Positions 1 to 64,000 of a DNA stretch of 64,000 bases are shown here, one piece after another. Positions within the stretch are counted from its first letter, which is position 1. Every line of letters begins with the position of its first letter. This DNA is from an uncultured delta proteobacterium (lineage in GTDB: Bacteria > Desulfobacterota > RBG-13-43-22), in assembly GCA_963711835.1 (NCBI GenBank), contig CAVQFQ010000015.1:32001-96000 (forward strand), given 5' to 3'. Made by a program: the position numbers and the translations under genes. The notes beneath the pieces were generated by a model. That model was given only the letters and a program-made list of their open reading frames with translations, ran no database searches and had not been told where the DNA came from.

Positions 1-2
1 CA

Positions 3-713
3 AAATTCGGGCTGGGACCCGGGCCGGCCTTTCTCCTTTCCATCATTGTCCCCATGCTCTTTGCCTGGTTTGTGGGCTATTTTTCCGTTAAACTGTCCGG
101 GATCCATTTTGTCATCATTACCCTGATCTTTGCCCTGATCGGCAGCACCATCGGGGAAACCTGGCCCTCCCTGACCGGGGGCGCCGACGGCTTGACCGTC
201 CCTCTCACCCCACTCCAGGTCGGTCCGTTAAAAATTGATTTCATGAATATCAAGACCAATTATTATCTGGTCTTGGTGGTGGTGGCCCTCTGCTTCCTGC
301 TCCTGAGACGGATGGTGCAGTCCCCTTTGGGAAAAGTCTTTATCGCCATCCGGGAGAACGAGGATCGGGCCCGCCTGATCGGCTACAATGTCCAACGCTA
401 TAAGCTGCTGGCCTTTGTGATTGCCGGCGGCCTGAGCGGCGTAGCCGGAGGATTGTACGGAATCACCCTGAAATACGCCTCGGCCAATTTTCTGCACTGG
501 GGGATCTCCGGCCATGCGGTGGTCTATACCATTGTCGGAGGCATGGGGACCCTGTTCGGCCCGGTGTTGGGAACGGGTATCATCATGTCGCTGGAACATT
601 ATTTGGTAGACTACATGCAGGGCACGGACCTGGTTATCGGGATTGTCCTGGTCTTTATGGTCTTGGTGGCCCCCAAAGGCCTGGTAGGATTGATCCAACG
701 AAAGGGAAAATAA
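3..713 (+). CDS. livM: Branched-chain amino acid ABC permease (LivM-like), 5'-partial
   Basis: TGGADG loop, SPLGKVFIAIRENEDRARLIGYNV and GGMGTLFGP motifs; frame open to the window edge. Confidence 0.9.
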   Translation, partial: KFGLGPGPAFLLSIIVPMLFAWFVGYFSVKLSGIHFVIITLIFALIGSTIGETWPSLTGGADGLTVPLTPLQVGPLKIDFMNIKTNYYLVLVVVALCFLLLRRMVQSPLGKVFIAIRENEDRARLIGYNVQRYKLLAFVIAGGLSGVAGGLYGITLKYASANFLHWGISGHAVVYTIVGGMGTLFGPVLGTGIIMSLEHYLVDYMQGTDLVIGIVLVFMVLVAPKGLVGLIQRKGK

Positions 714-728
714 AGGAGCCGGCTATCC

Positions 729-1466
729 ATGGACACCTTACTTGCACTTGAGGACGTCAGCAAGTCTTTTGGGGGGCTGCTGGCTGTAGACCGGGCCAGC
801 CTGGCTGTTTCCAAAGGCGAACTCCGGGCCCTCATCGGCCCCAATGGGGCGGGAAAAACCACCCTTCTCAATGTAATCACCGGGATTTATCTGGCCAGCT
901 CCGGGCGCATTCTCTTTAAGAACAAAGATATTACCCGATTAAGCCCGGACCGGATCTCTCATCGGGGGATTTCGCGGACCATGCAGATTACCAGCCTCTT
1001 TATAGGTCTGACGGTTTTTGAAAATATCTGGGCCGCCGTTCAATCCCGAAAAAAATTTTTCAATCCCTTTATCCGGGCCGTCGCCTGGAAGGACGTCCGG
1101 GAGAAAACCGAACAAATGCTTGAACTGACCGGGCTGCAAGACAAGGCCCATCTGGTTTGTTCCGAGCTTTCTTACGGCGAGCAGCGCATCCTGGAGATGG
1201 GTATTGCCCTGAGCACAGGTCCTGACCTGCTCCTGCTGGATGAACCCACGGCCGGCCTTAACACCCAGGAATCCATGGCCCTGGTCAGGAAAATGCGCGC
1301 CATGCTCTCCGGGCAGACCATCATTTTGGTCGAGCATGACATGGGGGTGGTCATGGAGTTGGCGGATCGCATCTCGGTCCTTCACTATGGAGAGATCCTG
1401 GCCGAAGGGACGCCGGAGGAAATAAAGAACAACGAGGAAGTCAAAAAGGTTTATCTGGGAAACTGA
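729..1466 (+). CDS. livG: Branched-chain amino acid ABC ATPase (LivG-like)
   Basis: GPNGAGKTT Walker A, LSYGEQ signature, LLLDEPTAG, C-terminal VKKVYLG. Confidence 0.92.
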   Translation: MDTLLALEDVSKSFGGLLAVDRASLAVSKGELRALIGPNGAGKTTLLNVITGIYLASSGRILFKNKDITRLSPDRISHRGISRTMQITSLFIGLTVFENIWAAVQSRKKFFNPFIRAVAWKDVREKTEQMLELTGLQDKAHLVCSELSYGEQRILEMGIALSTGPDLLLLDEPTAGLNTQESMALVRKMRAMLSGQTIILVEHDMGVVMELADRISVLHYGEILAEGTPEEIKNNEEVKKVYLGN

Positions 1467-1467
1467 C

Positions 1468-2169
1468 ATGTTGAACCTAAAAGACGTCAATTGTTTCTAT
1501 GGCAAGAGCCACGTCCTGCACAATACCAACCTGGAGGTCCGGGAGACAGAGTTGGCCGGGCTGGTAGGGAGAAACGGGGTGGGTAAGAGTACCACCTTAA
1601 AGTCAATCATGGGAATCGTTCCACCTAAAAGCGGAACGATCACCCTGAACGGAACTACCCTGACCAGTTTGCCGGCTTATCAAATACCCCGCCAGGGCAT
1701 TGCCTATGTTCCCCAGGGCCGGCATCTGTTCCCCAAACTGACGGTCATGGAAAATTTAAAGATTCCGATTGTTCAAGGACCCCTGGATCAGGACAAGCTG
1801 GAGGAAGTCTTTGACTATTTTCCCCGTTTAAAGGAACGGGTCAAACAGAAGGCTGGTACCCTCTCCGGCGGGGAACAGCAGATGCTGGCTGTGGGACGGG
1901 CCCTGATCACCAAGCCCAAGCTGATTCTGCTCGACGAACCTACCGAGGGCTTGATGCCCCTGCTGGTCCAGTTAATTAGCCGGACCATCCAGGCCATTAA
2001 TCAAAAAGGCATGGCCATCCTGCTGGTGGAACAAAACCTGAAGATCCTCAAAGATGTCTGTCACCGGATTTATATCATGGAAAAAGGGTCCGTTGTTTAT
2101 GAGGGGACCCCGGCCCAACTGGAAGCCGCTCCCGAGATCCAGGAACGTTACCTGAGTGTTAAGGTTTAG
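1468..2169 (+). CDS. livF: Branched-chain amino acid ABC ATPase (LivF-like)
   Basis: GRNGVGKST, LSGGEQQML, LLDEPTEGL, VEQN. Confidence 0.92.
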   Translation: MLNLKDVNCFYGKSHVLHNTNLEVRETELAGLVGRNGVGKSTTLKSIMGIVPPKSGTITLNGTTLTSLPAYQIPRQGIAYVPQGRHLFPKLTVMENLKIPIVQGPLDQDKLEEVFDYFPRLKERVKQKAGTLSGGEQQMLAVGRALITKPKLILLDEPTEGLMPLLVQLISRTIQAINQKGMAILLVEQNLKILKDVCHRIYIMEKGSVVYEGTPAQLEAAPEIQERYLSVKV

Positions 2170-2968
2170 ATGCTTTCCCACAGCGCCGCTGACCTTTTGT
2201 TATCTAATCCTCGGGGTTCTGCTGGGTACCGGGCTGGAGGTCTCAGGCGCCGGGAAAAACCCGGAAACCCTCCGCTTTGAAGGCCGGCAGATAACCGTCA
2301 GAAGGGACTCCCTGACCCGTTTGCCCTTGACGATGCGGGCCGCGGGTGCCCCGCTGCTGGAAATCAAAGGGTTTGCCAAGCTCACCCGAAACCAAATCAC
2401 CTTGACCGGCCCCCTGCTGGCAAAAAAATATAAAAAATTTCTTCAAATAGAACCGGATGAGCTCCGTCTGAAAGCGGCCGAGCGTGTCGGCGGGACCTGG
2501 TACGTCAGCTATTGGCAGACCGTTAAGGGATGGATTATCTATGAATCCTCCCTGGGATTTTCCATTGACCCACACGGAAAAATTCTTTCTCTTGGGGCTC
2601 TGCTCTACCCCCAGGTAGCCCTCCCGGAAGGGACCCGCATCTCACGCGATCAGGCCCTAAAAATCGGGGCAGGCCAGGTTCCGGACTTCAAGAAACAGGC
2701 CTATACCCTGCTGGCGGAGAACATCCTGGTCTATCCCGTCAGAACCCCCCAAGCCATCCGCTATTTCAAGGTCTATGCCTTTAATTTTTTTCCTCAGAAG
2801 GCCCTGCATCCCGCTTCCGTGGTCGGCGGCTATGCCGTATTCGTGGATACCCAAACCGGCGGGGTGATTCACCGGGAAACCCTTTTTAAGCCCTTGGGTT
2901 GTTGCGTTCCCGAGAACTGGGTGCCCCCCAAGCCGGAGGAATTGTACAAAGGGATTTTTGGAAACTGA
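2156..2968 (+). CDS. Secreted hypothetical protein resembling the FTP+PepSY propeptide of M4/M36 peptidases, with no catalytic domain; C-terminal GCC motif
   Basis: Hydrophobic N-terminus; YVSYWQTVKGWIIY (FTP-like); ISRDQALKIG...VFVDTQTGGVI (PepSY-like); start uncertain (GTG 2156, or ATG 2170 with a 1-nt indel). Confidence 0.6.
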   Translation: MLRFRCFPTAPLTFCYLILGVLLGTGLEVSGAGKNPETLRFEGRQITVRRDSLTRLPLTMRAAGAPLLEIKGFAKLTRNQITLTGPLLAKKYKKFLQIEPDELRLKAAERVGGTWYVSYWQTVKGWIIYESSLGFSIDPHGKILSLGALLYPQVALPEGTRISRDQALKIGAGQVPDFKKQAYTLLAENILVYPVRTPQAIRYFKVYAFNFFPQKALHPASVVGGYAVFVDTQTGGVIHRETLFKPLGCCVPENWVPPKPEELYKGIFGN

Positions 2969-3499
2969 ATGACTACGAAAGGCCTCCTGGCCCTACTCCT
3001 ATCTTTGAGTCTTGTTTTTTTAACCTGCTGTGGCGGAAAATCGGAGACACCCAAATTGCCCGGCCTGGGCACCCGGGCGCCCGGCTTCACCTGCCTGGAT
3101 CTGAAAGGGCGGCCCTGGTCCCTGGATCATCAAACCCGCGGAAAAGTCATTCTCCTCCGTTTCTGGGCCGATTGGTGTCCCTATTGCCGCTTTGAGATGC
3201 CGGTCATTGAAAAATACTACCGGCTCCTGAAGGACCAAGGGTTCGAGGTCCTGGCCGTGAACGTCAAGCAAAGTGCTCAGGTGGCCGAGGCCTTTATCGG
3301 CCAGATGGACCTGACCTTTCCGGTTCTCCTGGACCCCGAGGGCCGGATGGCCGAAAGCTACGGAGTCTATGCCATCCCCACCAATTTCCTGATCGATGGG
3401 CAAGGCAAAATCAGGGAGATCCTGGTCGGGGAGGTATTTCTGGAAGAAAAAATATTGAAGGATGTGCTGAAGACCTATTTTACGGGAATAGGTTCCTGA
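2969..3499 (+). CDS. TlpA/ResA-family thiol-disulfide oxidoreductase, probable lipoprotein
   Basis: FWADWCPYC active site, IPTNFLID cis-Pro loop, signal peptide ending LTCC. Confidence 0.9.
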   Translation: MTTKGLLALLLSLSLVFLTCCGGKSETPKLPGLGTRAPGFTCLDLKGRPWSLDHQTRGKVILLRFWADWCPYCRFEMPVIEKYYRLLKDQGFEVLAVNVKQSAQVAEAFIGQMDLTFPVLLDPEGRMAESYGVYAIPTNFLIDGQGKIREILVGEVFLEEKILKDVLKTYFTGIGS

Positions 3500-3598
3500 A
3501 CCATCTTTTGGTTTGACAAGAAAAAGGAATTAAGATTAATTTTAAAGATAGTCCCTAAGATAGGGTAGTATATCCGCAATCACGTTACGTTACAACCT

Positions 3599-3663
3599 GG
3601 TCATTCCGGACTTGATCCGGAATCCAGTCTTTCAACCTGGATTCCCGCTTTCGCGGGTATGAC
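3599..3663. repeat. REP-like palindromic doublet (GTCATTCC...GGAATCCAG / CTGGATTCCCGC...ATGAC)
   Basis: Two hairpins in inverted orientation; a related unit lies inside 17324-17460. Confidence 0.75.
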
Positions 3664-3755
3664 GGCAGAGGGACACTGCAAAGAGAACAGGGAAACACTA
3701 CATTAGGTGATCCTCAAACCGGAAGGGTAGCCTTTTAAAATAATAAAACACCCTA

Positions 3756-3810
3756 AAGGGCTTCGTGGGTTTTGATTTCAAGGATTGTCCGAAAGGGGAT
3801 CCGAAGCCTT
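3756..3810 (-). repeat. Fragment (one inner arm) of the nested-IR MITE family seen at 37132 and 40678
   Basis: GGGTTTTGATTTCAAGGATTGTCCGAAAGGG matches the reverse complement of about 40870-40922. Confidence 0.7.
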
Positions 3811-3876
3811 CGACGACTGGAAAGGATTTGAAAAAAATTTCACCTAAAAAGGCGGCCTCTTATTTACACCAATTTT

Positions 3877-5022
3877 TTGATCTCTTCCCTTAAAAATATC
3901 TTGGCTAATCCCGTCAGGAGCCTGGTGGTCATCCTCTGTCTGGTCGCCCTCCTCACGCCTTTTCTAACGGCCATGGCCATTTCGGAAGGGATTAAAGAAG
4001 AAACCCGACTGCTGCTTGACAGCGGGGCCGACATTTATGTCACCCGGGACCAATTCGGTTCCAACGCACCGATTCCGCTTTCATTTGCAAAACCCTTGGC
4101 GGCCTTGCCCGGTGTGGTCGAGGTGATTCCCCGGGTCACCGGCCGCACCTACCTGAAGAAATTTTTTCTCGCCGTCCTCGGCATTTCCCCTACGCATCTG
4201 CCGGCATCGATTCGCCTTGTTCAGGGCCGGACTTTTCAGGGGCCGGGTGAGGTTATTCTGGGAGAAAATCTGGCCGGCCTATTCGCGATAAAACCGGGGG
4301 ATCGCTTCTATTTATCCAGAAACCCGGGGCAGACCTTTCAGGTGTCGGGCATCTTCAGCTCCGCCATCCAGCCCTGGAAGTCCGATTTGCTCATCCTTTC
4401 CTTTGAAGACGCCGCCCGCCTCTTCCAACTTCCCAACTTGGCCAGCGATTTCCTGATCACCTGCCGTCCGGGTTATGAAATCCCCTTGGCTGAGCGGATA
4501 CTCCAGATCAAGGAACTGAATCCTGAAGGATCTCCGCCCTTGCGGGTCCAGACCAGGTCCTTAATTAAAAGCTATATGCTCAAGGGATTTGACGCCAGGG
4601 CCGGTGTCTTTAGCGGGTTTTATACCCTGGCTTTTTTTCTGGCTTTCCCCATCCTTCTGGTAACCACCGGCCTGGGTTCGGCCGGCAGAAAACAGGAAAT
4701 CGGGATCGCCAAGGCCCTGGGCTGGCAGACCCAGGAGGTCTTGATTCTGGTGGGGTTTGAGAATGTGCTGCTGGCCTTGTTCAGCCTTCCCTGGCTGCTC
4801 TTATTCTCCCAGCTCTGGCTTAAAGCCGGTAACGGTTACCTCCTTAATCGCTTTTTTATCGCCAACTGGGCTATCCTGCCTCCCTTTTCCGTGCCGGCCC
4901 AGACCTTTCCCGTGCCTTTTTTACTGACCCTGTTTCTGACTCTGGTATTGACCCTGGTGGGAAGCCTGTATTCAACCTGGAGGATGGCCGTTGTTCCGCC
5001 TCATCAGGCCATGCATAATTAA
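3877..5022 (+). CDS. FtsX/MacB-like ABC permease 1
   Basis: N-terminal TM, large periplasmic domain, RKQEIGIAKALGW motif, three C-terminal TMs. Confidence 0.88.
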   Translation: MISSLKNILANPVRSLVVILCLVALLTPFLTAMAISEGIKEETRLLLDSGADIYVTRDQFGSNAPIPLSFAKPLAALPGVVEVIPRVTGRTYLKKFFLAVLGISPTHLPASIRLVQGRTFQGPGEVILGENLAGLFAIKPGDRFYLSRNPGQTFQVSGIFSSAIQPWKSDLLILSFEDAARLFQLPNLASDFLITCRPGYEIPLAERILQIKELNPEGSPPLRVQTRSLIKSYMLKGFDARAGVFSGFYTLAFFLAFPILLVTTGLGSAGRKQEIGIAKALGWQTQEVLILVGFENVLLALFSLPWLLLFSQLWLKAGNGYLLNRFFIANWAILPPFSVPAQTFPVPFLLTLFLTLVLTLVGSLYSTWRMAVVPPHQAMHN

Positions 5023-5155
5023 AGAAGCAGCCGTTTTTTATTTTTGAAAGGAGATCCATCTTGACTTGAAAAAAACAATCCTGGCCACGGCAATCGTCTT
5101 GTCCCTCTTCCGGGTAGTTACAATTATGAGACAGTCAATAAGAGGAAGTGATACC

Positions 5156-5596
5156 ATGGCGGCAAAAAAAATTGTTTTCGGCATTTTCCTAATCAGTTTA
5201 TCTATGGTTATGGCCGGTCTCGTCCAGGCCGGAGAGGTCAAACGCTGTATCGTTTGCGGAATGGACGTCTCCAAGTATCCCCACACCCGCTATGTGGTCA
5301 CGACGACGGAGAGGGAGGAATTCATTACCTGCGGCGCCCAGTGCGGTCTCACCCTCCATTTGCGTTTTAAAGATAAATTCAAGTCCGCCCTGGCCTCCGA
5401 TCTTTTAAGCAACCGCCCGGTCGATGCCCGGAAGGCCTTTTATGTGTTTAAAAGCTCGGTGATCACCGATATGGCCCCGGGTTTCATCGTTTTTTCAGTC
5501 AGGAAGAACGCGGAAAATTTTGCCGGGGGTTTTGGAGGCCAGGTAGTAACCTATGACGAAGCCTTGGCCATTTGGAAAAAGCAAGTGCAGCAGTGA
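5156..5596 (+). CDS. NosL-like periplasmic metal-binding protein 1
   Basis: Signal peptide, CIVCGM, CGAQC, DARKAFYV, MAPGFIVF...AENFAGGFGG; ATG 5156 follows GAGGA. Confidence 0.8.
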   Translation: MAAKKIVFGIFLISLSMVMAGLVQAGEVKRCIVCGMDVSKYPHTRYVVTTTEREEFITCGAQCGLTLHLRFKDKFKSALASDLLSNRPVDARKAFYVFKSSVITDMAPGFIVFSVRKNAENFAGGFGGQVVTYDEALAIWKKQVQQ

Positions 5597-5602
5597 TAAC
5601 CT

Positions 5603-5959
5603 ATGTTCCGACCTGAAAAAACAGTACTCCTGGTCCTGGGGGTCTTAATCCTTCTGACCATGACCCTGATGGTCTGGGATCAGCAAACCTGGAAAACCCG
5701 TAAAACCGAAGAATTCGTCCTTTTCCAAAAGGGCTTGTCCGGATTGGGAATGGGGGCTATTGCCAGCCCCATCTGGAATTTCATCAATTACGACCCCCGG
5801 GCCATGGCCGTAGATGATTCGATTACCTGGCCCATTCCAGGCGGGTATTCCTACGGTCCGGATCGAACCGCCACCATAACCTATTTTGAGGAGCGGCCCA
5901 GGAATGAGTGGGTTTTACTTCAAAAAACGTGGCCGGAGGCGGCGAAAGCAGCCCCTTGA
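5603..5959 (+). CDS. Membrane-anchored hypothetical protein
   Basis: N-terminal TM, GLGMG, YDPR and PIPGG motifs; tightly coupled within the operon. Confidence 0.75.
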   Translation: MFRPEKTVLLVLGVLILLTMTLMVWDQQTWKTRKTEEFVLFQKGLSGLGMGAIASPIWNFINYDPRAMAVDDSITWPIPGGYSYGPDRTATITYFEERPRNEWVLLQKTWPEAAKAAP

Positions 5960-7149
5960 GCTTAAGGGAGGAGCAGGCCATTTCCCGTTTCACTAACTTT
6001 ATCGAGGCCGCCTGCGGCCGCCTGATCCGGAATTGGGAGCGAAGCCTCACCTTGACCCTCTGCCTGGTGGCCATCCTGTTTCCGTTCCTTACCGCCTTGG
6101 CCGTTTCAGAAGGGCTCCGCCAGCAGGCCGATATGTCCCTGCTGTACGGGGCCGACCTTTACCTGAATCGGGATTATTATGGAGGGTCCGGTCCCATTGC
6201 TGAAACCGACCTCCTGCTGTTAAAACAGTCTGCCTTCGGTGATCGCCTCCAGGTTCAGGGCCGGGTTTTAGGAAGAACCTATTTTGTTAATCGTCTGGTG
6301 GCCGTAGCCGGCCTGGACCGGCCTCCCGACAGCCTTTCTCCGCTGCTGCAGGCCGGGCGGATCTTTAAAAACCCGGGTGAGGTGGTCATCGGGCAGCGAC
6401 TGGCTCAACGGTTTAATCTCCAACCCGGGGTCAAGTTCGCCCTTACTGCCAATCCTGGAAAACTTTTTACGCTGGTTGGTCTTCTTACCCCCCTGGGACT
6501 TTGGGACTCCGATCTGTTGCTCATGTCCTTATCGGATGCCCAGGCCTTCTTCGGGATGGAAGGCCTGCTTTCGGAAATCCAGATTCGGACCAGCGCATCG
6601 AGCTTCCGGGAGTCAGGAGAAAATCTCCTCGTGGAAAAGGCCCGTTCGGAACTGCCTGTCAGCCCTCCCCTTCGTTCCCACACTCGGACGGAAGCCGGAC
6701 AACACCTTTCCCAAGGCTTCGGTTTCCGTGGAGGCATCTATCTTGTTTTTTATATACTGGCTTGGGTCCTGGCCGTTCCCGCCCTCCTTATTTCCAGCGG
6801 ACTGGGCACCCCGGTCACGGCCCAGGAGGTCGGGTTGATGCAGGCCCTGGGCTGGACCCGGAGACAAATTCTGAGATTGGCGGCCCTGGAATACGCCATC
6901 CTTAGTCTTTCAGCCACTGCCCTGGCCACCCTGGCTTCCATGGCCTGGATGAAATTAACCAACGGCTTTCTCCTGGCGCAATTCCTGATCGCCGAAGTGG
7001 GTTTGGTCCCGGGTTTTGACGTCCCGACACGTTATCTTCCCCTGTGGAGCCTGGCCGGTCTTTTCTTGGCGCTACTGACCACTCTGGGGGGAAGTTTCAT
7101 TTTTAACTGGTATTGCTCCCGAAAAGCCCCTTACCAGGCCATGCATTAG
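5956..7149 (+). CDS. FtsX/MacB-like ABC permease 2 (paralogue of 3877-5022)
   Basis: PFLTALAVSEG, GRTYF and QEVGLMQALGW shared with permease 1; TTG 5956 overlaps the upstream TGA. Confidence 0.88.
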   Translation: MSLREEQAISRFTNFIEAACGRLIRNWERSLTLTLCLVAILFPFLTALAVSEGLRQQADMSLLYGADLYLNRDYYGGSGPIAETDLLLLKQSAFGDRLQVQGRVLGRTYFVNRLVAVAGLDRPPDSLSPLLQAGRIFKNPGEVVIGQRLAQRFNLQPGVKFALTANPGKLFTLVGLLTPLGLWDSDLLLMSLSDAQAFFGMEGLLSEIQIRTSASSFRESGENLLVEKARSELPVSPPLRSHTRTEAGQHLSQGFGFRGGIYLVFYILAWVLAVPALLISSGLGTPVTAQEVGLMQALGWTRRQILRLAALEYAILSLSATALATLASMAWMKLTNGFLLAQFLIAEVGLVPGFDVPTRYLPLWSLAGLFLALLTTLGGSFIFNWYCSRKAPYQAMH

Positions 7150-7176
7150 TCTCTTAACAAGGATACGCTGCCTAAC

Positions 7177-7866
7177 ATGGAACCAATTCTTCAGACCCGC
7201 CATCTCAGTAAATATTATAATGCCGGTAAATCAACGGAAGTCCGGGCCCTGGAGGATATCAATCTGATCATCCCGGCAAACGTCTTGTCGGTTCTGTACG
7301 GTCCCTCAGGTTCGGGCAAGTCCACTCTACTGGCCCTCTTGGGCACCCTGGAACGGCCTACGAGCGGAGAAATTTGCCTCCAGGGCACCGACATCACCCA
7401 ATACTCCGATGTGGGCCTGTCCCGCCTTCGGAGAAAGACCTTCGGCTTTGTTTTTCAATCCTTCCAGTTGATACCCCGTTTGCCGGCCTGGGAAAATGTG
7501 GCCTACCCCTTGATCCCGGTTGGGATAGGCCACCGGGATCGTCTCAACCGGGCTGCTCACTTGTTGGGCCAATTGGGCTTGGCCGATCGGATTCATCATA
7601 CCCCGGAGGAACTGAGCGGCGGGGAGCAGCAGCGGGTGGCCATCGCCCGGGCCCTGATCAATGATCCGGAAATCCTGATCGCTGATGAACCCACCTCCAA
7701 TATAGACGCCGAGGCCGTTGAAACCCTCTTAGGCATCCTGAATGATTTGAAACAAAATGGGAAGACGATCCTCATTGCCACCCATGACCCGGTCTTTCAG
7801 GATCTGGCTGAAGCCCTTTTTTATCTGAAAAGAGGTACATTGCAGGAGACGATGCATAGGGTCTAA
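7177..7866 (+). CDS. LolD/MacB-type ABC ATPase
   Basis: GPSGSGKST, FGFVFQSFQL, LSGGEQQRVAIARAL, ADEPT. Confidence 0.93.
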   Translation: MEPILQTRHLSKYYNAGKSTEVRALEDINLIIPANVLSVLYGPSGSGKSTLLALLGTLERPTSGEICLQGTDITQYSDVGLSRLRRKTFGFVFQSFQLIPRLPAWENVAYPLIPVGIGHRDRLNRAAHLLGQLGLADRIHHTPEELSGGEQQRVAIARALINDPEILIADEPTSNIDAEAVETLLGILNDLKQNGKTILIATHDPVFQDLAEALFYLKRGTLQETMHRV

Positions 7867-7873
7867 GCAAGAC

Positions 7874-8152
7874 CATTTGATATTTTTTCTAAAGTCTTGA
7901 TGATATGGTGTTGGAGGGTCTTATTTTTTGGGTTGTCCACCCCAAAGCCATGAGTCCCGCCTGGCGGGACAGGCCACCACCCAAGCTGGAAATGAGCGTT
8001 GGTGAATGCCCTGCTCTCACTCAAACTTAGCTATTCGGGCCGGATTGGGGGCTCTTAGTCACCCTTTGGACAATTCAAAAAAATAAGACCCCCCAACGCC
8101 TGTCATTTGGAAAGATGGAGACAATTTCTCAGACTAAGTGTGATAGAATCTA
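7874..8152 (+). mobile_element. MITE-like element with ~34 bp inverted repeats at 7907-7940 and 8067-8100
   Basis: GGTGTTGGAGGGTCTTATTTTTTGGGTTGTCCA ... TGGACAATTCAAAAAAATAAGACCCCCCAACGCC; an inverted homologue lies at 9638-9935. Confidence 0.75.
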
Positions 8153-8158
8153 AACGCT

Positions 8159-9193
8159 ATGATCCTTAATGTCTTCAGCATCACGGAAATCTTCATCGGT
8201 CTTCTCACCCTCGGGCTTACGGCCTGGGCCGGAATACACTCCTTCCGTCTTTACCTGCGCTGGAGGAAGAGGACCACCCCGGAGGAGCAGGCCCTCCTGG
8301 AAGACCGATCCTATTTGATGCTCTCGGTGGCCGTGGTGGTTCTGGTTATCCGGCTTATCAACTGGCCCCTGTTTTATCTGACCCTCCAGAGTTTCATCCC
8401 CCAGGTGAACGGGGCCATGTGCATCTTCGGAGTGACCCAGGTCAGGGAGCTATTGACCCGTTTTCTGGAGTTCATGAAACCTTTAGGGGTTTTCTTGATC
8501 GGCGCCTGGCTCCTGATGCATCACTTGGATCGGGCGACCCAAACCGGGCCGTTGCTGGGCCGGAAGCTCCTGTTCCTGTCAATACTATCGGTCATTATCC
8601 TGGTCGAAGCGGCCGGAGAAGTGGTCCTTTTTTTCACCCTTTCGCCCAGCGTTTTGGTTTCCTGTTGTACCACCGTCACGGATATCCTGGACCGGCCTTC
8701 CTCCACGGTTCCGCAATCCCTCTTGGGAGCCGGGTATAAGACCCTGCTGGAAACCGCTTTTTTTGCCCTGACCGTTTTCCTGATCGGGCTGACCGCCTTT
8801 TTAGCCTGGGTGAAAAAATGGGATCCCTGGCCGAAAGGCGGGATCCTGTTCCTGACCGGCCTGGCCCTTCTGGCGTCCCTTAATGCCCTGCTTTTTCTTC
8901 TGGTGCACATCGAAGGCTTCGCTCCCCGTTTCATGGGGCTTCCTTTTCATCACTGCCTCTATTGTCTCTGGCAGTATGTGCCGGATTCGATCGTCCTCTT
9001 CCTGCTCTTTATCCTGGGGACCATGGCCCCCGGCTGGGCCTGGATTCTGGCCTGGACCGGCCGCACAGGAGAAGCCCGGGCCTATATGCCCCGGTACATG
9101 CGGTCCCTTTTTTCCCTGGCCGCCCTGAGCCTGGCCGCCTCCGTCGTCATGATCCTGCTGCATCTTTATTTTTCGTCTCCAGGGAAGCTATGA
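8159..9193 (+). CDS. Polytopic membrane protein with GAMC, SCC and HHCLYC motifs
   Basis: About 8 hydrophobic segments; clustered Cys/His motifs in loops. Confidence 0.85.
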   Translation: MILNVFSITEIFIGLLTLGLTAWAGIHSFRLYLRWRKRTTPEEQALLEDRSYLMLSVAVVVLVIRLINWPLFYLTLQSFIPQVNGAMCIFGVTQVRELLTRFLEFMKPLGVFLIGAWLLMHHLDRATQTGPLLGRKLLFLSILSVIILVEAAGEVVLFFTLSPSVLVSCCTTVTDILDRPSSTVPQSLLGAGYKTLLETAFFALTVFLIGLTAFLAWVKKWDPWPKGGILFLTGLALLASLNALLFLLVHIEGFAPRFMGLPFHHCLYCLWQYVPDSIVLFLLFILGTMAPGWAWILAWTGRTGEARAYMPRYMRSLFSLAALSLAASVVMILLHLYFSSPGKL

Positions 9194-9639
9194 ATAGAAA
9201 AAAGATGATTTGGGGAGCAGTTCTCTTTGCAGCGGTAATCGGGATTGCCCTCTGGGGGAGCCTGTCTCGGGTGGAAAACCAAGACCGGGTGACTGCGGAG
9301 CGGTGTGATTTTGACGGCACCTTGCTTCGGACTCCCTACCGGGTTGAAATCATCCGGACCGACCGGCAGAAAAAAAAGTTCTGCTCCCTTTATTGTGCGG
9401 CCCAGTGGCATCGGCTAAACCCCGGGGTGGCGGCCGAAATCCTGGTGGCGGATGAAACCTCCGGCAAAACCATCGATTCCCGGCAGGCCGTCTATGTCCG
9501 CAGCCGGGTCATCTCGGTCCCGGAGGTGAAAAATGACCTCCATGCCTTCGCCGGAATGGAAGAGGCCCAGATTCATGCCCGGCAATACCAGGGCCGGATC
9601 GTCCCAAATCCCTTTTCGATGAAAAGCCCGGGCGAATAG
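9190..9639 (+). CDS. Membrane-anchored NosL-like protein 2
   Basis: ATGA overlap with the upstream stop; N-terminal TM; CDFDG, FCSLYC, DETSGKTIDSRQAVYV, HAFA...ARQYQG. Confidence 0.78.
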   Translation: MNRKKMIWGAVLFAAVIGIALWGSLSRVENQDRVTAERCDFDGTLLRTPYRVEIIRTDRQKKKFCSLYCAAQWHRLNPGVAAEILVADETSGKTIDSRQAVYVRSRVISVPEVKNDLHAFAGMEEAQIHARQYQGRIVPNPFSMKSPGE

Positions 9640-9935
9640 ATTCTCACAACTTTACCCTGAGAATTTATTTCTGACTTTCCAAAATTAGGTGTAGGGGGCC
9701 TTATTTTTTATGTTGTCCAAAGGGTAACTAAGAGCCCCTAGTCCGGCCCGAATAACTAAGTTTAGTTTATAGCAGGGCATTCACCCCAGCCCATTTCCAG
9801 CCTGGGTGTAGGCCTGCTGCCAAAACACTATCCGATTTTGGCCCGGCAAAGAAGCTTACGGCTCGGGGGTGGACAACTTAAAAAATAAGGCCCCCCTACA
9901 CCATTTCATCAGAACTTTAAAAAAAAATTCAAATA
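9638..9935 (-). mobile_element. MITE-like element, inverted copy of 7874-8152 (IR-bounded core 9688-9902)
   Basis: GGTGTAGGGGGCCTTATTTTTTATGTTGTCCA ... TGGACAACTTAAAAAATAAGGCCCCCCTACACC; internal GGTGAATGCCC and GGGCCGGA motifs on the minus strand. Confidence 0.75.
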
Positions 9936-9998
9936 TCTTTGGTTAGGTTTTTGAATGGGATCTTTCGGGAATCATTTGATTTGAAGGGATAAAAAATA

Positions 9999-11057
9999 GT
10001 GGAAACCCAACCTGACAAAAAATGGGTCTTTTTCGGCTGTCCCCTGGACTGTGATGAGCGTTACGAGGCCATTGAAGAGAAGCGGACCATAGAAAAAAAA
10101 GAAGGGAGGATTGAAGACCCCTATGAAGGAATAATGGAAATCATCCGCCGGGAGGTCGATCCAACCCTCTGGATTGAGAAAGGGTCTCTGTCTGTACCCG
10201 GCCGACTGCTGCCCTTCCCTCCTGTTGAAGCCCGGGAAAACATTTCCACCGCAGAAGCGGTGGCCTTCCTGGATCGGGACGGCTGCCGGGATTATGCCGA
10301 CCAGGTGGGGACCTTCATGGCCAGGGAGATCTTACCCGACCTTCCCTGCCTCCTGGCGGTCGATCATTCCTTGACCGGCGGGGCCTATCGCCAATTATCC
10401 GAAAACTGTCATCCGGAAGAAATTTCCCTGATCGTCCTGGACTCGCATACCGATGCCCTGCCCATGGACCTGCTGGCCGGGATCATCCAGTATGATCTGG
10501 AAACCAATCCCCAGACCCTCTATGATCCGGACGATCCCTTTATCCGGAACCGGTTTGATTCCTATAATGCCAGCTCTTTTCTCAACCACCTTCTCGAAAA
10601 CGGGTCCATCAAGCCCCGGAATCTTTTTCTCCTCGGTATCAGCGACTATCCCCCCAAACAGGCCTTCCGCAACAAGGACCTGAGGGTCAAGCGCTACAGG
10701 GATCATTTCCTCAAGCTTAAAGACAGGGGCGTGACCCTCCTGACCAAAAGCGACCTGGTCCTCAACACTTCCAAGGTTAAGAGTGTCCTGAAACAGATCA
10801 AGACTCCCCTCCTTTATGTCTCCATTGACCTGGACATCGGGGCCGGCAATGCCCTGCAGGGGGTGCGCTTCCTGGACCGCCAGGGCCTCAATGAGCCGCA
10901 GCTTTTTCGGGTCGTGGGCTATCTGAGGGACTTGTTGGGTAGAGGGATGAAATTAGCCGGGATGGACCTGACCGAAATCAATGCCCGCCAAGCAGGCCAA
11001 GATCAAACCTACCGGATTGCCGCCGATATCGTTAAAAAGCTTCTTTGGGGAGACTAA
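9999..11057 (+). CDS. Arginase/ureohydrolase-family protein
   Basis: DHS, LDSHTD and SIDLD metal-ligand motifs, DLTEIN. Confidence 0.8.
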   Translation: METQPDKKWVFFGCPLDCDERYEAIEEKRTIEKKEGRIEDPYEGIMEIIRREVDPTLWIEKGSLSVPGRLLPFPPVEARENISTAEAVAFLDRDGCRDYADQVGTFMAREILPDLPCLLAVDHSLTGGAYRQLSENCHPEEISLIVLDSHTDALPMDLLAGIIQYDLETNPQTLYDPDDPFIRNRFDSYNASSFLNHLLENGSIKPRNLFLLGISDYPPKQAFRNKDLRVKRYRDHFLKLKDRGVTLLTKSDLVLNTSKVKSVLKQIKTPLLYVSIDLDIGAGNALQGVRFLDRQGLNEPQLFRVVGYLRDLLGRGMKLAGMDLTEINARQAGQDQTYRIAADIVKKLLWGD

Positions 11058-11071
11058 CTGAAGATTTTTCT

Positions 11072-11099
11072 TGCCTTTAATCTCCACCCTGCTATCATT
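11072..11099 (+). promoter_or_regulatory. Putative sigma70 promoter upstream of the typA leader
   Basis: TTGCCT-N16-TATCAT with a TG extended -10. Confidence 0.45.
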
Positions 11100-11224
11100 T
11101 TAAACGGTGGGCAGTGACTACCGAACCAAATACCGGGAAGGGACTTGGCCCCGGGGCGTCTGGAACTAATCCTGATCATCAGGAGCGCCGTCTCACTTGT
11201 TGCGCTGCCCACCATTTCTATTTT

Positions 11225-11387
11225 TTCACCGCCCACTCGTCACGCCCCAGCGTGACTCATTCGAGCCGTAAAGATTGCTAAGAAAAGAGATCGTTTTACT
11301 TTCCACCCTCTCTGCGGAAAGTAAAAAATATTCTTCTTCTTTGCGTCCTCAGCGCCTGGCTGCCCCAGGCAGGTCTTTGCGGTGAAA
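11225..11387. repeat. TCACCGC...GCGGTGA palindromic intergenic repeat
   Basis: Terminal TTCACCGC/GCGGTGAA; related to 61734-61808. Confidence 0.55.
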
Positions 11388-11416
11388 ACTATTTTTTTTA
11401 GGCTAATACAACTTCT

Positions 11417-13201
11417 ATGAATACACGTCAGGATTTGCGCAATTTAGCCATCATTGCCCATGTGGATCACGGCAAGACCACTTTGGTGGATGCCATGCTC
11501 TGGCAGAGCGGTGTCTTCCGGGAAAACCAGCAGGTAGCCGAGCGGGTCATGGACAGCCTGGACCTGGAGCGCGAAAAAGGCATCACCATCATGGCCAAGA
11601 ATACGGCCGTCGTATATCGAGGGGTAAAAATAAATATCGTCGACACGCCCGGTCATGCCGACTTCGGCGGGGAGGTGGAACGGACCCTGAACATGGTGGA
11701 CGGGGTCCTGCTTTTAGTCGATGCCACAGAAGGTCCTCTGCCGCAAACCCGCTTTGTCCTGGGCAAGGCCCTGGAAAAAGGACTTCCTCCCATTGTGGTC
11801 ATCAATAAAATCGACCGCCCTGACCGCCGCATCAACGCCGTTCTGGACGAAATTTACGACCTCTTTATCGATCTGGAAGCCAGTGAAGACCAGCTTGACT
11901 TCCCGGTCCTTTATACCAATGCCCGGGCCGGGATCGCCTTGAACGATCCGGCCGGACAGGGCAACGACCTGGTCCCTCTCTTTGAAGCCATCTTGGAGTC
12001 TGTTCCGGCCCCGGACTGCGACCCGGAAGCCCCGTTGCAGTTTTTGATCACCAACCTCGATTACAGCGACTATGTGGGGCGGATTGCCGTGGGCAAGGTG
12101 GTCAGCGGTCAATTGCGGCCCCGTCAGGAAGTAGCCCTTCTCAAAGAAGGAAAATTAGCCGGTCTGGCCCTTCTCAGCCAGATTTATACCTATGAAGGGC
12201 TTACCCGGAAGGAGCAGGACCTCATCGAGGCCGGGGATATCGCCGCTGTGGCCGGGGTGGCCGAGGCCTTTATCGGCGACACCCTAGGAGATCCCTTGGA
12301 TCCCAGACCTCTACCCACGATTACCGTGGAAGAACCCACCCTTTCCATGATCTTCTCCGTCAATACCTCACCCCTGGCCGGCAAGGAAGGCCGCCTCCTG
12401 ACTTCCCGCCATATTAAGGAACGCCTGGACAAAGAGCTGCTCTATAATGTCAGCATCGGGGTCGAAGAAGCGGAACATCGGGATTCGTTTAAAGTCAACG
12501 CCCGCGGGGAACTGCAACTGGCGGTGCTGGTGGAAATGATGCGCCGGGAGGGTTTTGAACTTTCTCTTTCAAAACCCATAATAATTACCCGTGAAATGGA
12601 AGGCCGGCTCATGGAACCTCTGGAACTGGCGGTGGTGGATATCCCGGAACAGTATGTGGGGGTGGTCAGCGAGAAGTTGAGCGCCCGCCGGGGGCGGATG
12701 ACCAAGATAATCAATCACGGCTCCGGCCGGGTGCGCTTGGAATTCGAGATCCCTTCCCGGGGACTGATCGGCTTACGAAGCCAGTTTCTGACCGATACCC
12801 GGGGCACCGGGCTGTTTAACGCCCTGGTGACCGGCTTCACGCCCTATGCCGGCGCCATCCCTTCCCGGCCAAACGGGGTCCTGGTTTCCGACCGTGCCGG
12901 CAAGGCCGTGGCCTATGCCATTTTTCACCTCCAGCCCCGGGGCACCATCTTTGTCAATCCCGGAGACCCGGTCTATGCCGGTCTGATCGTCGGTGAAAAT
13001 TCGCGGCCTGAAGACCTAAGGGTAAACATCACCAAGGAAAAGAAACTGACCAATATCCGGGCCGCCAACACCGACGAGGCCCTGCGCCTGGTTCCCCCGC
13101 GCCGCTTTACCCTGGAACAGGCCATGGAATATATCAACGACGATGAACAGGTCGAAGTCACCCCCCAGTCCATCCGCCTGCGAAAAATGAAGACCCGTTA
13201 A
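11417..13201 (+). CDS. typA: Translational GTPase TypA/BipA
   Basis: [17 protein letters not shown]-like [30 protein letters not shown]-terminal [11 protein letters not shown]. Confidence 0.97.
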
Positions 13202-13336
13202 AGTGACAGCCGCGCAACTACCCATTTCATTTTCAATTCGACGCCTCTGAAGAGGACACCCCCCAAGATCTCCAATGCCTTCCTGCACCCTAATCTTTGT
13301 TGACATATTGATGTCTCTTATGGTATGTCTTTATGT

Positions 13337-13576
13337 ATGAGAACAACGGTTAGAATAAAGGACGATCTTCTTCGGCGGGCAAAAAAACGCGCCACCGATG
13401 AAGGACGCACCCTCACGTCGTTGATCGAAGATGGGCTGACTCTCATGCTGACCAAATCGAAGGGCAACCGAAGGAAGCGGGTTAAGTTGCCTGTTTCTAA
13501 AGCTTCCGGTGGGGTTCTTCCAGGGGTTGACCTTAACCGATCCGCTGACCTGGAAGAGGTCATGAATAGACCGTGA
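13337..13576 (+). CDS. vapB: VapB-like RHH antitoxin
   Basis: MRTTVRIKDDLLRRAK RHH start, GVDL tail; overlaps the PIN gene; upstream TTGACA with palindrome GACATATTGATGTC. Confidence 0.85.
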   Translation: MRTTVRIKDDLLRRAKKRATDEGRTLTSLIEDGLTLMLTKSKGNRRKRVKLPVSKASGGVLPGVDLNRSADLEEVMNRP

Positions 13577-13998
13577 TTCTTCCTGATGTCAATATCCTGG
13601 TCCAGGCCTTCCGATCCGATGCTTCCCATCATACGCTCTGCCGAAATTGGCTCGATGGCGTAGTCAACGGCGAAGCGCGTTACGGGTTGGCCCCCCAGGT
13701 TTTAAGCGGTGTAATCCGCATTACCACTCATCCCAAGGTGTTTGCCAAACCGAGCAACCTGGATGAGGTGCTCGAGTTTTGTGAAATCTTGTTGAATCAA
13801 CCTCACTGTATGGTTATCCAACCGGGCGAGCGGCATTGGGAAATATTTGCCCGCCTTTGCCTCGAAGCGGACGCCCGCGGCAACCTGGTGCCGGATGCCT
13901 GGCTGGCGGCGCTGGCCATCGAGTCAGGCTGTGAATGGGTTACCCTCGATCGTGATTATGCCAGATTCCCGGGTCTTCACTGGCGCCTGCCCACCTAA
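13573..13998 (+). CDS. vapC: VapC PIN-domain toxin
   Basis: PDVNILV, GNLVPDAWLAALAIE, TLDRDYARFPGL. Confidence 0.92.
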   Translation: MILPDVNILVQAFRSDASHHTLCRNWLDGVVNGEARYGLAPQVLSGVIRITTHPKVFAKPSNLDEVLEFCEILLNQPHCMVIQPGERHWEIFARLCLEADARGNLVPDAWLAALAIESGCEWVTLDRDYARFPGLHWRLPT

Positions 13999-14139
13999 AA
14001 CCTACTTCACTCAGTAACTGCGTCTGCCAGCAGGATTATCAGTCCTGGCAGAAAAAAAAGAACCATCTGCTAAAATGTGTAAGGGAAAGGCTTAAGTTAG
14101 GAGGTCACACCGGGACAACTGAACGCTCTCTTTAAAAGC

Positions 14140-14751
14140 ATGGATTTCGTCAACAATAACTTTCTAGACAATGAGAAAATGGGCAAAAAAGAGTTTCAGG
14201 TTTTCTTCAACATCTATCAACAGCTCGGGTTGGCCTGGGAATTTTTAGGCTTGCAGTGCAAGCACTGGGATGGATACAAAAAAACGAGGGATAAGAAGGA
14301 AGCCTGCAAAATATGCGGAAAAGTCAAAGGGGCCGATGGCTTCCATATCCTGCTACCCAAAAAGGGGCCCAAAAAATTAGGAGTGAAGTTGAAACCCAAT
14401 TCCAAAAAAACTTTTGAAACCCAAAAAGATGCGGAGATCGTTAATGATACAATTGATTTTTATGGGGCTTTGGTAAACGTGGATGTACACAACTCCTATA
14501 AATCGAGCGCATTCGGAAAAGGGATTAATATGGCTGCGGAGAGGATCGTTAACATAAAAGAAAATAACGTCGAATGTCATATTGACGACCATCTTATTCA
14601 TATAAGACTACATGATAAGGATAGGAGGCCTGGAGGAAAAAGATACGGTGGGTTCCCATGGGAGATAAGAAGGAAGGATTTGAAGCATTTCCCAGTTATT
14701 TTTGATTTTGATGAAAAATATAGATTTTTGGGGCTGACGATTTTAAAGTAA
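14140..14751 (+). CDS. Hypothetical protein, AT-rich, possible Zn-binding CKH...CKIC motif
   Basis: 203 aa ORF with composition clearly more AT-rich than the flanks. Confidence 0.7.
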   Translation: MDFVNNNFLDNEKMGKKEFQVFFNIYQQLGLAWEFLGLQCKHWDGYKKTRDKKEACKICGKVKGADGFHILLPKKGPKKLGVKLKPNSKKTFETQKDAEIVNDTIDFYGALVNVDVHNSYKSSAFGKGINMAAERIVNIKENNVECHIDDHLIHIRLHDKDRRPGGKRYGGFPWEIRRKDLKHFPVIFDFDEKYRFLGLTILK

Positions 14752-14860
14752 TTTGCCTCCAATGCCCATAATGGCAGATAACAGAGTGCTTGAGGTTAAC
14801 ACCCAAAGGTTTCATCTTTTTTTTGTTTTAATTATTCAATAATCCTAATGGGAGGAGAAA

Positions 14861-15097
14861 ATGAGCAAAACAGCAACTATTAAAGAGGAGAAGATCCTTG
14901 CTGATTTTGGAAGACTCTCAAAAAAACGTAAAAAAGAGGTAGCTGACTTTGTTACCTATCTCAAGGTAAAAGAGGAACTCGAAGCAACAAAAGAGATTAT
15001 TAAGGATAAAGATTTCTTAGCCAGTATCATGAGAGGCGACGAGGATTTTAGGGTGGGCCGGGTCAAAAAGTGGTCTGAGGTTAGAGAAGATGTATGA
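14861..15097 (+). CDS. Putative antitoxin (DUF2281-like)
   Basis: KKEVADFVTYL motif; RBS GGAGG; overlaps the RelE gene. Confidence 0.7.
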   Translation: MSKTATIKEEKILADFGRLSKKRKKEVADFVTYLKVKEELEATKEIIKDKDFLASIMRGDEDFRVGRVKKWSEVREDV

Positions 15098-15353
15098 AGT
15101 CCTTGTCTCCCACGAGGCTGACAAATACTATAAAAAACAGAATAGAGATACAAAGCAAAGGATAAACAAGTGTATCGATAATCTCAGCCGAGAGCCGCTT
15201 TTCGGTCCTCATATCAAAAAGTTGCACGGCGAACTCGAAGGGAAACACCGATATGAGGTCGGTGGTATCAGAATGGTTTACGAAGTTAACACCAAATTTA
15301 AGACTGTAGAAATAAAGGCGATTAGAAATCGCGGCGATGTTTATAAAAGATAG
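15090..15353 (+). CDS. RelE/ParE-family toxin
   Basis: IKKLHGELEGKHRYEVGGIRMVYEV...NRGDVYK. Confidence 0.85.
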   Translation: MYEVLVSHEADKYYKKQNRDTKQRINKCIDNLSREPLFGPHIKKLHGELEGKHRYEVGGIRMVYEVNTKFKTVEIKAIRNRGDVYKR

Positions 15354-15564
15354 ATTTTTCCTGCCCGCACCGACAGATAACACCAGATTAGCGTCTGCAC
15401 CCTTCGGAAAATCCCGATCTTCATTGTTGATATTCCTCGGACAGATATTAGGATTATTTCCCGAGCCCTTCCTTCTCCAAATGACACCTTCTCCAAAAAC
15501 AGTTGACAAAATCATAAATGCTATATAATCTGAATATACGAATTTCAGATTAGGAGAGGATCGT

Positions 15565-15834
15565 ATGATAACTCAGTTACGAAACAGGTCGCAGGTAACT
15601 TTACCGAGTGAAATCGTGAAAAAAATGAGATTGCAGGAAGGTGATAATCTGGATATTGCTTTGGAGGACGACAAAATCATTATCAAACCCGTTCTGGTGA
15701 TAGATAGATCTCAGTCCTGGTTTTGGTCTAAGAAATGGCAGGAGATGGAAAAGGAAGCCGATAATGATATTAAGCAGGGCAGAGTCCAGAAAGCCAAAAA
15801 CGTTAAAGAATTAATACAGAAGTTGGGCTCATAA
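15565..15834 (+). CDS. AbrB/MazE/SpoVT-family antitoxin
   Basis: SQVTLPSEIVKKMRLQEGD; QSWFWSKKWQ; upstream TTGACA...TATAAT. Confidence 0.85.
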   Translation: MITQLRNRSQVTLPSEIVKKMRLQEGDNLDIALEDDKIIIKPVLVIDRSQSWFWSKKWQEMEKEADNDIKQGRVQKAKNVKELIQKLGS

Positions 15835-15837
15835 GGC

Positions 15838-16098
15838 ATGGAATTCAAATTTACTGCCCGGTTTAAAAAATCCTATAAAAAGCTTGCTAAAGATGACCAA
15901 CAGACAACTCAAAAGAAACTCGCCTTGATGAGCAACAATCCTCACCATCCTTCCTTGAGAAATAAAAAGGTTCAAGGGACCGACAGGATCTTTGAGTGCA
16001 GTATCACCCTGTCGATTCGGATGACCTGGGAGTACGAAAACGAAGCGATACTCCTGCGCGTTGTCGGAAACCATGATGACGTTCTGAAAAACCCATAA
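15838..16098 (+). CDS. RelE/YafQ-like toxin
   Basis: FKKSYKKL, NPHHPSLRNKKVQG, VGNHD. Confidence 0.82.
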   Translation: MEFKFTARFKKSYKKLAKDDQQTTQKKLALMSNNPHHPSLRNKKVQGTDRIFECSITLSIRMTWEYENEAILLRVVGNHDDVLKNP

Positions 16099-16191
16099 CG
16101 ATTTCAACCGCTGCCGGCAGACAACAACGACGTAAATGGTCGGATCAAAACTAATAGTTTTGCATAAACGCCACACTTTAGGAATATAGAA

Positions 16192-17313
16192 ATGCTCACC
16201 AAAAATGAAATCATTGAAAAAGCGTACGAGTTGGGTTTCGGGGATGTGGGCTTCACCGGCGCCGAACCTTTTGAAAGCCAAAAGGAGATCCTGCTTCAGC
16301 GCCAGCAAGGAATATGCCTGGGCTTTTAAGACCGGCCTGGATCTCATGGCCGGTACGGACCCCAAAAACATCCTGCCCGAGGCCAGGACCATCATCGTCC
16401 TGATGGAGGTCTATTTCAAAGAGGCCTATCCCCTTCTGCCTTGGAGCGTCACTTCGGACGCTGCTACCTGGATGACGACCGCATCCGGCAAGACCGTCTG
16501 GCCGCCAGGATCAAGGCCTTTCGGGCTTTTCTCCGGGATCACGGCATTCAAAACAAGGTGCCTTTCCACCTGCCGCACCGGCTGGCCGCGGCCCGGGCCG
16601 GCCTGGGCACCTTCGGCAAGAACTGCCTTTTTTATTCCAGCAAGGTTGTTGCCAAAGGATCCTGGGTCCTGCCGATTGCCGTCGTGGTGGACCGGGCCTT
16701 CGAACCCGACGAACCCACCCTGGAAGTCGGCTGTCCGGACTGGTGCCGAAACACCTGTCTGGCGGCCTGCCCAACCGGCGCTCTGAAGGGGCCGCGGCAT
16801 ATCGATCCCTATAAATGTATCTCGTTTCTGACCTATTTCGGCCAGGGCCTCACCCCAACGGAACTTCGGGAGCCCATGGGTCTCTGGGTCTACGGCTGCG
16901 ACCGCTGCCAGAATGTCTGTCCTCGCAACGCCCCCTGGCTGGCCAGGGAGCTACCAGTGAACCAGAAGGTGGCGGCCATGATCGATGACTTCAGGCTTGA
17001 AAAGCTGCTCCACATGGATGCCCCCTATTTCAACGAGCGGATTTGGCCCCACATGTTCTATATGTCCGATAAGGACCTCTGGCGCTGGAGGATGAATGTG
17101 GCCCGGGCCATGGGAAACACCCTGGATGACCGCTATGTCCCGGAGCTGGCCAGGGCTTTTAAGGAGAACGGCGACGAAAGGGTGTCGGCCATGATCGCCT
17201 GGGCCCTGGGCCGCATCGGCGGGCCGGAGGCGAAAAAGGTATTAAATCAGGTTTTACTTAAAAGCGAGGGATTGGTCAGGGAAGAGGTAGTAGCCGCCCT
17301 GGAGAAAGGCTGA
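16192..17313 (+). pseudogene. Epoxyqueuosine reductase QueG-like protein with HEAT tail, two apparent frameshifts (~16305, ~16435)
   Basis: MLTKNEIIEKAYELGFGDVGF start in a separate frame; AGLGTFGKN, CLAACPTGAL, GCDRCQNVCP; the frameshifts may be sequencing errors. Confidence 0.75.
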
Positions 17314-17323
17314 TAAGGTAAAT

Positions 17324-17460
17324 TTGACAAGTTCGTAAAAAGTCGTCATTACCGCGCAGGCGGGAATCCAGGCCATGCGTAACTAATTAAAAATACTGGA
17401 TTCCCGTTTTCACGGGAATGACAAAAATGGGCTTTCAGCGACTTTTTACGAATCCATCAA
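17324..17460. mobile_element. MITE with TTGA...TTCGTAAAAAGTCG terminal inverted repeats enclosing a REP doublet
   Basis: TTGACAAGTTCGTAAAAAGTCG ... CGACTTTTTACGAATCCATCAA. Confidence 0.8.
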
Positions 17461-17473
17461 ATTTGAAACAGAA

Positions 17474-19119
17474 TTATTTTAAAATTTGGTCCTTTGAATT
17501 TGTTTCGGGTTTCGATATTCGGATTTCGGATTTTAAATCTTTGAAGGTCTCTTCCCAACCGCAATACTTCTTTCTCAGCTTCGGTTTCTCGATCTTGCCG
17601 GTTGGGCTTCTGGGGACCTGGCCGAAAAACACCTTGCCTGGCCGCTTGTAGCGGGGGAGTTTTTCACAATAAGTCAGTAGCTCTTCCTCAGTCAGGCTCA
17701 TGCCGGGTATCAGGTCAATGACTACGGCCACGACTTCACTCAGGCGCTCATCCGGATAGCCGATGGCCGCCGCATCATTGACAGCCGGATGGGTGTGGAG
17801 GAAATCCTCCACTTCAACCGGAAAGACATTCTCCCCTCCGGTGATGACGATATCTTTTTTCCGGTCCACCAGATAGATGAAACCCTCCTCATCCTGACGG
17901 GCAATATCACCGGTGTGAAGCCATCCGCCTTTTAGGGTTTTTTCCGTCAGTTCGGGATTCTTGTAATACCCTCGCATCACCCCGTCGCCGCGGACCAGGA
18001 GTTCCCCTGGCTCCCCTCGCACAACATCCCGGTCCTCTTCATCAACAATCCGTGTTTCCCAGTTAAAGCCGGCCTGGCCGATGGCACCTACCTTGTGGGT
18101 GTTTTCCATTCCCAGATGGACGCAGTTAGGCCCGGCTGCCCTCACTTAAGCCATAGGTGGTGTCATAGTCCATCCTCGGGAAATAACGCTTCCAGTGCCG
18201 GATCAGGGACGGTCGGAATGGGCATGGCCCCCATGTGCATCAACCGCCACTGGGAAAGTTCATATCGAGCCGGTTGCAGTGCCCCGCTGTCTAATTTAAC
18301 CAGTATGTCCTGGACCCAGGGGACCAGGAGCCAGACAATGGTGCCTTTCTCTTCACTGACTGCCTCGAATATCCATTCAGGGGACACACCTTTGAGTATC
18401 ACCGCCGGCCCCCCGACGATCAGACTTCCAAACCAGTGCATCTTGGCCCCGGTGTGGTAAAGGGGCGGGATGAGTATGAAGTTGTCTCGGTGCGTCTGGC
18501 CATGGTGCCTGTTCTCAACGATAGCGGCACAGACCATATTTTTGTGGGTCAGCAGGATGGGTTTGGGCTGGCCGGTCGTACCGGAGGTGAAATATAGACC
18601 GCAGGGATCCTCCGGCCCGATCTCAAGGGGAACAGGCGCCTCCGATGAATGGCTAAGGGCCTCGGCCAGGGAAACGGCATACGCCGGGATTTCCTTGCCG
18701 GCGCAGATAAAGGACTCCATGCAAGGCAGCTCATTCCGGATGGTCATTGATTCTTTCCGTGAATTCCTCGCCGAAGAAGAGGAGCCTTCGGTTCAGCCAT
18801 TTCGGCGCAGTACTTGATATCCTCGCTGGTAAAACCGAAAATTAAGCGGGACCACCCAGGCCCCGGTGCGGACGATGCCAAAGTAGGTAATCAGCCAGTC
18901 AATCGAGTTGTGCATCAGGTGCATGACCTTATCACCCTTTTGGATACCCTTTGCACGGAGAAAATTGGCAATACGGTTGGCCTTTCGATCGAATTCCTTC
19001 CAGGTTATCTCTACCCGTCTCTTTTCCGCAGGGTTCCGTTCCACCAGGGCGATCTCATCCGGATACAGGCGCCCGTTTCGGGCCAGCATTTCACCAATGT
19101 GGATATAAATATCAGCCAT
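17474..19119 (-). pseudogene. Long-chain acyl-CoA synthetase (AMP-binding), several apparent single-base frameshifts
   Basis: Fragments 18793-19119, 18163-18747 and 17474-18145 carry FTSGTTGQPK, GWLHTGD, DRKKD and PRSPTGK. Confidence 0.8.
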
Positions 19120-19123
19120 AAGT

Positions 19124-19640
19124 TTATAAACCTCGGCCCTTCGCATCTGCAGCGAGGCGTTCTTTCAACCAGACTTTCTCAGCTATCATGGCCTCCGCTC
19201 GGTTGGATGGACCGAAGTAGATGCAATGGGCCAAACAGACATTATCCGCACAGGCCGGGATCAGCCCCTGGTCAAGGCGGTGATGGCAGAGGTTGCACTT
19301 TCGGGCCTTTCCGGCCGGGTCGTCAAAGGCTATCGCATCATAAGGGCAGGCCTCGATACACAGGCCGCAGCCGGTACAGGCTTCTTCATCTAGGATAACA
19401 AGGCCATCCTCGCGCTTGGCGATCGCTTCAACCGGACAGGCCTCAACACACTCAGGCAGGTCGCAGTGGCGGCAGAGGTTGACCTGATAAACAAACTCGA
19501 GTTTCCCCTCGACCATCTTCGGCCCGGATTCGGTGACAGAGATAAACTTGATTCCGTCAGGGGCCTGATTTTCCTGCTTGCAGGCCACCTCGCAGGTCTT
19601 GCAACCCCAGCAGGCCAGGTTATCAACAACCAGTACGTAT
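19124..19640 (-). CDS. DmsB-like 4Fe-4S electron-transfer subunit; start codon apparently missing
   Basis: YVLVVDNLACWGCKTCEVACK, CRHCDLPECVEACP, CTGCGLCIEACP, CNLC...CADNVC; AAGGAG is followed directly by TAA TAC. Confidence 0.8.
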
Positions 19641-19667
19641 TATCTCCTTAGTTCGGATGACCTCTAT

Positions 19668-19823
19668 TTTTGCCACGGACAAAGACTGGACAGGGTGGCG
19701 GCGACCTGCCGCCACCCTAACTGTCAGGTCCTTTGCGCCTTTGTATCTGAGCGTGACTAAATAACTCCTCCGGGTATTCCGCTGGGCATAATCGCTGGTG
19801 TCCGTGTGTGTCGGTGGCAAAAA
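19668..19823. repeat. Palindromic intergenic repeat with strong inner hairpin (19692-19718)
   Basis: TTTTGCCAC...GTGGCAAAAA ends; AGGGTGGCGGC-GACCT-GCCGCCACCCT. Confidence 0.55.
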
Positions 19824-19825
19824 AT

Positions 19826-21973
19826 TTATTTTTCCTCCGGATAGATCCTGCACAGGAGCGTTCTGATGCTGGTTGCTCCTATGGCCGGATCCATGGTTTC
19901 ATAGGCATTGTCGGTCAGGATATTAATATTCGATTCATCCCAGCCATGGCCGGGATCTTTATTCTCGGGAAACCACCAGCCATGTTGGGCGGCCACTATC
20001 CGCGGGTCCATGCCGGCAAACAGACGGGCCCGTTGTCTGACTTTTCCCCGCCGGGATTCGATGATGACCCAGTCGCCCTCAACAATCCCTTCCCTGGCCG
20101 CGGCATCAGGATGGATTTCCAACACCGGATCCGGGTGAAGCTCCCTGAGCCAGGGCACCTGACGGTTTTCTGTATGAAAGAACCCAGGCTGCCTGGCTCC
20201 GGTGATCAGGATGTACGGGTATTCCTGAAAAAGCTCCGGCGTGCTGGCCGGGCTCTCGGGAGGTTCCCGGAACTGGGGCAAAGGGTCACAGCCCATCTTT
20301 TCGAGACTGGTGCAGTAGAGCTCAAATTTCCGGGTAGGCGTGGAAAACCCCGTTTCCTTGTACTTCTGATATTTGACCTCCCCCCGGATACAGTCCATTT
20401 TTTTGAATTCCTGCCAGGTGAGGCCCATGGGTTTCAGGATGTAATCGAGACCGCCCTCAAAGGTATCCCACCACATCTCCCCCTGGCCGATGCGATGGGC
20501 CAAGTCGTTGAGCATCTCATGGTCCGACCGGCACTCCCCGATCTGGGCCACTTTACGGCGCGGCAGGAGGCGGCCGTGGCGCTTCCAGAAATCGCCGATG
20601 TAGTCCATCTCCAGCCAGGTGGCGGCCGGCAGTACAATGTCAGCCAGTTCCGCCGTGGGGGTCATAAAAAAATCGGCCACGGCCATGAAGTCCACCTTCT
20701 CCAGGGCACTGTAAACCTCCCGGGCATTGGCCCGTGTTATAAGAGGGTTGGAGCTGATGAAAAAGAGCATCTTCACCGGGTAAGGCTCCTCGGTCAGAAT
20801 GGCATCCCAGACCGCCTTGGGCTGGATGATGGCAAATCGGCCGGCAAGCCGGAAACGGTCCCCGCCCAATCGTTTTTCGGCCTGCTCCGGCGGCAGCATG
20901 CCGTGAGCCCCGAACTTGCCTACATTATGAATGGGAGGGGTCTTAAAGAGGACCTGGCCGCCGGGCACATCGATGTTTCCGGTGATGCCCATGAGGCACA
21001 TCAGGACCCGGTCGTTATCGGCGCAGGTGTTCTGCTGTTCGATGGCCACTCCCCACTGGATAGCCGCCGGTTTGGTGTTGGCAAAGAGGCGAGCCGCTTG
21101 CTGAATTTTTTCTCGGGGAATCCAGGTAATCTGTTCGACTTTCTCAAGAGGATATTCGTTTACCCGTTTTACGAACTCCTCCCAGCCATGGGTGTAATGT
21201 TCCACGAATTCCCGGTCATAAAGTCCTTCGTTGACGATGACATTGGCCAGGCCCAGGGCCAGGGCCGTATCCGTCCCCGGCCGGAGCGGCAGCCAGAGGT
21301 CGGCCCGGGCCGCAGCTCGGGTCAGCCGGGGATCCACCACAATCAGTTTCGCGCCCGCATCCAGAGCCACTGAAAAGGGCTCACCCTTGTAGCAGTCGGG
21401 GTTGCTGATGACGACGTTGTTCCCCCACATCATGAGACATCGGGGATGATTTTCGTAGTCCACAATCGGGTTGGTACCGCAGGTGAGGATACTTGTGGCG
21501 ATCCGCGGGCCATAGCAGAAATGGCCGGCAGTAAGCACATTCGGGGAGCCGAGCAGGTTGGCGATGCGGTAGATGACCGCCTCGTTCTCGCGGCCGGTCC
21601 CATAGCCAAAGACAATGGACTCGGCGCCGTATCTTTCTTTATAGGCCAAGATGCGCTCGGCGATCGTGTCGAGGGCCTCATCCCAGGAGATGCGCTCCCA
21701 TTTACCGCTGGCCTTGGGGCCGACCCGTCTCACCGGGAAGGTGAGCCGGTCGGGGTGGTAAACGAGTTGGGTGGAGGCCAGACCCTTGCTGCACAGGGTC
21801 CCGTGATTGATGGGGCAATCCGGGTCGCCGGCTATCTTGGCGATCCTGCCGTCCTTGACATAGACCAGGACCCCGCAGCCGCCGTGACAATTGCGGCAGT
21901 GGCTCCTGACCATGGAATCATACCCGTAAACCTCCATTTCCCGCTCGACATTCGAAACCTGGAACTCAACCAT
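19826..21973 (-). CDS. Cytoplasmic Mo/W-bisPGD oxidoreductase, acetylene-hydratase-like clade
   Basis: CRNCHGGC...C Fe-S motif, ISWDEALD, LLGSPN...HFC, TPTAELADIVLPAATWLE; no Tat signal. Confidence 0.88.
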   Translation of the reverse strand: MVEFQVSNVEREMEVYGYDSMVRSHCRNCHGGCGVLVYVKDGRIAKIAGDPDCPINHGTLCSKGLASTQLVYHPDRLTFPVRRVGPKASGKWERISWDEALDTIAERILAYKERYGAESIVFGYGTGRENEAVIYRIANLLGSPNVLTAGHFCYGPRIATSILTCGTNPIVDYENHPRCLMMWGNNVVISNPDCYKGEPFSVALDAGAKLIVVDPRLTRAAARADLWLPLRPGTDTALALGLANVIVNEGLYDREFVEHYTHGWEEFVKRVNEYPLEKVEQITWIPREKIQQAARLFANTKPAAIQWGVAIEQQNTCADNDRVLMCLMGITGNIDVPGGQVLFKTPPIHNVGKFGAHGMLPPEQAEKRLGGDRFRLAGRFAIIQPKAVWDAILTEEPYPVKMLFFISSNPLITRANAREVYSALEKVDFMAVADFFMTPTAELADIVLPAATWLEMDYIGDFWKRHGRLLPRRKVAQIGECRSDHEMLNDLAHRIGQGEMWWDTFEGGLDYILKPMGLTWQEFKKMDCIRGEVKYQKYKETGFSTPTRKFELYCTSLEKMGCDPLPQFREPPESPASTPELFQEYPYILITGARQPGFFHTENRQVPWLRELHPDPVLEIHPDAAAREGIVEGDWVIIESRRGKVRQRARLFAGMDPRIVAAQHGWWFPENKDPGHGWDESNINILTDNAYETMDPAIGATSIRTLLCRIYPEEK

Positions 21974-22339
21974 TAAACCCCCCAATGCGGCTCATAGCCG
22001 CAAGCAAAGTTTGGCTTTCGTATAATCCTTTATAGAGGATATTTTTGGTTATGGCTAATCCTTTCATCAACGCCGAATGCCTCTTCAGCCAGGTTGACCT
22101 CTTCAGGGATTCTGGCTAATAAACCAATCAGGCTTTTAGAATCCCTGAAAAAAAATTTCTATTGAACCGGGAGAAAAAGACTTAAAATGAACCTTCGAGG
22201 TTTGATCCTGATTGCGAATAGACCGGAAAAAAAATGGGGCCAGGCCATATCCACTCATGGATGACCTGACCCCAACACCTATAGTGATTTGGCAGATCAA
22301 ACTCCCTGGTTTACCCTGAGAATTAGGGACGGCCTCTCC

Positions 22340-22939
22340 TTAGGGCTCCAACTGGCCGATAAACTCTTCCACGGTCAGCGTCTGTCCCAGCAGCGGGAAG
22401 ATCTTTTCTTCGGCGTACTTCTGCTCCTCAGGGCTGGTGGCTGCAGTAGCATCCTTGATGACCGTTACGGCATACCCTTTGTCGTAGGCGGTACGGGAGG
22501 TACTCTCTACACAGAAATTGGTCAGGAAGCCGGCGATAGCCACGTTTTTGACCTTGGCACCCTGGAGCAACTCTCCCAGGTCGGTGTTGTTGAAGCCGCA
22601 GAGGGTGCACTTCCCGCTGACGACCTTGTCGCCCGCCGCGGGCTTTAACTCGTCGATAATCGCCGCGCCCCAGGTCCCCTCGCGAAAGGCGTTGCCGTCG
22701 GCCACGGCCTTGACGATACCCTTCATCTCATGCTCACTGCAATACTGCGGGTTAAAAACAAAGGGGGCATAGATCACTACAGCCCCTTTCTGCCGGGCCC
22801 CCTCAGCCAGTTTGACGGCGTTGGGTATCGTCCCCTGGCGGGCGATCTCATCCTTAACCCCGCCATAGAGCTTGCCGCCCTCTTTGCAGAACTCGTTTTG
22901 AAATTCAATCAGAATCACGGCGGTTTCTTTTGCCTTCAT
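22340..22939 (-). CDS. Isochorismatase-family cysteine hydrolase
   Basis: IEFQNEF, GFLTNFCVESTSRTAYDKGY. Confidence 0.9.
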   Translation of the reverse strand: MKAKETAVILIEFQNEFCKEGGKLYGGVKDEIARQGTIPNAVKLAEGARQKGAVVIYAPFVFNPQYCSEHEMKGIVKAVADGNAFREGTWGAAIIDELKPAAGDKVVSGKCTLCGFNNTDLGELLQGAKVKNVAIAGFLTNFCVESTSRTAYDKGYAVTVIKDATAATSPEEQKYAEEKIFPLLGQTLTVEEFIGQLEP

Positions 22940-23298
22940 GAGAATGCCTCCTTTCTGAAGCTATCCGGCCTGTAGGCCTATGATAAGTTTGTTTTCCATT
23001 TGACGGTTATCTTCCCCAATGATAGGGAACTTTTTTATCACAGTATTATAAGACGAAAAATGAAAAAGGGTCAAGTCGAAAGGACCTCTCCAGCCAGGTT
23101 GACTTCTTCGAGGATTCTGGATAATAAACTAACCAGGCTTTTAGATTTCCTGAAACCTGACCGGGAAGAAGTTGCTGAGTGAACTTATACCATTGATTCT
23201 TTCCAGGGGATAATCGACCTCTCCCTTTTTCTAAATTAAAATTGTCATGTCTCCGGATTAATGGTATTAAAATTTATAAATTAATTTTGGGAGGTCTT

Positions 23299-24453
23299 AT
23301 GGGTAAACGGGTATTGAGAACCAAACTTTGTGATTTGTTGGGTATAGAATATCCCATCTTGAGCGCCGGCATGGGTCCCACCCTTATTGGGGAACGCACC
23401 GGCGCGCCGGTAGAACTGGTGGTGGCTGTTTCGGAAGCAGGAGGACTGGGAGTCCTGGGCGGCAGCGGCTTCACCGTGGACGAATTGCGGGAGGCCATCC
23501 GGGAAATCAGGGCCAAAACGGACAAGCCCTTCGGGGTGGACCTTCTCCTGCCCCAAAAGCTGGATCTGGGCGGCGGTCTGGGGCAGGAGGGGATCAAAGG
23601 TTTACCCCTCAGCCAGATATTAAGAACTCTTCCCAAGCCCCATCAGGACTGGATCGAGAAGATCAGGCGGGAGATGGCCATCCCCGAAGCCGAGATCATG
23701 GTCAGGATGGACACCACCACCATGCGCCCCTTAGAGGCGGTCAAGGTCTGTATCGAGGAAAAGGTCCCCCTGTTTTGCGCAGGCCTGGGAAATCCCGGTT
23801 TTATGGTAGAGGAGGCCCATGCCCAGGGCATCAAGGTCCTGGCCATCACCGGAAATGTAAAGAACGCCCGGCGCATGGCCCAGTCCGGGATTGACCTGCT
23901 GGTGGCCCAAGGGCACGAAGGAGGAGGCCACACCGGACGTATCGGCACCATGGCCCTCCTGCCTCAGGTCATCGATGCCGCCTCACCAGTGCCGGTCCTG
24001 GCAGCCGGCGGCATCGGCGACGGCCGCGGGATAGCAGCCGCCTTGGCCATGGGTTGTGTCGGGGTCTGGGTGGGCACCCGCTTCCTGGCCACGAATGAAG
24101 GAGGGGCCCTGGAGGTGAACAAGCGGCGTATCATCGAATCCACGGATGAAGACACCCGGGTCAGCCGGGCCTATACCGGAAAGACCTTGCGGGCCAGCTA
24201 TAACAAGTTCCACGACCTCTGGGACAACTCCGGGCTGGAGCCCCTGCCCTTCCCTACCCAGGTGCTCATCTCCTCGGCCCTGCTGTCCAGTTTCATCGGA
24301 GGTAATAAGGACGAATACGTCGGTGGTCTAGCCGGCCAGATCTCTGGCCTGATCAAGGAGATCAAGCCTGCCCGCCAGGTCCTGGAAGAAATGGTGGAGG
24401 AGACGGTGGAGATCCTTACCCGGAGACTGCCGGAAAATGTAATCGCAAAATAA
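23299..24453 (+). CDS. Nitronate monooxygenase/FabK-like flavoprotein
   Basis: AVSEAGGLG, QGHEGGGHTG, AAGGIGDGRG, GTRFLAT; GGAGG RBS. Confidence 0.9.
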   Translation: MGKRVLRTKLCDLLGIEYPILSAGMGPTLIGERTGAPVELVVAVSEAGGLGVLGGSGFTVDELREAIREIRAKTDKPFGVDLLLPQKLDLGGGLGQEGIKGLPLSQILRTLPKPHQDWIEKIRREMAIPEAEIMVRMDTTTMRPLEAVKVCIEEKVPLFCAGLGNPGFMVEEAHAQGIKVLAITGNVKNARRMAQSGIDLLVAQGHEGGGHTGRIGTMALLPQVIDAASPVPVLAAGGIGDGRGIAAALAMGCVGVWVGTRFLATNEGGALEVNKRRIIESTDEDTRVSRAYTGKTLRASYNKFHDLWDNSGLEPLPFPTQVLISSALLSSFIGGNKDEYVGGLAGQISGLIKEIKPARQVLEEMVEETVEILTRRLPENVIAK

Positions 24454-24488
24454 GTTCTGCGGAGAAAAGGAAAAGAAAGGAGATTATT

Positions 24489-24809
24489 ATGAAGCTCTTA
24501 AAAACAGGATCAATTTTATTGTTTATTCTTTTAGTGGGGCTGTTTCTCTGGGGTTGCGGTTCTTCAAGTTCGGGGGGACGCTCGGAAAAAACCGTGACCT
24601 ATACCGTCAACGGTTCTGATATTGTTCATAATGCTGATAATGACTACCAATATACGGTACCCACCCAGGGCACCGAATACCGGGTTCTGACCTGGGAGTG
24701 CGGGAATTATAAAACCTATACCAAGAAGAAGGTGGTCTTGACCTTCAAAAAAACCAGTGGCATCTGGGTGCTGGATGGGGAAAATATTTCTTCCGGGAAT
24801 TGTGATTAA
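24489..24809 (+). CDS. Small lipoprotein of unknown function
   Basis: LWGC lipobox, AAGGAG RBS. Confidence 0.75.
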   Translation: MKLLKTGSILLFILLVGLFLWGCGSSSSGGRSEKTVTYTVNGSDIVHNADNDYQYTVPTQGTEYRVLTWECGNYKTYTKKKVVLTFKKTSGIWVLDGENISSGNCD

Positions 24810-24810
24810 T

Positions 24811-25088
24811 TTACCTCGAGGTTGTAAAAGTTTCGGAGGTTGCAGGTCCGAGACGTCCAGGGCGACGCTGTATACGCATACTGCGAGCCCTGGACAATCC
24901 CGCCGCGGCGGGACGGCCTCCCAGACTTTCCCGAAGGGTAAAAATTGATCGATAATTTTTTGAATGCCGAACCTCACCCAGAGTGAATTTTGGCCCCAAT
25001 GCCAAAATCGTCAGAATAAACTGTTTTGCTCGATAAAAAACTCTTTCTCGATCAATTTTTATGCGACTTTGAGGCCACCCTCGGGTAC
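24811..25088. mobile_element. MITE-like intergenic element
   Basis: TACCTCGAGG / CCCTCGGGTA ends; inner AAAAATTGATCGA / TCGATCAATTTTT; hairpin TCCAGGGC...GCCCTGGA. Confidence 0.5.
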
Positions 25089-25137
25089 GATTAACGCATC
25101 CCCGACACCTGCCTGTTAAAAAAAGAAAGGATTCATC

Positions 25138-26214
25138 ATGTCGGAATTATTTGAGCGATTGAGACAACGGCTGGACGACCTGGGACCGGGTTTTCCCGTT
25201 TCAGAAAGCCGGGTGGAGATGAAAATTCTCAAGAAACTGTTTACCGAAGAGGAGGCTGAATTGTTTCTTAACCTCCCCCCTCTGCTGGAAGACCCGAACG
25301 ATACGGCCCGAAGGCTGGGCCGGGACCCTGTTCAGACCGCCGATCTCATGGAAAAGATGGCTAAAAAAGGCCTGCTATTCCGCACCAGGAAAGGCGAGCT
25401 GGTCCGTTATGCCGCCATTCCCTATGTGGTGGGTATCTTTGAGTTCCAGGTCAACAGAATGGATAAGGAGTTCGCCCGGGATATGGAGGAATACATGCAG
25501 GAGTCCTTCGATCGAACCATCGAGTCCTATAAGACGCCGATTCTTCGAACCATCCCGATCCAGAAGGATTTGGTCGCCGAGTGGCCGGTCGCCCCTTACG
25601 AGGATGTATTGGCCATCATCGACCAGCAGGAAACCATCGCCCTCTGCCCCTGCATCTGCCGGACCCTGTCCACTTTGAATGACCGGAAGTGCGACAAACC
25701 CCTGGAAGTCTGCTTTTCCTTTGGGTCCCACGCCCACTACTATGTCGAAAACCATATGGGCCGCTACATCACCAGGGAGGAAGCCAGGGAGGTCGTCAGG
25801 CAAAACGAAAAGGCCGGGCTGGTCATGCAGCCCTTCAATTCCCAGAAGGTGGGTGGGATGTGCAGTTGCTGCGGGGACTGCTGCGGTATGCTCCGGTCTT
25901 TGAAGAAACAGCCCAGACCGGCGGAGTTTGTCCAGAGTAATTATTTTGCCGCTGTAAATAGTGAGGAATGCATCGGCTGCCAGACCTGCCTGGACCGCTG
26001 CCAGATGGACGCCATCGAAATGGTCGATGACCAGGCCTCCATTTTGCTTGAGCGTTGTATCGGCTGCGGGCTGTGCGTCACCACCTGCCCCCAGGAGGCC
26101 ATGAAGCTGATTAAAAAACCGGAAGACCGGCTCTACCAGCCCCCCCAATCCGGCGCCGAGACCTATATGCGCATCGCTATGGAACGGGGCAAAAACCTGA
26201 TGCCCAGCATATAA
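25138..26214 (+). CDS. 4Fe-4S dicluster protein with N-terminal HTH-like region
   Basis: CPCICR, CSCCGDCC, CIGCQTCLDRC, CIGCGLCVTTCP. Confidence 0.88.
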   Translation: MSELFERLRQRLDDLGPGFPVSESRVEMKILKKLFTEEEAELFLNLPPLLEDPNDTARRLGRDPVQTADLMEKMAKKGLLFRTRKGELVRYAAIPYVVGIFEFQVNRMDKEFARDMEEYMQESFDRTIESYKTPILRTIPIQKDLVAEWPVAPYEDVLAIIDQQETIALCPCICRTLSTLNDRKCDKPLEVCFSFGSHAHYYVENHMGRYITREEAREVVRQNEKAGLVMQPFNSQKVGGMCSCCGDCCGMLRSLKKQPRPAEFVQSNYFAAVNSEECIGCQTCLDRCQMDAIEMVDDQASILLERCIGCGLCVTTCPQEAMKLIKKPEDRLYQPPQSGAETYMRIAMERGKNLMPSI

Positions 26215-26221
26215 AAAAACA

Positions 26222-26270
26222 AGGGGCACATCTTCATGATCGCCATTGAAGATGTGCCCCTCCTCTTTTA
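26222..26270. terminator. Rho-independent terminator-like hairpin
   Basis: AGGGGCACATCTTCA...TGAAGATGTGCCCCT flanked by A and T runs; duplicated at about 28974-29013. Confidence 0.65.
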
Positions 26271-26351
26271 AAAATCCACAACCAACGTCAAGAAAATAAA
26301 ACCCACTTATCACTTACAGGTTAAAGGTTAGGGTAATGAAAGGAGGCAGTC

Positions 26352-27536
26352 ATGAGACGGTTTTATCTAACGGTAATATTGGCTTTGACTGGTGCCTTAC
26401 TTTTAATCCAGCCAACCAGCGCCACCGGGGCGACGCGCTTTGCCGCACCGGACGGCAGCGGCTCGGCCTGCAGCCAGTCGGCCCCCTGTTCTTTGGAAAC
26501 CGCCCTTAGCCAATCCGTGGATGGGGACACGGTTTATGCCCGCTGGGGCGTTTATACCAGCGCGACAGTCATAGGCTTTGATCATAACATCACCCTCATC
26601 GGGCGTTGGGACGGCGGGACAGGACCGGCAGTGGGGCGACTGCTTCAGGCTGATGCGACCATCCTCGATGGGGAGAATCAGCGTCGGGTCGTTTATATCA
26701 TAGGCAATGTCGCCCCGACGCTGGACGGAATTACGATCCAGGGCGGCCGGGCGAGCGAGGGCGCCGGGGTAGCCGTATACGCCGGTGCATCGGCGACACT
26801 TAATGATGTCATCGTCCGCAACAACGTCGCAACTGGTGGTGGTGGTGGTGGTGTACAGGTGGAAAATTCCACTCTGCTGATCCAGCACAGTCAGATCATC
26901 AATAACAGTACACCGTTCGGGGGGGGCGGGTTGGTCGCCGCCTTCGACAGTCAAGTCACCCTACATAATAACCTGATTGCGAATAATTCGGCGGGTGAAC
27001 GAGGCGCCGGGCTTTGGGTGCGCGATGCCACGGCTACGCTGACCAATAATACCATTGTTGGTGGACAGGGCGTGGGTGCCGACGGGATCGCTGCCTCGGA
27101 ATTGTATGGCATCACGACGCTGACGCTCACCAATAATATCATAACCGGACAAACCTACGGAGTGCGATTCGGCAACCCATTGGCGGGGGTGGCCACCATT
27201 TCCAACAATGATGTCTGGGGTAACACAACCGCAAACTACAGCGGCCTGGCCGATCCAACCGGAATGAACGGCAACATCTCGGCAGATCCGCTCTTCGTGA
27301 ACGGACCCTCCCGTTGGGCCGGAGGTTGGGATTTTGCGGGTTATTACCTGAGCCAGATCGCGGCCGGTCAACCGGTAACCAGCCCGGCAATGGATTCCGG
27401 AAGCGGCTCGGCCTCCCAGATGAACCTCGCCGCCCGCACCACGCGCAGTGACAGCCAGGTGGACAGCGGGCTGGTGGACATGGGCTTTCACTACCCTCTC
27501 TTTTACCCGGTCTTTTTACCCATCTGCATCAAATAG
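26352..27536 (+). CDS. Secreted right-handed beta-helix (pectin-lyase-fold) protein
   Basis: Signal peptide; NN-rich repeats (LHNNLIANN, LTNNTIV, NNDVWGN, GNISADPLFV); C-terminal VFLPICIK. Confidence 0.85.
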   Translation: MRRFYLTVILALTGALLLIQPTSATGATRFAAPDGSGSACSQSAPCSLETALSQSVDGDTVYARWGVYTSATVIGFDHNITLIGRWDGGTGPAVGRLLQADATILDGENQRRVVYIIGNVAPTLDGITIQGGRASEGAGVAVYAGASATLNDVIVRNNVATGGGGGGVQVENSTLLIQHSQIINNSTPFGGGGLVAAFDSQVTLHNNLIANNSAGERGAGLWVRDATATLTNNTIVGGQGVGADGIAASELYGITTLTLTNNIITGQTYGVRFGNPLAGVATISNNDVWGNTTANYSGLADPTGMNGNISADPLFVNGPSRWAGGWDFAGYYLSQIAAGQPVTSPAMDSGSGSASQMNLAARTTRSDSQVDSGLVDMGFHYPLFYPVFLPICIK

Positions 27537-27707
27537 GGATCAAGCTTATGGCGGCCGGCAAGACGGGAAACACCGGGCAAACTGCTTCATAAGACGCGAT
27601 GATCCCTTCAGACGAATTTTTCGCTGCAGCAGGGCTGAAAATAGATTTTTCTCCTTGGTTAAAAATTCCAGCCAGGTTCGACTGCCGTTTCCAATCCGGT
27701 TTTCGAA

Positions 27708-28145
27708 TTATGGCTCCCAAACCTCCGCAGGGACCAGGCCCATTCCCTGGTATTCAATCCGGTAAGGTGTGATCTTGCAGACCACATAATTGGGGTCATC
27801 CGGTCCGGAGAAGATATTTTTCAGGTGGTCAAACCAGACGGCCTTTTTGGATGTTTCATCGGTCAGGATTTCAGCCCGACCTTGGATCTGCAAATAGGAT
27901 TCAGCCGTCTCCATAGTGGTGACGCCGGTAACCAGGTGGACCTCAGGATTTTTACGGAGTTGCCCTACTTTGCGAGAGCCCATGAAGGTGGCCAGCCAGA
28001 GGGTGAGATTTTCGTCGGCAAAAGGGGTTACAAAACGCACCCAGGGCTTGCCTTCTTCGGTCAGGGTGGCCAAGGCGCAAAGCGTCGGTCCCTTAAACTT
28101 GGCCAAGATTTTTTTCTTCAGTTCCTGTTTTGATGAACTTGCCAT
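27708..28145 (-). CDS. Pyridoxamine 5'-phosphate oxidase-like FMN-binding protein
   Basis: LATLTEEGKPWVR, SRKVGQLRKNPEV, FSGPDDPNY. Confidence 0.85.
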   Translation of the reverse strand: MASSSKQELKKKILAKFKGPTLCALATLTEEGKPWVRFVTPFADENLTLWLATFMGSRKVGQLRKNPEVHLVTGVTTMETAESYLQIQGRAEILTDETSKKAVWFDHLKNIFSGPDDPNYVVCKITPYRIEYQGMGLVPAEVWEP

Positions 28146-28211
28146 TTTTTCCTCCTTTTTCCTTTTTCATGATGAAATTGATTTTAACCCTACCCTTCGA
28201 CCCAACTCTTC

Positions 28212-28793
28212 TTAAGGCCTTAAAACATGATTAAAAATGAACCGCTTATGGTTCTCAAGCGGTTCCGGTCCTTTAACTGCCTTCATGTGGATCAACGCCC
28301 CGTGCCAACTGCTAACCAGGAAATAGGCAGCCTCCTTAACATCAAGGCTTTTGGAAATCTCGCCCGCCTTTTGGGCCTCGGCCAACACTCCTGAATAGAG
28401 ATTAACCATGATCTCCATAGCAGATTTGAGCTTTTCCCGAAAAGCCGGGCTCAAGTCCCCCATCTCCTGAGCCAGATTGCCGATGGGACAGCCATAGGCA
28501 TAATCTTTTGATTTAAAAAACTCTACGAACCATACGAGAATACTATTGATTTTCTCCAAAGGAGTTAAGGCAGAATCTTCCACGACCTGCTTTACCATGG
28601 AGGTAAAAAAATTAGCAAAGTAGTCGATGACTTGAAGCCCAAAATCCTCTTTTCCACTGAAATAATTATAGAATGATCCCTTTGGTACCCCTGCGGCTTC
28701 AAGTATTTCTTGAAGTCCCGTATGATGAAATCCCTTCAGATGGATGATCTCAGCACCCGCTCCAAGAATTCTGTTCTTGATATTTTCTTTCAT
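28212..28793 (-). CDS. TetR-family regulator (NemR-like)
   Basis: GVPKGSFYNYFSGKE HTH; GCPIGNLAQE C-domain. Confidence 0.9.
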   Translation of the reverse strand: MKENIKNRILGAGAEIIHLKGFHHTGLQEILEAAGVPKGSFYNYFSGKEDFGLQVIDYFANFFTSMVKQVVEDSALTPLEKINSILVWFVEFFKSKDYAYGCPIGNLAQEMGDLSPAFREKLKSAMEIMVNLYSGVLAEAQKAGEISKSLDVKEAAYFLVSSWHGALIHMKAVKGPEPLENHKRFIFNHVLRP

Positions 28794-28831
28794 CAATGGC
28801 TCTCAATAATCAATTTCTAAATAGGTTAACC

Positions 28832-28863
28832 AAATAAATAGACCGGTCGTCTTGAAATGTCAA
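28832..28863 (-). promoter_or_regulatory. Promoter with putative TetR operator in the spacer
   Basis: TTGACA-tttcAAGACGACCGGTCTA-TTTA; the operator resembles NemR-type TAGACC boxes. Confidence 0.55.
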
Positions 28864-28883
28864 GCAAACTTTCACTTTTTCCA

Positions 28884-29014
28884 CTCTACCAGCCCCCCCA
28901 ATCGGGCGCCGAGACCTATAGGCGCATCGCCCTGGAACGGGGCAAAAGCCTGATGCCCAACCTATAAAAAACAAGGGGCACATCTCCTTGATCATCCTTG
29001 AAGATGTGCCCCTC
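28884..29014 (+). repeat. Direct repeat of the 3' end and terminator of the 4Fe-4S gene (26131-26262)
   Basis: About 13 differences over ~132 bp by manual alignment. Confidence 0.92.
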
Positions 29015-29224
29015 ATCCTCTAACATTTCTCTGCTATTTATGATCCCACCTGCTAAAACTCAGAGGCCTGTTTTCCCTCGGCTACCCTTTCCGATTTTAA
29101 TACTGAATAAGATGGCCAACGTCCGGTCCTATAAATTTCCCCCACTTTCCATGAGTCAAGAGCCGACTTGACCCCTTTCCACAATACCTGGTAAAGTTAT
29201 TTTTTTCAGCAACGTCCCCTTCGA

Positions 29225-29362
29225 TTACGGGCTCAACAGGTCTTGCACAGCCGAGAAACCTCCTTTCATCCATGTGCCCACGATGCCAACGAGAATTAAA
29301 ACCGCCGCAGCCGCCAACCAGATGTAGGCAAACCCTTTCAAGAGAACGATCCACACTTTCAT
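29225..29362 (-). CDS. Small membrane peptide (45 aa), probably truncated integron cassette 4
   Basis: AAGGAG RBS just after the attC; MKVWIVLLKGFAYIWLAAAAVLILVGIVGTWMKGGFSAVQDLLSP; no attC of its own. Confidence 0.6.
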   Translation of the reverse strand: MKVWIVLLKGFAYIWLAAAAVLILVGIVGTWMKGGFSAVQDLLSP

Positions 29363-29377
29363 GCGCTACTCCTTGAG

Positions 29378-29437
29378 GCCCAACGCTGAACTCAGCCGGC
29401 ACAGTTTTTTGCGCTCGGCTGCAGTGAGATGTTAAAG
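29378..29437 (-). mobile_element. Integron attC site (60 bp)
   Basis: Minus strand CTTTAAC-atctcaCTGCAGCCG...CGGCTGAG-ttcagc-GTTGGGC; R'' overlaps the hicB stop. Confidence 0.88.
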
Positions 29438-29770
29438 ACCGATTTCCTTTTTGATCGCATCCACACATAATTTATTGAGGCTTTGCCCTTGCTTGATTGC
29501 GGTGATTGCAATCTGTTCATGCAGTTCTCTTCCCAATCTTAAATTGAATTTTCCGGAATATCCTCTTTTAGCCGTAGCTCGCGGAAGCGGGTCTCCGTCC
29601 TTTTCATATATCTTTATCCATTCCTCAATAACATGGCAAAGTTCTTCATAAACTTTGACTTCATTGTCTCCATGAACGCCGCCCAGCATTAAACCCGGGG
29701 CTCGACCGACATAGCAGCGATCCTTTTCAGACCACTCAACAATTTTTAAATACCGATCACTTTTTTTCAT
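29432..29770 (-). CDS. hicB: HicB antitoxin (cassette 3)
   Basis: VEWSEKDRCYVG, YSGKFNLRL RHH, SLNKL. Confidence 0.9.
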   Translation of the reverse strand: MKKSDRYLKIVEWSEKDRCYVGRAPGLMLGGVHGDNEVKVYEELCHVIEEWIKIYEKDGDPLPRATAKRGYSGKFNLRLGRELHEQIAITAIKQGQSLNKLCVDAIKKEIGL

Positions 29771-29960
29771 TTTTAATCCTTTCCAATGCCTTTTTTACAT
29801 CAACCTCCTGATAAGGCTTTGCATCACTGCCTGGCTTGCCGCTGATCGTGATATTCACGCCTTTGGGATGCTTATAATTTCTATGACTTCCCATTCCGCC
29901 ACGGTCTATGAAACCGGCAGATTCTAATTTATTTGTATATTCTCTAATTTTTGGAGGCAT
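29757..29960 (-). CDS. hicA: HicA toxin (cassette 3)
   Basis: GSHRNYKHP motif, AKPYQ. Confidence 0.9.
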   Translation of the reverse strand: MPPKIREYTNKLESAGFIDRGGMGSHRNYKHPKGVNITISGKPGSDAKPYQEVDVKKALERIKNEKK

Positions 29961-30027
29961 AATTGAATGGTATCACATTGGTACTAGATTATCAATGATA
30001 TTTTAAATGCAAGTTGAATACTTTGGT

Positions 30028-30101
30028 CTTTAATGGTAGCCATAAGCGGCAAGCATGGAGCGCCAGCGAAATGTCTGTCCGTCTTCATAGCTTTGTTAGC
30101 C
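30028..30101 (-). mobile_element. Integron attC site (74 bp), crossover G mutated to A
   Basis: Minus strand GGCTAAC-aaagcTATGAAGACGG...CCGCTTATGGCtacc-ATTAAAG. Confidence 0.8.
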
Positions 30102-30842
30102 AAGGCGTTTTTGGTGACTCAGATTACGACGCACAACATCTCGCGTCGCAAAGATCACCATGATTGCCTGATCCCGCGATGGGATAGGGATTCTCTCCTT
30201 CGCATGCACCGCGGTGATCCGGCTTGTATTAATGATGTTAACGACGTTCATGAGCGTTGGGTCCATGTACTCTCCCGGAACGCGCTCCTTTATGGACTTG
30301 ATCAGTGTGCCAACCACCGCATTTGGATCACATTGTGTGTTGTGCCGGAGCAGGACTTCCTTCAGGCATACCTTGAGGATCTTGCCGCAGAGGCCGATAG
30401 CGGCGATGAAACAACCTTCATCGAAACAGATCCGAATTTCGTCCAGAGTCTTTAGGAAGTCATCGCGGTAGATCTCGTTTATCTGTGCCTCATTGCACTC
30501 TTGTTGCAAGGATGCGACAGCCTCCGAAACCTCTGTCTTCGGTCCACCAGTGATTTGACCAACGGCACGTCGCAGTTCAGACTCTGAAGCTGCGAGTTCT
30601 CGACCCCGGTCTGAGAGTCAATAACCGATCCACATACCTCCTTCCGCCCCAAATAGAGGTGCCGGATCGCGCACGATTCCGAGCAGGGAGAGTTGCTCGA
30701 TGTAGGTCGTCACAAGAGCGACTCCTGCGTTGCGCAAAACAGGGTTGGTACTCGGATCAACCGTGTCGTCGTATCCGGATCTCGCGCCATGTTCCACGAT
30801 CGCCTTGATCAAATCAAACTGTAATGCAACCGGCATCATCAC
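30096..30842 (-). pseudogene. HEPN/DUF4145-like gene with in-frame TGA at 30618-30620 (cassette 2)
   Basis: ORFs 30618-30842 and 30096-30509 share a frame and are separated by one stop; C-terminal R-ITAV-H (Rx4H). Confidence 0.72.
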
Positions 30843-30846
30843 CTCT

Positions 30847-30895
30847 GGCTAACGCCAAAACTCAGCCACCGAGTTTACGAGGTCGGCTGTTCGCC
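30847..30895 (-). mobile_element. Integron attC site with left-arm deletion (49 bp)
   Basis: Minus strand GGCGAAC-AGCCGACCTCG...CGGTGGCTGAG-ttttggc-GTTAGCC. Confidence 0.78.
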
Positions 30896-30904
30896 GAATA
30901 GTTC

Positions 30905-31204
30905 TTATACATGATTTTCTACTTCAACGGACAGTTTCAACCCAACACTATGAAGTACAGAGCTCAAACTTTTTAATTTTGGATTGCCTTGTGTTGAAAG
31001 AATTCGATAAAGATTCTCACGGTTGAGTTTTGTTTCCCGGGCTATTTCAGAAATGCCCTTTGCGTTCGCAACGTCTTTTAGCGCCATTAAAAACACTTCC
31101 TGAGAGCCATCTTCCAATGCGGCATTTAAATATTCCGCGGCTTCAACTGGATCAAGGAGGTCTTTTTGAAGATTATTTTCGTATTTTTCTGTTACTTTTC
31201 CCAT
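30905..31204 (-). CDS. Addiction-module antidote (HTH antitoxin), cassette 1
   Basis: AAEYLNAALE, LNRENLYRILSTQGNP. Confidence 0.9.
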   Translation of the reverse strand: MGKVTEKYENNLQKDLLDPVEAAEYLNAALEDGSQEVFLMALKDVANAKGISEIARETKLNRENLYRILSTQGNPKLKSLSSVLHSVGLKLSVEVENHV

Positions 31205-31542
31205 TTTGTCCTCCTTTGGAAATCAGCCCAATATGCCTGCGCCAACTGAATATCTTTTGACTGAGATTTTTTAGACCCTCCGCATAGTAAAATCACGATT
31301 GTCATCTCCGATTTCCCATAATAAACACGATAGCCTGGGCCATAATCGACACGCAACTCATTCACACCCTTCCCGACAGGCTTACAATCACCAAAATTTC
31401 CAAGCCTTACACGATTCAGCCGAATTCGAATACGCGCTCGCGTCGATCGATCTTTAAGTGAATTAAGCCAGTTATGGAATGGGTTGTCTCCGTCTTCGGT
31501 TAAATATTCGAGAAGTTCTACCTTGGACTCATTCATGAACAT
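31192..31542 (-). CDS. RelE/HigB-type addiction-module toxin, cassette 1
   Basis: GNFGDCKPVGKGVNELRVDYGPGYRVYY, LLCGGSK; own TTGACA promoter at about 31565-31570. Confidence 0.92.
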   Translation of the reverse strand: MFMNESKVELLEYLTEDGDNPFHNWLNSLKDRSTRARIRIRLNRVRLGNFGDCKPVGKGVNELRVDYGPGYRVYYGKSEMTIVILLCGGSKKSQSKDIQLAQAYWADFQRRTKWEK

Positions 31543-31582
31543 ATTGTGGCTTTAAAACAACAAATGTCAAGTATTTTATTCC

Positions 31583-31620
31583 GGCGAACAAGTTATTCTA
31601 AAGTTTCTTTATATCCCCTC
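31583..31620 (-). mobile_element. attI-like site at the head of the cassette array
   Basis: Minus strand ...CTTTAGAATAACTTG|TTCGCC; not palindromic, and TTCGCCG complements the R'' of cassette 1. Confidence 0.55.
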
Positions 31621-31678
31621 ACCTTAGGGTTTGGCTAGAGGGAGGCAAACAAAGTCCATTGGCTGTTCTGGAAGTAAT

Positions 31679-31812
31679 TCATTGGATTAACTCTAACTGA
31701 TTTTCTTGGGCGATAGCCCCCCTCCTTCAACCGCCGTCTTGCGACGCTCTATCCCGCGGATCATGATGTGGCGCAAAACACCAGGCGCGTCAAGGCAAGC
31801 TAATCTCGGCAT
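31679..31812 (-). pseudogene. Internally deleted IS200-like/REP-associated tyrosine transposase
   Basis: MPRLACLDAPGVLRHIMIRGIERRK (N-terminus) joined to AIAQENQLELIQ* (C-terminus-like) in another frame. Confidence 0.7.
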
Positions 31813-31879
31813 GCACTCATTCCTTCCATAAAAAACCGACTATGACAACTTACTTTCTTACCAGCGCCCCCCATTCCAT

Positions 31880-32728
31880 TTAACTATCTACATGTAAGGC
31901 TTTTTTTTTATAATATACGCCAATTGTTTTTTTAGAATTTTCCTTAGATTCCTCTAAAAAGCAATTTATATTTATTATTGATGATAAAGCCTGAAACAAA
32001 CCATCAACTAAAAGTCCTAACAGCATATACAAATTAGACCCCAAACCCATTGCATATTTGAAACCCTCTTCCTTATTAGGTATCCCATAAAACAATCCCG
32101 TGTGATACATTTCTCCATAAAGCGTGCCGTGCAGTGACTCGGATGCATCTTCGTAAATATAGTTCCATGCTGCCAGATAAATCGCCCCATTAAAAATTTT
32201 TATTTTATCTTCTATAACCTTAATTCGTTCATATAAAGATACTTCTGTCCAGTTTTTCTCCCCACCCCTTCTCCCAGTGAATTTCTTCACCTCTTCACAA
32301 GTTTCGCTAAGAGAAAAAATATTAGGAAGAGGAATATCCTTTCCAATACATTTATAAGCTTTCTGCTTGGCATACAAAGATCTTAATATTCTCTGTTTTG
32401 AATAATCAATGTAATTTTTATACTCAACCTCTTCGCATACAATAAGATAACAAAAATTTACACTTTTTTCTAAAAAGGAACGAGCGATCATATAACCTTC
32501 CGTAATAAAGCCTCCGCTAACTAAATTAAGAATTGCCTTTCCAGCTGTTACTATGCCATAAATCACTGGATCTAAATCACTTAGACGAGATGTTTTATAT
32601 TTTTCTTCCCTTTCTTTCAAAAAAACTTCGAGCATCATGATTTGAAGAAATAGATACTGCTTAAAACTTTTAAGACATTCAAAATCATCGGGGAATTGAC
32701 GCAAAATTTTCTCGACTTCGTTTTCCAT
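31880..32728 (-). CDS. AT-rich DUF5677/HEPN-like protein
   Basis: ARSFLE and YEDASESLHG motifs; markedly low GC; start could be ATG 32770. Confidence 0.65.
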   Translation of the reverse strand: MENEVEKILRQFPDDFECLKSFKQYLFLQIMMLEVFLKEREEKYKTSRLSDLDPVIYGIVTAGKAILNLVSGGFITEGYMIARSFLEKSVNFCYLIVCEEVEYKNYIDYSKQRILRSLYAKQKAYKCIGKDIPLPNIFSLSETCEEVKKFTGRRGGEKNWTEVSLYERIKVIEDKIKIFNGAIYLAAWNYIYEDASESLHGTLYGEMYHTGLFYGIPNKEEGFKYAMGLGSNLYMLLGLLVDGLFQALSSIININCFLEESKENSKKTIGVYYKKKALHVDS

Positions 32729-32823
32729 TTTTTCGCCCTCTACAAAGTTATCTACATTGACCGACTCCATAGATTTGCTATAAAATTTATCGACCGTCAA
32801 CCGAGCGTAGTTGCTGAGTAAAC

Positions 32824-33186
32824 TTATCTTTTTCTTTTAAACCCCTTCGGTTTTGGGATTGTACCGGCCATCTGGGCCTTGAAACCGGAGTCATTGCCCA
32901 TATGAAAGTATAATCGGCCCTGGAGCTCCTTATCAACAATCACGGTCCAGCCTCGGCCGCAAACCGGATCGTTCTCATCCTGGCCTGCCCAGGTAAACTC
33001 CAAACGTTCCAGCCCATTGATTTTTTCCAGACGATGATCAATCTCTCCCTGAACGGCGCCGAATTGGAAAAGGCCAAGGCCGTCTTTCTGAAAGGTAATG
33101 TGCCCCGGAACCTCCATGTCAATGAAGTCCCTGTCCCATAATTCCATTTCAGTGATATGCCATTTACCGATGTAGTTGTTGACCAT
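32824..33186 (-). CDS. Conserved hypothetical beta-rich protein
   Basis: GKWHITEMELWD, FQFGAVQG, GRGW, GRLYFHMG. Confidence 0.75.
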   Translation of the reverse strand: MVNNYIGKWHITEMELWDRDFIDMEVPGHITFQKDGLGLFQFGAVQGEIDHRLEKINGLERLEFTWAGQDENDPVCGRGWTVIVDKELQGRLYFHMGNDSGFKAQMAGTIPKPKGFKRKR

Positions 33187-33187
33187 T

Positions 33188-33436
33188 TTATTCTTCCGCC
33201 AGCCCGAAATGCTTTTTGAATAATTCTTCGGCCTTCTTGAAGCCTTTTTCGCTCATGGCCACCGACTTGGCTTTCCCCTTGGGATCGCTGATCCAGCCTT
33301 TCTGGTGCAGCCGGTCCATGGTTTCCCAAGCGAATCCCTTCCAGGCCCGTTCTCCGTCCTCGCCTTTCGATCTCCAGGTGACCAAATAAAGCAGGGCCAG
33401 AGTCATCTCATCCACTTTTTCTTCGTTGTATTTCAT
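33188..33436 (-). CDS. DUF6429-family protein
   Basis: KVDEMTLALLYL, RAWKGF, ISDPKGKAKSV. Confidence 0.8.
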   Translation of the reverse strand: MKYNEEKVDEMTLALLYLVTWRSKGEDGERAWKGFAWETMDRLHQKGWISDPKGKAKSVAMSEKGFKKAEELFKKHFGLAEE

Positions 33437-33469
33437 TTGCCATTCCTTGGGTAAAATCCAAATCGTCCC

Positions 33470-33832
33470 TTAGGCCGCCAAAGATATTTCGGCCATAATA
33501 CGACCCCAGGGAACCGATAGGCTTTGTTCGGAAGTCCGGGAGATCAACCCAACCCGTTCAAGGGTCTGGACATCCTGATGGACGTTCTTATAGTCCCGAT
33601 TCAGCGTCTTGGCTAACGCCCTGATACTCATTGGCCCTCGATCATAGAGCCTTTTTAAGAGTTCCAATCGCCGAGGGGTAAGAACCCTTAGAAGAGTCTG
33701 GAGATCCTGGAAATAAAGCCTTTGAATAGGCTCTTTTGGAATCAAGCCTTTCTCAGCGTTTTTCCAGGCCTCGATAAATTCTTGGGCGGATTCCTCTTCG
33801 CCTTTAATTTGAATTTTTATATTGGCAGTCAA
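33470..33832 (-). CDS. HTH DNA-binding protein (HVO_A0114-like, putative antitoxin)
   Basis: LTPRRLELL, SIRALAKTLNRDYKNVHQDV. Confidence 0.82.
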   Translation of the reverse strand: MTANIKIQIKGEEESAQEFIEAWKNAEKGLIPKEPIQRLYFQDLQTLLRVLTPRRLELLKRLYDRGPMSIRALAKTLNRDYKNVHQDVQTLERVGLISRTSEQSLSVPWGRIMAEISLAA

Positions 33833-34080
33833 TTCATCCTCCTCTTATTTTTAATATCCTTCAAAAAATCCGCTATCAAGGTTTCAACATTTTTAAAATG
33901 ATAAAGTTCTTCCCTGTTTCCGATGTGGCGATGATCTCCTTTTCCCTTTTCATTATCATAACGAATGGCCGGGGTCCCATCTTTCAAACCATAAAACAGG
34001 CGGTACTTGAACCCATGACTGCTTGACTTGGTCGCGGCTGGCAACTTCCAAAGAATCATTTCCCGAATAGCACCATACCC
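33829..34080 (-). pseudogene. DUF6516/TumE-like toxin, N-terminally truncated
   Basis: GAIREMILWKLP, HGFKYRLFYG, RYDNEKGKGDHRH; the 5' end runs into the HD gene. Confidence 0.7.
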
Positions 34081-34641
34081 TCCAAGATCCGCTCTGCCAT
34101 TTCTGCCTCAGCGATCTGCCTGGCGGAGTCGGTTAGAAACCATCCTTCCAGTTTGGTTCGAAGCCTTTCCAGATACTGCTCAAAAGAATAGTCGTACCTC
34201 CGCCGGTTAATTTCAACGCCCTCTCTTGTATACCTCCAAAGTTTGTCGGCATCCTTGACCAGCTTGTCATTTAGAGAGATCCCCTCTTTCCTGGAATCGT
34301 GACCTTCGATGATGACCAGGATCTCTTCTATTTTCCGCAGTTCAACCCCGGCTTCTTCCAGGATCTGCCGGGCGATCCTGACGCCTTCCACCTCGTGGAC
34401 CCGGTTCCATTCCGGCAGGGTGGCCTTTGGACCAAAAGCCTTCAACTGAAGCTCCTCCGGCACCTGTGACCAGCCGACATCATGTACCAGGATAGCCGGA
34501 ATGACTATGTCTTCATCTCCGGCCTCTAGCCTCCAACAAGCGATAGGCGAATTGCGTTGAAATTTCCGTATGAATATCATTCTCTCGTGTCCGGAGATAG
34601 GGTTCAGCCAGTTTCTTAATCATCCGGTATTGTTCCGACAT
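34056..34641 (-). pseudogene. HD-domain phosphohydrolase with one apparent frameshift (~34530)
   Basis: RENDIHT in one frame; HDVG, HE, GHD and DADKL in another. Confidence 0.75.
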
Positions 34642-34724
34642 CCTGGGAAATACCTCCATATTCAGGGTGGGGATCAGGTTTGATAAGGGCCCTTTTTCTC
34701 TCACCCGAGGCTTCTGCGGAGGGG

Positions 34725-35624
34725 TTAATACCCTTTTTTCCGGGCCAGGTGCCGCACCCGGGCCTCCAGGTTGATCAGATAGGCCGCCTCGGGCTGCTTC
34801 GGTTCCGGTTTGGGATCGTATTCCAGGGCCTTGATCCGGGAAACCACCCTCCCGATATCCCCTTTTTCTTCCTCGATCAGATTATCGACCATCGTCTTAT
34901 GAGCCCGGGTCGCTTCCAGAGAACGGGGGAAAAAATCTTTGGCCTCCGCTCCGGTAAAGACGAGCCGGTGCCCCTGGCAGAAGATATCCGCCTCCAGCCG
35001 GCCCAACCTTTGGATGGAGTTCACATAAGCCTCGAAGTCCACTAAAAATTCGGTGATGATTTCTCCCGAGTTATCCATACAGCCTCCCGCCTCGGAAGAA
35101 ATCAGGATCTTTTGCTCAGGCAGGTAATAGCTCAGGGAATCCCAGGTATGGCCCGGGGTAAAAATGACCTCCAGGCTATTCCCATCCCCCAGGTCGATCC
35201 GATCCCCGTCTGATACAACCCGGTCCACGGTAAAAGGCTTAAAGGGGGCCGCCTCAATCCCGGGATGCCAGCGCCGAAGTACTTCAGCGGCGTTCTGGTT
35301 AAGAAGCGCTATCAGGTTCAAGGCATTGGGCCGGGTCAAAATCTCTGCGGCCTTTGCTGAAGCCGCAATCTCCATCTTCGGAAAGGCTTCCTTCAAATAG
35401 GCCGCAGCCCCGCAATGGTCAAAGTGGACATGGGTAAGGAAAAGGATCTCCGGGGTCCGGCGGCCCAACAAGGCCTTTATCTCGCCGATTACCATCGGCC
35501 CCAGGGAACTGAGTCCGGCTTCAAAAAGAACCGGCCGTTTGCCGTTGAACAGATAGACAGGCATCTCAGGGACGCCCAGGACATAAAACCCGGGGACCAC
35601 CTGGCCTTTTTGGCTGAATTTCAA
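34725..35624 (-). CDS. MBL-fold metallo-hydrolase
   Basis: THVHFDHCG, TPGHT, CQGH; TTG 35624 follows AAGGAGG. Confidence 0.9.
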   Translation of the reverse strand: MKFSQKGQVVPGFYVLGVPEMPVYLFNGKRPVLFEAGLSSLGPMVIGEIKALLGRRTPEILFLTHVHFDHCGAAAYLKEAFPKMEIAASAKAAEILTRPNALNLIALLNQNAAEVLRRWHPGIEAAPFKPFTVDRVVSDGDRIDLGDGNSLEVIFTPGHTWDSLSYYLPEQKILISSEAGGCMDNSGEIITEFLVDFEAYVNSIQRLGRLEADIFCQGHRLVFTGAEAKDFFPRSLEATRAHKTMVDNLIEEEKGDIGRVVSRIKALEYDPKPEPKQPEAAYLINLEARVRHLARKKGY

Positions 35625-35787
35625 GAAACCCTCCTTTGAATATATCGGAACATCACATTTTTTCCCAAGATATCTCATTGACTTATTTTTGCAAGCCAAT
35701 TCCCCTCTTTTTAGGCTTGACCCCTTCCCTTCCCCATTTTATAGTCCTTCCATCCGGCAGTTGTTCCCGGGGGAGGAGGAATAATCC

Positions 35788-37077
35788 ATGTTGGGATCTT
35801 TAGGGCGAGATGATTACACCCGGTTTTGGCACCTGATCGTGACCCTTACGTCGGTGCTGGCTGCCGTCTATATTCCCCTGGAATTGATTTTTCAGGGCAC
35901 TGGATCCGGAGATTTTAAACGCTTTGATACCCTGGTCACTTTCATCTTTTCCGTTGATGTGCTGGTTTATCAACTGACTTGGCGCCGGCAAGGCGAGGAA
36001 ACCCACCTCCTTCATAGGGAGATCCCGAAAAGAGAGCGGGTCATCTGGCTCACAATTGATCTGCTGGCTGCTCTGCCTTTTGGGATGCTCTTGGGTACTC
36101 CTTACTTATCGGCCTTGAGAATTTTAAAACTGCTCCGGGTCGGCCAGTATCTGCACCACTGGCGCCAGAAGGTCTTAAAATATAGCGACCCCCTAAAACT
36201 GGCTTTCTTCGCTTTCTGGTTTTTCATCCTCACCCACTGGCTCACCTGCGGCTGGCTGGCCCTGGCCTCGAATTTCTATAAAGCAGATCCGGCAACCAAC
36301 TATCTCTCTGCCTTTCACTGGGTTATTGAAACCTTGACCTCGGTCGGTTTCGGGGAGACCATCCCGGCCTCCAATGCCCAGAGGATCTATTCCATTATTT
36401 TGATGCTGGCCGGGGTGGGTGTCTATGGCTATGTCATCGGGAATGTAGCCGGTATCCTGGCGAAAAGGGATCCGGCTAAAAACCAGTATTTCAGCAACCT
36501 GGACCAGTTGAACGCCTTTGTCCAGTACCGGGATATCCCCTCCAGCCTCCAAAAGCGAATCCGGGACTACTATGCCTATATCTGGAAAAAGCGTTTGGGG
36601 TTCGATGAAACGACTTTCCTCTCCGGACTGCCCCGAGGGCTCCACACCGAAGTGGCCATGCACCTCAAGGTCGAAATCCTGGAAAAAATTCCTTTGTTTA
36701 AAGGGGTGAGAAAAAGTTTTATCGGCGAAGTGGCTTTAAATTTGAAACCCGATGTCTATACCCCGGGAGAGTTTATATTCAGGGCCGGCCAGAAAGCCAA
36801 ACGCATGTATTTTGTTATCAGGGGTCGGTTGGACGTTTTAACCAAAGAAGGGGTTGTCATTAATACCCTGCAGGACGGGGATTTTTTCGGCGAGATCGCC
36901 CTCTTCAGCGATCAACCCCGAAGCGCCTCAGTCCGGGCGGTTACCTACTGCGACCTCTACATCCTCGACAAAGAGGTCTTTGAATATTTATTGGAGCGTT
37001 TTCCGGACATCGGCGCCCACATCAAAGAAGTCGGCCTCGAAAGATTAGGCCGGGGTGATTCTTTGAAGGCCGATTAA
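35788..37077 (+). CDS. Cyclic-nucleotide-gated cation (K+) channel
   Basis: S4-like LRILKLLR, pore TLTSVGFGE, C-linker, FFGEIAL...RSASV cNMP domain. Confidence 0.9.
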   Translation: MLGSLGRDDYTRFWHLIVTLTSVLAAVYIPLELIFQGTGSGDFKRFDTLVTFIFSVDVLVYQLTWRRQGEETHLLHREIPKRERVIWLTIDLLAALPFGMLLGTPYLSALRILKLLRVGQYLHHWRQKVLKYSDPLKLAFFAFWFFILTHWLTCGWLALASNFYKADPATNYLSAFHWVIETLTSVGFGETIPASNAQRIYSIILMLAGVGVYGYVIGNVAGILAKRDPAKNQYFSNLDQLNAFVQYRDIPSSLQKRIRDYYAYIWKKRLGFDETTFLSGLPRGLHTEVAMHLKVEILEKIPLFKGVRKSFIGEVALNLKPDVYTPGEFIFRAGQKAKRMYFVIRGRLDVLTKEGVVINTLQDGDFFGEIALFSDQPRSASVRAVTYCDLYILDKEVFEYLLERFPDIGAHIKEVGLERLGRGDSLKAD

Positions 37078-37131
37078 CCCATCCACCCGTACCCAGGAGA
37101 TCCTGATCGTATTCCTTTGAAAATTTGATAG

Positions 37132-37453
37132 TGTCCCAAAGTTACGTGATTCTTACTCTGGGGGCATTTTTCTTGAGGCGCAAAATCCGTTTCTGAAGCG
37201 TCAGGGGGTCTTGATTTCGAGGATTGTCCACCCCCAAGTCCAGAGCTGGAAACCAGGCTGGAAGTGTCAAGGTTAGGTTTGAAGCAGGCCAAAACCAAAG
37301 CTATTTGCTGGACCGGGTGAATGCCCGGCACCAAATTCACTTATAGATAAGGGCCGGATTGGGGCTACGAATCACCCTTTGGACAACTTCGAAATCAAGA
37401 CCCCCTGACGCCTTTAAAAATCATAGAGGACTTCATCACGTAACTTTGGGACA
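37132..37453 (+). mobile_element. MITE with nested inverted repeats
   Basis: Outer TGTCCCAAAGTTACGTGAT/ATCACGTAACTTTGGGACA; inner GCGTCAGGGGGTCTTGATTTCGA/TCGAAATCAAGACCCCCTGACGC. Confidence 0.88.
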
Positions 37454-38516
37454 ATTTCGAAAATTTTTTACCAGGACTCCGGCCGATCCCCAGGCAGAGG
37501 CTTTTCTGGATACCCTCTATCGGGTCGTGCTCAACCGCAATCCCGATCCCTCGGGGCGGGACTATTTTAAACAGCAGCTTGTGTCAGGCCGGATGACCGA
37601 ACAGCAGGTGACGGAGGCCCTCTTTCTTTCGGCTGAATTTCAAAAAACCTTTGCTTCCCGTTTTCAAAAGTACGATGCCAGCGAGGCCTTTTTCGATTTT
37701 ATTCAGGTAGCTTCGCCGGATCCCTTCCTGCCTTTTGTTTCTCCCTCTCCTTACCGGGAGAAGCAATTGATTGAGCTGGTCAACCCCGGAAAGTGGCTTG
37801 ACCCGGAATGGAGAAGGCTCCAGGCCGGGCTGAGAGTCGTCAGCCTGTCCTTCCAGGGCATGCACCGAAAAACCTTTGAGTGGGTTCAGACCCTTTTCGG
37901 CTGCTCCTTATTGGGCATTCTGGGCAAGGAAAGACGGTTCCTGGGAGTGGGCTGCGGGCATGAACCGATTGTCTATTGGTTGGCCAATCACTGCCGGGAG
38001 ATGGTGGCCACGGACCTTTATGAAGGCAACTGGGCCGAAAAAGAAGGGGACCCTGCCGTTTTGAAAAACGGCTCCTCCTATGCCCCTTTTGAATTCAATC
38101 CGGAGAAATTGACCTTCCTTAAAATGGACGGGCGGAAACTCCTCTTTGGAGACGCGTCTTTTGATCTGGTTTTTTCTCTGTCGTCCATCGAGCACTTCGG
38201 CGGCCACGAGGAAGCGGCCAAGGCCGTCCGGGAAATGGCCCGGGTTTTAAAGTCCGGAGGTCTGCTGGTCATTGCCACCGAGGTCATTCTGAATGGGAAA
38301 AAGCACGCCGAATTTTTCCGCTTCGAAGAGTTGATCCGATATATTATTGAACCTTCCGGGATGAAATTGATTCAAGTCCCGGTATTTGAACTGCCCCGCT
38401 TTGCCCTGGAGCACCCTTCCCTGCTTCCCGAAGAAAAGGACAAAACACCTCACCTGGTCTGTCAAAAAAGGGGGGTTGTTTTCACTTCGGTTATACTGTT
38501 TTTGAAAAAGGAGTAG
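37446..38516 (+). CDS. DUF4214-like domain plus class I SAM methyltransferase
   Basis: LYRVVLNRNPDPSG...SAEF; GVGCG, SLSSIEHFG, RVLKSGG; start uncertain. Confidence 0.8.
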   Translation: MGQFRKFFTRTPADPQAEAFLDTLYRVVLNRNPDPSGRDYFKQQLVSGRMTEQQVTEALFLSAEFQKTFASRFQKYDASEAFFDFIQVASPDPFLPFVSPSPYREKQLIELVNPGKWLDPEWRRLQAGLRVVSLSFQGMHRKTFEWVQTLFGCSLLGILGKERRFLGVGCGHEPIVYWLANHCREMVATDLYEGNWAEKEGDPAVLKNGSSYAPFEFNPEKLTFLKMDGRKLLFGDASFDLVFSLSSIEHFGGHEEAAKAVREMARVLKSGGLLVIATEVILNGKKHAEFFRFEELIRYIIEPSGMKLIQVPVFELPRFALEHPSLLPEEKDKTPHLVCQKRGVVFTSVILFLKKE

Positions 38517-38590
38517 AGTCAAGAGTCGGTGCCCAATCCTCATATGTCCCGAACGACGATGAGAACTAAAGATCAGAAAAGGAGGGAACC

Positions 38591-39475
38591 ATGAAACTTC
38601 AGGGAATTATGCCACCCATCACCACCCCTTTCCATGGAGAAGCGGTGGCCTATGACAAGCTGAAAGAGAACTTCCAGTTATGGAACCGGACCAAACTCTC
38701 CGGCTACCTCGTCCTGGGATCGAACGGGGAGGCTGTCTATCTTACGGAAGATGAAAAGATGAAGGTAATCGAGGTTTCCCGCGCGGCCATCCCGAGGGGA
38801 AAGATCATGCTGGTAGGTACCGGTCTGGAGTCTACGTCTGAGACCATCCGTTTCACCAATGAAGCGGCCCGTCTCGGCGCCGACCTGGCCCTGGTGGTGA
38901 CGCCTGCCTATTTCAAGGGTTCCATGACGCCGCAGGTCCTCTATGCCCATTTCGCAGCGGTGGCCGAGGCTTCCCGTATCCCCGTTCTCCTTTACAACGT
39001 GCCCCAATTTACGGGGATCAACATGGAGCCGCCCCTGGTTGCCAGGCTGTCTCAGCACCCGAACATCATCGGCATCAAAGACAGCTCGGGCAATATCGAT
39101 CAGCTCAGCCAGATTATCCACCAGTCGACCAGAGACTTTAACGTTTTCGTAGGCTCCGCTCCGGTGCTTTTCCCAGCCCTGTGTGTGGGTGCCGTCGGTG
39201 GAATCCTGGCGGTCGCCAACCTTCTCCCCCAATTGTGCACCGGTATCATAGATCTTTATAATGAGGGGAAGAACACCGAGGCCAGGGAGCTTCAGAACCG
39301 CCTCACGCCCATGGCCAAGGCCGTGACTGCTGCCTACGGCATAAGCGGGCTGAAGGCGGCCATGGACATGGTCGGCTATTTCGGCGGCGAGCCGAGGGCG
39401 CCCCTGAAAAAAGCAGCTCCTGATATTGAGAACGCCTTGAAAGGTCTTCTGGAAGAGCTGAAGGACATTCTCTAA
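38591..39475 (+). CDS. DapA-family aldolase (HOGA-like)
   Basis: GSNGE, LYNVP, GIKDS. Confidence 0.9.
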   Translation: MKLQGIMPPITTPFHGEAVAYDKLKENFQLWNRTKLSGYLVLGSNGEAVYLTEDEKMKVIEVSRAAIPRGKIMLVGTGLESTSETIRFTNEAARLGADLALVVTPAYFKGSMTPQVLYAHFAAVAEASRIPVLLYNVPQFTGINMEPPLVARLSQHPNIIGIKDSSGNIDQLSQIIHQSTRDFNVFVGSAPVLFPALCVGAVGGILAVANLLPQLCTGIIDLYNEGKNTEARELQNRLTPMAKAVTAAYGISGLKAAMDMVGYFGGEPRAPLKKAAPDIENALKGLLEELKDIL

Positions 39476-39618
39476 CCGGTAATTATCAGATCGGGGTTAG
39501 GCAGGGAACCTATATCCTTGCCTGACCTCATTTTTTTCACCCGGTCTTATCCTTAAAAATCATTGATGACCCATGATGACCTGACCCCAACTTATACAAA
39601 TCCTTATTCCCGGGAGCC

Positions 39619-40650
39619 TTACCGGCCGGCCAGGAATTGGCCGGCCAATTCCCGGGCGATCAGGGGGGCGCTGCCGCCGGAGCGGTTGTTGATGATGACG
39701 TTCATCTGAATCCCTTCGGCAATGCCTTTCCACATCAATTTTACCGTATCGGCGATCATCCGAGGCTGAAGCAGGCCGGGCACCAGTTTGTCAAAGGGAT
39801 GGGCCTTGGCATAGGCCTCTTCATAGCGCAGGCCGATGGGCGTCATCAAACGGATGACCGCCTGGCCTCCGGCATTAAAAAACCTCCGCCCGGATTTATC
39901 AAACTGCTTATCGAGCGGCGGCAGCCAGGTCCAGTGGGACAACACCTGCCCCAGGCCGTGCCTTCTCATCAGGCTGAAAACCGGCAGGCTCAGGTAGGCT
40001 TCGGTACGCAGCTCCAGATGGTAACGGTCATCCGCGGGTATGGATTCAAAAAATTGGGCTAAAGAAGCGGCCAGTTCATCAATAGGAATCCTCTCCTGAC
40101 GGCGATGGTATTCCTGTTCAAAGATGAATCCCCTTATCTTCGGCCCTAATATCTCCCGGGCCGGTTGATAGAACCGGCGGGTAAAGAGTTCCGGATTTAA
40201 GTAGTTTTCATTAAGCCCATACTGAGCCCCCTGATGGACCTTTCGGGCTGTAATGAGTTGCGGGACCTTGAGGAACAGGGAGTCCTTTTCTTTTAAATGG
40301 CTGCCGTACTTCTTGAGGAGAAAATAGTTTTGAGTCGGTTTTTCATTCTCATCCAGCAGGAGTTGATAAAAAGTAAAATCAATCTCCAGAATGGAAAAAT
40401 GTTCGAAGTACTCCTCCAGGCTGTCGACCGGCAGGGTTTCTTCGACAAAGGCTTTATCTTTGAAGCTCTTGGAACGCTTGGATAGGCGGTTTTGATAGCG
40501 CTCCGGGGCATAGATCTGCCCGATCCAGCCCGCATAGCGGTCACTGGCCGTCCCCAGTAGGACCTGAGGATGCAACTCCCGGAACCTGAAAGCCGTAAGG
40601 TTCTCCAGGCCCCGGCGACTCCCGCCCTGCCTGTTTTGACGCCCATCCAT
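39619..40650 (-). CDS. DUF72-family protein
   Basis: GTASDRYAGW, EIDFTFY, LKVPQ, ELRT, INN. Confidence 0.85.
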   Translation of the reverse strand: MDGRQNRQGGSRRGLENLTAFRFRELHPQVLLGTASDRYAGWIGQIYAPERYQNRLSKRSKSFKDKAFVEETLPVDSLEEYFEHFSILEIDFTFYQLLLDENEKPTQNYFLLKKYGSHLKEKDSLFLKVPQLITARKVHQGAQYGLNENYLNPELFTRRFYQPAREILGPKIRGFIFEQEYHRRQERIPIDELAASLAQFFESIPADDRYHLELRTEAYLSLPVFSLMRRHGLGQVLSHWTWLPPLDKQFDKSGRRFFNAGGQAVIRLMTPIGLRYEEAYAKAHPFDKLVPGLLQPRMIADTVKLMWKGIAEGIQMNVIINNRSGGSAPLIARELAGQFLAGR

Positions 40651-40677
40651 TCCGGATGCCTTTTATTTTTGGAGATA

Positions 40678-40961
40678 GTCCCAAAGTTACGTGATTCTCA
40701 AACCGAAGGGTTTCAGGGGTCTTGATTTCAAGGATTGTCCGCCAAAACGCCAGCAGCCTGACCCGGGCAGGAAGATTATCAGTAGACTTAGAAGCAGGCC
40801 AACACCAAAGCTATTTATCGTCTTGGGTGAATGCCCGGCTCCCAACCAACTTAGACATTCGGGCCGGGTTGGGGCTATGGATACCCTTTCGGACAACCTT
40901 GAAATCAAAACCCCTGAAACCCTCTAAAAATGGAGTGTTTAACATCACGTAACCTTGGGAC
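40678..40961 (+). mobile_element. MITE with nested inverted repeats (same family as 37132-37453)
   Basis: GTCCCAAAGTTACGTGAT ... ATCACGTAACCTTGGGAC; inner AGGGTTTCAGGGGTCTTGATTTCAAGG arms. Confidence 0.88.
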
Positions 40962-41036
40962 AAACTTTATTTTTGGTTCTTTTCCGACAAGTTGTAAGAA
41001 AACCCAAGGGGTCGGGTTCGCTTCGGATAAAGGTCT

Positions 41037-42968
41037 TCAACTGCCGGCGAGCTGAAGCGTTTGCTCCCCTTTATTCTTTTTCCTGAAGTTCAGATAATTG
41101 ATCCCATGCACGACAATTATTATGGCCACTCCGATCAGGCTGGAAATCAGTTCGGGAAAGGCCGTCAGGAGCCCGCCGAGGATGAACAAAGCCGACGAAA
41201 TCAGATTAATATCCCCAACGCCCCAGAGATACCGCTCCAGCGCCGACCCCAGGTAAAAGACGCCGATAACGGCAAAGGAAACCGCCAGAAAGACCTCGGA
41301 CCCGGTCCCATGAGTGAGCAGAGCCGGATTATAGGCGAAGAAAAAAGGGACGATATATTTGATGGCCCCCAGCCGCATGGCCGTCCAGCCGGTCTGCATA
41401 AAGTTGGAGCCGGCCAATCCGGCGGCCGCACTGACACAGAGCGCTACCGGCGGCGTAATCTCGGACAGGACCCCCCAATAAAAGACAAACAGATGGGCCG
41501 CCAGAGGGTCGATGCCCAGGGTGATCAGGGCCGGAGCCATGACAATGGCCAGGAAGACATAGCAGGCCGTGATGGTCATCCCCAGGCCCAAAACAAAACT
41601 GGAAAAGGCCCCGGTCAGGAGGATCAAAAAGGTATTGTCTCCGACCGCCCCTACCAGCTCCGAAGAAAAGGCCAGGGCCACCCCGGTCACCGAAAGCCCG
41701 CCGATAATCAAGCCGGCGCCGGCCAGGATGCCCACCAACTGGGCTGTTACCCGGCCGATATCGGCGATCAGTTCAAGAAATTTCTTCCAGTTCAGCCGGG
41801 TATCTTTTCTGATCATGGCCAACAGGACCAGGACGCCGCTGGCATAATAGGGGGCCTTTCCCTCCCAGTTCATGTAAAGCAGCAAATAGATCAATAAAAG
41901 GATATCCAGGATATAAAACCAGCCGTCTTTCAAGGTCTTCCAGAAGGAGGGCAGTTCACTTTTAGGCAGTCCCTTTAACTTGGCCTTGGCGGCATATCCG
42001 TCCACCTGGACAAAAAGGCCTAAGTAGTAAAGGCAGGCCGGGACAAGAGCCCCGATGGCCACATAGGAATAAGGCACATTGAGAAAATAGGCCATGATGA
42101 AGGCCCCGGCCCCCATAACCGGCGGCATGATCGGGCCGCCGGTGGAGGCGCAGGCCTCAATGGCTGCGGCATAATGGGCCGGAAAGCCCGTACTCTTCAT
42201 GGCCGGGATGGTCATCGCGCCAATGGTCAGGGTATTGGAGGTGGTGCTGCCGCTGATCATGCCGAAAAAGCCGCTGGCCAGGATGCTGATCTTGGCCGCC
42301 CCGCCGCGGGTATGGCCTAAGAGCGATTGGGCCAACTGAAAGAAAAAATTCCCCCCGCCTGTAGCCTGCAGGACTATGCCGAAGACCATGAACCCGATCA
42401 GCAGGGAGCAGACCACGTCGATCGGGATGCCGATGATACCGTTCCGGCCCATGGTGTAGAGCCGGGCCGTGGTCAGGAAATCATAGGATTGGCCCTGCAT
42501 AAAACCGGGCATATAGATGGCAAAAAGAGGATATAGGGAAAGGACCAGACAGGTGATGAGCATGTAAATATCCGTAGATCTCCGCACCGCTTCCATGACT
42601 AAGAACCACATCAACACGCTGAAAAGGGTCGGTAGGGTCGGGGCATCAAATTCCCAACCCAGTTGGATGATATCCATTCCATGAAGGCCGAAATAAATTC
42701 CTGTGACCACGGTCACAACAAAGAGCAGGGCATCATACCAGGGAACCCGGTCCCGGGGAGCCGTCTTCCCCGCCGGAAAAAGGATAAAGACGGACGACAA
42801 ATAAACCGCCAGGATCAAATAAAAATACGAGGTTTCCAGGAGAGTGATCCCGAACAGACTCAGATTGAATAATTGATTGATGGCCAGCAAGATGCCGGCC
42901 GCTGCGAAAAGGGTAAATATTACATTCCAGATCTTGCCCTGCTTTTGAAACCTTTGTATCGCTGCCAT
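41037..42968 (-). CDS. TRAP transporter 4TM/12TM fused permease
   Basis: GGAAK, ASTGGPIMPPVMGAGAF, TPPVAL. Confidence 0.92.
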   Translation of the reverse strand: MAAIQRFQKQGKIWNVIFTLFAAAGILLAINQLFNLSLFGITLLETSYFYLILAVYLSSVFILFPAGKTAPRDRVPWYDALLFVVTVVTGIYFGLHGMDIIQLGWEFDAPTLPTLFSVLMWFLVMEAVRRSTDIYMLITCLVLSLYPLFAIYMPGFMQGQSYDFLTTARLYTMGRNGIIGIPIDVVCSLLIGFMVFGIVLQATGGGNFFFQLAQSLLGHTRGGAAKISILASGFFGMISGSTTSNTLTIGAMTIPAMKSTGFPAHYAAAIEACASTGGPIMPPVMGAGAFIMAYFLNVPYSYVAIGALVPACLYYLGLFVQVDGYAAKAKLKGLPKSELPSFWKTLKDGWFYILDILLLIYLLLYMNWEGKAPYYASGVLVLLAMIRKDTRLNWKKFLELIADIGRVTAQLVGILAGAGLIIGGLSVTGVALAFSSELVGAVGDNTFLILLTGAFSSFVLGLGMTITACYVFLAIVMAPALITLGIDPLAAHLFVFYWGVLSEITPPVALCVSAAAGLAGSNFMQTGWTAMRLGAIKYIVPFFFAYNPALLTHGTGSEVFLAVSFAVIGVFYLGSALERYLWGVGDINLISSALFILGGLLTAFPELISSLIGVAIIIVVHGINYLNFRKKNKGEQTLQLAGS

Positions 42969-43053
42969 GTTTTGGTTATCTCGCTTCCTAAAGTTAAATC
43001 ACCCGATCTCCGACAGAGCCGGGGGTTTGATGGTTCGCAAACAAAAAACAGCG

Positions 43054-43131
43054 ACCCCCCATCCCACCCTTCCCCCACGTAGGGGGGAAGGGGTAACTTC
43101 CCCCTTTGAAAGGGGGGGTTGAGAGGGATTT
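43054..43131. repeat. CCCCC/GGGGG hairpin repeat
   Basis: CCCTTCCCCC..GGGGGGAAGGG and CCCCCTTTGAAAGGGGG; related copy at 56890-56975. Confidence 0.6.
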
Positions 43132-43144
43132 GTTGTCACGAAAT

Positions 43145-44299
43145 CTACTCCCCGACCAGCTCACTTTTCATTTTCAGCCAGAAGGCGGGGAATTCCTTCT
43201 CGGGGATCTTTTTCTCCGAAGCTTCCTCTATGGCCTTGCCCCAGGCCTGCTGGATTTTTTTCGACCGGGCGAGTATTTTTTTATTCCACTGCTCATCCTC
43301 CGCCTTCCAAATCCCTTTTTCTTTCAGGTAGCGGATGGCCCCTTCGTGGAAAGGCGCTCCGGCCGGGGTTTTTCCGGCCTTGGCCAGGGCCCAGTCCGAC
43401 ATAACGGGATCGGCGTCCTTATACAGTCCGAAGGTCTCATCCAGGGCCTTGACCAGGGCATAGACTTCGTCGGCGCTGGTCTTAGCGTAGGTTACGATCT
43501 GAGGGTAGTTATAAGCCGGCAATTCCCGGGGCTGTCCTTTCTTCAAACCGGCGCCGCGGTCATCTTTCCCTGGAAAGGTCCAGGGCGCGATTTTTCTGAT
43601 GCGGGCCCAACCCTCTTTATCGGAAGCCGGAAATTCGGGCCAGTAAATCCCCCGTTGGGAGGCTTCCAGTTCATACATGATCGAGGCCGTTGGGATGCCG
43701 ATGGCCGCATCCACCTTGTCTTCGATCAGCCCCTTCAAGGCGGCGGCATAGCTGGGCATTTCCACCTTCTGGACGTCTTTCCAGGTCAATCCGGCAAAGG
43801 CCAAAAAGGCCTCGGCCTTGACATACAGGGTCGGAGAGCCGATGACCCAGGCCACCCTCTTTCCCTTGAAATCGGCCGGGGTTTTGATTTCGGCCTTGGC
43901 AGCGGTCGCCAGGCTGATGACCGAAGGATGCTGGATGATCACCCGCAGGTCTTGTGGTCCCCAGATATAACTGGCAAACTCATAAGTCCCTTCCAGGGCG
44001 AAAAAGGTTTCGTCGGCCAGAAATCCATATTTGGCCGCCCCGGTCTTTAGCGGCGTCAGACGGCCCACAGACGTCCCCGAAGGGAGGATCCTGATTTTGA
44101 CATCGAATTGTTTTTTGAGGGCATTGGCCATCGCCCCGGCCTGAATAAACCCCCCCGAACCAACATCGTAGGAACTCCAGACGATCATCCCCGGCAGCTT
44201 GGCCGGTTTGGCCGGGGCAGCGCTGGCCGGCCCCGCGGTAAGACCTGTAAGCAGTAAACAAAGAAGCAATCCTCGAATACACGTGTTGAAAATTTTCAT
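43145..44299 (-). CDS. TAXI-family TRAP solute receptor
   Basis: Signal peptide, PFHEGAIRYLKE. Confidence 0.9.
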   Translation of the reverse strand: MKIFNTCIRGLLLCLLLTGLTAGPASAAPAKPAKLPGMIVWSSYDVGSGGFIQAGAMANALKKQFDVKIRILPSGTSVGRLTPLKTGAAKYGFLADETFFALEGTYEFASYIWGPQDLRVIIQHPSVISLATAAKAEIKTPADFKGKRVAWVIGSPTLYVKAEAFLAFAGLTWKDVQKVEMPSYAAALKGLIEDKVDAAIGIPTASIMYELEASQRGIYWPEFPASDKEGWARIRKIAPWTFPGKDDRGAGLKKGQPRELPAYNYPQIVTYAKTSADEVYALVKALDETFGLYKDADPVMSDWALAKAGKTPAGAPFHEGAIRYLKEKGIWKAEDEQWNKKILARSKKIQQAWGKAIEEASEKKIPEKEFPAFWLKMKSELVGE

Positions 44300-44568
44300 G
44301 CCTTACACCTCCGACGCAAGATATTTAAAAGATTTATGTTTAGGTTTAATCTCCGGCTCTCAGGCCGCAAAAAGGGCTATCCCTGATTAGGATGTACTGA
44401 ACCTCACCACCTTTCTTTTCCGGATTACAGACGCCTCGGGATCAAACGGCTTCCTGACCGATAGGCGGCACAACCTTGAAATTTTGCCCCCTGAAGTCCT
44501 TTGGGGTGATTTAAGATTTTAAGAGGCTTCCCCTTCGGTTTGAGAATCACATAACTTTGAAACTATCC

Positions 44569-45720
44569 CTATTTTAAAAGCTCCCGGGCTATAATCAATT
44601 TTTGGATTTCGGAGGTACCGCCGCCTATCTCCAACATTTTGGCGTCCCTCAGATAGCGCTCCACCGGATATTCCCGCATATACCCATAACCGCCAAAAAT
44701 CTGAATAGCCTTCAGCCCGGCCTGAACGCTCATTTCCGAGGCACAATATTTTGCCATAGCGGCTTCCTTGGTCAATTTAACCCCTTGGTCCACCAGAGGA
44801 CATAAGGCATAGGTAAACTGGCGCACCAGATCCAAACGGGCGGCCATCTCGGCCAGCATGTCCTGGACTAATTGAAAAGAAGCAATCGCTTTCCCGAACT
44901 GGACCCGCTCCTTGGCATATTTAATGGAAGCCTCCAGGCAGGCCTGGGCGATCCCGATCCCCGTAGAAGCCCCCAGGATCCGCTCCTCATCCAGCACCTC
45001 AAAAAGAAGCTGGAAACCTTCTCCTTCCCGGCCTACAATCTGGGTCTTTGGAACCGAGGCATTATCCAAAAATACCTCGCCGGTGGGCGAACAGCGCATC
45101 CCCATCTTCTTGAACGGCTTTCCCGTAGAAAGGCCCTTCATCCCCTTTTCCAGGATGAACAGGGAGCCCCCTCGGGCGCCCCGGCTGCCCTGTTTGCGGG
45201 CCAGGAGAATAAAATAATCGGCGATCGGGGCATTGGTGATAAAGGTTTTGGAGCCGTTAAGCAGGCGATAGTCCCCTTCCTGGCGATAATTGGTTTTCAA
45301 AGAAAGGGCATCCGACCCGGCCTCCGGTTCGGTCAGGCAGAAGGCCGCCAGCGCATCGCCCCGGATAACCGGAGGGATGTAGCGCCTTTTCTGGTCCTCG
45401 GTCCCGTACTTGGAAATAAAATAACAAAAATTGGTGGTGCACATATTGACCGACATACCGAAACCGGCCGCCACTCGGCAAAACTCCTCCTTAATTAGGG
45501 CATTGGTCAGGAGATCGGCCCCGCCTCCCCCGTACTCGGCCGGAATGGTCGAACCGATCAGCCCCTGTTCTCCGGCCTTTTTAAAGACTTCGATCGGGAA
45601 CCTTTCCTCTTCGTCGATTTCATGGGCAATCGGCCCCAATTCGTTTTCAGCGAATTTCCGGGCCGTTTCCCGGACCATGCGGTGTTCGTCGGAAAGCAGC
45701 CTGTCCAGCAGTATTTTCAT
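44569..45720 (-). CDS. Acyl-CoA dehydrogenase
   Basis: LTEPEAGSD, GSKTFITN, FGGYGYMREYPVER, IGGGTSEIQ. Confidence 0.95.
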   Translation of the reverse strand: MKILLDRLLSDEHRMVRETARKFAENELGPIAHEIDEEERFPIEVFKKAGEQGLIGSTIPAEYGGGGADLLTNALIKEEFCRVAAGFGMSVNMCTTNFCYFISKYGTEDQKRRYIPPVIRGDALAAFCLTEPEAGSDALSLKTNYRQEGDYRLLNGSKTFITNAPIADYFILLARKQGSRGARGGSLFILEKGMKGLSTGKPFKKMGMRCSPTGEVFLDNASVPKTQIVGREGEGFQLLFEVLDEERILGASTGIGIAQACLEASIKYAKERVQFGKAIASFQLVQDMLAEMAARLDLVRQFTYALCPLVDQGVKLTKEAAMAKYCASEMSVQAGLKAIQIFGGYGYMREYPVERYLRDAKMLEIGGGTSEIQKLIIARELLK

Positions 45721-45830
45721 GTTGAATGGTTTCCTTTTTTATCTGTGTGAGTCTTCGTCAACTTATTATTTTATTCCCGGGCCGCCGTTCCCGTCAAAGA
45801 CTTTTTTGGTCTTTATTTTCCCCGAAGGGC

Positions 45831-47027
45831 TTAGCTGAAAATTCCTTCCCGGACCATGGTCAGGTAGTCTTCCTCGGAATAACCCAATCCAAGAATGATC
45901 TCCCGGGTGTGCGTTCCCGAAGGAACTCCGACCAAGGGGCGTTCCTGCCCGGTCTGCGAGAATTTAATGGGATTGGCCATCTGTTTGATCTTCCCACCCT
46001 CCGGAAGATCCAGGTCAATGACCATCCGGCGGGCCTGGGCCAGTTCGCTGTTCAAGGCTTCCCCAAGACCGAGCACCGGTTCCACACAGGCATCCGCCTC
46101 CTGGAAGAGTTCGGCCCACTCGTCTCTGGTCTTAGATTTAAAAAGGTCGCGGATTTCCGACTTGACCCGCTGGACATCCTTCGGCCCGATACCGCCGGAT
46201 ACCAGATCAGGCCGGTTGATCTTTTCACAAAAGGCTTTGAAAAACTGGGGTTCCAATCCTCCCAGACTCATATAGTGGCCGTCTTTCGTTTCATAAAAAT
46301 CATAGAGGGATCCCCCGTTCAGGCGTTCCCCTCCCCGAGCCGGCTCCTTCCCGTCCAGGAGAAAGGAGGTCCCGTGGAGGACGTTAAAGGCCATCACGCC
46401 GTCGGTCATGGAGATATCGATCTGCTGTCCGGCCCCGGTTTCCCTTCGGTTGATAACGGCCGCCAGTATCCCGATTACGGCATTGAGCGAACCGGCGGCC
46501 AGATCCGCGATCTGCATCCCCATCAAGGACGGTCCCGTGTCTTTCCGGCCCGAATAAGACAACAATCCGGAGAGGGAAAGATAGTTGATGTCATGGCCGG
46601 CTCTCCGGCTCAGGGGTCCGGATTGCCCATAGCCGGTCAGCGCGCAATAAATGACGGCCGGATTCACTTGTTTCAGGCTTTCATAATCCAACCCGAATTT
46701 GGCCATGACCCCCGGCCGGTACTGTTCAATGACAATATCGTAATCCGCAACCAGCCGGTGAATAATTTCCACGGCCCGGGGGGTCTTCAGATTTAAATGC
46801 AGGGTCTGTTTGCCGCGTCCGAGATAGGCCGAAAAAGCCGAAAGCTTTGTGCCGGGAACAATAGGGGGCCTTTCTTCCAGCGGGTCCGGTCTTGATCCTG
46901 AAGAGACGCGCAAAACCTGCGCTCCCATATCGGCGAGGTACAGGGTAGCATAGGGACCCGGCAGGAGCGAGGTAAAATCCAAAATCTTTAATCCCCTCAG
47001 CGGTCCCCGTTTCGATTCGTCAGGCAT
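45831..47027 (-). CDS. CaiB/BaiF family III CoA-transferase (AMACR-like)
   Basis: LPGPYA, RPGVMAK, GYGQSGP, GHDINY. Confidence 0.93.
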   Translation of the reverse strand: MPDESKRGPLRGLKILDFTSLLPGPYATLYLADMGAQVLRVSSGSRPDPLEERPPIVPGTKLSAFSAYLGRGKQTLHLNLKTPRAVEIIHRLVADYDIVIEQYRPGVMAKFGLDYESLKQVNPAVIYCALTGYGQSGPLSRRAGHDINYLSLSGLLSYSGRKDTGPSLMGMQIADLAAGSLNAVIGILAAVINRRETGAGQQIDISMTDGVMAFNVLHGTSFLLDGKEPARGGERLNGGSLYDFYETKDGHYMSLGGLEPQFFKAFCEKINRPDLVSGGIGPKDVQRVKSEIRDLFKSKTRDEWAELFQEADACVEPVLGLGEALNSELAQARRMVIDLDLPEGGKIKQMANPIKFSQTGQERPLVGVPSGTHTREIILGLGYSEEDYLTMVREGIFS

Positions 47028-47028
47028 A

Positions 47029-47490
47029 CTATTTCCTTTCAGGCACCCCTTTTTTCCTGGCCATGAGCGTTGTGGTGCTGCCTGTCTGAACCTTCTCTCC
47101 CTTTTGATTGATCAGTTCTTTTTCAAAAATCAGGATCCCCCGATCCGGTTTGGAGGTCTCCCGCATCTCTTTGACCCGCTGAACCACATGGATGGTATCC
47201 CCGATACGGATGGGCAAATGGAAATTCCAGGTCATGTTCATAAAGGCGATGATGGTGCCTTCCATGATCCCCAGCATCTGGGAAAGTCCGGAGTGGATGA
47301 CAATCCCCAGCATCCCGTGGGCAATCCGCTCCCCAAAGGGGGTCTTCCTGGCGTATTCCAGATCGGTATGGAGCTGATTGGTATCCCAGGACAAGGCGGC
47401 AAAATTGACCACATCGGCTTCGGTAACCGTTCTGGCCTTGGTCACAAATTCCTGGCCTACCTGGAAGTCGTCAAAATACATAGCCGGCAT
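47029..47490 (-). CDS. MaoC-family dehydratase
   Basis: DTNQLH, RIAHGM. Confidence 0.9.
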   Translation of the reverse strand: MPAMYFDDFQVGQEFVTKARTVTEADVVNFAALSWDTNQLHTDLEYARKTPFGERIAHGMLGIVIHSGLSQMLGIMEGTIIAFMNMTWNFHLPIRIGDTIHVVQRVKEMRETSKPDRGILIFEKELINQKGEKVQTGSTTTLMARKKGVPERK

Positions 47491-47522
47491 AGTTTCATCC
47501 TATAGGTTAAATTAATCCCTCT

Positions 47523-49070
47523 CTATTTGTCCTTTTCGGCCTTCCCATATTTTTCCCGCAAGACCCGCTTCAACACCTTGCCGCCGAAGGTCCCTTTGGG
47601 CAGCTCCTCGACAAATAGGACTGAGGTCGGCTTCTTGTGGCTGGCCAGGTGACCGCGGCAATGGTCGATGACCTCTTCTTCGGTCAATTGAACTCCCTTT
47701 TTCGGCACAATAATGGCCCGAATGGATTCCCCCCATTTGGGATGAGGCACGCCGATAACGACCCCCTCGGCGATGCCGGGGTGGAGAGAAAGCGCCTCTT
47801 CGATATCCTTTGAATACACATTGAGTCCGCCGGTCTTGATCATGTCCTTCAGGCGGTCCACCATATAGAGGTATCCCAGGTCATCGTACTTGCCCAGGTC
47901 GCCGGTATGCAGCCAGCCGCCTCGAAGGGTCCAGGCCGTTTCTTCCGGATGTTTGTAATACCCCTTAAAAACAGTCGGCCCGCGAACGATGATCTCCCCC
48001 ACCTCCCCGACCGGCAGGTCCCGGTCGGCTTCATCGACGATGCGCACCTCGGTACAGATATAAGGCCGCCCGATACTGCCCCATTCCCGCGGGGTGTCCC
48101 AGGGTTTGAGAACCGTAACGGCCGGAGAGGCCTCGGTCAGGGCATAGGAACCGTACAGCTCCCCTTGAGGCCAGAGAACCCTTTCCACTTCTTCCTTAAG
48201 GTCCTGATGCAAAAATCCCTGGCTGCACAACCAGCGTTTCATGGAGGAGGTATCCCGGGGACGCTTCTTCTGGGCCTCCAGGAGCATCCTAAAGATGGTC
48301 GGGTTGGCGGTAATAAAGGTGGTTCTTTCCCGTTCCACCACGTCCAGATAGCGGTCCGGGTCGAAGCCCTTGCTGCCGATAAAGGTTCCCCCGGCCCACA
48401 TATAGGCTAAGAAACGACTCAGGGCCGCAGTATGGTACATCTGCATAGGATAATAGATCTTGTCTTCCGGCATGGGGCTCTGGTTTTCCATGGAAACGCA
48501 GATGTTGTTCCAGACCAGCCCCTTATGGGTCAGAATGGCCCCCTTGGGAGTCCCGGTAGTCCCGCCGGTAAATATGATAAAGGCCTCATCCTCCTCCGCC
48601 AGGTCAACCAGGGGCTCTTGTTCGGTGCTCTTCTGGAGAAGCGCTTCATAACTCTGGGCGAATTTGGGGACTTTTTCCCCCATACAGATAAATTGTCGGA
48701 TCTGAGGCAGCCTGGATCGGATCTCTTCGGCTTTACCCGAAAACTCCTCGTTAAAAATGAGTATCTCAGAATCCGTAAAATCCGCCTGGTAGCAGATTTC
48801 CTCCAAGGTTCCCCTTGAATTCAAGGGAGTGGTTACTACTCCCACTTTTAGGTGGGCCAGATAGACCTCCATTAAGGATAGGCAATTATTGGCCAAAGTG
48901 GCTACGTGCCGTCCCTTGGTACTTCTCATTCCAAGCAAGGCCTGGGCCCAGCGATTCACTCGCCGGTTGAGCTGGTCATAGGTCAGGCCCTTTTCATCAT
49001 CCATGCAGGCTATTTTGTTGGGAAACCTTCTGGCCGACCGGGCGAAGGCTTCGCCAAGAGTCATTTCCAT
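47523..49070 (-). CDS. Acyl-CoA synthetase
   Basis: FTGGTTGTPKG, YALTE, GWLHTGD. Confidence 0.93.
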   Translation of the reverse strand: MEMTLGEAFARSARRFPNKIACMDDEKGLTYDQLNRRVNRWAQALLGMRSTKGRHVATLANNCLSLMEVYLAHLKVGVVTTPLNSRGTLEEICYQADFTDSEILIFNEEFSGKAEEIRSRLPQIRQFICMGEKVPKFAQSYEALLQKSTEQEPLVDLAEEDEAFIIFTGGTTGTPKGAILTHKGLVWNNICVSMENQSPMPEDKIYYPMQMYHTAALSRFLAYMWAGGTFIGSKGFDPDRYLDVVERERTTFITANPTIFRMLLEAQKKRPRDTSSMKRWLCSQGFLHQDLKEEVERVLWPQGELYGSYALTEASPAVTVLKPWDTPREWGSIGRPYICTEVRIVDEADRDLPVGEVGEIIVRGPTVFKGYYKHPEETAWTLRGGWLHTGDLGKYDDLGYLYMVDRLKDMIKTGGLNVYSKDIEEALSLHPGIAEGVVIGVPHPKWGESIRAIIVPKKGVQLTEEEVIDHCRGHLASHKKPTSVLFVEELPKGTFGGKVLKRVLREKYGKAEKDK

Positions 49071-49112
49071 GACAACATCTCCTCTTACGCTATCAGCTAT
49101 CTGTTTAACGAT

Positions 49113-49952
49113 TTATTTATTTAATAATGGTAATAGATTCCTGGCCTCCTCCACGCTCGCCACCTCGTGACCCAGTTCCCTTATGATTCGGGTCGCTTTT
49201 TCCACCAGTTCGGCATTGCTCCTGGCCAAAACCCCTTTGGACAAATACAGGTTATCTTCGAAACCCACCCGCAGGCTGCCCCCCAGAAGAACGCCCATAA
49301 TCCCCATGGGGATCTGATGCCGTCCGATGCCGATGGCCTGCCAGGTGTAATCAGAGGGGAGACTTTCCTTCAGGGCTAAAAGATTTTTAAAAGTGGCCGG
49401 GATGCCGCCCATGACGCCCAGGACAAAACTCATCTGATAAGGCGGATCCAGAATCCCGGCCTGCCGGATCCAGAAATCCACATTCTGGATCATCGACAGA
49501 TCGTAGATTTCAAATTCCGGCATGACCTTCAGCTCTTTCATCCGCCGGGCGTACTGTTCCAGCATATCCGGGGTGTTGGGAAAAAGCTTGCGGCCGAAAT
49601 TCATGGAACCGGCATTCAGGGAGGCCGAATCGGGTCTCAGCTCTTCAACCGGTTTTAAGCGGTCTTCCGCCGAAAGGCCCAGGGTCGTGGCGCCGCCTCC
49701 GGTCGTGATCTGGGTGAGGATGGGACAGGCCGCCCGGATGGCCGAAAGGGTCTCGCGAAAAACGGCGGGGTCCGAAGTGGGTTCCCCGGTATCCGGGTTC
49801 CGGGCATGAAGGTGAACCACGGAAGCCCCGGCTTCATAAGCCCGCCGGGTTTCCTCAGCCACCTCATCGGCGGTGATAGGAAGATGGGGGTTATCCTTGC
49901 GGGTCGGGATACTCCCGGTCGGCGCCACCGTAATGATGACTTTGCGTCCCAT
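49113..49952 (-). CDS. Beta-keto acid cleavage enzyme (BKACE/Kce, DUF849)
   Basis: ITVAPTG, HLHAR, TTGG, RVGFEDN. Confidence 0.92.
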   Translation of the reverse strand: MGRKVIITVAPTGSIPTRKDNPHLPITADEVAEETRRAYEAGASVVHLHARNPDTGEPTSDPAVFRETLSAIRAACPILTQITTGGGATTLGLSAEDRLKPVEELRPDSASLNAGSMNFGRKLFPNTPDMLEQYARRMKELKVMPEFEIYDLSMIQNVDFWIRQAGILDPPYQMSFVLGVMGGIPATFKNLLALKESLPSDYTWQAIGIGRHQIPMGIMGVLLGGSLRVGFEDNLYLSKGVLARSNAELVEKATRIIRELGHEVASVEEARNLLPLLNK

Positions 49953-49970
49953 AGGGATCCTCCTTTAATT

Positions 49971-50075
49971 TACTGATACTGGATACTGGATACTGGATGA
50001 AAACAAAAAACGATACTGGATACAGGATAAAAAACAAGACCTGCCTTTTCCTTTTTCATCCAGTATCCAGTATCA
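49971..50075. repeat. Inverted heptamer repeat array (GATACTG)n...(CAGTATC)n
   Basis: GATACTGGATACTGGATACTGGATG ... CATCCAGTATCCAGTATC. Confidence 0.8.
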
Positions 50076-50086
50076 ATTAGTCCGAG

Positions 50087-50635
50087 CTAAGAATCAATCG
50101 GTTGAAAATAGAAATCCGTAATGGTTCCGTGTCGTTCTTCCCGGAAGACCGCCCGGACCCGGGTGCCGACCTTGATCTTGGCCACGTCCTCCACCTCCAT
50201 GTTGGTCATCATCAGAAAATGACTGCCGTCGAGTTGGACATAGGCGCAGACAAAAGGCACTTTTTTAATAAAGGAGCTGGTCGTGTAGTACTGGACCGTA
50301 AAGGCCTTGATGATGCCGGTTCCTTCCAGGGGGACCCACTCGGTGGGCTGGTAGCACAGGGAACAATGGCCCCGGGGCGGGCAATAGACCTTGCTGCATT
50401 CGGGGCATCGGGCCCCGTAGATTTTTTTATTTTCCCGGATTTCCCGAAAAAACCGGGACTGCTGCCCATAGGAATATTTGTAAAGGACTTCCATCTTGTC
50501 CGGGATCTGGAGCGGCTGGTCCATGGCTATGCGGCCCGATAATTCCTCTTCGAACTCCCGCTTCAGATACTCCACCGGAATCCCATATTTTTCATGATGG
50601 TAGCGATACCACTTCTCTCGTTCCTGCTCGTTCAT
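50087..50635 (-). CDS. DUF35 Zn-ribbon/OB-fold protein
   Basis: CPECSKVYCPPRGHCSLC; overlaps the thiolase stop. Confidence 0.9.
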   Translation of the reverse strand: MNEQEREKWYRYHHEKYGIPVEYLKREFEEELSGRIAMDQPLQIPDKMEVLYKYSYGQQSRFFREIRENKKIYGARCPECSKVYCPPRGHCSLCYQPTEWVPLEGTGIIKAFTVQYYTTSSFIKKVPFVCAYVQLDGSHFLMMTNMEVEDVAKIKVGTRVRAVFREERHGTITDFYFQPIDS

Positions 50636-51837
50636 GATTGGTTCCCCCTTTCCAATACCAGGCAAACCGTCCAGGTACACAGGGTTCCGCCGATGCTTTG
50701 CACCAGTCCCCGTCGGGCGCCTGGGACCTGCCGCTCACCGGCCCGGCCGCAAAGCTGCAGGTAAATTTCATAGGTCTGCATAATGCCGGTGGCCCCCACG
50801 GCGTGGCCGCAGCCGATCAAGCCTCCGCTCAGATTGACCGGCAGCTCCCCGTCGGGCATAACCACCCCCTCGTCGATCAGGCGCCCGCCCTGCCCTTCCT
50901 CGCAAAAGAAGCAGTCTTCATAGGCCATGATTTCCGTTCCGGTGAAGGCGTCATGGAGTTCAGCCAGGTCCAATTCTTTGAGCGGATCGCTTATTCCCGC
51001 CATTTTGAAGGCCTTTTGGGCCGCCAGCCTCGAAGATTCAAAAGTATAGATATTGTCCCGATTGCCGGGCATAACGTAATCCACCGAGCAGCCCAATCCG
51101 CTGATCCAGATTGGGTTATCGGTTAATTTTCGGGCCACTTCCTCCGAAGCCAGGATGACCGCCGACGACCCTTCGGTATACAGACAATTATCGTAAAAGC
51201 GAAAGGGTTCGACTATTTTTCGGGAATTAAGCACCTCTTCCAGCGTTAGAACCGCCGGCGACTGGGCAATGGGGTTCTTGGTGGCGTTGAAATGGTTTTT
51301 GATGGAAACCTTGGCCATCTGTTCATCGGTGGGATTGCCGTATTTTTCCCGGTGGGCCACCACCGCCAGGGCAAACCCCGAGGCGGCCGTCCGGCCGGCC
51401 GGGTTGTCATAGGTCATGTCGGCCGTATAAAGGATCGCCCGCAGCACCTCCGGGGTCGCGGCCTCGAGTTCATAGTTATAGGCGTCGGCACACTTTTCCA
51501 CCCCCAGGACCAGGCAGATATCATATAACCCGCTGGCCACCTCGGAATAGCCGATTCGCAGGGCCGCTCCCCCGGTGGCGCCGCCGGAATTGACCCTGAC
51601 CATGGGCTTCAATCCCAACCCCAGATAGTCATGGACAAAGGCATCGGGCTGATACTGGCGCTGAAAAAAATCATTGTAGATCCCATACACGGCGCAATCG
51701 ATGTCCTGGCGTTTTAAGCCCGCATCCTCCAGGGCCATCTTGGCCGCATCAAAGGCCAGCTCGTAATAGGTCTTGTCGATCCAGCGGGCCTTGAATTTGG
51801 TGCTTCCCGCTCCCACAATGGCGACTTTTCTCATCAT
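50632..51837 (-). CDS. SCP2-type thiolase-fold protein
   Basis: ELHDAF, NLSGGLIGCGHAVGATG; SGGATGG at the usual catalytic Cys position. Confidence 0.9.
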   Translation of the reverse strand: MMRKVAIVGAGSTKFKARWIDKTYYELAFDAAKMALEDAGLKRQDIDCAVYGIYNDFFQRQYQPDAFVHDYLGLGLKPMVRVNSGGATGGAALRIGYSEVASGLYDICLVLGVEKCADAYNYELEAATPEVLRAILYTADMTYDNPAGRTAASGFALAVVAHREKYGNPTDEQMAKVSIKNHFNATKNPIAQSPAVLTLEEVLNSRKIVEPFRFYDNCLYTEGSSAVILASEEVARKLTDNPIWISGLGCSVDYVMPGNRDNIYTFESSRLAAQKAFKMAGISDPLKELDLAELHDAFTGTEIMAYEDCFFCEEGQGGRLIDEGVVMPDGELPVNLSGGLIGCGHAVGATGIMQTYEIYLQLCGRAGERQVPGARRGLVQSIGGTLCTWTVCLVLERGNQS

Positions 51838-51920
51838 GCCTCCTTTTCTTTTTCCGAAATTTTCTTTGTCGTGATCACAAGAAAAGAGAATGTTTACGGA
51901 TTTCGAAAAAGCCCAACCTC

Positions 51921-52061
51921 CCATGTTGATCAAAAATGCCCGGATTCAAGGCACCCGAAATTCCGAGGAATGAAACCTACGTTGAATTACGCAGGAATGA
52001 CGAGGATGAGGGCTATCCCGCGAAACGCGGGCTGTATGGGCGTTTTTCAATGCCCTGCAAC
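51921..52061. mobile_element. MITE-like repeat
   Basis: AAAAATGCCC ... GGGCGTTTTT inverted ends. Confidence 0.6.
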
Positions 52062-52783
52062 TTAGCCGCCGAGATAGGCCTTCTTCACATGCTCGTTCTG
52101 AATCAAATCCGAGCCCTTTCCCTGAAGGGTGATGGAACCGGTTTCCAGTACGTAGCCTGATGGGCCAGGCGAAGGGCCATCTGTGCATTTTGCTCCACCA
52201 CAATAATGCCCACCTCCTTACGATTTATCTCGCCGATAATCCGGCCTACTTCCCTAACCATGAGAGGCGCCAGACCCATGGAAGGTTCATCCAGAGCAGA
52301 AGCTTCGGATTGGACATGAGAGCCCGGCCGATAGCCAACATTTGCTGTTGCCCACCACTCAGGCTGCCTGCCCGTTGATTTTGACGGTCCCTTAAAATAG
52401 GGAAGTGTTCATAAATGGTTGATAGATTCGCTTGGATCTCTTTTTTATCCTTCCTCCGGCATAGGCCCCCATCATCAGGTTTTCCTTGACGGTCATAAAG
52501 GGGAATAGTCTTCTTCCTTCCGGAACATGGGCAATTCCGGACTCGAACAACCTCCTGCGGCGGTAGGCCGTTGATGTTCTTTCCCTCAAATAAAATCTCT
52601 CCGCTTGCGATGCCGAATCAATCCGGAAATGGCCCGCAAGGTGGTGCTTTTCCCGGCCCCGTTGGCTCCGATCAGGGTCACGATGGTCCCAGCCTCCACC
52701 TGAGCAGAGATACCTTTTCAGGACGGAGACCGTTCCATAATAGACCCGCAGGTTTTGCACGGACAACCAGTCCGGTCACTCAT
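52062..52783 (-). pseudogene. livF: LivF-like ABC ATPase, multiply frameshifted
   Basis: IAHVPEGRRLFPFMTVKENL, SGGQQQMLAIGRALM and KAYLGG fragments in different frames. Confidence 0.75.
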
Positions 52784-53546
52784 CCCAACCTCGCTTCCCA
52801 GGTAGGCTTCGATCACCAGAGGATTGCTGTTGGATTTCCTGGGGGGTTCCCTCGGCAATCTTCTGCCCGTAATTTAGGACCACCATGCGGTGACTGGCAC
52901 TCCATGATGGCCTTCATGTCATGTTCGACTACCATCAAGGCGATCCCTTTCCCCTTCAATCCCCGGATCAATCCGATAAACTGCGGGACTCTTCCGGATT
53001 CATACCGGTTAGCGGTTCATCCAAAAGCAACAGGCGGGGTTGGGCAGCCAGAGCGATGGCGACTCCCAAGGCCCGTTGGTACCCATGAGGCAGATTCTGG
53101 GCCGCTTCGTCTTTAACCGCCAGCAGATCGAGATAGGTCCGGATATCTCCAGACCGCTCCTGGCGACAGCCGCTTCGTCGGACTTGGCCTTGGCTTCGGT
53201 TCAGAAGCAATCCGAGAAATTGGCCTTGATCATCAGGTGATGGGCGATGATCAGATTGTCCCAGACCGATCGCTGCATAAAGAGAGCGTTTCCCTGGAAG
53301 GTGCGAACCAGCCCTTTCCGGGCTATCCGGTCCGGGCGAAAGACCGGTGATGTCTTCCCCGTTAAAAAAAATCTTGCCCGTTGAAGGCGGCAGAAAGCCG
53401 CTGATCACATTAAAGAGGGTGGTCTTGCCCGATCCGTTCGGACCGATCAGTCCCAGGATCTCTCCGGCCTTCACCTCCAAGCTCAATTCCTGGAGGGCCG
53501 ACAACCCGCCGAAGTTCTTGGTTATGGTTTCAATTGTAAGGAGCAT
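52780..53546 (-). pseudogene. livG: LivG-like ABC ATPase, multiply frameshifted
   Basis: GPNGSGKTT, LPHGYQRALGVA, LLLDEP. Confidence 0.75.
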
Positions 53547-53571
53547 CAAGGTCCGCTTTCCTTTTCCCCGG

Positions 53572-54511
53572 TTATCCCTTCTTGATTTTCCCCCGTATCC
53601 GGGCCGGCAGGGTGATAAGTCCTCCCGGCAAAAGAAACATGACCAGGATCAGGATCACGGCATACACTACGGGTTCATACTCCTTGGTCTGTCGCAACAT
53701 TTCAGGCACCAGGGTCATAAAAAAAGTCCCCAAGACCGGTCCCAGGACACTGCCGGTTCCCCCGACAATGACAAAAAGCAGGCAGTAGATCGACTGCCAG
53801 ATGGTGAAGAATTCCGGGCTGGTAAAATTGAAGATAATGGGCATAAACGCTTCCGCTGATACCGGCCAGGAAAGCAGCCCCAGACAAAAGGCGATCAGTT
53901 TGTATTTCATGAGGTTGATTCCGATGGATTCGGAAAGGATGTCGTTTTCATGAATCGCGGAAAATATCTTGCCCATCCGGCTTCGTTCAATGGCCACCAT
54001 GACCAGGTAGGTCAGCCCGGAAATCACCAGGATGAGATAGTAGAAGGGAATCCGGTTGCCGAAGGAAATCGAAAATACCGGGGTCGGCGACGGGATACCG
54101 GGAATCCCGCCCGATCCCCCCAGCAAACCCGGGCCAATTGACAATGACCAGGCGGATGATTTCGGCAAAGGCAAAGGTGATGATAGAGAAATAAACCCCC
54201 TTGATACGCAGGGTGGGATAGCCGATCAGAAGGGCCAGGAAGGCGGCAGCCAGTCCGGAAAGGGGGAAGGCCAGCCAGAAGGAAAGGCCGGCCTTCATGA
54301 CCAGCAGAGCGGAGGCATAGGCCCCGGCGGCCATGTAGGCGGCATGGCCGAGGGTCAACTGACCGGTGGACATAATCAACCGAACCCCCCAGACCGAAAC
54401 GGACCACATACCGGCTGTGATCAGGATACTCAGGATGTAGGGGTCCTGGGTAACGATCGGAAAAACCACCAGGAGATCAGGAGTAGAAGGGACTCTTTAA
54501 CTGTTAGCCAT
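53572..54511 (-). pseudogene. livM: LivM-like permease, frameshifted
   Basis: GQLTLGHAAY, SRMGKIFSAIHEND and GGTGSVLGP in different frames. Confidence 0.78.
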
Positions 54512-55363
54512 GGCCAAGAAGCCCCTGCGGTCTAAAAAGTAAGACCAGCATGACGATGGCGAAACCCAGGATCTCGGTAATGCCCCCTAAGAAGGTATAG
54601 CCGATGCTTTCGACAAACCCGAGCAGCAGCCCGCCGAGAATGGCGCCGGGGATGCTGCCCAGCCCCCGATGACCACCACTACCAGGCCTTTCAACATGGC
54701 ATGCATCCCCAAAAATGGATTGACCACAAAAAGAGGGGCCAAAAGCGAGCCGGCGGCCCCGGCCAGGGCCGAACTGACGGCCATACAGGTCACGAAGGTC
54801 GAAGTTACGCCCGATCCCCTGAAGGGCGGCCGCTTCCCGGTCCTGGGCAACGGCCCTCATGGCCTGGCCCACCCGGGCAAATTTTATAAAAACCGTCAAG
54901 GCTACCATCAGAAAGGATGGCTGCTATGATGACAAAGAGCCTCTCCATCGACAGGGTGACTCCGGCCGCTCTAATCACCCCGGAAAAAACCGGGGTGACG
55001 GACTGGTCCTTCTCACCGAAGACCAGGAGAGAAAGACCGCCGATCAGCATGGCCACCCCGACCGCGATGACCAGACTGGGATCGTGCTTGTCCTCGAAGG
55101 GCCGGAAGAAAACGAGATAGACGATGCCCCCACCGGATGGCGATCAGGACCATGCTCAGGATCAGGGCCGAAAAATAATTCAATCCCAGCCGCTCGCAGA
55201 GCAGGTACGTCGCAAAGGCCCCCAACATGTAGAATTCGCCATGGGCGAAATTCAACAGGCGCATGATCCCGTATATCAGGCTGAAGCCCGAGGCGATTAA
55301 AGCGTAGGTCAGCCCCAGCATCAAGCCATTGACGGCAATTTGAATGAAAAAGGAAGAGGTCAT
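54504..55363 (-). pseudogene. livH: LivH-like permease, frameshifted
   Basis: GFSLIYGIMRLLNFAHGEF, GQAMRAVAQD, FRPQGLLG. Confidence 0.78.
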
Positions 55364-55375
55364 CCCCAAGCCGAT

Positions 55376-56581
55376 CATCAATGGAATCATGGGCAACATC
55401 ACGCCCCGGTTATTCAACTTGCCGCCCTGCAGTTCGGAAATATACACCGGCGTAACGATCTGACGGTTTATTCCGTAATAGTCCTTGCCGGCGAATCGGC
55501 TGATCCCGAAAAGCGTTTTCCATTCCGGGGTCTTATCCAGGACCTCTTTGACTTTGACGGTATCCAGGCTGCCGGCCTTTTCAATGGCCTGGACCATGAT
55601 GTCCAGATACAGATGGTACTTGGGGGTCACCGGATCAAACGGTTTTCCGTAAAAGGCGATGTAATCATCGTGGAATTTTTTTTGTGCCTCGCTGGCAAAG
55701 GCCCCCAGGAGGTCGTGGGTATTGCTAATATGCCCTTCGGCATTCTGGACGCCGGCTATCTTGCAGAACTCCGCCGGATCAAGGGTCGTCCCGGCAAAGG
55801 TCCTCCCTTTATAGCCAAGCTCCCGGGCCTGTTTGATGATCAGGGCCTGGTCTCCCGGCGGCACCCCGGTCACATCAATAAGGTCCGGGTTGGTCAGGAT
55901 CAGTTTGTTCAAAAGGGGATAAAAATCGGAAATGCCCCGTTCATAAAACTGGGAAAAAACCACTTTGAACTGATGTTGTTCCGCAATCCGCCGGCAGTCC
56001 TTCTCCACATTCAAGCCGGTGACGTCATTCGGTTCGATAAAGGCTACGGTATTAATTTTGGGATAGTTTTTAGCCACCCAGGCATACATGGACGGCAGGA
56101 TCTCATTGGAGGTCAGGACCAGGCGAAAGCTGTAGGGTTTATCCGGAGAAAGGATCTCTTTGGAATATGAATTCAGGAAAAAGAGGACTTTGTTGGGTTC
56201 GGTGATGGGTTGGGCTGCCAGGAGCACGGCCGAGGACTGGGAACCCAGAATAAATTTGACTTTGTCCCGGTTGACCAATTTTTCAGCGGCCATACGACCG
56301 GCGGCGGCATTGTACTTGTCGTCCTCCCAGATAATCTCGATCAGGACCTTTTCACCGCCCACATTAATGCCGCCCTGGGCGTTGACTTCCTTTTGTTTGA
56401 TGGTGATCGCTTTTTGGGCCGCCAGGCCCCACATGGCCGCCTTTCCCGAAAGCGGAAAAATCGCCCCGATCTTAAGCACTTTTTCCGCTGAAAACGATTG
56501 GGAAGGTAACAACAGGCCGCCAATAACCAGACCCAGAAGCAGGAGACCGTAAAATCCCCCCTTGATTTGTCGTGTTTTCAT
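55376..56581 (-). CDS. LivK-like ABC substrate-binding protein
   Basis: Signal peptide, IGAIFPLSG, NAQGGI...EDD; the apparent run-on into livH is probably a 1-nt insertion at the stop. Confidence 0.85.
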
Positions 56582-56889
56582 AGCCAGGTCCTCCTTTTTA
56601 GTTAAAACGGTTTTCTTCGCTCAGGAAGATTGGAATAATTTAACTGCCAAGTATATTGACCCAACAACTGTTTTTGGGGTTTATTTTTCGGGCCGGCCGC
56701 GCCCCGTATAAGGCGGTCGTTTTTTATTTAAGAAAGAGCTTAGAAATTTAATTAGATTTTTTATTAGTTCTTGAGAGGGTTGTCAAGAAAAACTTCCAAC
56801 TTTTCCTCCCTCTGAAACCTTTCATCTTGTCCGCCTTTAATTAAAATTCTTAAAACGTTTTTCCGATAACCCGATTCCAAATCTCTAAA

Positions 56890-56975
56890 AAGTCCCTCCC
56901 AACCCCCTTTAACAAAGGAAGGAGACTTGTGGAATAGAATCCCCCCCCTTGGAAAGGAGGGCCAGGGGGGATTCA
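56890..56975. repeat. CCCCC/GGGGG hairpin repeat
   Basis: Related to 43054-43131. Confidence 0.55.
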
Positions 56976-57006
56976 AAAGGCCGTTTTTTGCTGGCCTATC
57001 TCAAAG

Positions 57007-58095
57007 TTATGGCAAAGCCCTTTTAAAGGCCGATATAAAATCATCCGTCGTCGTCCCCGGGATCTCCACATCGGGACGCTCGAACAGCTTTTTTATTTCA
57101 AGGCCGACCGGTTCCGGATCGCAGGCTTTACCCTTTAGGGCCATTTCCATATCCTGGATCACCTGATAGGGGGAGGGATGGAAATCTCCGGTGATGATCA
57201 GGTCCTGAATCCGATTATCTTGGATGAGCAGGGTCACCCGGATCAGGCCCGCCGGGGCCTTGTGCCGCCCCTCACTGACCACCGCCCCGGCCGGTTTAGC
57301 GGCAAACCGCAGCCGTTCCGAGTTGGCGTAAAACCAGGCCTCGGCGGTAAATGCTTTCTGATATTCCGCGGCATAGGTTTTTTCCGAATCCGTCAATTCG
57401 CCGGGCTTCAGGTGCAGGGCCGGGCCGAAGGTCCTTTCCACCACCTCGACCAGGAGCCCGTCGAGGTCCGCTTCGCTGATTTTTCTTCCGGCCTCGGCTT
57501 CCAGGCAGGTAAACCGGGCTCCGATCTCTTTTATTTTCTTGTCCTGAATTTTCTCCGGGGCCACCCGAATGGCCCGGTCCAGGATGTCCCGGTCGGTAGG
57601 CACCAGATTAATCACATAGCGAAGGGTCAGGATGCTGTTTTCAAGCCGGGCGGAGGTGGCGACTAATTTTCTTCCCTTCACTTCGACATCATTTAAGGGC
57701 CGGTAGACAGCCGGTATGGAAAACCGGCGGCTGAGAGAAGCCGCCAATTCCGGCACCCCTTTCTGAAAGGCCTCTTTAACCGACTTGAGCGGCACCCACG
57801 GGTCGGCGGTGTTAAGATAGAAAACGATCAGGCCGCCTCCGGCCGGGCCCCAGACTGCACCGCCCGGGTTTTGTCTTCTCCGGACCATAATGCCTTCCCG
57901 GCGGCAATAGTCCAAGTCCACCGATTTCTCGGGGTCTTCCAAGACCCCAATGGTAAAACTGCCTTCCCGGAAAATATTCAGGACAACGGTGTTCGGCGAT
58001 TCCCCTTTTTCCAGGGCTTTCTCCAGTGCCGGTGAGACACTGGTGGAAAAATCGGCGTAGCTGAAGTCCGTCTGGATAAGGCGCAGGTCGGGCAT
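57007..58095 (-). CDS. Lipoate-protein ligase A-like protein with C-terminal domain
   Basis: RRQNPGGAVW, PLNDVEVKGRKL, KAPAGLIRV, ITGDF. Confidence 0.85.
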   Translation of the reverse strand: MPDLRLIQTDFSYADFSTSVSPALEKALEKGESPNTVVLNIFREGSFTIGVLEDPEKSVDLDYCRREGIMVRRRQNPGGAVWGPAGGGLIVFYLNTADPWVPLKSVKEAFQKGVPELAASLSRRFSIPAVYRPLNDVEVKGRKLVATSARLENSILTLRYVINLVPTDRDILDRAIRVAPEKIQDKKIKEIGARFTCLEAEAGRKISEADLDGLLVEVVERTFGPALHLKPGELTDSEKTYAAEYQKAFTAEAWFYANSERLRFAAKPAGAVVSEGRHKAPAGLIRVTLLIQDNRIQDLIITGDFHPSPYQVIQDMEMALKGKACDPEPVGLEIKKLFERPDVEIPGTTTDDFISAFKRALP

Positions 58096-58126
58096 AGGTT
58101 TCCTTATAAAAGCGGGAGGCCCTTCA

Positions 58127-59371
58127 TCAGAAGGTTCTCCCCCGGCGTTGGTCCTCGACAACCGGCCCCCCGGTGAGGCCGTCCGAGACAATGATTTCGT
58201 TGAAAGCCAGCAGGGTCTCCCGCTTCAGTTTTTTCGACAAGGCTTCCAAATCCAATTGGCCTTCCCGGCCTTCAACCAGCAGGGTCAGCCTGTCCACTCC
58301 CTGGGGATTGCTGACAACGACCCGGTAATTTTTCCCGGCCCCGGGAAGACTCTGAAGAATAGGAGCGATCTGGGAGGGCCAGAATTTGACCCCTTTGATC
58401 TTAAGCATTTCATCGGTCCGGCCCAGGATCCCCTTCGGCATGGTCAGCGGCCGGCCGCAGGCGCAGCTTTCTTCGCGGATAAAGGTCAGATCGCCGGTGC
58501 GATAACGGAGCAAGGGGGCCGCCTCCTTGTATAAGTGGGTCAGAACCAGCTCTCCTTTTTCACCGGGAGGGACCGGGAACCCGGTATCCGGCTCGATTAC
58601 TTCGGGATAAATAAAATCTTCCATCAGATGGAGCCCCTGGTCGAACCGGCAGCTCCGCGCAATGGGCATGCATAGGGCCATGCTGTAGGAATCAATAATC
58701 CCGAGGTCACGCCCAAAACCCGCTCGAACTTTATCCGCGTAACCCTCCACCGAGGAAAAGGGCTCTCCGCCCACGAACAGCAGCCGGACCGACGGGATCC
58801 CGATCTCGGCCAGCTTCAGGGCAAAGGTAGGATTGGAAATCAGAACCGTCACCTGATAACGGTTGATGACCTCCACGGCCCGCTCCGATTCCCCGGGGCC
58901 GAGAGGTATGACTTTGGCTCCGTAATACTCCAATTGATTCTGGTAAAACAGCCCAGCGATAAAGAGGTGGTAGCCAAAGGTGACAGCGCAGATGTCGTCC
59001 TTTGTTACACCTGCTGCCACCAAGGTTTGAGCGCAGACGCGATGCATCCGATCGAGGTCATTTTGAGTATTATAGACCGGATACAACTCCTTGCCCGAAG
59101 GGGAAAAATTGATTCGAGTTACCCCGGGCAGGAATAAGGAGCACTCGGAAGGTTTTTTCTGCAGTTCGCCCAGAATTTCCTTGCTGGTCGTAAAGGGAAC
59201 CCTTCTAAAATCATCCCAACTTTTTATATCGGAAGCCTTCAGACCGGCCTGCTCAAATTTCTTTCCATAGAAATTGAGCCGGGAACCTTCCTGGAGTTGG
59301 GTCTTCAACCGGCTCAGCCATTCATCCTTCATGCCCGCCGTCCTTTTGGACACACTATGCTCTTCCTTCAT
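58127..59371 (-). CDS. Phenylacetate-CoA ligase-family protein
   Basis: VPFTTS, GELVLTHL...PLLRYRTGD, GRTDEMLKIKGV. Confidence 0.85.
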   Translation of the reverse strand: MKEEHSVSKRTAGMKDEWLSRLKTQLQEGSRLNFYGKKFEQAGLKASDIKSWDDFRRVPFTTSKEILGELQKKPSECSLFLPGVTRINFSPSGKELYPVYNTQNDLDRMHRVCAQTLVAAGVTKDDICAVTFGYHLFIAGLFYQNQLEYYGAKVIPLGPGESERAVEVINRYQVTVLISNPTFALKLAEIGIPSVRLLFVGGEPFSSVEGYADKVRAGFGRDLGIIDSYSMALCMPIARSCRFDQGLHLMEDFIYPEVIEPDTGFPVPPGEKGELVLTHLYKEAAPLLRYRTGDLTFIREESCACGRPLTMPKGILGRTDEMLKIKGVKFWPSQIAPILQSLPGAGKNYRVVVSNPQGVDRLTLLVEGREGQLDLEALSKKLKRETLLAFNEIIVSDGLTGGPVVEDQRRGRTF

Positions 59372-60528
59372 GCTTTCAAAAATTCCTTATAGATCTCCCT
59401 TTGAATGACCAGATTCATGATTTCATTGGTGCCTACGGCCACCATGCCTCCCCGGGCATCCCGGAAATGGCGCTCGATGTCCATCTTGGTCGTGAATCCG
59501 ATCCCGCCCATGATCTGCAGGGCCTCGTTGGCTACCCAGAAGGAGTTTTCGGCGGCAAAGACCTTAGCCATGGCCGCCTCCTTGACCACCTCCTGGCCGG
59601 CATCCATCATCCGGGCCGCTTTGATGCGCAGGAGGCGGGCGGCTTCGATCCGGGTAGCCATCTCGGCCACCTTGAAGCTGATGGCTTCAAATTCCCGGAT
59701 CGGCCGGTGAAAGGCGTAGCGTTCCATGGAATAGCGCACGGCTATTTCATAACAGCTTCTGGCCGTGCCGACCAATCCGGCGGCGACGACGATCCGCTCG
59801 CTGTTCAACATATCCATCAGGATGGGAAAACCTTGATTCTCCCGGCCGATCAAATTTTCAGCCGGGACCTTGACGTTGTTGAAAATGAGTTCCGAAACGA
59901 TCCGCAATCCCCGCCAGCCCATGGTGTCGAACTCTTCCAGGGCGATGATATTCGGGTCCCCCTTTTCCACGGCAAAAACGCTCATCCCCTGGGTGGGATG
60001 AACATCGGGATTGGTGATGGCAAAGACGACAAACAGATTGGCTACGCCCCCGCTGGCCTGAAAGCGTTTTTCCCCGCTCAGGAGGTAATGATCCCCGTTT
60101 CGGACCGCCCGGGTCTTCATCCGGGCCGCATCGGAACCGCAGGTAGGCTCGGTGATGCATTCGGAGGTAATGGTTTGAGCGCTGAAGATCCCGGGCAGAT
60201 ATTTTTTCTTCTGTTCTTCCGTCCCGTAGTTGTTGATGATAAAGGCGCAATGATGGGGGACGCTCCGAGCGCAGGCCAGGGCATAGGATTGGGCGGCGGT
60301 TTCCTCATTGACGATGGCCTCATGGAGCATATCCTTGCCCCCGCCGCCGTATTCCGCAGGGAAGCGAACGCCGATATAATGCCGTTCGCCCATTTTTTTC
60401 AACAACTCAAAGGGATATTTATTCTCCCGGTCCATGGCCTTCACGTGGGGACCGGCCTCCTTTTCAAAAAAAGCCCTGGCCTCCTGCGCATAGGCTTGCT
60501 CTTCCGAGGTGTAAAAAATGGACTCCAT
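59368..60528 (-). CDS. Acyl-CoA dehydrogenase
   Basis: ITEPTCGSD, MGGIGF, GTNEI. Confidence 0.92.
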   Translation of the reverse strand: MESIFYTSEEQAYAQEARAFFEKEAGPHVKAMDRENKYPFELLKKMGERHYIGVRFPAEYGGGGKDMLHEAIVNEETAAQSYALACARSVPHHCAFIINNYGTEEQKKKYLPGIFSAQTITSECITEPTCGSDAARMKTRAVRNGDHYLLSGEKRFQASGGVANLFVVFAITNPDVHPTQGMSVFAVEKGDPNIIALEEFDTMGWRGLRIVSELIFNNVKVPAENLIGRENQGFPILMDMLNSERIVVAAGLVGTARSCYEIAVRYSMERYAFHRPIREFEAISFKVAEMATRIEAARLLRIKAARMMDAGQEVVKEAAMAKVFAAENSFWVANEALQIMGGIGFTTKMDIERHFRDARGGMVAVGTNEIMNLVIQREIYKEFLKA

Positions 60529-60567
60529 TGAAATCCTCCTCCAACTTGTTAACTTTTTAAAAAGTGG

Positions 60568-61710
60568 TTAAAGCCCCAACTCGTTGGCAATCACCAGGTG
60601 TTGAATCTCGGAAGTGCCCTCGGTGACCGTAAACAGCTTCCCATCCCTCCAGTAGCGCTGGATGGGATACTCCATCATATAGCCGTAGCCGCCGTGGATC
60701 TGCATGGCATCGGCCAAAATCTTTTGCAGGATCTCCGAGGTAAAGAGCTTGACCATGGAGGACTCCTTGCGGACCTTTTTCCCCTGATCATACATCCAGG
60801 CCACCCGATAGGTATAGGAGCGCATGATATCCACATACATGGCCATCTCGGCCAGGCGGAAACGGTTGATCTGGAATTTGCTGATGGGCTTCCCGAACTG
60901 GATCCGTTCCTTGGCATACTGGGCCGTTAACTCATAGGCAGCCTGGGCCGTGCCGATGGAGCGGGCTCCATAGGTGATGCGGCCCGAGACCAGGGTGTCG
61001 GCCAGTTGGGCAAACCCGCCCCCCTCCTTTTCCCCGATCATGTTCTTGACCGGGACCCGGCAATCCTCAAAGACCAGCTCCCCGGTTTCGGCCGACCAAT
61101 TCCCCACCTTATTCAGCTTCCTGGAGACCGTGAAGCCGGGGGTCCCTTTCTCGACGATAAAGAGGTTGATCCCTTCTCCCCTTCTGGTTGGATCGGTATA
61201 GGCGGCCACGATCACATAATCGCAAATGGGGCCGTTGGTAATAAACATCTTGGTCCCGTTGATGGCATAACTGTCGCCGTCCCGAACGGCTTTGGTTTTT
61301 ATGGCCGCGGCATCGGAACCCACATCGGGCTCGGTTAGACCAAAAGCCCCGATCTTTTCCCCCTTAATGGCCGGGATCAGAAATTTTTCTTTTTGTTCCT
61401 CCGAACCAAAGCGATAGATCGGGGCGGTGGCCAGCCCGCTTTGAACCATCAGGCCGCTGGCGATCCCGGGATTTATTCGGCAGAGCTCTTCGACCATGAT
61501 GCATTCCGTGATCTTGTCGCCGCCTCCTCCGCCCAATTCCAGTGGATACCGGGGACAGAGGAATCCCTGGTCGCCCATCTTTTTAAAAAGCTGTTTAGGA
61601 AAGGTGTGGCTGGCTTCGGCTTCCTCCACCAGGGGGGCGATTTCTCTTTGGGCAAATTCCCGGATCGCCTCCCGAAAAATACGGTTTTCTTCGCTTAACT
61701 CAAAATCCAT
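60568..61710 (-). CDS. Acyl-CoA dehydrogenase
   Basis: LTEPDVGSD, HGGYGY, EGTSEIQ. Confidence 0.95.
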   Translation of the reverse strand: MDFELSEENRIFREAIREFAQREIAPLVEEAEASHTFPKQLFKKMGDQGFLCPRYPLELGGGGGDKITECIMVEELCRINPGIASGLMVQSGLATAPIYRFGSEEQKEKFLIPAIKGEKIGAFGLTEPDVGSDAAAIKTKAVRDGDSYAINGTKMFITNGPICDYVIVAAYTDPTRRGEGINLFIVEKGTPGFTVSRKLNKVGNWSAETGELVFEDCRVPVKNMIGEKEGGGFAQLADTLVSGRITYGARSIGTAQAAYELTAQYAKERIQFGKPISKFQINRFRLAEMAMYVDIMRSYTYRVAWMYDQGKKVRKESSMVKLFTSEILQKILADAMQIHGGYGYMMEYPIQRYWRDGKLFTVTEGTSEIQHLVIANELGL

Positions 61711-61733
61711 AATAGGTTTATCCTCCTTGATTA

Positions 61734-61808
61734 CTCACCGCAAAGACGCAAAGCACGCAAAGTATTTATTACTTTTTTCTTTGCGCCCTTTGCGCCTTTG
61801 CGGTGAGC
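61734..61808. repeat. Palindromic CGCAAAG repeat
   Basis: CTCACCGCAAAGACGCAAAG ... CTTTGCGCCTTTGCGGTGAG. Confidence 0.8.
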
Positions 61809-61817
61809 TACTTTCTT

Positions 61818-62603
61818 TTATTCTCCTCTAAATATCGGCTTGCGTTTTTCCAGAAAGGCCTTCATCCCCTCTTCCCGGTCTTTGCTGGAGAAGAGGAGAC
61901 AGGCGGCCAGGCCCTCGTAGGCCAACCCCATAGTCAGCCCCAATTCCTGGCTGGCATTGATGGTTTTTTTGGCCCATTTGATGGCTAACGGACTCTGCTC
62001 GGCGATCTGCCGGGCCATGGATAGAACCACCGCTTCCAGTTGATCAACCGGGGTGACCTGGTTGATCAGCCCGATCCTGAGGGCCTCGGGAGCATCAATC
62101 ATCTTCCCGGTGAAGATGAGTTCCTTGGCCTTACCCAGACCCACCAGTTTGGGAAGACGCTGGGTGCCGCCGCTGCCCGGCATGAACCCCAGAAATATCT
62201 CCGGCTGGCCGAAGCGGGAAGACTCGGAAGCGATCCGAATGTCGCAGGCCATAGCCAACTCCAGGCCGCCGCCCAGGCATAGACCGTCGATCATGGCGAT
62301 GACCGGTTTTTCCATTTGCTCGAAACGGTGATAAAATTGCTGGGCCAGTGTAGCCGAAAAATGCTCCATCTCCAGGGGATTCATCCGGGCCAGTTCATTC
62401 AAGTCCGAACCGGCCACAAAGCTTTTTCCCCCGGCCCCGGAAAGGATCAGGACCTTCAGCTCACGATCCCTGATGGTATCTTCCAGGGCCTCCAGCATTT
62501 CCAGCCGGGCGGCCCGGTTCAGGGCATTGCGCTTGTCCGGCCGATTGATGATCAACCGGGCAATCCCGTTTTCTTTTTTATAAAGGATATGTTCAAAGGT
62601 CAT
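61818..62603 (-). CDS. Enoyl-CoA hydratase/isomerase
   Basis: AGSDL, GGGLELA, QPE...PGSGGTQRL. Confidence 0.93.
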   Translation of the reverse strand: MTFEHILYKKENGIARLIINRPDKRNALNRAARLEMLEALEDTIRDRELKVLILSGAGGKSFVAGSDLNELARMNPLEMEHFSATLAQQFYHRFEQMEKPVIAMIDGLCLGGGLELAMACDIRIASESSRFGQPEIFLGFMPGSGGTQRLPKLVGLGKAKELIFTGKMIDAPEALRIGLINQVTPVDQLEAVVLSMARQIAEQSPLAIKWAKKTINASQELGLTMGLAYEGLAACLLFSSKDREEGMKAFLEKRKPIFRGE

Positions 62604-62612
62604 GTTTTCTCC

Positions 62613-63416
62613 TTACAGGATGATCTCTTTTCCTTTCATTAAACGGGCCTCCCGGAGAAACATCCCCTGCGGGTCGATCCGGCTGCGCAAGGTCTTCAAT
62701 TCCAATTCCGTCGCCGGTTCCAGGGGTCCGATCGGATCGGCCACTTTCAAGTCCCATTGCACATTTTTCTTCACTTCGTTGATGCTGGAAAGCGGTTGAT
62801 AAGCGGCCAGCATCATCTCCCCTTCTTCATCGAAGTGAAACAGGCCGAGTGTGGTCACCACAGCAAAGGGACCGGTCCCCGGTTTCAGGCCTGCTTCGAG
62901 GCGACTTTTTTTGCCGGTTAGATAGCCCGGCGTCGTTATGAAATCAACCCGTTCCGGGAACCGCCTTTTATCATGCTCAAGGATAATGACCGTCTTCGTG
63001 GCTAGGCTGCCAAAATCGCTGGCCCCCCCGCTTCCCCCGAACCGGACCCTCGGGGAATGATACTCCCCGATGCAGGTCGTATTAATGTTCCCATAGCGAT
63101 CTACCGAGGCGGCTGATAGAAGTCCCATATCGGCTCGACCGGCGTGAAGAATCATGCCCAGGGTCTCCAGAGAATTCCCCATGAGAACGGAACAGGAATT
63201 GATCACCGGATCGGCGGTGTAAAGAGGCGTGCGCTCCGGGAGACTCTCCAGGACCACCCCTCCTTCAAAACAGATGGCGCAATCCGGGGCCCAGAGGCTC
63301 TTGGCCAGCAGGGCGGCCAGGATCGGCCACTGGGTTCCCACCATAAGGACGCTGCCGTTCCTGATTAATCGGGCCGCCGTAACAATCATCTGTTCAATGG
63401 GTGTAAAGGGTGCCAT
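62613..63416 (-). CDS. Family I CoA-transferase beta subunit (GctB-like)
   Basis: FEGG, DRYGNINTT, GSGGASD, VDFITTPG. Confidence 0.88.
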   Translation of the reverse strand: MAPFTPIEQMIVTAARLIRNGSVLMVGTQWPILAALLAKSLWAPDCAICFEGGVVLESLPERTPLYTADPVINSCSVLMGNSLETLGMILHAGRADMGLLSAASVDRYGNINTTCIGEYHSPRVRFGGSGGASDFGSLATKTVIILEHDKRRFPERVDFITTPGYLTGKKSRLEAGLKPGTGPFAVVTTLGLFHFDEEGEMMLAAYQPLSSINEVKKNVQWDLKVADPIGPLEPATELELKTLRSRIDPQGMFLREARLMKGKEIIL

Positions 63417-63422
63417 GGCCTC

Positions 63423-63998
63423 TTATCTCAATTCAAAATAGGTACTGAACTTCCCATAGGACACCGGATCGGACCAGTACTCCTGAGGTCGAAGGCCCTG
63501 CAGCCGTTCCGTTCCCAGCAGCTTCAGATAGCCCCGGCGGTTGTCCACCCCGAGGACCCATTTTTGTAAAAACGCCTCGAATAGCTTTTCGGTCCGGGTC
63601 TGGCGCTCATAGTGGGCTGAAAAAAGCCAGTCCATATCATAACATCCGGCCATGGAGGCCGGGTGGCTTCCCCAGGGTTCTTCAACCACCGCCGCTACTC
63701 GGAAACCTGGGATCAGGGTTCGATTAGGGTCCCGTTGTATGACCTCGGTCTCGACAATCTTCTCGGCACAGACGATGATTTTTTCACAGCTTTGAATCCC
63801 GTAAAGCGTGTCTCCCAGCATCCCCCAGGCCTGGGCATTGCCGAAAGAGTCGGAGCGCTGAACCTGAAGGATCCCCAGATCGTGCTTGATGGGCGGGATG
63901 AGGCAAACCCGTTCCCCGGAAAAAGGAGACTTTTCAAACCGAAGCCGATTGGTCAGGCCGGGGGGCCGGTTTTTTTCATCAAAGCTTGTCCCCAGCAT
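63423..63998 (-). CDS. Family I CoA-transferase alpha subunit (GctA-like), 5'-partial
   Basis: VQRSDSFGNA, IPGFRVAAVVEEPWGSHP. Confidence 0.85.
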   Translation of the reverse strand: MLGTSFDEKNRPPGLTNRLRFEKSPFSGERVCLIPPIKHDLGILQVQRSDSFGNAQAWGMLGDTLYGIQSCEKIIVCAEKIVETEVIQRDPNRTLIPGFRVAAVVEEPWGSHPASMAGCYDMDWLFSAHYERQTRTEKLFEAFLQKWVLGVDNRRGYLKLLGTERLQGLRPQEYWSDPVSYGKFSTYFELR

Positions 63999-64000
63999 GG

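Follow-up and report, generated by a model that had tools for sequence, protein, structure and literature searches.

The closest described relatives of the locus analyzed here are several envelope systems with ABC motors. In the NosDFY-NosL system of N2O reductase (PMC8457098, PMC13685413; PDB 7og7, 7osf), NosL is a Cu(I) chaperone with three essential Cu ligands, and the ABC motor moves periplasmic partners instead of pumping. Loss of the three ligands in S. denitrificans NosL abolishes function, and the NosL fold is shared with the organomercury lyase MerB (PMC8457098). LolCDE, MacAB-TolC and FtsEX have FtsX-family permeases with a LolD-like ATPase, and ABCs of the MacB type need no pore for their work in the periplasm (PMC5985334). 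FetMP-FetABCDEF, which functions in iron limitation in Campylobacter jejuni (PMC10783030), combines a membrane protein that has eight TM segments and bears Cys with a pair of paralogous ABC permeases, a single ATPase and thioredoxin(s).

The cassette described below has the NosL chaperone and, presumably, the type of motor action in common with NosDFY-NosL, but it has no NosZ, NosD or NosY-type (ABC-2) permease, its motor being of the FtsX/LolC type. Added to these are a small anchored protein and an 8-helix Met/Cys/His protein without a family name, and the cassette's two NosL domains are dissimilar, one of them being without Cu ligands. It shares permease and ATPase families with LolCDE, MacAB-TolC and FtsEX, and has a paralogous permease pair as in LolC/LolE; however, it scores far below the LolC/E, LolD, MacB and FtsE cut-offs, lacks LolA, MacA and EnvC, and its partners are metal-binding-type proteins. 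The locus resembles Fet in its general layout, but neither DUF2318 nor YHS is matched by the eight-helix protein (g8), and NosL domains are present instead. P19/FetP (PF10634) is absent from the genome, and the FTR1 permease is absent among the scanned neighbours. Assignment of the cassette as a canonical nos accessory, as LolCDE or as Fet was rejected on the defining features in each case, and a literature search yielded no description of it, in keeping with the original prediction of an undescribed system.

Two units at the locus

The window is a 64,000-nt stretch of a contig from an uncultured delta proteobacterium. The nine co-oriented genes predicted there (g1–g9) are present as open reading frames on the + strand, spanning positions 2156–9639. 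Their translations contain the Cys motifs that had been pointed out: GCC; WCPYC; CIVCGM and CGAQC; GAMC, SCC and HHCLYC; CDFDG and FCSLYC. The motifs are beyond chance, as they are conserved in relatives and the gene order recurs. The co-oriented run exceeds nine genes, however. It begins upstream at a liv-type ABC importer, whose end in the window (livM, livG and livF, positions 3–2169, + strand) is of the branched-chain type, and it continues to an arginase-family metallohydrolase gene (positions 9999–11057, + strand), a remnant of the back half of the same host operon. Upstream of livM the contig encodes GntR, an aldehyde dehydrogenase, an FAD oxidase, a CCG/FeS protein and a periplasmic binding protein. 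The nine genes belong to two units: genes 3–9 are a cassette, and g1 is part of the neighbouring nutrient-uptake operon, to which g2 probably belongs as well.

The gene g1 (positions 2156–2968, + strand) is a host-operon member and not a cassette subunit. It follows the liv-type ABC/corrinoid-methyltransferase operon, directly behind livF, in 10/10 other genomes of the class that have g1, mostly without the cassette. The modeled fold of g1 matches the propeptides of M4/M36 peptidases, YpeB and YycI (FTP + PepSY; PDB 3nqz, 4k90, 5boi, 2o3o; Foldseek E-values 1.5e-9 to 2e-4), here in a stand-alone protein. It differs from these proteins by an invariant Cys-Cys end, kept in 119/120 homologues, and by the liv-type importer upstream. 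None of the 120 homologues has HExxH or a protease domain (lengths of 148–473 were searched), and assignment of g1 as an M4/M36 peptidase was rejected because this catalytic domain is absent.

The gene g2 (positions 2969–3499, + strand) encodes a TlpA/ResA-like thioredoxin with WCPYC. It is above the Pfam cut-off for the thioredoxin fold (AhpC-TSA/Redoxin) and below the ResA/TlpA equivalog cut-offs. It is likely a lipoprotein, judging by eye from a lipobox. A TlpA of this type is common to the host operon and the cassette. In one related genome (G306), a contig ends with a g3 orthologue placed behind TlpA; a link between host operon and cassette is likely there, although the two contigs that would connect them show no overlap.

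The original view of all nine genes as a single machine, in which g1 and TlpA would be constant subunits, is largely refuted and now very improbable. The g1-TlpA pair precedes the cassette in 4/48 loci, and at one locus (L004) g1 follows it, fused to a NosL-fold (g9-type) domain. Against this, livF precedes g1 in every other g1-bearing genome of the class, and g1 is absent from sister-clade loci.

Three long intergenic gaps (377, 292 and 359 bp) are all occupied by genome-wide repeats. Repeated elements lie between g2 and g3 at positions 3600–3808 (126 blastn matches for the gap). Repeat searches place a copy of an inverted-repeat element at positions 7875–8155 and a second copy, in opposite orientation, at 9640–9950. 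An Rfam search of the gaps gave no significant riboswitch or sRNA match, and promoter and terminator scans of the locus were at chance level only. The G+C content is 0.52–0.57 over host and cassette genes, with no hint of recent foreign origin.

Distribution and components of the cassette

Genes 3–9 represent a cassette type that is widespread and whose core belongs to no named family. The order is: FtsX, NosL, small anchored protein, FtsX, LolD-like ATPase, 8-helix Met/Cys/His membrane protein, degenerate NosL. The g8 gene is present in 53/301 genomes of the phylum. The collected loci comprise 58 rows, 34 in a sister clade and 24 in the window's clade (L053, which is the same stretch as L017, L022, which has no g8, and one partial NosL at the L004 start were dropped; the two FtsX matches of L019 are one frameshifted gene). 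The trees are quick-mode with long branches and serve for grouping only. FtsX, the small protein and NosL occur together in 33/48 loci with enough upstream DNA. Thus the expected co-occurrence of FtsX and NosL holds, but two permeases are a feature of one sub-branch and not of the whole family, and TlpA adjoins 13/48 loci.

The permease genes g3 (positions 3877–5022, + strand; start uncertain, TTG 3877 or ATT 3862) and g6 (positions 5908–7149, + strand; true start likely near 5980) are paralogous types 1 and 2, 37% identical, both above the Pfam cut-off for FtsX. The g7 gene (positions 7177–7866, + strand) encodes a LolD/MacB/FtsE-like ATPase that matches the ABC ATPase family. The locus has both an FtsX-type permease with a periplasmic domain and a LolD/FtsE-like ATPase, the pair that defines the type VII ABC superfamily. 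The periplasmic part of the permeases has no conserved Cys, His or Met. Between the permease genes, g5 (positions 5603–5959, + strand) encodes a small protein predicted to be anchored by a single N-terminal segment; its Pro/aromatic tail is conserved, it has no Cys or His, and it belongs to no known family. Small proteins of the g5 type are found in only 2/21 genomes of the class, and those of the sister clade are positional equivalents only, with a probability of 14% for homology.

Among solved structures, LolC, YtrF and LolF come closest to the permeases. The ABC genes might accordingly encode a dedicated Lol-like extractor that takes NosL lipoproteins, or some other partner attached to a lipid, out of the inner membrane, with g8 as a separate metal sensor or buffer. 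Four genomes, in which g8 lies between three multicopper oxidases and CusBA while the NosL-small-FtsX-ATPase genes are elsewhere, are in line with this, as is a lipobox-like motif in some g9 orthologues. It is nevertheless quite improbable: the permeases score 18 and 12 bits with the LolC/E equivalogs (cut-off 362), g7 scores 199 with LolD (cut-off 308), and a true LolC/E is found elsewhere in the genome (G000:C6, 410 bits). In addition, no LolA-like gene is present among the scanned neighbours, and a lipobox is lacking in g4 (by eye and by pattern) and in g9 (by eye).

The g4 gene (positions 5156–5596, + strand; the open reading frame opens at 5066) encodes a NosL-family chaperone scoring 45 bits with Pfam NosL (cut-off 24), which aligns with the solved S. 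denitrificans NosL (7og7). In the numbering of the latter, it keeps Cys59, Cys62, Met64, Cys88 and Met145, including all three essential Cu(I) ligands (Cys62, Met64, Met145), while Asp92 is replaced by Cys. The 3Cys:1Asp zinc site is therefore incomplete. This CCMCCM pattern is displayed by 49/94 NosL domains from these loci, and a further 21 of the 94 keep the Cu ligands with the pattern CCMDDM. By its ligands, g4 likely carries a Cu(I) ion, and a signal peptide discerned by eye suggests that it is likely a soluble periplasmic protein. The change of Asp92 to Cys makes the site different from the studied NosL site, and is counted against a copper relay.

The g9 gene (positions 9190–9639, + strand, reading frame taken from ATG 9190) appears to encode a membrane-anchored, degenerate NosL-fold domain. 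The match to Pfam NosL is weak (E-value = 0.013, below cut-off). Its pattern, CDTCCE, is without the Cu ligands Cys62, Met64 and Met145 but keeps a Cys/Asp/Cys/Cys set at zinc-side positions. In 5/150 representatives listed, g8 continues at its C-terminus into a g9-type domain; this gene fusion marks g9 as a partner of g8 from sequence comparison.

The g8 gene (positions 8159–9193, + strand) encodes a membrane protein with eight predicted helices, whose unnamed family has 1,229 clusters at 50% identity. Like g1 and g5, it has nothing above cut-off in Pfam or NCBIfam, and there is no PDB match (a PDB-sequence profile search was empty at E 1). M87, C88, C169, C170 and C266 are present in 58/58 loci and H264 in 56/58. 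K/R are scarce in the three motif loops (0.03–0.06 per residue) and frequent in the loops that alternate with them (0.19–0.32), and the motif loops are predicted to place their Met/Cys residues on the outer (periplasmic) face. With a model built on an 8-row alignment, Foldseek gave no solved fold at E 0.001, and VIA-align aligned at best 146 residues (Z 13.5), with generic four-helix bundles. A haem protein was rejected, as the helices have no conserved His (H121 22/58, H335 25/58), and an internal duplication of the g8 halves had no support (hhalign probability 9%). Prediction of a g6 + g8 complex gave a score of 0.00 with unfolded controls, which speaks neither for nor against such a complex.

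Four to five conserved g8 Cys on the predicted outer face, TlpA beside 13 loci and NosL-cytochrome c fusions at 9 loci might also be explained by a DsbB/DsbD-like thiol-disulphide relay of g8 with TlpA and Cys-rich periplasmic proteins, in which the NosL domains are zinc scaffolds. This is improbable. No conserved Cys lies inside a g8 helix, there is no DsbB/DsbD/VKOR family match, and TlpA is absent at 35/48 loci. Further, position 269 is Cys in 85, Asp in 40 and Glu in 7 of 134 full-length distant rows; the second Cys of CxxC is thus Asp/Glu in 47/134 rows, while Met87 and His264 stay. Such a mix is more easily reconciled with a ligand to a metal than with a redox CxxC.

Copper context and a proposed relay

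Copper genes (CusA/B, multicopper oxidase, YtkA or SCO-like) are found in the fetched stretch of 18/40 phylum-sample loci (20 were flagged and L060 and L092 removed; L083 is weak). The chance expectation for a 20-kb stretch of this genome is about 1.6%. All 18 belong to the sister clade (18/34 rows), versus 2/24 loci (L007, L009) with copper neighbours in the window's clade; from these flanks, copper is likely. The proposed role of copper has good support across the family, whereas for the window's clade this support is thin. A g8 paralogue in the same genome is flanked by CusA/YtkA fragments on one side and a Cu-oxidase-domain gene on the other; a plasmid collection gave no match to it. The g8 genes placed between multicopper oxidases and CusBA in the four genomes mentioned above also have a copper setting.

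Multicopper oxidase is found in 23/53 genomes with g8 vs 44/248 without, and the NosZ propeller in 6/53 vs 7/248, with no excess for a catalase control (9/53 vs 64/248); these counts are over related genomes with genome size uncontrolled, and their significance is overstated. In 25/53 g8 genomes, including that of the window, there is neither a Cu-oxidase_3 nor a NosZ-propeller match. The absence of nosZ, originally noticed for the window, extends to the whole assembly (89% complete), which has no TIGR04244 or PF18764 (nos_propeller) match. The best NosD score in the genome is 24 bits (cut-off 300), far from the locus. Linkage to a canonical nos or lol locus is not observed, and the conserved cassette is Nos- and Lol-independent. 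It has invariant Cys/Met/His residues, and its g4 is predicted to be Cu-competent.

In the window's clade, 13/17 closest loci have methyltransferase-operon pieces or TlpA rather than copper neighbours, and at 10 loci an MtaA/CmuA methyltransferase gene and an arginase-like gene are immediately downstream of the cassette. Vicinal Cys-Cys pairs can act as Hg/As ligands. The cassette in this clade may handle another soft metal or an organometal(loid), and not copper, for the host operon (uptake ABC, g1, corrinoid methyltransferase, arginase-like metallohydrolase). The linkage in two sub-branches (the 10 methyltransferase loci; the window and G306), the g1 fusion in L004, the Cys-Cys pairs and the fold that NosL has in common with MerB speak for it. 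It is unlikely, however: 9/11 g1-bearing genomes of the class, among the genomes searched, have the host operon without this cassette type, g4 keeps a Met-based Cu(I) site, and the ten methyltransferase-linked loci are one clade and thus represent one event.

Genes 3–9 are best read, with moderate confidence, as a relay for periplasmic Cu(I) that does not depend on Nos and is powered by a type VII ABC motor. The reading is based on gene content, conservation, ligand pattern, fusions and co-occurrence, together with predicted topology and export signals. The NosL chaperone g4 would likely carry Cu(I) in the periplasm, and g8 with its tethered NosL-fold partner g9 would likely hold it on the outward-facing Met/Cys/His site. 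The FtsX-FtsX-ATPase motor and the small anchored g5 may bring about hand-over by an ATP-powered shape change, with no pore. TlpA likely keeps Cys sites reduced in both cassette and host operon; in this lineage the cassette sits behind the TlpA gene of the liv-ABC/corrinoid-methyltransferase operon. We infer Cu as the cargo and a physical complex of the cassette proteins; the clients would be the genome's haem-copper oxidase, a multicopper-oxidase-like protein or CusCBA efflux. A long shot is that this clade repurposed the ABC-driven metal relay: together with TlpA, g8, the Cys-Cys end of g1 and both NosL domains with their MerB fold, it would capture a methylated soft metal or metalloid in the periplasm, feeding or protecting liv-ABC/corrinoid-methyltransferase demethylation in anaerobic syntrophs.

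To our knowledge, little is known of how anaerobes in sulphidic habitats supply and buffer periplasmic copper. The cassette is present in about 1 in 6 genomes of the phylum, and the g8 family has >1,000 sequence clusters. Separating the two parts of the locus also brings out an unstudied unit besides the cassette: a conserved operon for uptake and demethylation that encodes a Cys-Cys protein of propeptide fold. The candidate ligands of the copper relay are named residues and can be tested directly. If the relay reading is true, the cassette would join NosDFY as a second NosL system with an ABC drive, and type VII ABC motors would gain a role in metal trafficking.

Gene content and conservation of the cassette

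The nine open reading frames and every cysteine motif of the original prediction are present in the translated window. Pfam and NCBIfam show g2 to be a TlpA-like thioredoxin, g3 and g6 FtsX permeases and g7 a LolD-like ATPase; g4 matches NosL above the cut-off and g9 (9190–9639) below it, and g1 (2156–2968), g5 and g8 (8159–9193) have no assignment in either database. The long intergenic gaps of the window are genome-wide repeats; the genes abut in relatives. Non-coding repeat families at positions 7875–8155, 9640–9950 and 3600–3808 give >100 blastn hits each in the same genome, and the first two, inverted copies, bracket g8–g9. A TypA/BipA-like GTPase gene (11417–13201) lies ahead of a low G+C (0.40) cluster of short toxin-antitoxin-like gene pairs (13325–16098; PIN-domain, RelE-like and AbrB-like by eye).

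A search with g8 yielded 17 close loci. g8 is present in 53/301 genomes of the phylum sample, a word-indexed search gave 405 proteins, and the family has 1,229 clusters at 50% identity. The locus set (n = 58) comprises the close loci, 39 phylum-sample places (picked by score and contig size; 40 were fetched, one a duplicate), the paralogue in the same genome, and the window. Gene content was counted in the 48 loci with at least 3.4 kb upstream: FtsX is found in 41, NosL in 39 and the small anchored protein (g5 type) in 36. The expected synteny around g8 holds for these three, present together in 33/48. TlpA is found in 13 and g1 in 4.

The two FtsX permeases that had been described form a complete pair only in the window and locus L015. 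Four contigs of the sub-branch end upstream, and the remaining loci all display one permease. In a quick tree with long branches flagged, g3 clusters with the first permease of L015, and g6 with the second and with loci L004, L006 and L008. A LolC/LolE-like heterodimer restricted to the window's sub-branch is likely; the genome encodes separate LolC/E.

The AlphaFold2 model of g8 (8-row alignment) displays eight long helices, the Cys loops being modelled at low confidence, and no solved relative was found by sequence or by a fold search using this model. Residues M87, C88, C169, C170 and C266 are kept in 58/58 loci, H264 in 56/58 and C269 in 55/58. C88 is invariant in 134 distant full-length rows and M87 is kept by 132 of them; at position 269 they have Cys (85), Asp (40) or Glu (7). 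The K/R content is low in the three motif loops and at both termini and high in the alternate loops, so that the motif loops are predicted to face the periplasm.

The g1 locus and its operon

g1 has a predicted FTP+PepSY propeptide fold (Atlas neighbours; model pLDDT 87), with Foldseek matches to YpeB, the vibriolysin and fungalysin propeptides, and YycI. Cys-Cys is present in 119 of 120 homologues and HExxH in none of them. g1 is found in 11/21 class genomes, the small protein of the window's clade in 2/21.

The nine genes had been proposed to form a single machine. This is not supported: the unit has seven genes, and g1 is found directly after livF in all 10 other class genomes that carry it, as well as in another sampled genome, G296. 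The surrounding operon has an FAD oxidase, a CCG protein and a liv ABC; except in G296 it also has an MtaA/CmuA methyltransferase and a corrinoid protein, in most cases together with RACo and an arginase-like gene. Its genes are GntR, aldehyde dehydrogenase, FAD oxidase, CCG/FeS protein, liv-type ABC, g1, optional TlpA, MtaA/CmuA-type methyltransferase, corrinoid protein, RACo activator, second methyltransferase and arginase-like enzyme. Copies are at L111:1388–19267, L109, L110, L113, L119–L123 and, in the window's own genome, L117 (contig C15, upstream of the window) and contig C25, which carries the methyltransferase part. The operon looks like one for uptake and demethylation of a methylated compound and is conserved and apparently unstudied. 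In G296 (contig C31, L112:8891–11028) the g1 homologue, with Cys-Cys, lies behind livF and ahead of genes for a CoA ligase and for acyl-CoA pathways; thus g1 is tied more closely to the importer than to the methyltransferase.

In some of these operons TlpA comes next after g1; elsewhere it borders the cassette without g1. Since g1 follows livF and TlpA borders both units, the cassette is located behind TlpA in the host operon. It lies between TlpA and the methyltransferase in L016–L018, and ahead of an arginase-like remnant of the operon in the window. In genome G306 a 70%-identical g3 start is at a contig end, where the cassette likely follows TlpA. A g9-type domain is fused to g1 in L004, which argues for some service; the placement may reflect either such service or hitch-hiking.

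NosL domains and a probable copper link

In S. denitrificans NosL, according to the accessible text of PMC8457098, the Cu(I) ligands are Cys62, Met64 and Met145, each essential, and the Zn ligands Cys59, Cys88 and Asp92. g4 can be aligned to this structure and reads CCMCCM at the six ligand positions, a pattern found in 49/94 NosL domains (CCMDDM in 21/94). g9 reads CDTCCE, its close relatives CDxCCH/E, with none of the Cu ligands. The g9-type domain is also fused to the g8 C-terminus (5 of 150 listed representatives) and to a binding-protein domain (four loci). We infer a role as tethered adaptor of g8 for g9 and as mobile carrier for g4.

A monohaem cytochrome c (CXXCH) is joined to the in-cassette NosL in L004, L009, L010, L011, L015, L016, L018, L019 and L086, a fusion absent from the window. 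Further partners of the NosL fold are an NMT1-type substrate-binding domain (L006:2810, L008:3615, L014:1995, L015:10995), a MetA-pathway barrel-like domain (L086:6000) and the small anchored protein (L020:7481).

CusA/B, multicopper oxidase, YtkA or SCO-like genes are close by in 18/40 phylum-sample loci (L060 and L092 removed), spread over 10/20 families (family identity checked on representatives). In three genomes g8 is at most 13 kb from a strong NosZ-propeller match. With kinship and genome size uncontrolled, multicopper oxidase is found in 23/53 g8 carriers vs 44/248 other genomes, the NosZ propeller in 6/53 vs 7/248, and catalase, the control, in 9/53 vs 64/248. Copper is thus the likely cargo. 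The case is weaker for the window's clade than for the whole g8 family: all 18 copper-neighbour loci are in a 34-row clade of the tree, and in the 24-row clade with the window CusBA is nearby only in L007 and L009. Neither a multicopper-oxidase nor a NosZ-propeller match is present in 25/53 carriers, including the window's genome, where a Cu-oxidase_2-domain gene adjoins the g8 paralogue.

The lack of nosZ in the original prediction extends to the whole assembly (3.9 Mb, 89% complete), in which NosZ and P19 were not found and NosD gave nothing above cut-off. The assembly encodes a haem-copper oxidase, read as cbb3-type from its neighbour genes.

A second, sister-clade core copy without NosL (small protein, FtsX, ATPase, eight-helix protein) is at L021:12230–18358 (contig C16 of the same genome), opposite a 1398-aa Cu-oxidase/Fn3 protein; CusA and YtkA genes lie ahead, both reading as frameshifted. 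Its missing NosL pair is probably the isolated one (CCMCCM and CCMDDM types) at L022:9641–10689 (contig C4), which adjoins a methionine sulphoxide reductase-like gene. In L079, L080, L082 and L070 a lone eight-helix gene has several consecutive multicopper-oxidase-like genes on one side and CusBA on the other, and NosL-small protein-FtsX-ATPase genes are on other contigs.

Proposed function and related systems

Without forming a pore, type VII ABCs perform work in the periplasm (PMC5985334, accessible part), and NosDFY accepts Cu from NosL and hands it on at the expense of ATP (PMC13685413, accessible part). By analogy, the cassette may be a Cu(I) relay, a mechanism that as a whole has slightly better than even odds. 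g4 would bring or remove Cu(I), g8–g9 would hold it, the motor together with g5 would cycle the partners, and TlpA would keep thiols reduced. The direction could be supply to enzymes or to efflux; neighbour genes of both kinds occur. Fusions and gene order suggest that the parts would be in physical contact.

No description of the cassette was found in full-text literature searches, which covered few subscription papers, so that a passing mention is possible. In the accessible parts of the sources, NosL occurs with NosDFY and without NosZ in a Parageobacillus, in an arrangement that differs from the cassette (PMC13068155); the Fet system resembles it in plan, with different proteins (PMC10783030); orphan NosL proteins change in proteomes (PMC6242987, PMC11349517); and a MacB-type transporter is mentioned for clade III nosZ clusters (PMC13685413).

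The proposal of an undescribed system stands in that the cassette is real, conserved and undescribed. It is modified in that the unit has seven genes and falls within a known kind of copper machinery, NosL plus ABC, of which the cassette would be a variant, the full mechanism being marginally favoured.

Follow-up and report, generated by a model that had tools for sequence, protein, structure and literature searches.

An integrase-less cassette array headed by a family-wide attI site in an uncultured delta proteobacterium

How gene cassettes come to stand in a chromosome with no integrase gene beside them, and whether they are still exchanged there, is the question raised by positions 29221..31620 of the window, the whole stretch of 64,000 nt of DNA from an uncultured delta proteobacterium that was analysed. 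A sequence-only reading had described in this place a minus-strand array with an attI-like site, attC sites and four cassettes, and its coordinates and pairings are indeed present in the sequence. The array, all of it on the minus strand, begins with an attI remnant (31587..31673), which has its crossover point at G/TT (G at 31589) and keeps about 84 nt upstream, the Pc region beyond being missing. It is followed by cassette 1 (30853..31588, 736 bp) with attC1 (30847..30897, 51 nt), cassette 2 (30034..30852, 819 bp) with attC2 (30028..30101, 74 nt), cassette 3 (29384..30033, 650 bp) with the canonical attC3 (29378..29437, 60 nt), and a truncated cassette 4 (29221..29383), which is without an attC. 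Cassette 4 is cut by the left end of a Y1-transposase element (29177..29220, minus strand), 95% identical to the end that precedes a Y1_Tnp pseudogene on contig C21. At the other side of the array lies an internally deleted Y1-transposase relic (31672..31878, minus strand), which retains its left terminal repeat and has lost the right one at the attI junction. We take the Y1-transposase elements at the locus to be of the RAYT type.

The R'' box of cassette 1 pairs with 8 nt at the start of this cassette, the G included, and after the crossover base the complementarity to R'' extends over 7 nt in cassette 2 and 9 nt in cassette 3, as the sequence-only reading had claimed. The cassettes share one orientation, are bounded by G/TT and have starts complementary to their own R'' boxes, and these boundaries are common to homologs. 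The proposed signature of IntI-mediated integration is supported, and homologous cassettes with identical start and end bases elsewhere oppose a chance origin. The count of three attC sites and four cassettes also stands, but two of the three attC sites are damaged, cassette 2 contains a pseudogene and a part of cassette 4 has been cut away.

The cargo named earlier (RelE/HigB plus antidote, a HEPN-like gene, hicAB and a small membrane protein) was recovered as a TIGR02683/TIGR02684 pair, a HEPN-like gene, HicA/HicB and a small hydrophobic protein. Cassette 1 contains a RelE/ParE-family toxin gene (31542-31192; TIGR02683, 127.6 bits) and the gene of its antidote (31204-30905; TIGR02684, 74.3 bits), with a predicted promoter at 31570-31543, and cassette 3 contains hicA (29960-29757) and hicB (29770-29432), over the cut-offs of PF07927 and PF05534, with a predicted promoter at 29995-29967. 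The promoter-like sites score 10/12 (cassette 1, conserved in homologs) and 9/12 with TG (cassette 3), in a scan that overall was not above chance (13 found versus 9.1 ± 2.8 expected). Judged from their sequences, both toxin-antitoxin pairs are overlapping operons with predicted promoters of their own, and their toxicity is likewise predicted.

Both of these cassettes are found elsewhere. The search with the cassette 1 antitoxin gave 51 related loci, mostly in Deltaproteobacteria or Desulfobacterales records; among the 30 inspected, several have the same cassette start and others are without clear cassette ends. In three of the loci (L077, L083 and L090) cassette 1 is preceded by an attC-model match and not by attI, and the match of a near-identical environmental contig covers 30851 to 31590, its sequence past 30851 being different. 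Similarity between cassette 3 and a 90%-identical hicAB cassette in genome G215 begins precisely with the TT at 30033 and runs to that cassette's R'' box, past which a different attC follows, and different attC sites also stand upstream of hicAB in environmental runs X1 and X4. Cassettes 1 and 3 are therefore mobile units, with the same boundaries and other neighbours elsewhere.

The single gene of cassette 2 (30842-30096) has an in-frame TGA at codon 75 (30620-30618), and its reading frame is identical on either side of this codon. Its homologs are mostly 241-251 aa long and up to 91% identical, the Rx4H motif is conserved in their alignment, and PF14355, presumably Abi_C, is found in some of them. 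The match to Pfam HEPN is weak and below the cut-off (E 0.0013), and a sequence search gave no relative of solved structure. On this evidence the gene is a pseudogene of a putative HEPN-like family. The 45-aa hydrophobic ORF of cassette 4 (29362-29225) was compared with longer proteins only; its homologs among them mostly have 80-85 aa, and over these 45 residues the identity reaches 93%. A PADLOC scan of 11 proteins gave HTH-level matches only, for one upstream protein.

The attC sites were examined with a covariance model trained on 17 sites, all outside the window. An Rfam scan of 27000-36000 had given no match at E≤1, and a loose heuristic attC scan had returned 171 matches, mostly noise, so that the covariance model was used instead. 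The expectation that the sites would be detected in this way held for attC3 (32.5 bits, E 3.6e-6 over 64 kb, all model pairs standard), but not clearly for the other two. For attC2 the score was 12.1 bits, with E 0.094 when 5 kb were searched and no listing at E≤1 when the search covered 64 kb; attC1 reached 7.1 bits, compared to 27.9 bits for its intact homolog L094. In attC1, 10 nt of the left arm (the spacer and part of L'') are missing, and these occur in all five aligned homologs. The contig of run X4 has the 10 nt and the contigs of X1 and X2 that span attC1 are without them; because X1 and X2 share the deletion, it is likely an allele that exists in nature, not a fault of the assembly. 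An alternative R'' box for attC1 further upstream was also tried, in which case the L box stays mismatched and the score is 7.1 bits. In attC2 the R' box reads A/TT in place of G/TT, with an A where a G precedes the homologous hicAB cassette L169.

Folding of the bottom strands gave a similarly divided result. Bulged stems were formed by attC3, whose lowest-energy fold has a bulged central stem and an open R box, and by attC2, with three non-standard pairs, but attC1 folded as two unrelated hairpins, and the folding-energy z-scores of attC2 (-0.57) and attC3 (-0.38) did not set either site apart from its shuffles. We predict from these sequences that attC1 is non-functional. Recombination 1,000 to 10,000-fold lower is described for IntI1 assays in which the first base pair was altered in one partner only (PMC2811028, as far as its account was consulted). 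By analogy with those assays, which changed both paired bases, attC2 is predicted to recombine poorly with G/TT partners. Since one attC alone scores clearly, the expected CALIN call by IntegronFinder is not assured, and a tool may report the array as a single attC site. Formal CALIN membership depends on a second attC passing IntegronFinder; the locus works like a CALIN.

The first cassette could have been inserted into either a true attI site or a chance chromosomal GTT (attG) that resembles attI by coincidence. Cassette insertion by IntI at attG sites does occur, and it may give rise to small CALINs, according to the available part of 10.1101/2022.09.11.507474; in addition, the window site was defined without an L box or direct repeats. 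These features were set against the distribution of the site among relatives. In a first search, 14 of the 20 family genomes had a match to a 131-nt query taken around 31589, the matched sites having a common core up to G/TT and diverging beyond it. A sequence model built from 27 sites, the window site among them, had matches in 18 of the 20 and none in 34 of 40 genomes of other families. Between the attI of locus L032 and the start of its divergent intI ORF (TIGR02249, 358 bits) there are 132 bp. Model matches stand divergently, in the canonical position, before four of the eight family intI genes over the cut-off (G003:C166, G013:C174, G015:C47 and G016:C14), and three of these four attI sites were outside the training alignment. 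In G021 an attI also adjoins a partial intI. The other four intI genes have no adjoining model match, one of them being at a contig start. The attI-like site named by the sequence-only reading thus proved to be a real attI, its motif being family-wide and divergently adjoining intI in relatives; such conservation, and copies next to intact intI genes, make insertion at a chance GTT very improbable indeed.

The sequences beyond the attI sites were compared in a fetched subset of 80 distinct sites. The 10 nt after the attI triplet were distinct in 79 of the 80. A same-strand attC match was found within 1.6 kb of attI at 28 of 79 sites, and the 51 sites with no attC match in this interval partly reflect the limit of the 17-sequence model. 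The first cassette had a perfect 4/4 R''/R' match in 13 of the 28 cases, a raw count without permutation control. All 39 attC matches at E≤0.05 in the attI loci were on the attI strand, two of the 39 being training sites; eight weaker matches, including two opposite-strand duplicates and one opposite-strand match at E 0.39, were left out. On these alignments, the window site belongs to a set of genuine attI sites that receive varied cassettes at the crossover, and its recombination is predicted.

The absence of intI from the window was confirmed and extended, with no IntI match on the whole 172-kb contig C15. The genome-wide search that had been proposed was run on the assembly (3.9 Mb, 28 contigs, 89% complete, 6.4% contamination) and gave only broken intI pieces, all on other contigs: C5 has two C-terminal pieces, and C17 has what is likely a remnant of the N-terminal part. 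There are four attI sites in the genome, and none of them adjoins these pieces. A search for an intI remnant at the array locus found none, which counts against the proposed in-place deletion of the gene. Many family attI sites have a predicted Pc-like promoter about 155 bp upstream; no Pc-like match was found upstream of attI in the window. A complete integron has intI and Pc beside attI, and both are absent here.

At 89% completeness and 6.4% contamination, the assembly may have missed an intact intI, whose product could then still be shuffling a live array. The four attI-headed loci of the genome, its 26 attC-model matches at E≤0.1 (15 of them training sites) and the differences between related strains in the cassettes found around the same ones all agree with such activity. 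However, the deletion in attC1, the A/TT of attC2, the nonsense codon, the truncated cassette and the loss of Pc all point to decay, and every intI piece in the genome is broken. Moreover, three relatives listed as 100% complete (contamination 4-10%), with 20-24 attI matches each (24 in G020, 20 in G010 and 20 in G014) and 15-27 attC matches each, yielded only general tyrosine recombinases, with no IntI-like protein of >35% identity over long stretches. A live array at this locus is accordingly quite improbable.

The sequence-only reading had also placed a transposase relic where intI would be expected, and this position holds. The relic (31672-31878) encodes a 22-aa stretch that is 73% identical to the N-terminal end of a Y1_Tnp protein of 327 aa encoded on C5; a fuller copy with both repeats (89-93%) is present on C13, and copies with the right repeat occur in runs X1 and X2. 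The environmental comparison comprised four runs, and the contigs from these metagenomes cannot be assigned in phase to a single strain. In the contigs of X1, X2 and X4, position 31673 is joined to 32847 through 138 other letters, and this junction is without the relic and the DUF5677 gene and leaves no room for intI. Since near-identical strains without the relic are also without intI, the relic likely came after the loss of intI and was likely not its cause. On its arrival it is likely to have taken the Pc region along. The upstream genes (DUF5677, a 120-aa ORF, DUF6429 and a TumE pair) were considered as further cassettes and rejected, there being no credible attC match in 31640-34100.

The best explanation, to which we assign a probability of about 0.7, is that an integron integrase likely built the array, which is headed by a genuine attI, that the gene of this integrase has since disappeared from the locus, and that the array is now, as predicted, mostly frozen. 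The array is decaying: attC1, attC2, gene 2, cassette 4 and Pc have all been damaged or lost. In the proposed course of events, IntI would have loaded the cassettes through attC x attI recombination, with attI as the point of entry, cassette 4 being the oldest and cassette 1 the newest; intI would then have been deleted with Pc-attI left, as in related strains, and the DUF5677 gene and the transposase relic would later have replaced the Pc region. Cassettes 1, 2 and 3 are predicted to be no longer excisable one by one, being blocked at attC1 and attC2. With IntI supplied in trans, a new cassette could still enter at attI, or attI x attC3 recombination could take out cassettes 1-3 together, a block of 2.2 kb. 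The two self-promoted toxin-antitoxin pairs are predicted to penalise the loss of this block and so to help keep the remnant.

The family as a whole holds many more attI sites than integrase genes. The attI model gave 134 matches in the 18 relatives, versus the eight intI genes over the cut-off (best 75 candidates per genome), and ten of the G020 matches lie on one 2-Mb contig. An exact scan of metagenomes for the attI motif found at least 121 stretches, with 111 distinct sites among the matches listed. Of these 111, 71 had less than 600 nt upstream and were left out together with one viral match to the 20-nt motif (L300), likely a chance hit, which left 39 scored sites. Among the matches listed, intI fills the flank at three of the 39, intI fragments of varied length are found at 11 and neither at 25. 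A 32-nt exact attI pattern gave no match in metagenomes. The attI copies are diverged, and close alleles stand in different flanks. A fixed transposon-like left end for the orphan attI sites was sought and not found, and no general junction signature was found at these sites. The simplest reading of this pattern is repeated arrival of integrons followed by decay of intI with Pc-attI kept. Where a genome has about twenty such sites and no integrase was found, they are likely to be scattered landing places open to an integrase that arrives from elsewhere.

A different origin for the window locus would be that intI was never here, and that IntI cut a Pc-attI unit at a secondary G/TT about 165 bp upstream of attI, after which the unit was re-inserted and loaded in trans. 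At locus L196, an attC (32.4 bits) is joined by G/TT to the platform's internal G/TT at about -165, with Pc, attI and another cassette past the junction and a second attI 1.65 kb upstream, and an array in G020 has four attI sites inside 2.5 kb. Close attI alleles occur in unrelated flanks of different genomes, and in 7 of 18 chosen pairs the similarity ends between -155 and -171; the nearest attI neighbour is in the same genome for 22 of 80 sites, compared to 10.8 expected. Class 1 integrons, moreover, recombine attI-bounded cassettes, as reported in the consulted portion of PMC12901181. Against this, L196 is the sole clear junction seen and fits either a mobile Pc-attI unit or an IntI that deleted its own gene. 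The break points share no motif and are spread between -84 and -342; selection for keeping Pc also accounts for their cluster near -160. Platforms with intI have a G[AT]T close to the -35 box as often (15 of 24) as orphans do (16 of 31), recent copying within genomes is slight (mean identity 0.545 within versus 0.541 between), and insertion of attI1 into the E. coli genome was not above background in the results consulted from 10.1101/2022.09.11.507474. We consider this origin unlikely, and keep to in-place loss of intI for the window. For the family it is possible, if doubtful, that the integron has come apart, with Pc-attI platforms spread without intI by IntI-made junctions to form a network in which a genome has at least 20 docking sites, loaded with one or two cassettes apiece by an integrase that is rare or only passes through; in that case an aged node of this network is what the window contains.

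The window locus yields a searchable attI for the whole family. This allows arrays that have kept their platform to be told from arrays made at secondary sites, and it allows a test of continued gene capture in trans by arrays that lack an integrase. According to PMC4889954, in its consulted part, the attI of most integrons is unknown, and the abundance of CALINs in intI-less genomes was left open there partly because attI was unsearchable in most of them.

Loss of intI and mobilisation in trans have been proposed for CALINs (PMC4889954), and CALINs, intI decay and trans mobilisation are already known (10.1101/2025.06.18.660453; 10.1101/2022.02.06.479319); here and below, the comparisons refer to those parts of the cited works that were consulted. 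Like a CALIN, the window array is short, has one orientation and lacks intI nearby, but its attI is kept and identified, whereas PMC4889954 searched for class 1-3 attI only, by exact match. The SALIN/attG insertions of Loot et al. (10.1101/2022.09.11.507474) are likewise small integrase-less cassette units scattered over the genome; in contrast, the first cassette of the window is in a real attI and not in attG. The chromosomal integrons of Xanthomonas with inactivated intI (10.1101/2025.06.18.660453) also show decay by intI deletion with persisting arrays, and have extra CALINs at other loci. However, the Xanthomonas platform is one fixed locus (ilvD), while here one genome can hold at least 20 diverged attI sites at many loci. 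No description of many integrase-less attI sites per genome was found in titles and the beginnings of abstracts, the scope of that search; supplements, in which such tabulation is possible, lay outside it.

The Delta-attI-type cassettes of class 1 and 2 integrons (PMC12901181) resemble the G020 array and L196 in having attI inside arrays, where it forms cassette ends. In those cassettes a short attI piece replaces attC in clinical mobile integrons, whereas here long Pc-attI segments are found in environmental chromosomes, and the window attI is, unlike theirs, the head of an array. Toxin-antitoxin cassettes of chromosomal integrons bear promoters and kill on excision (PMC13108822); the window, by comparison, has two such pairs among four cassettes in a tiny remnant, and they are known from their genes alone. 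Taken by itself, the window locus is an ordinary decaying CALIN-type remnant of a known kind, and it is the pattern of attI sites in its family that is less ordinary.

Besides the attI at the head of the window array, the source genome was found to contain three attI sites lacking intI: on contig C13 at 39133 (minus strand), on C6 at 60129 (plus strand) and on C7 at 52941 (plus strand). The C13 site heads an array in which the R'' box of the first cassette matches the start of that cassette, and a few codons similar to the start of intI are retained on this contig. The first attC of the C13 array ends in ATT, like attC2 of the window array. Small attC clusters or lone attC sites were also observed on C4, C5, C10, C12, C14, C17 and C24 of the same genome; no match to an attI of the window type was found at any of them.

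A gene-less, strongly palindromic first unit recurs directly behind attI in L197, L222, L224, L225, L231, L294 and L297. This unit may be a cassette with no ORF or, alternatively, the site's own native right half; in several loci carrying it, intI sequence is still present upstream of attI. In the L196/L197 region (L196, 1500-1718, minus strand), the internal G|TT of a promoter-attI platform is joined, via G|TT, to an attC, and a second attI is present 1.65 kb further upstream in that contig. One array on contig C12 of a relative, G020 (L052, 6540-9060), contains four attI within 2.5 kb, with pieces of flanking DNA present in duplicate between them.

Upstream of the window attI, a minus-strand gene cluster (31880-34059) encodes DUF5677, a 120-aa protein of unknown function, DUF6429 and a TumE + HVO_A0114 pair. 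No attC was found within this cluster, and the TumE pair has DNA homologs at 74-78% in two relatives (G009 and G012). The block adjoining the end of the window array is bracketed by a 140-bp duplicate (26131-26271 and 28884-29023; about 89%) derived from a ferredoxin-like gene, of which it repeats the 3' end and the hairpin.

In the source genome, individual Y1-transposase elements, which carry short inverted repeats at their termini, lie at an intI break point (C5, 298848), beside a likely intI remnant (C17, 164040-165821), within an array (C17, 498780) and behind another array (C13, 35958-36400). In the window, such elements flank the array on both sides (29177-29220 and 31672-31878).
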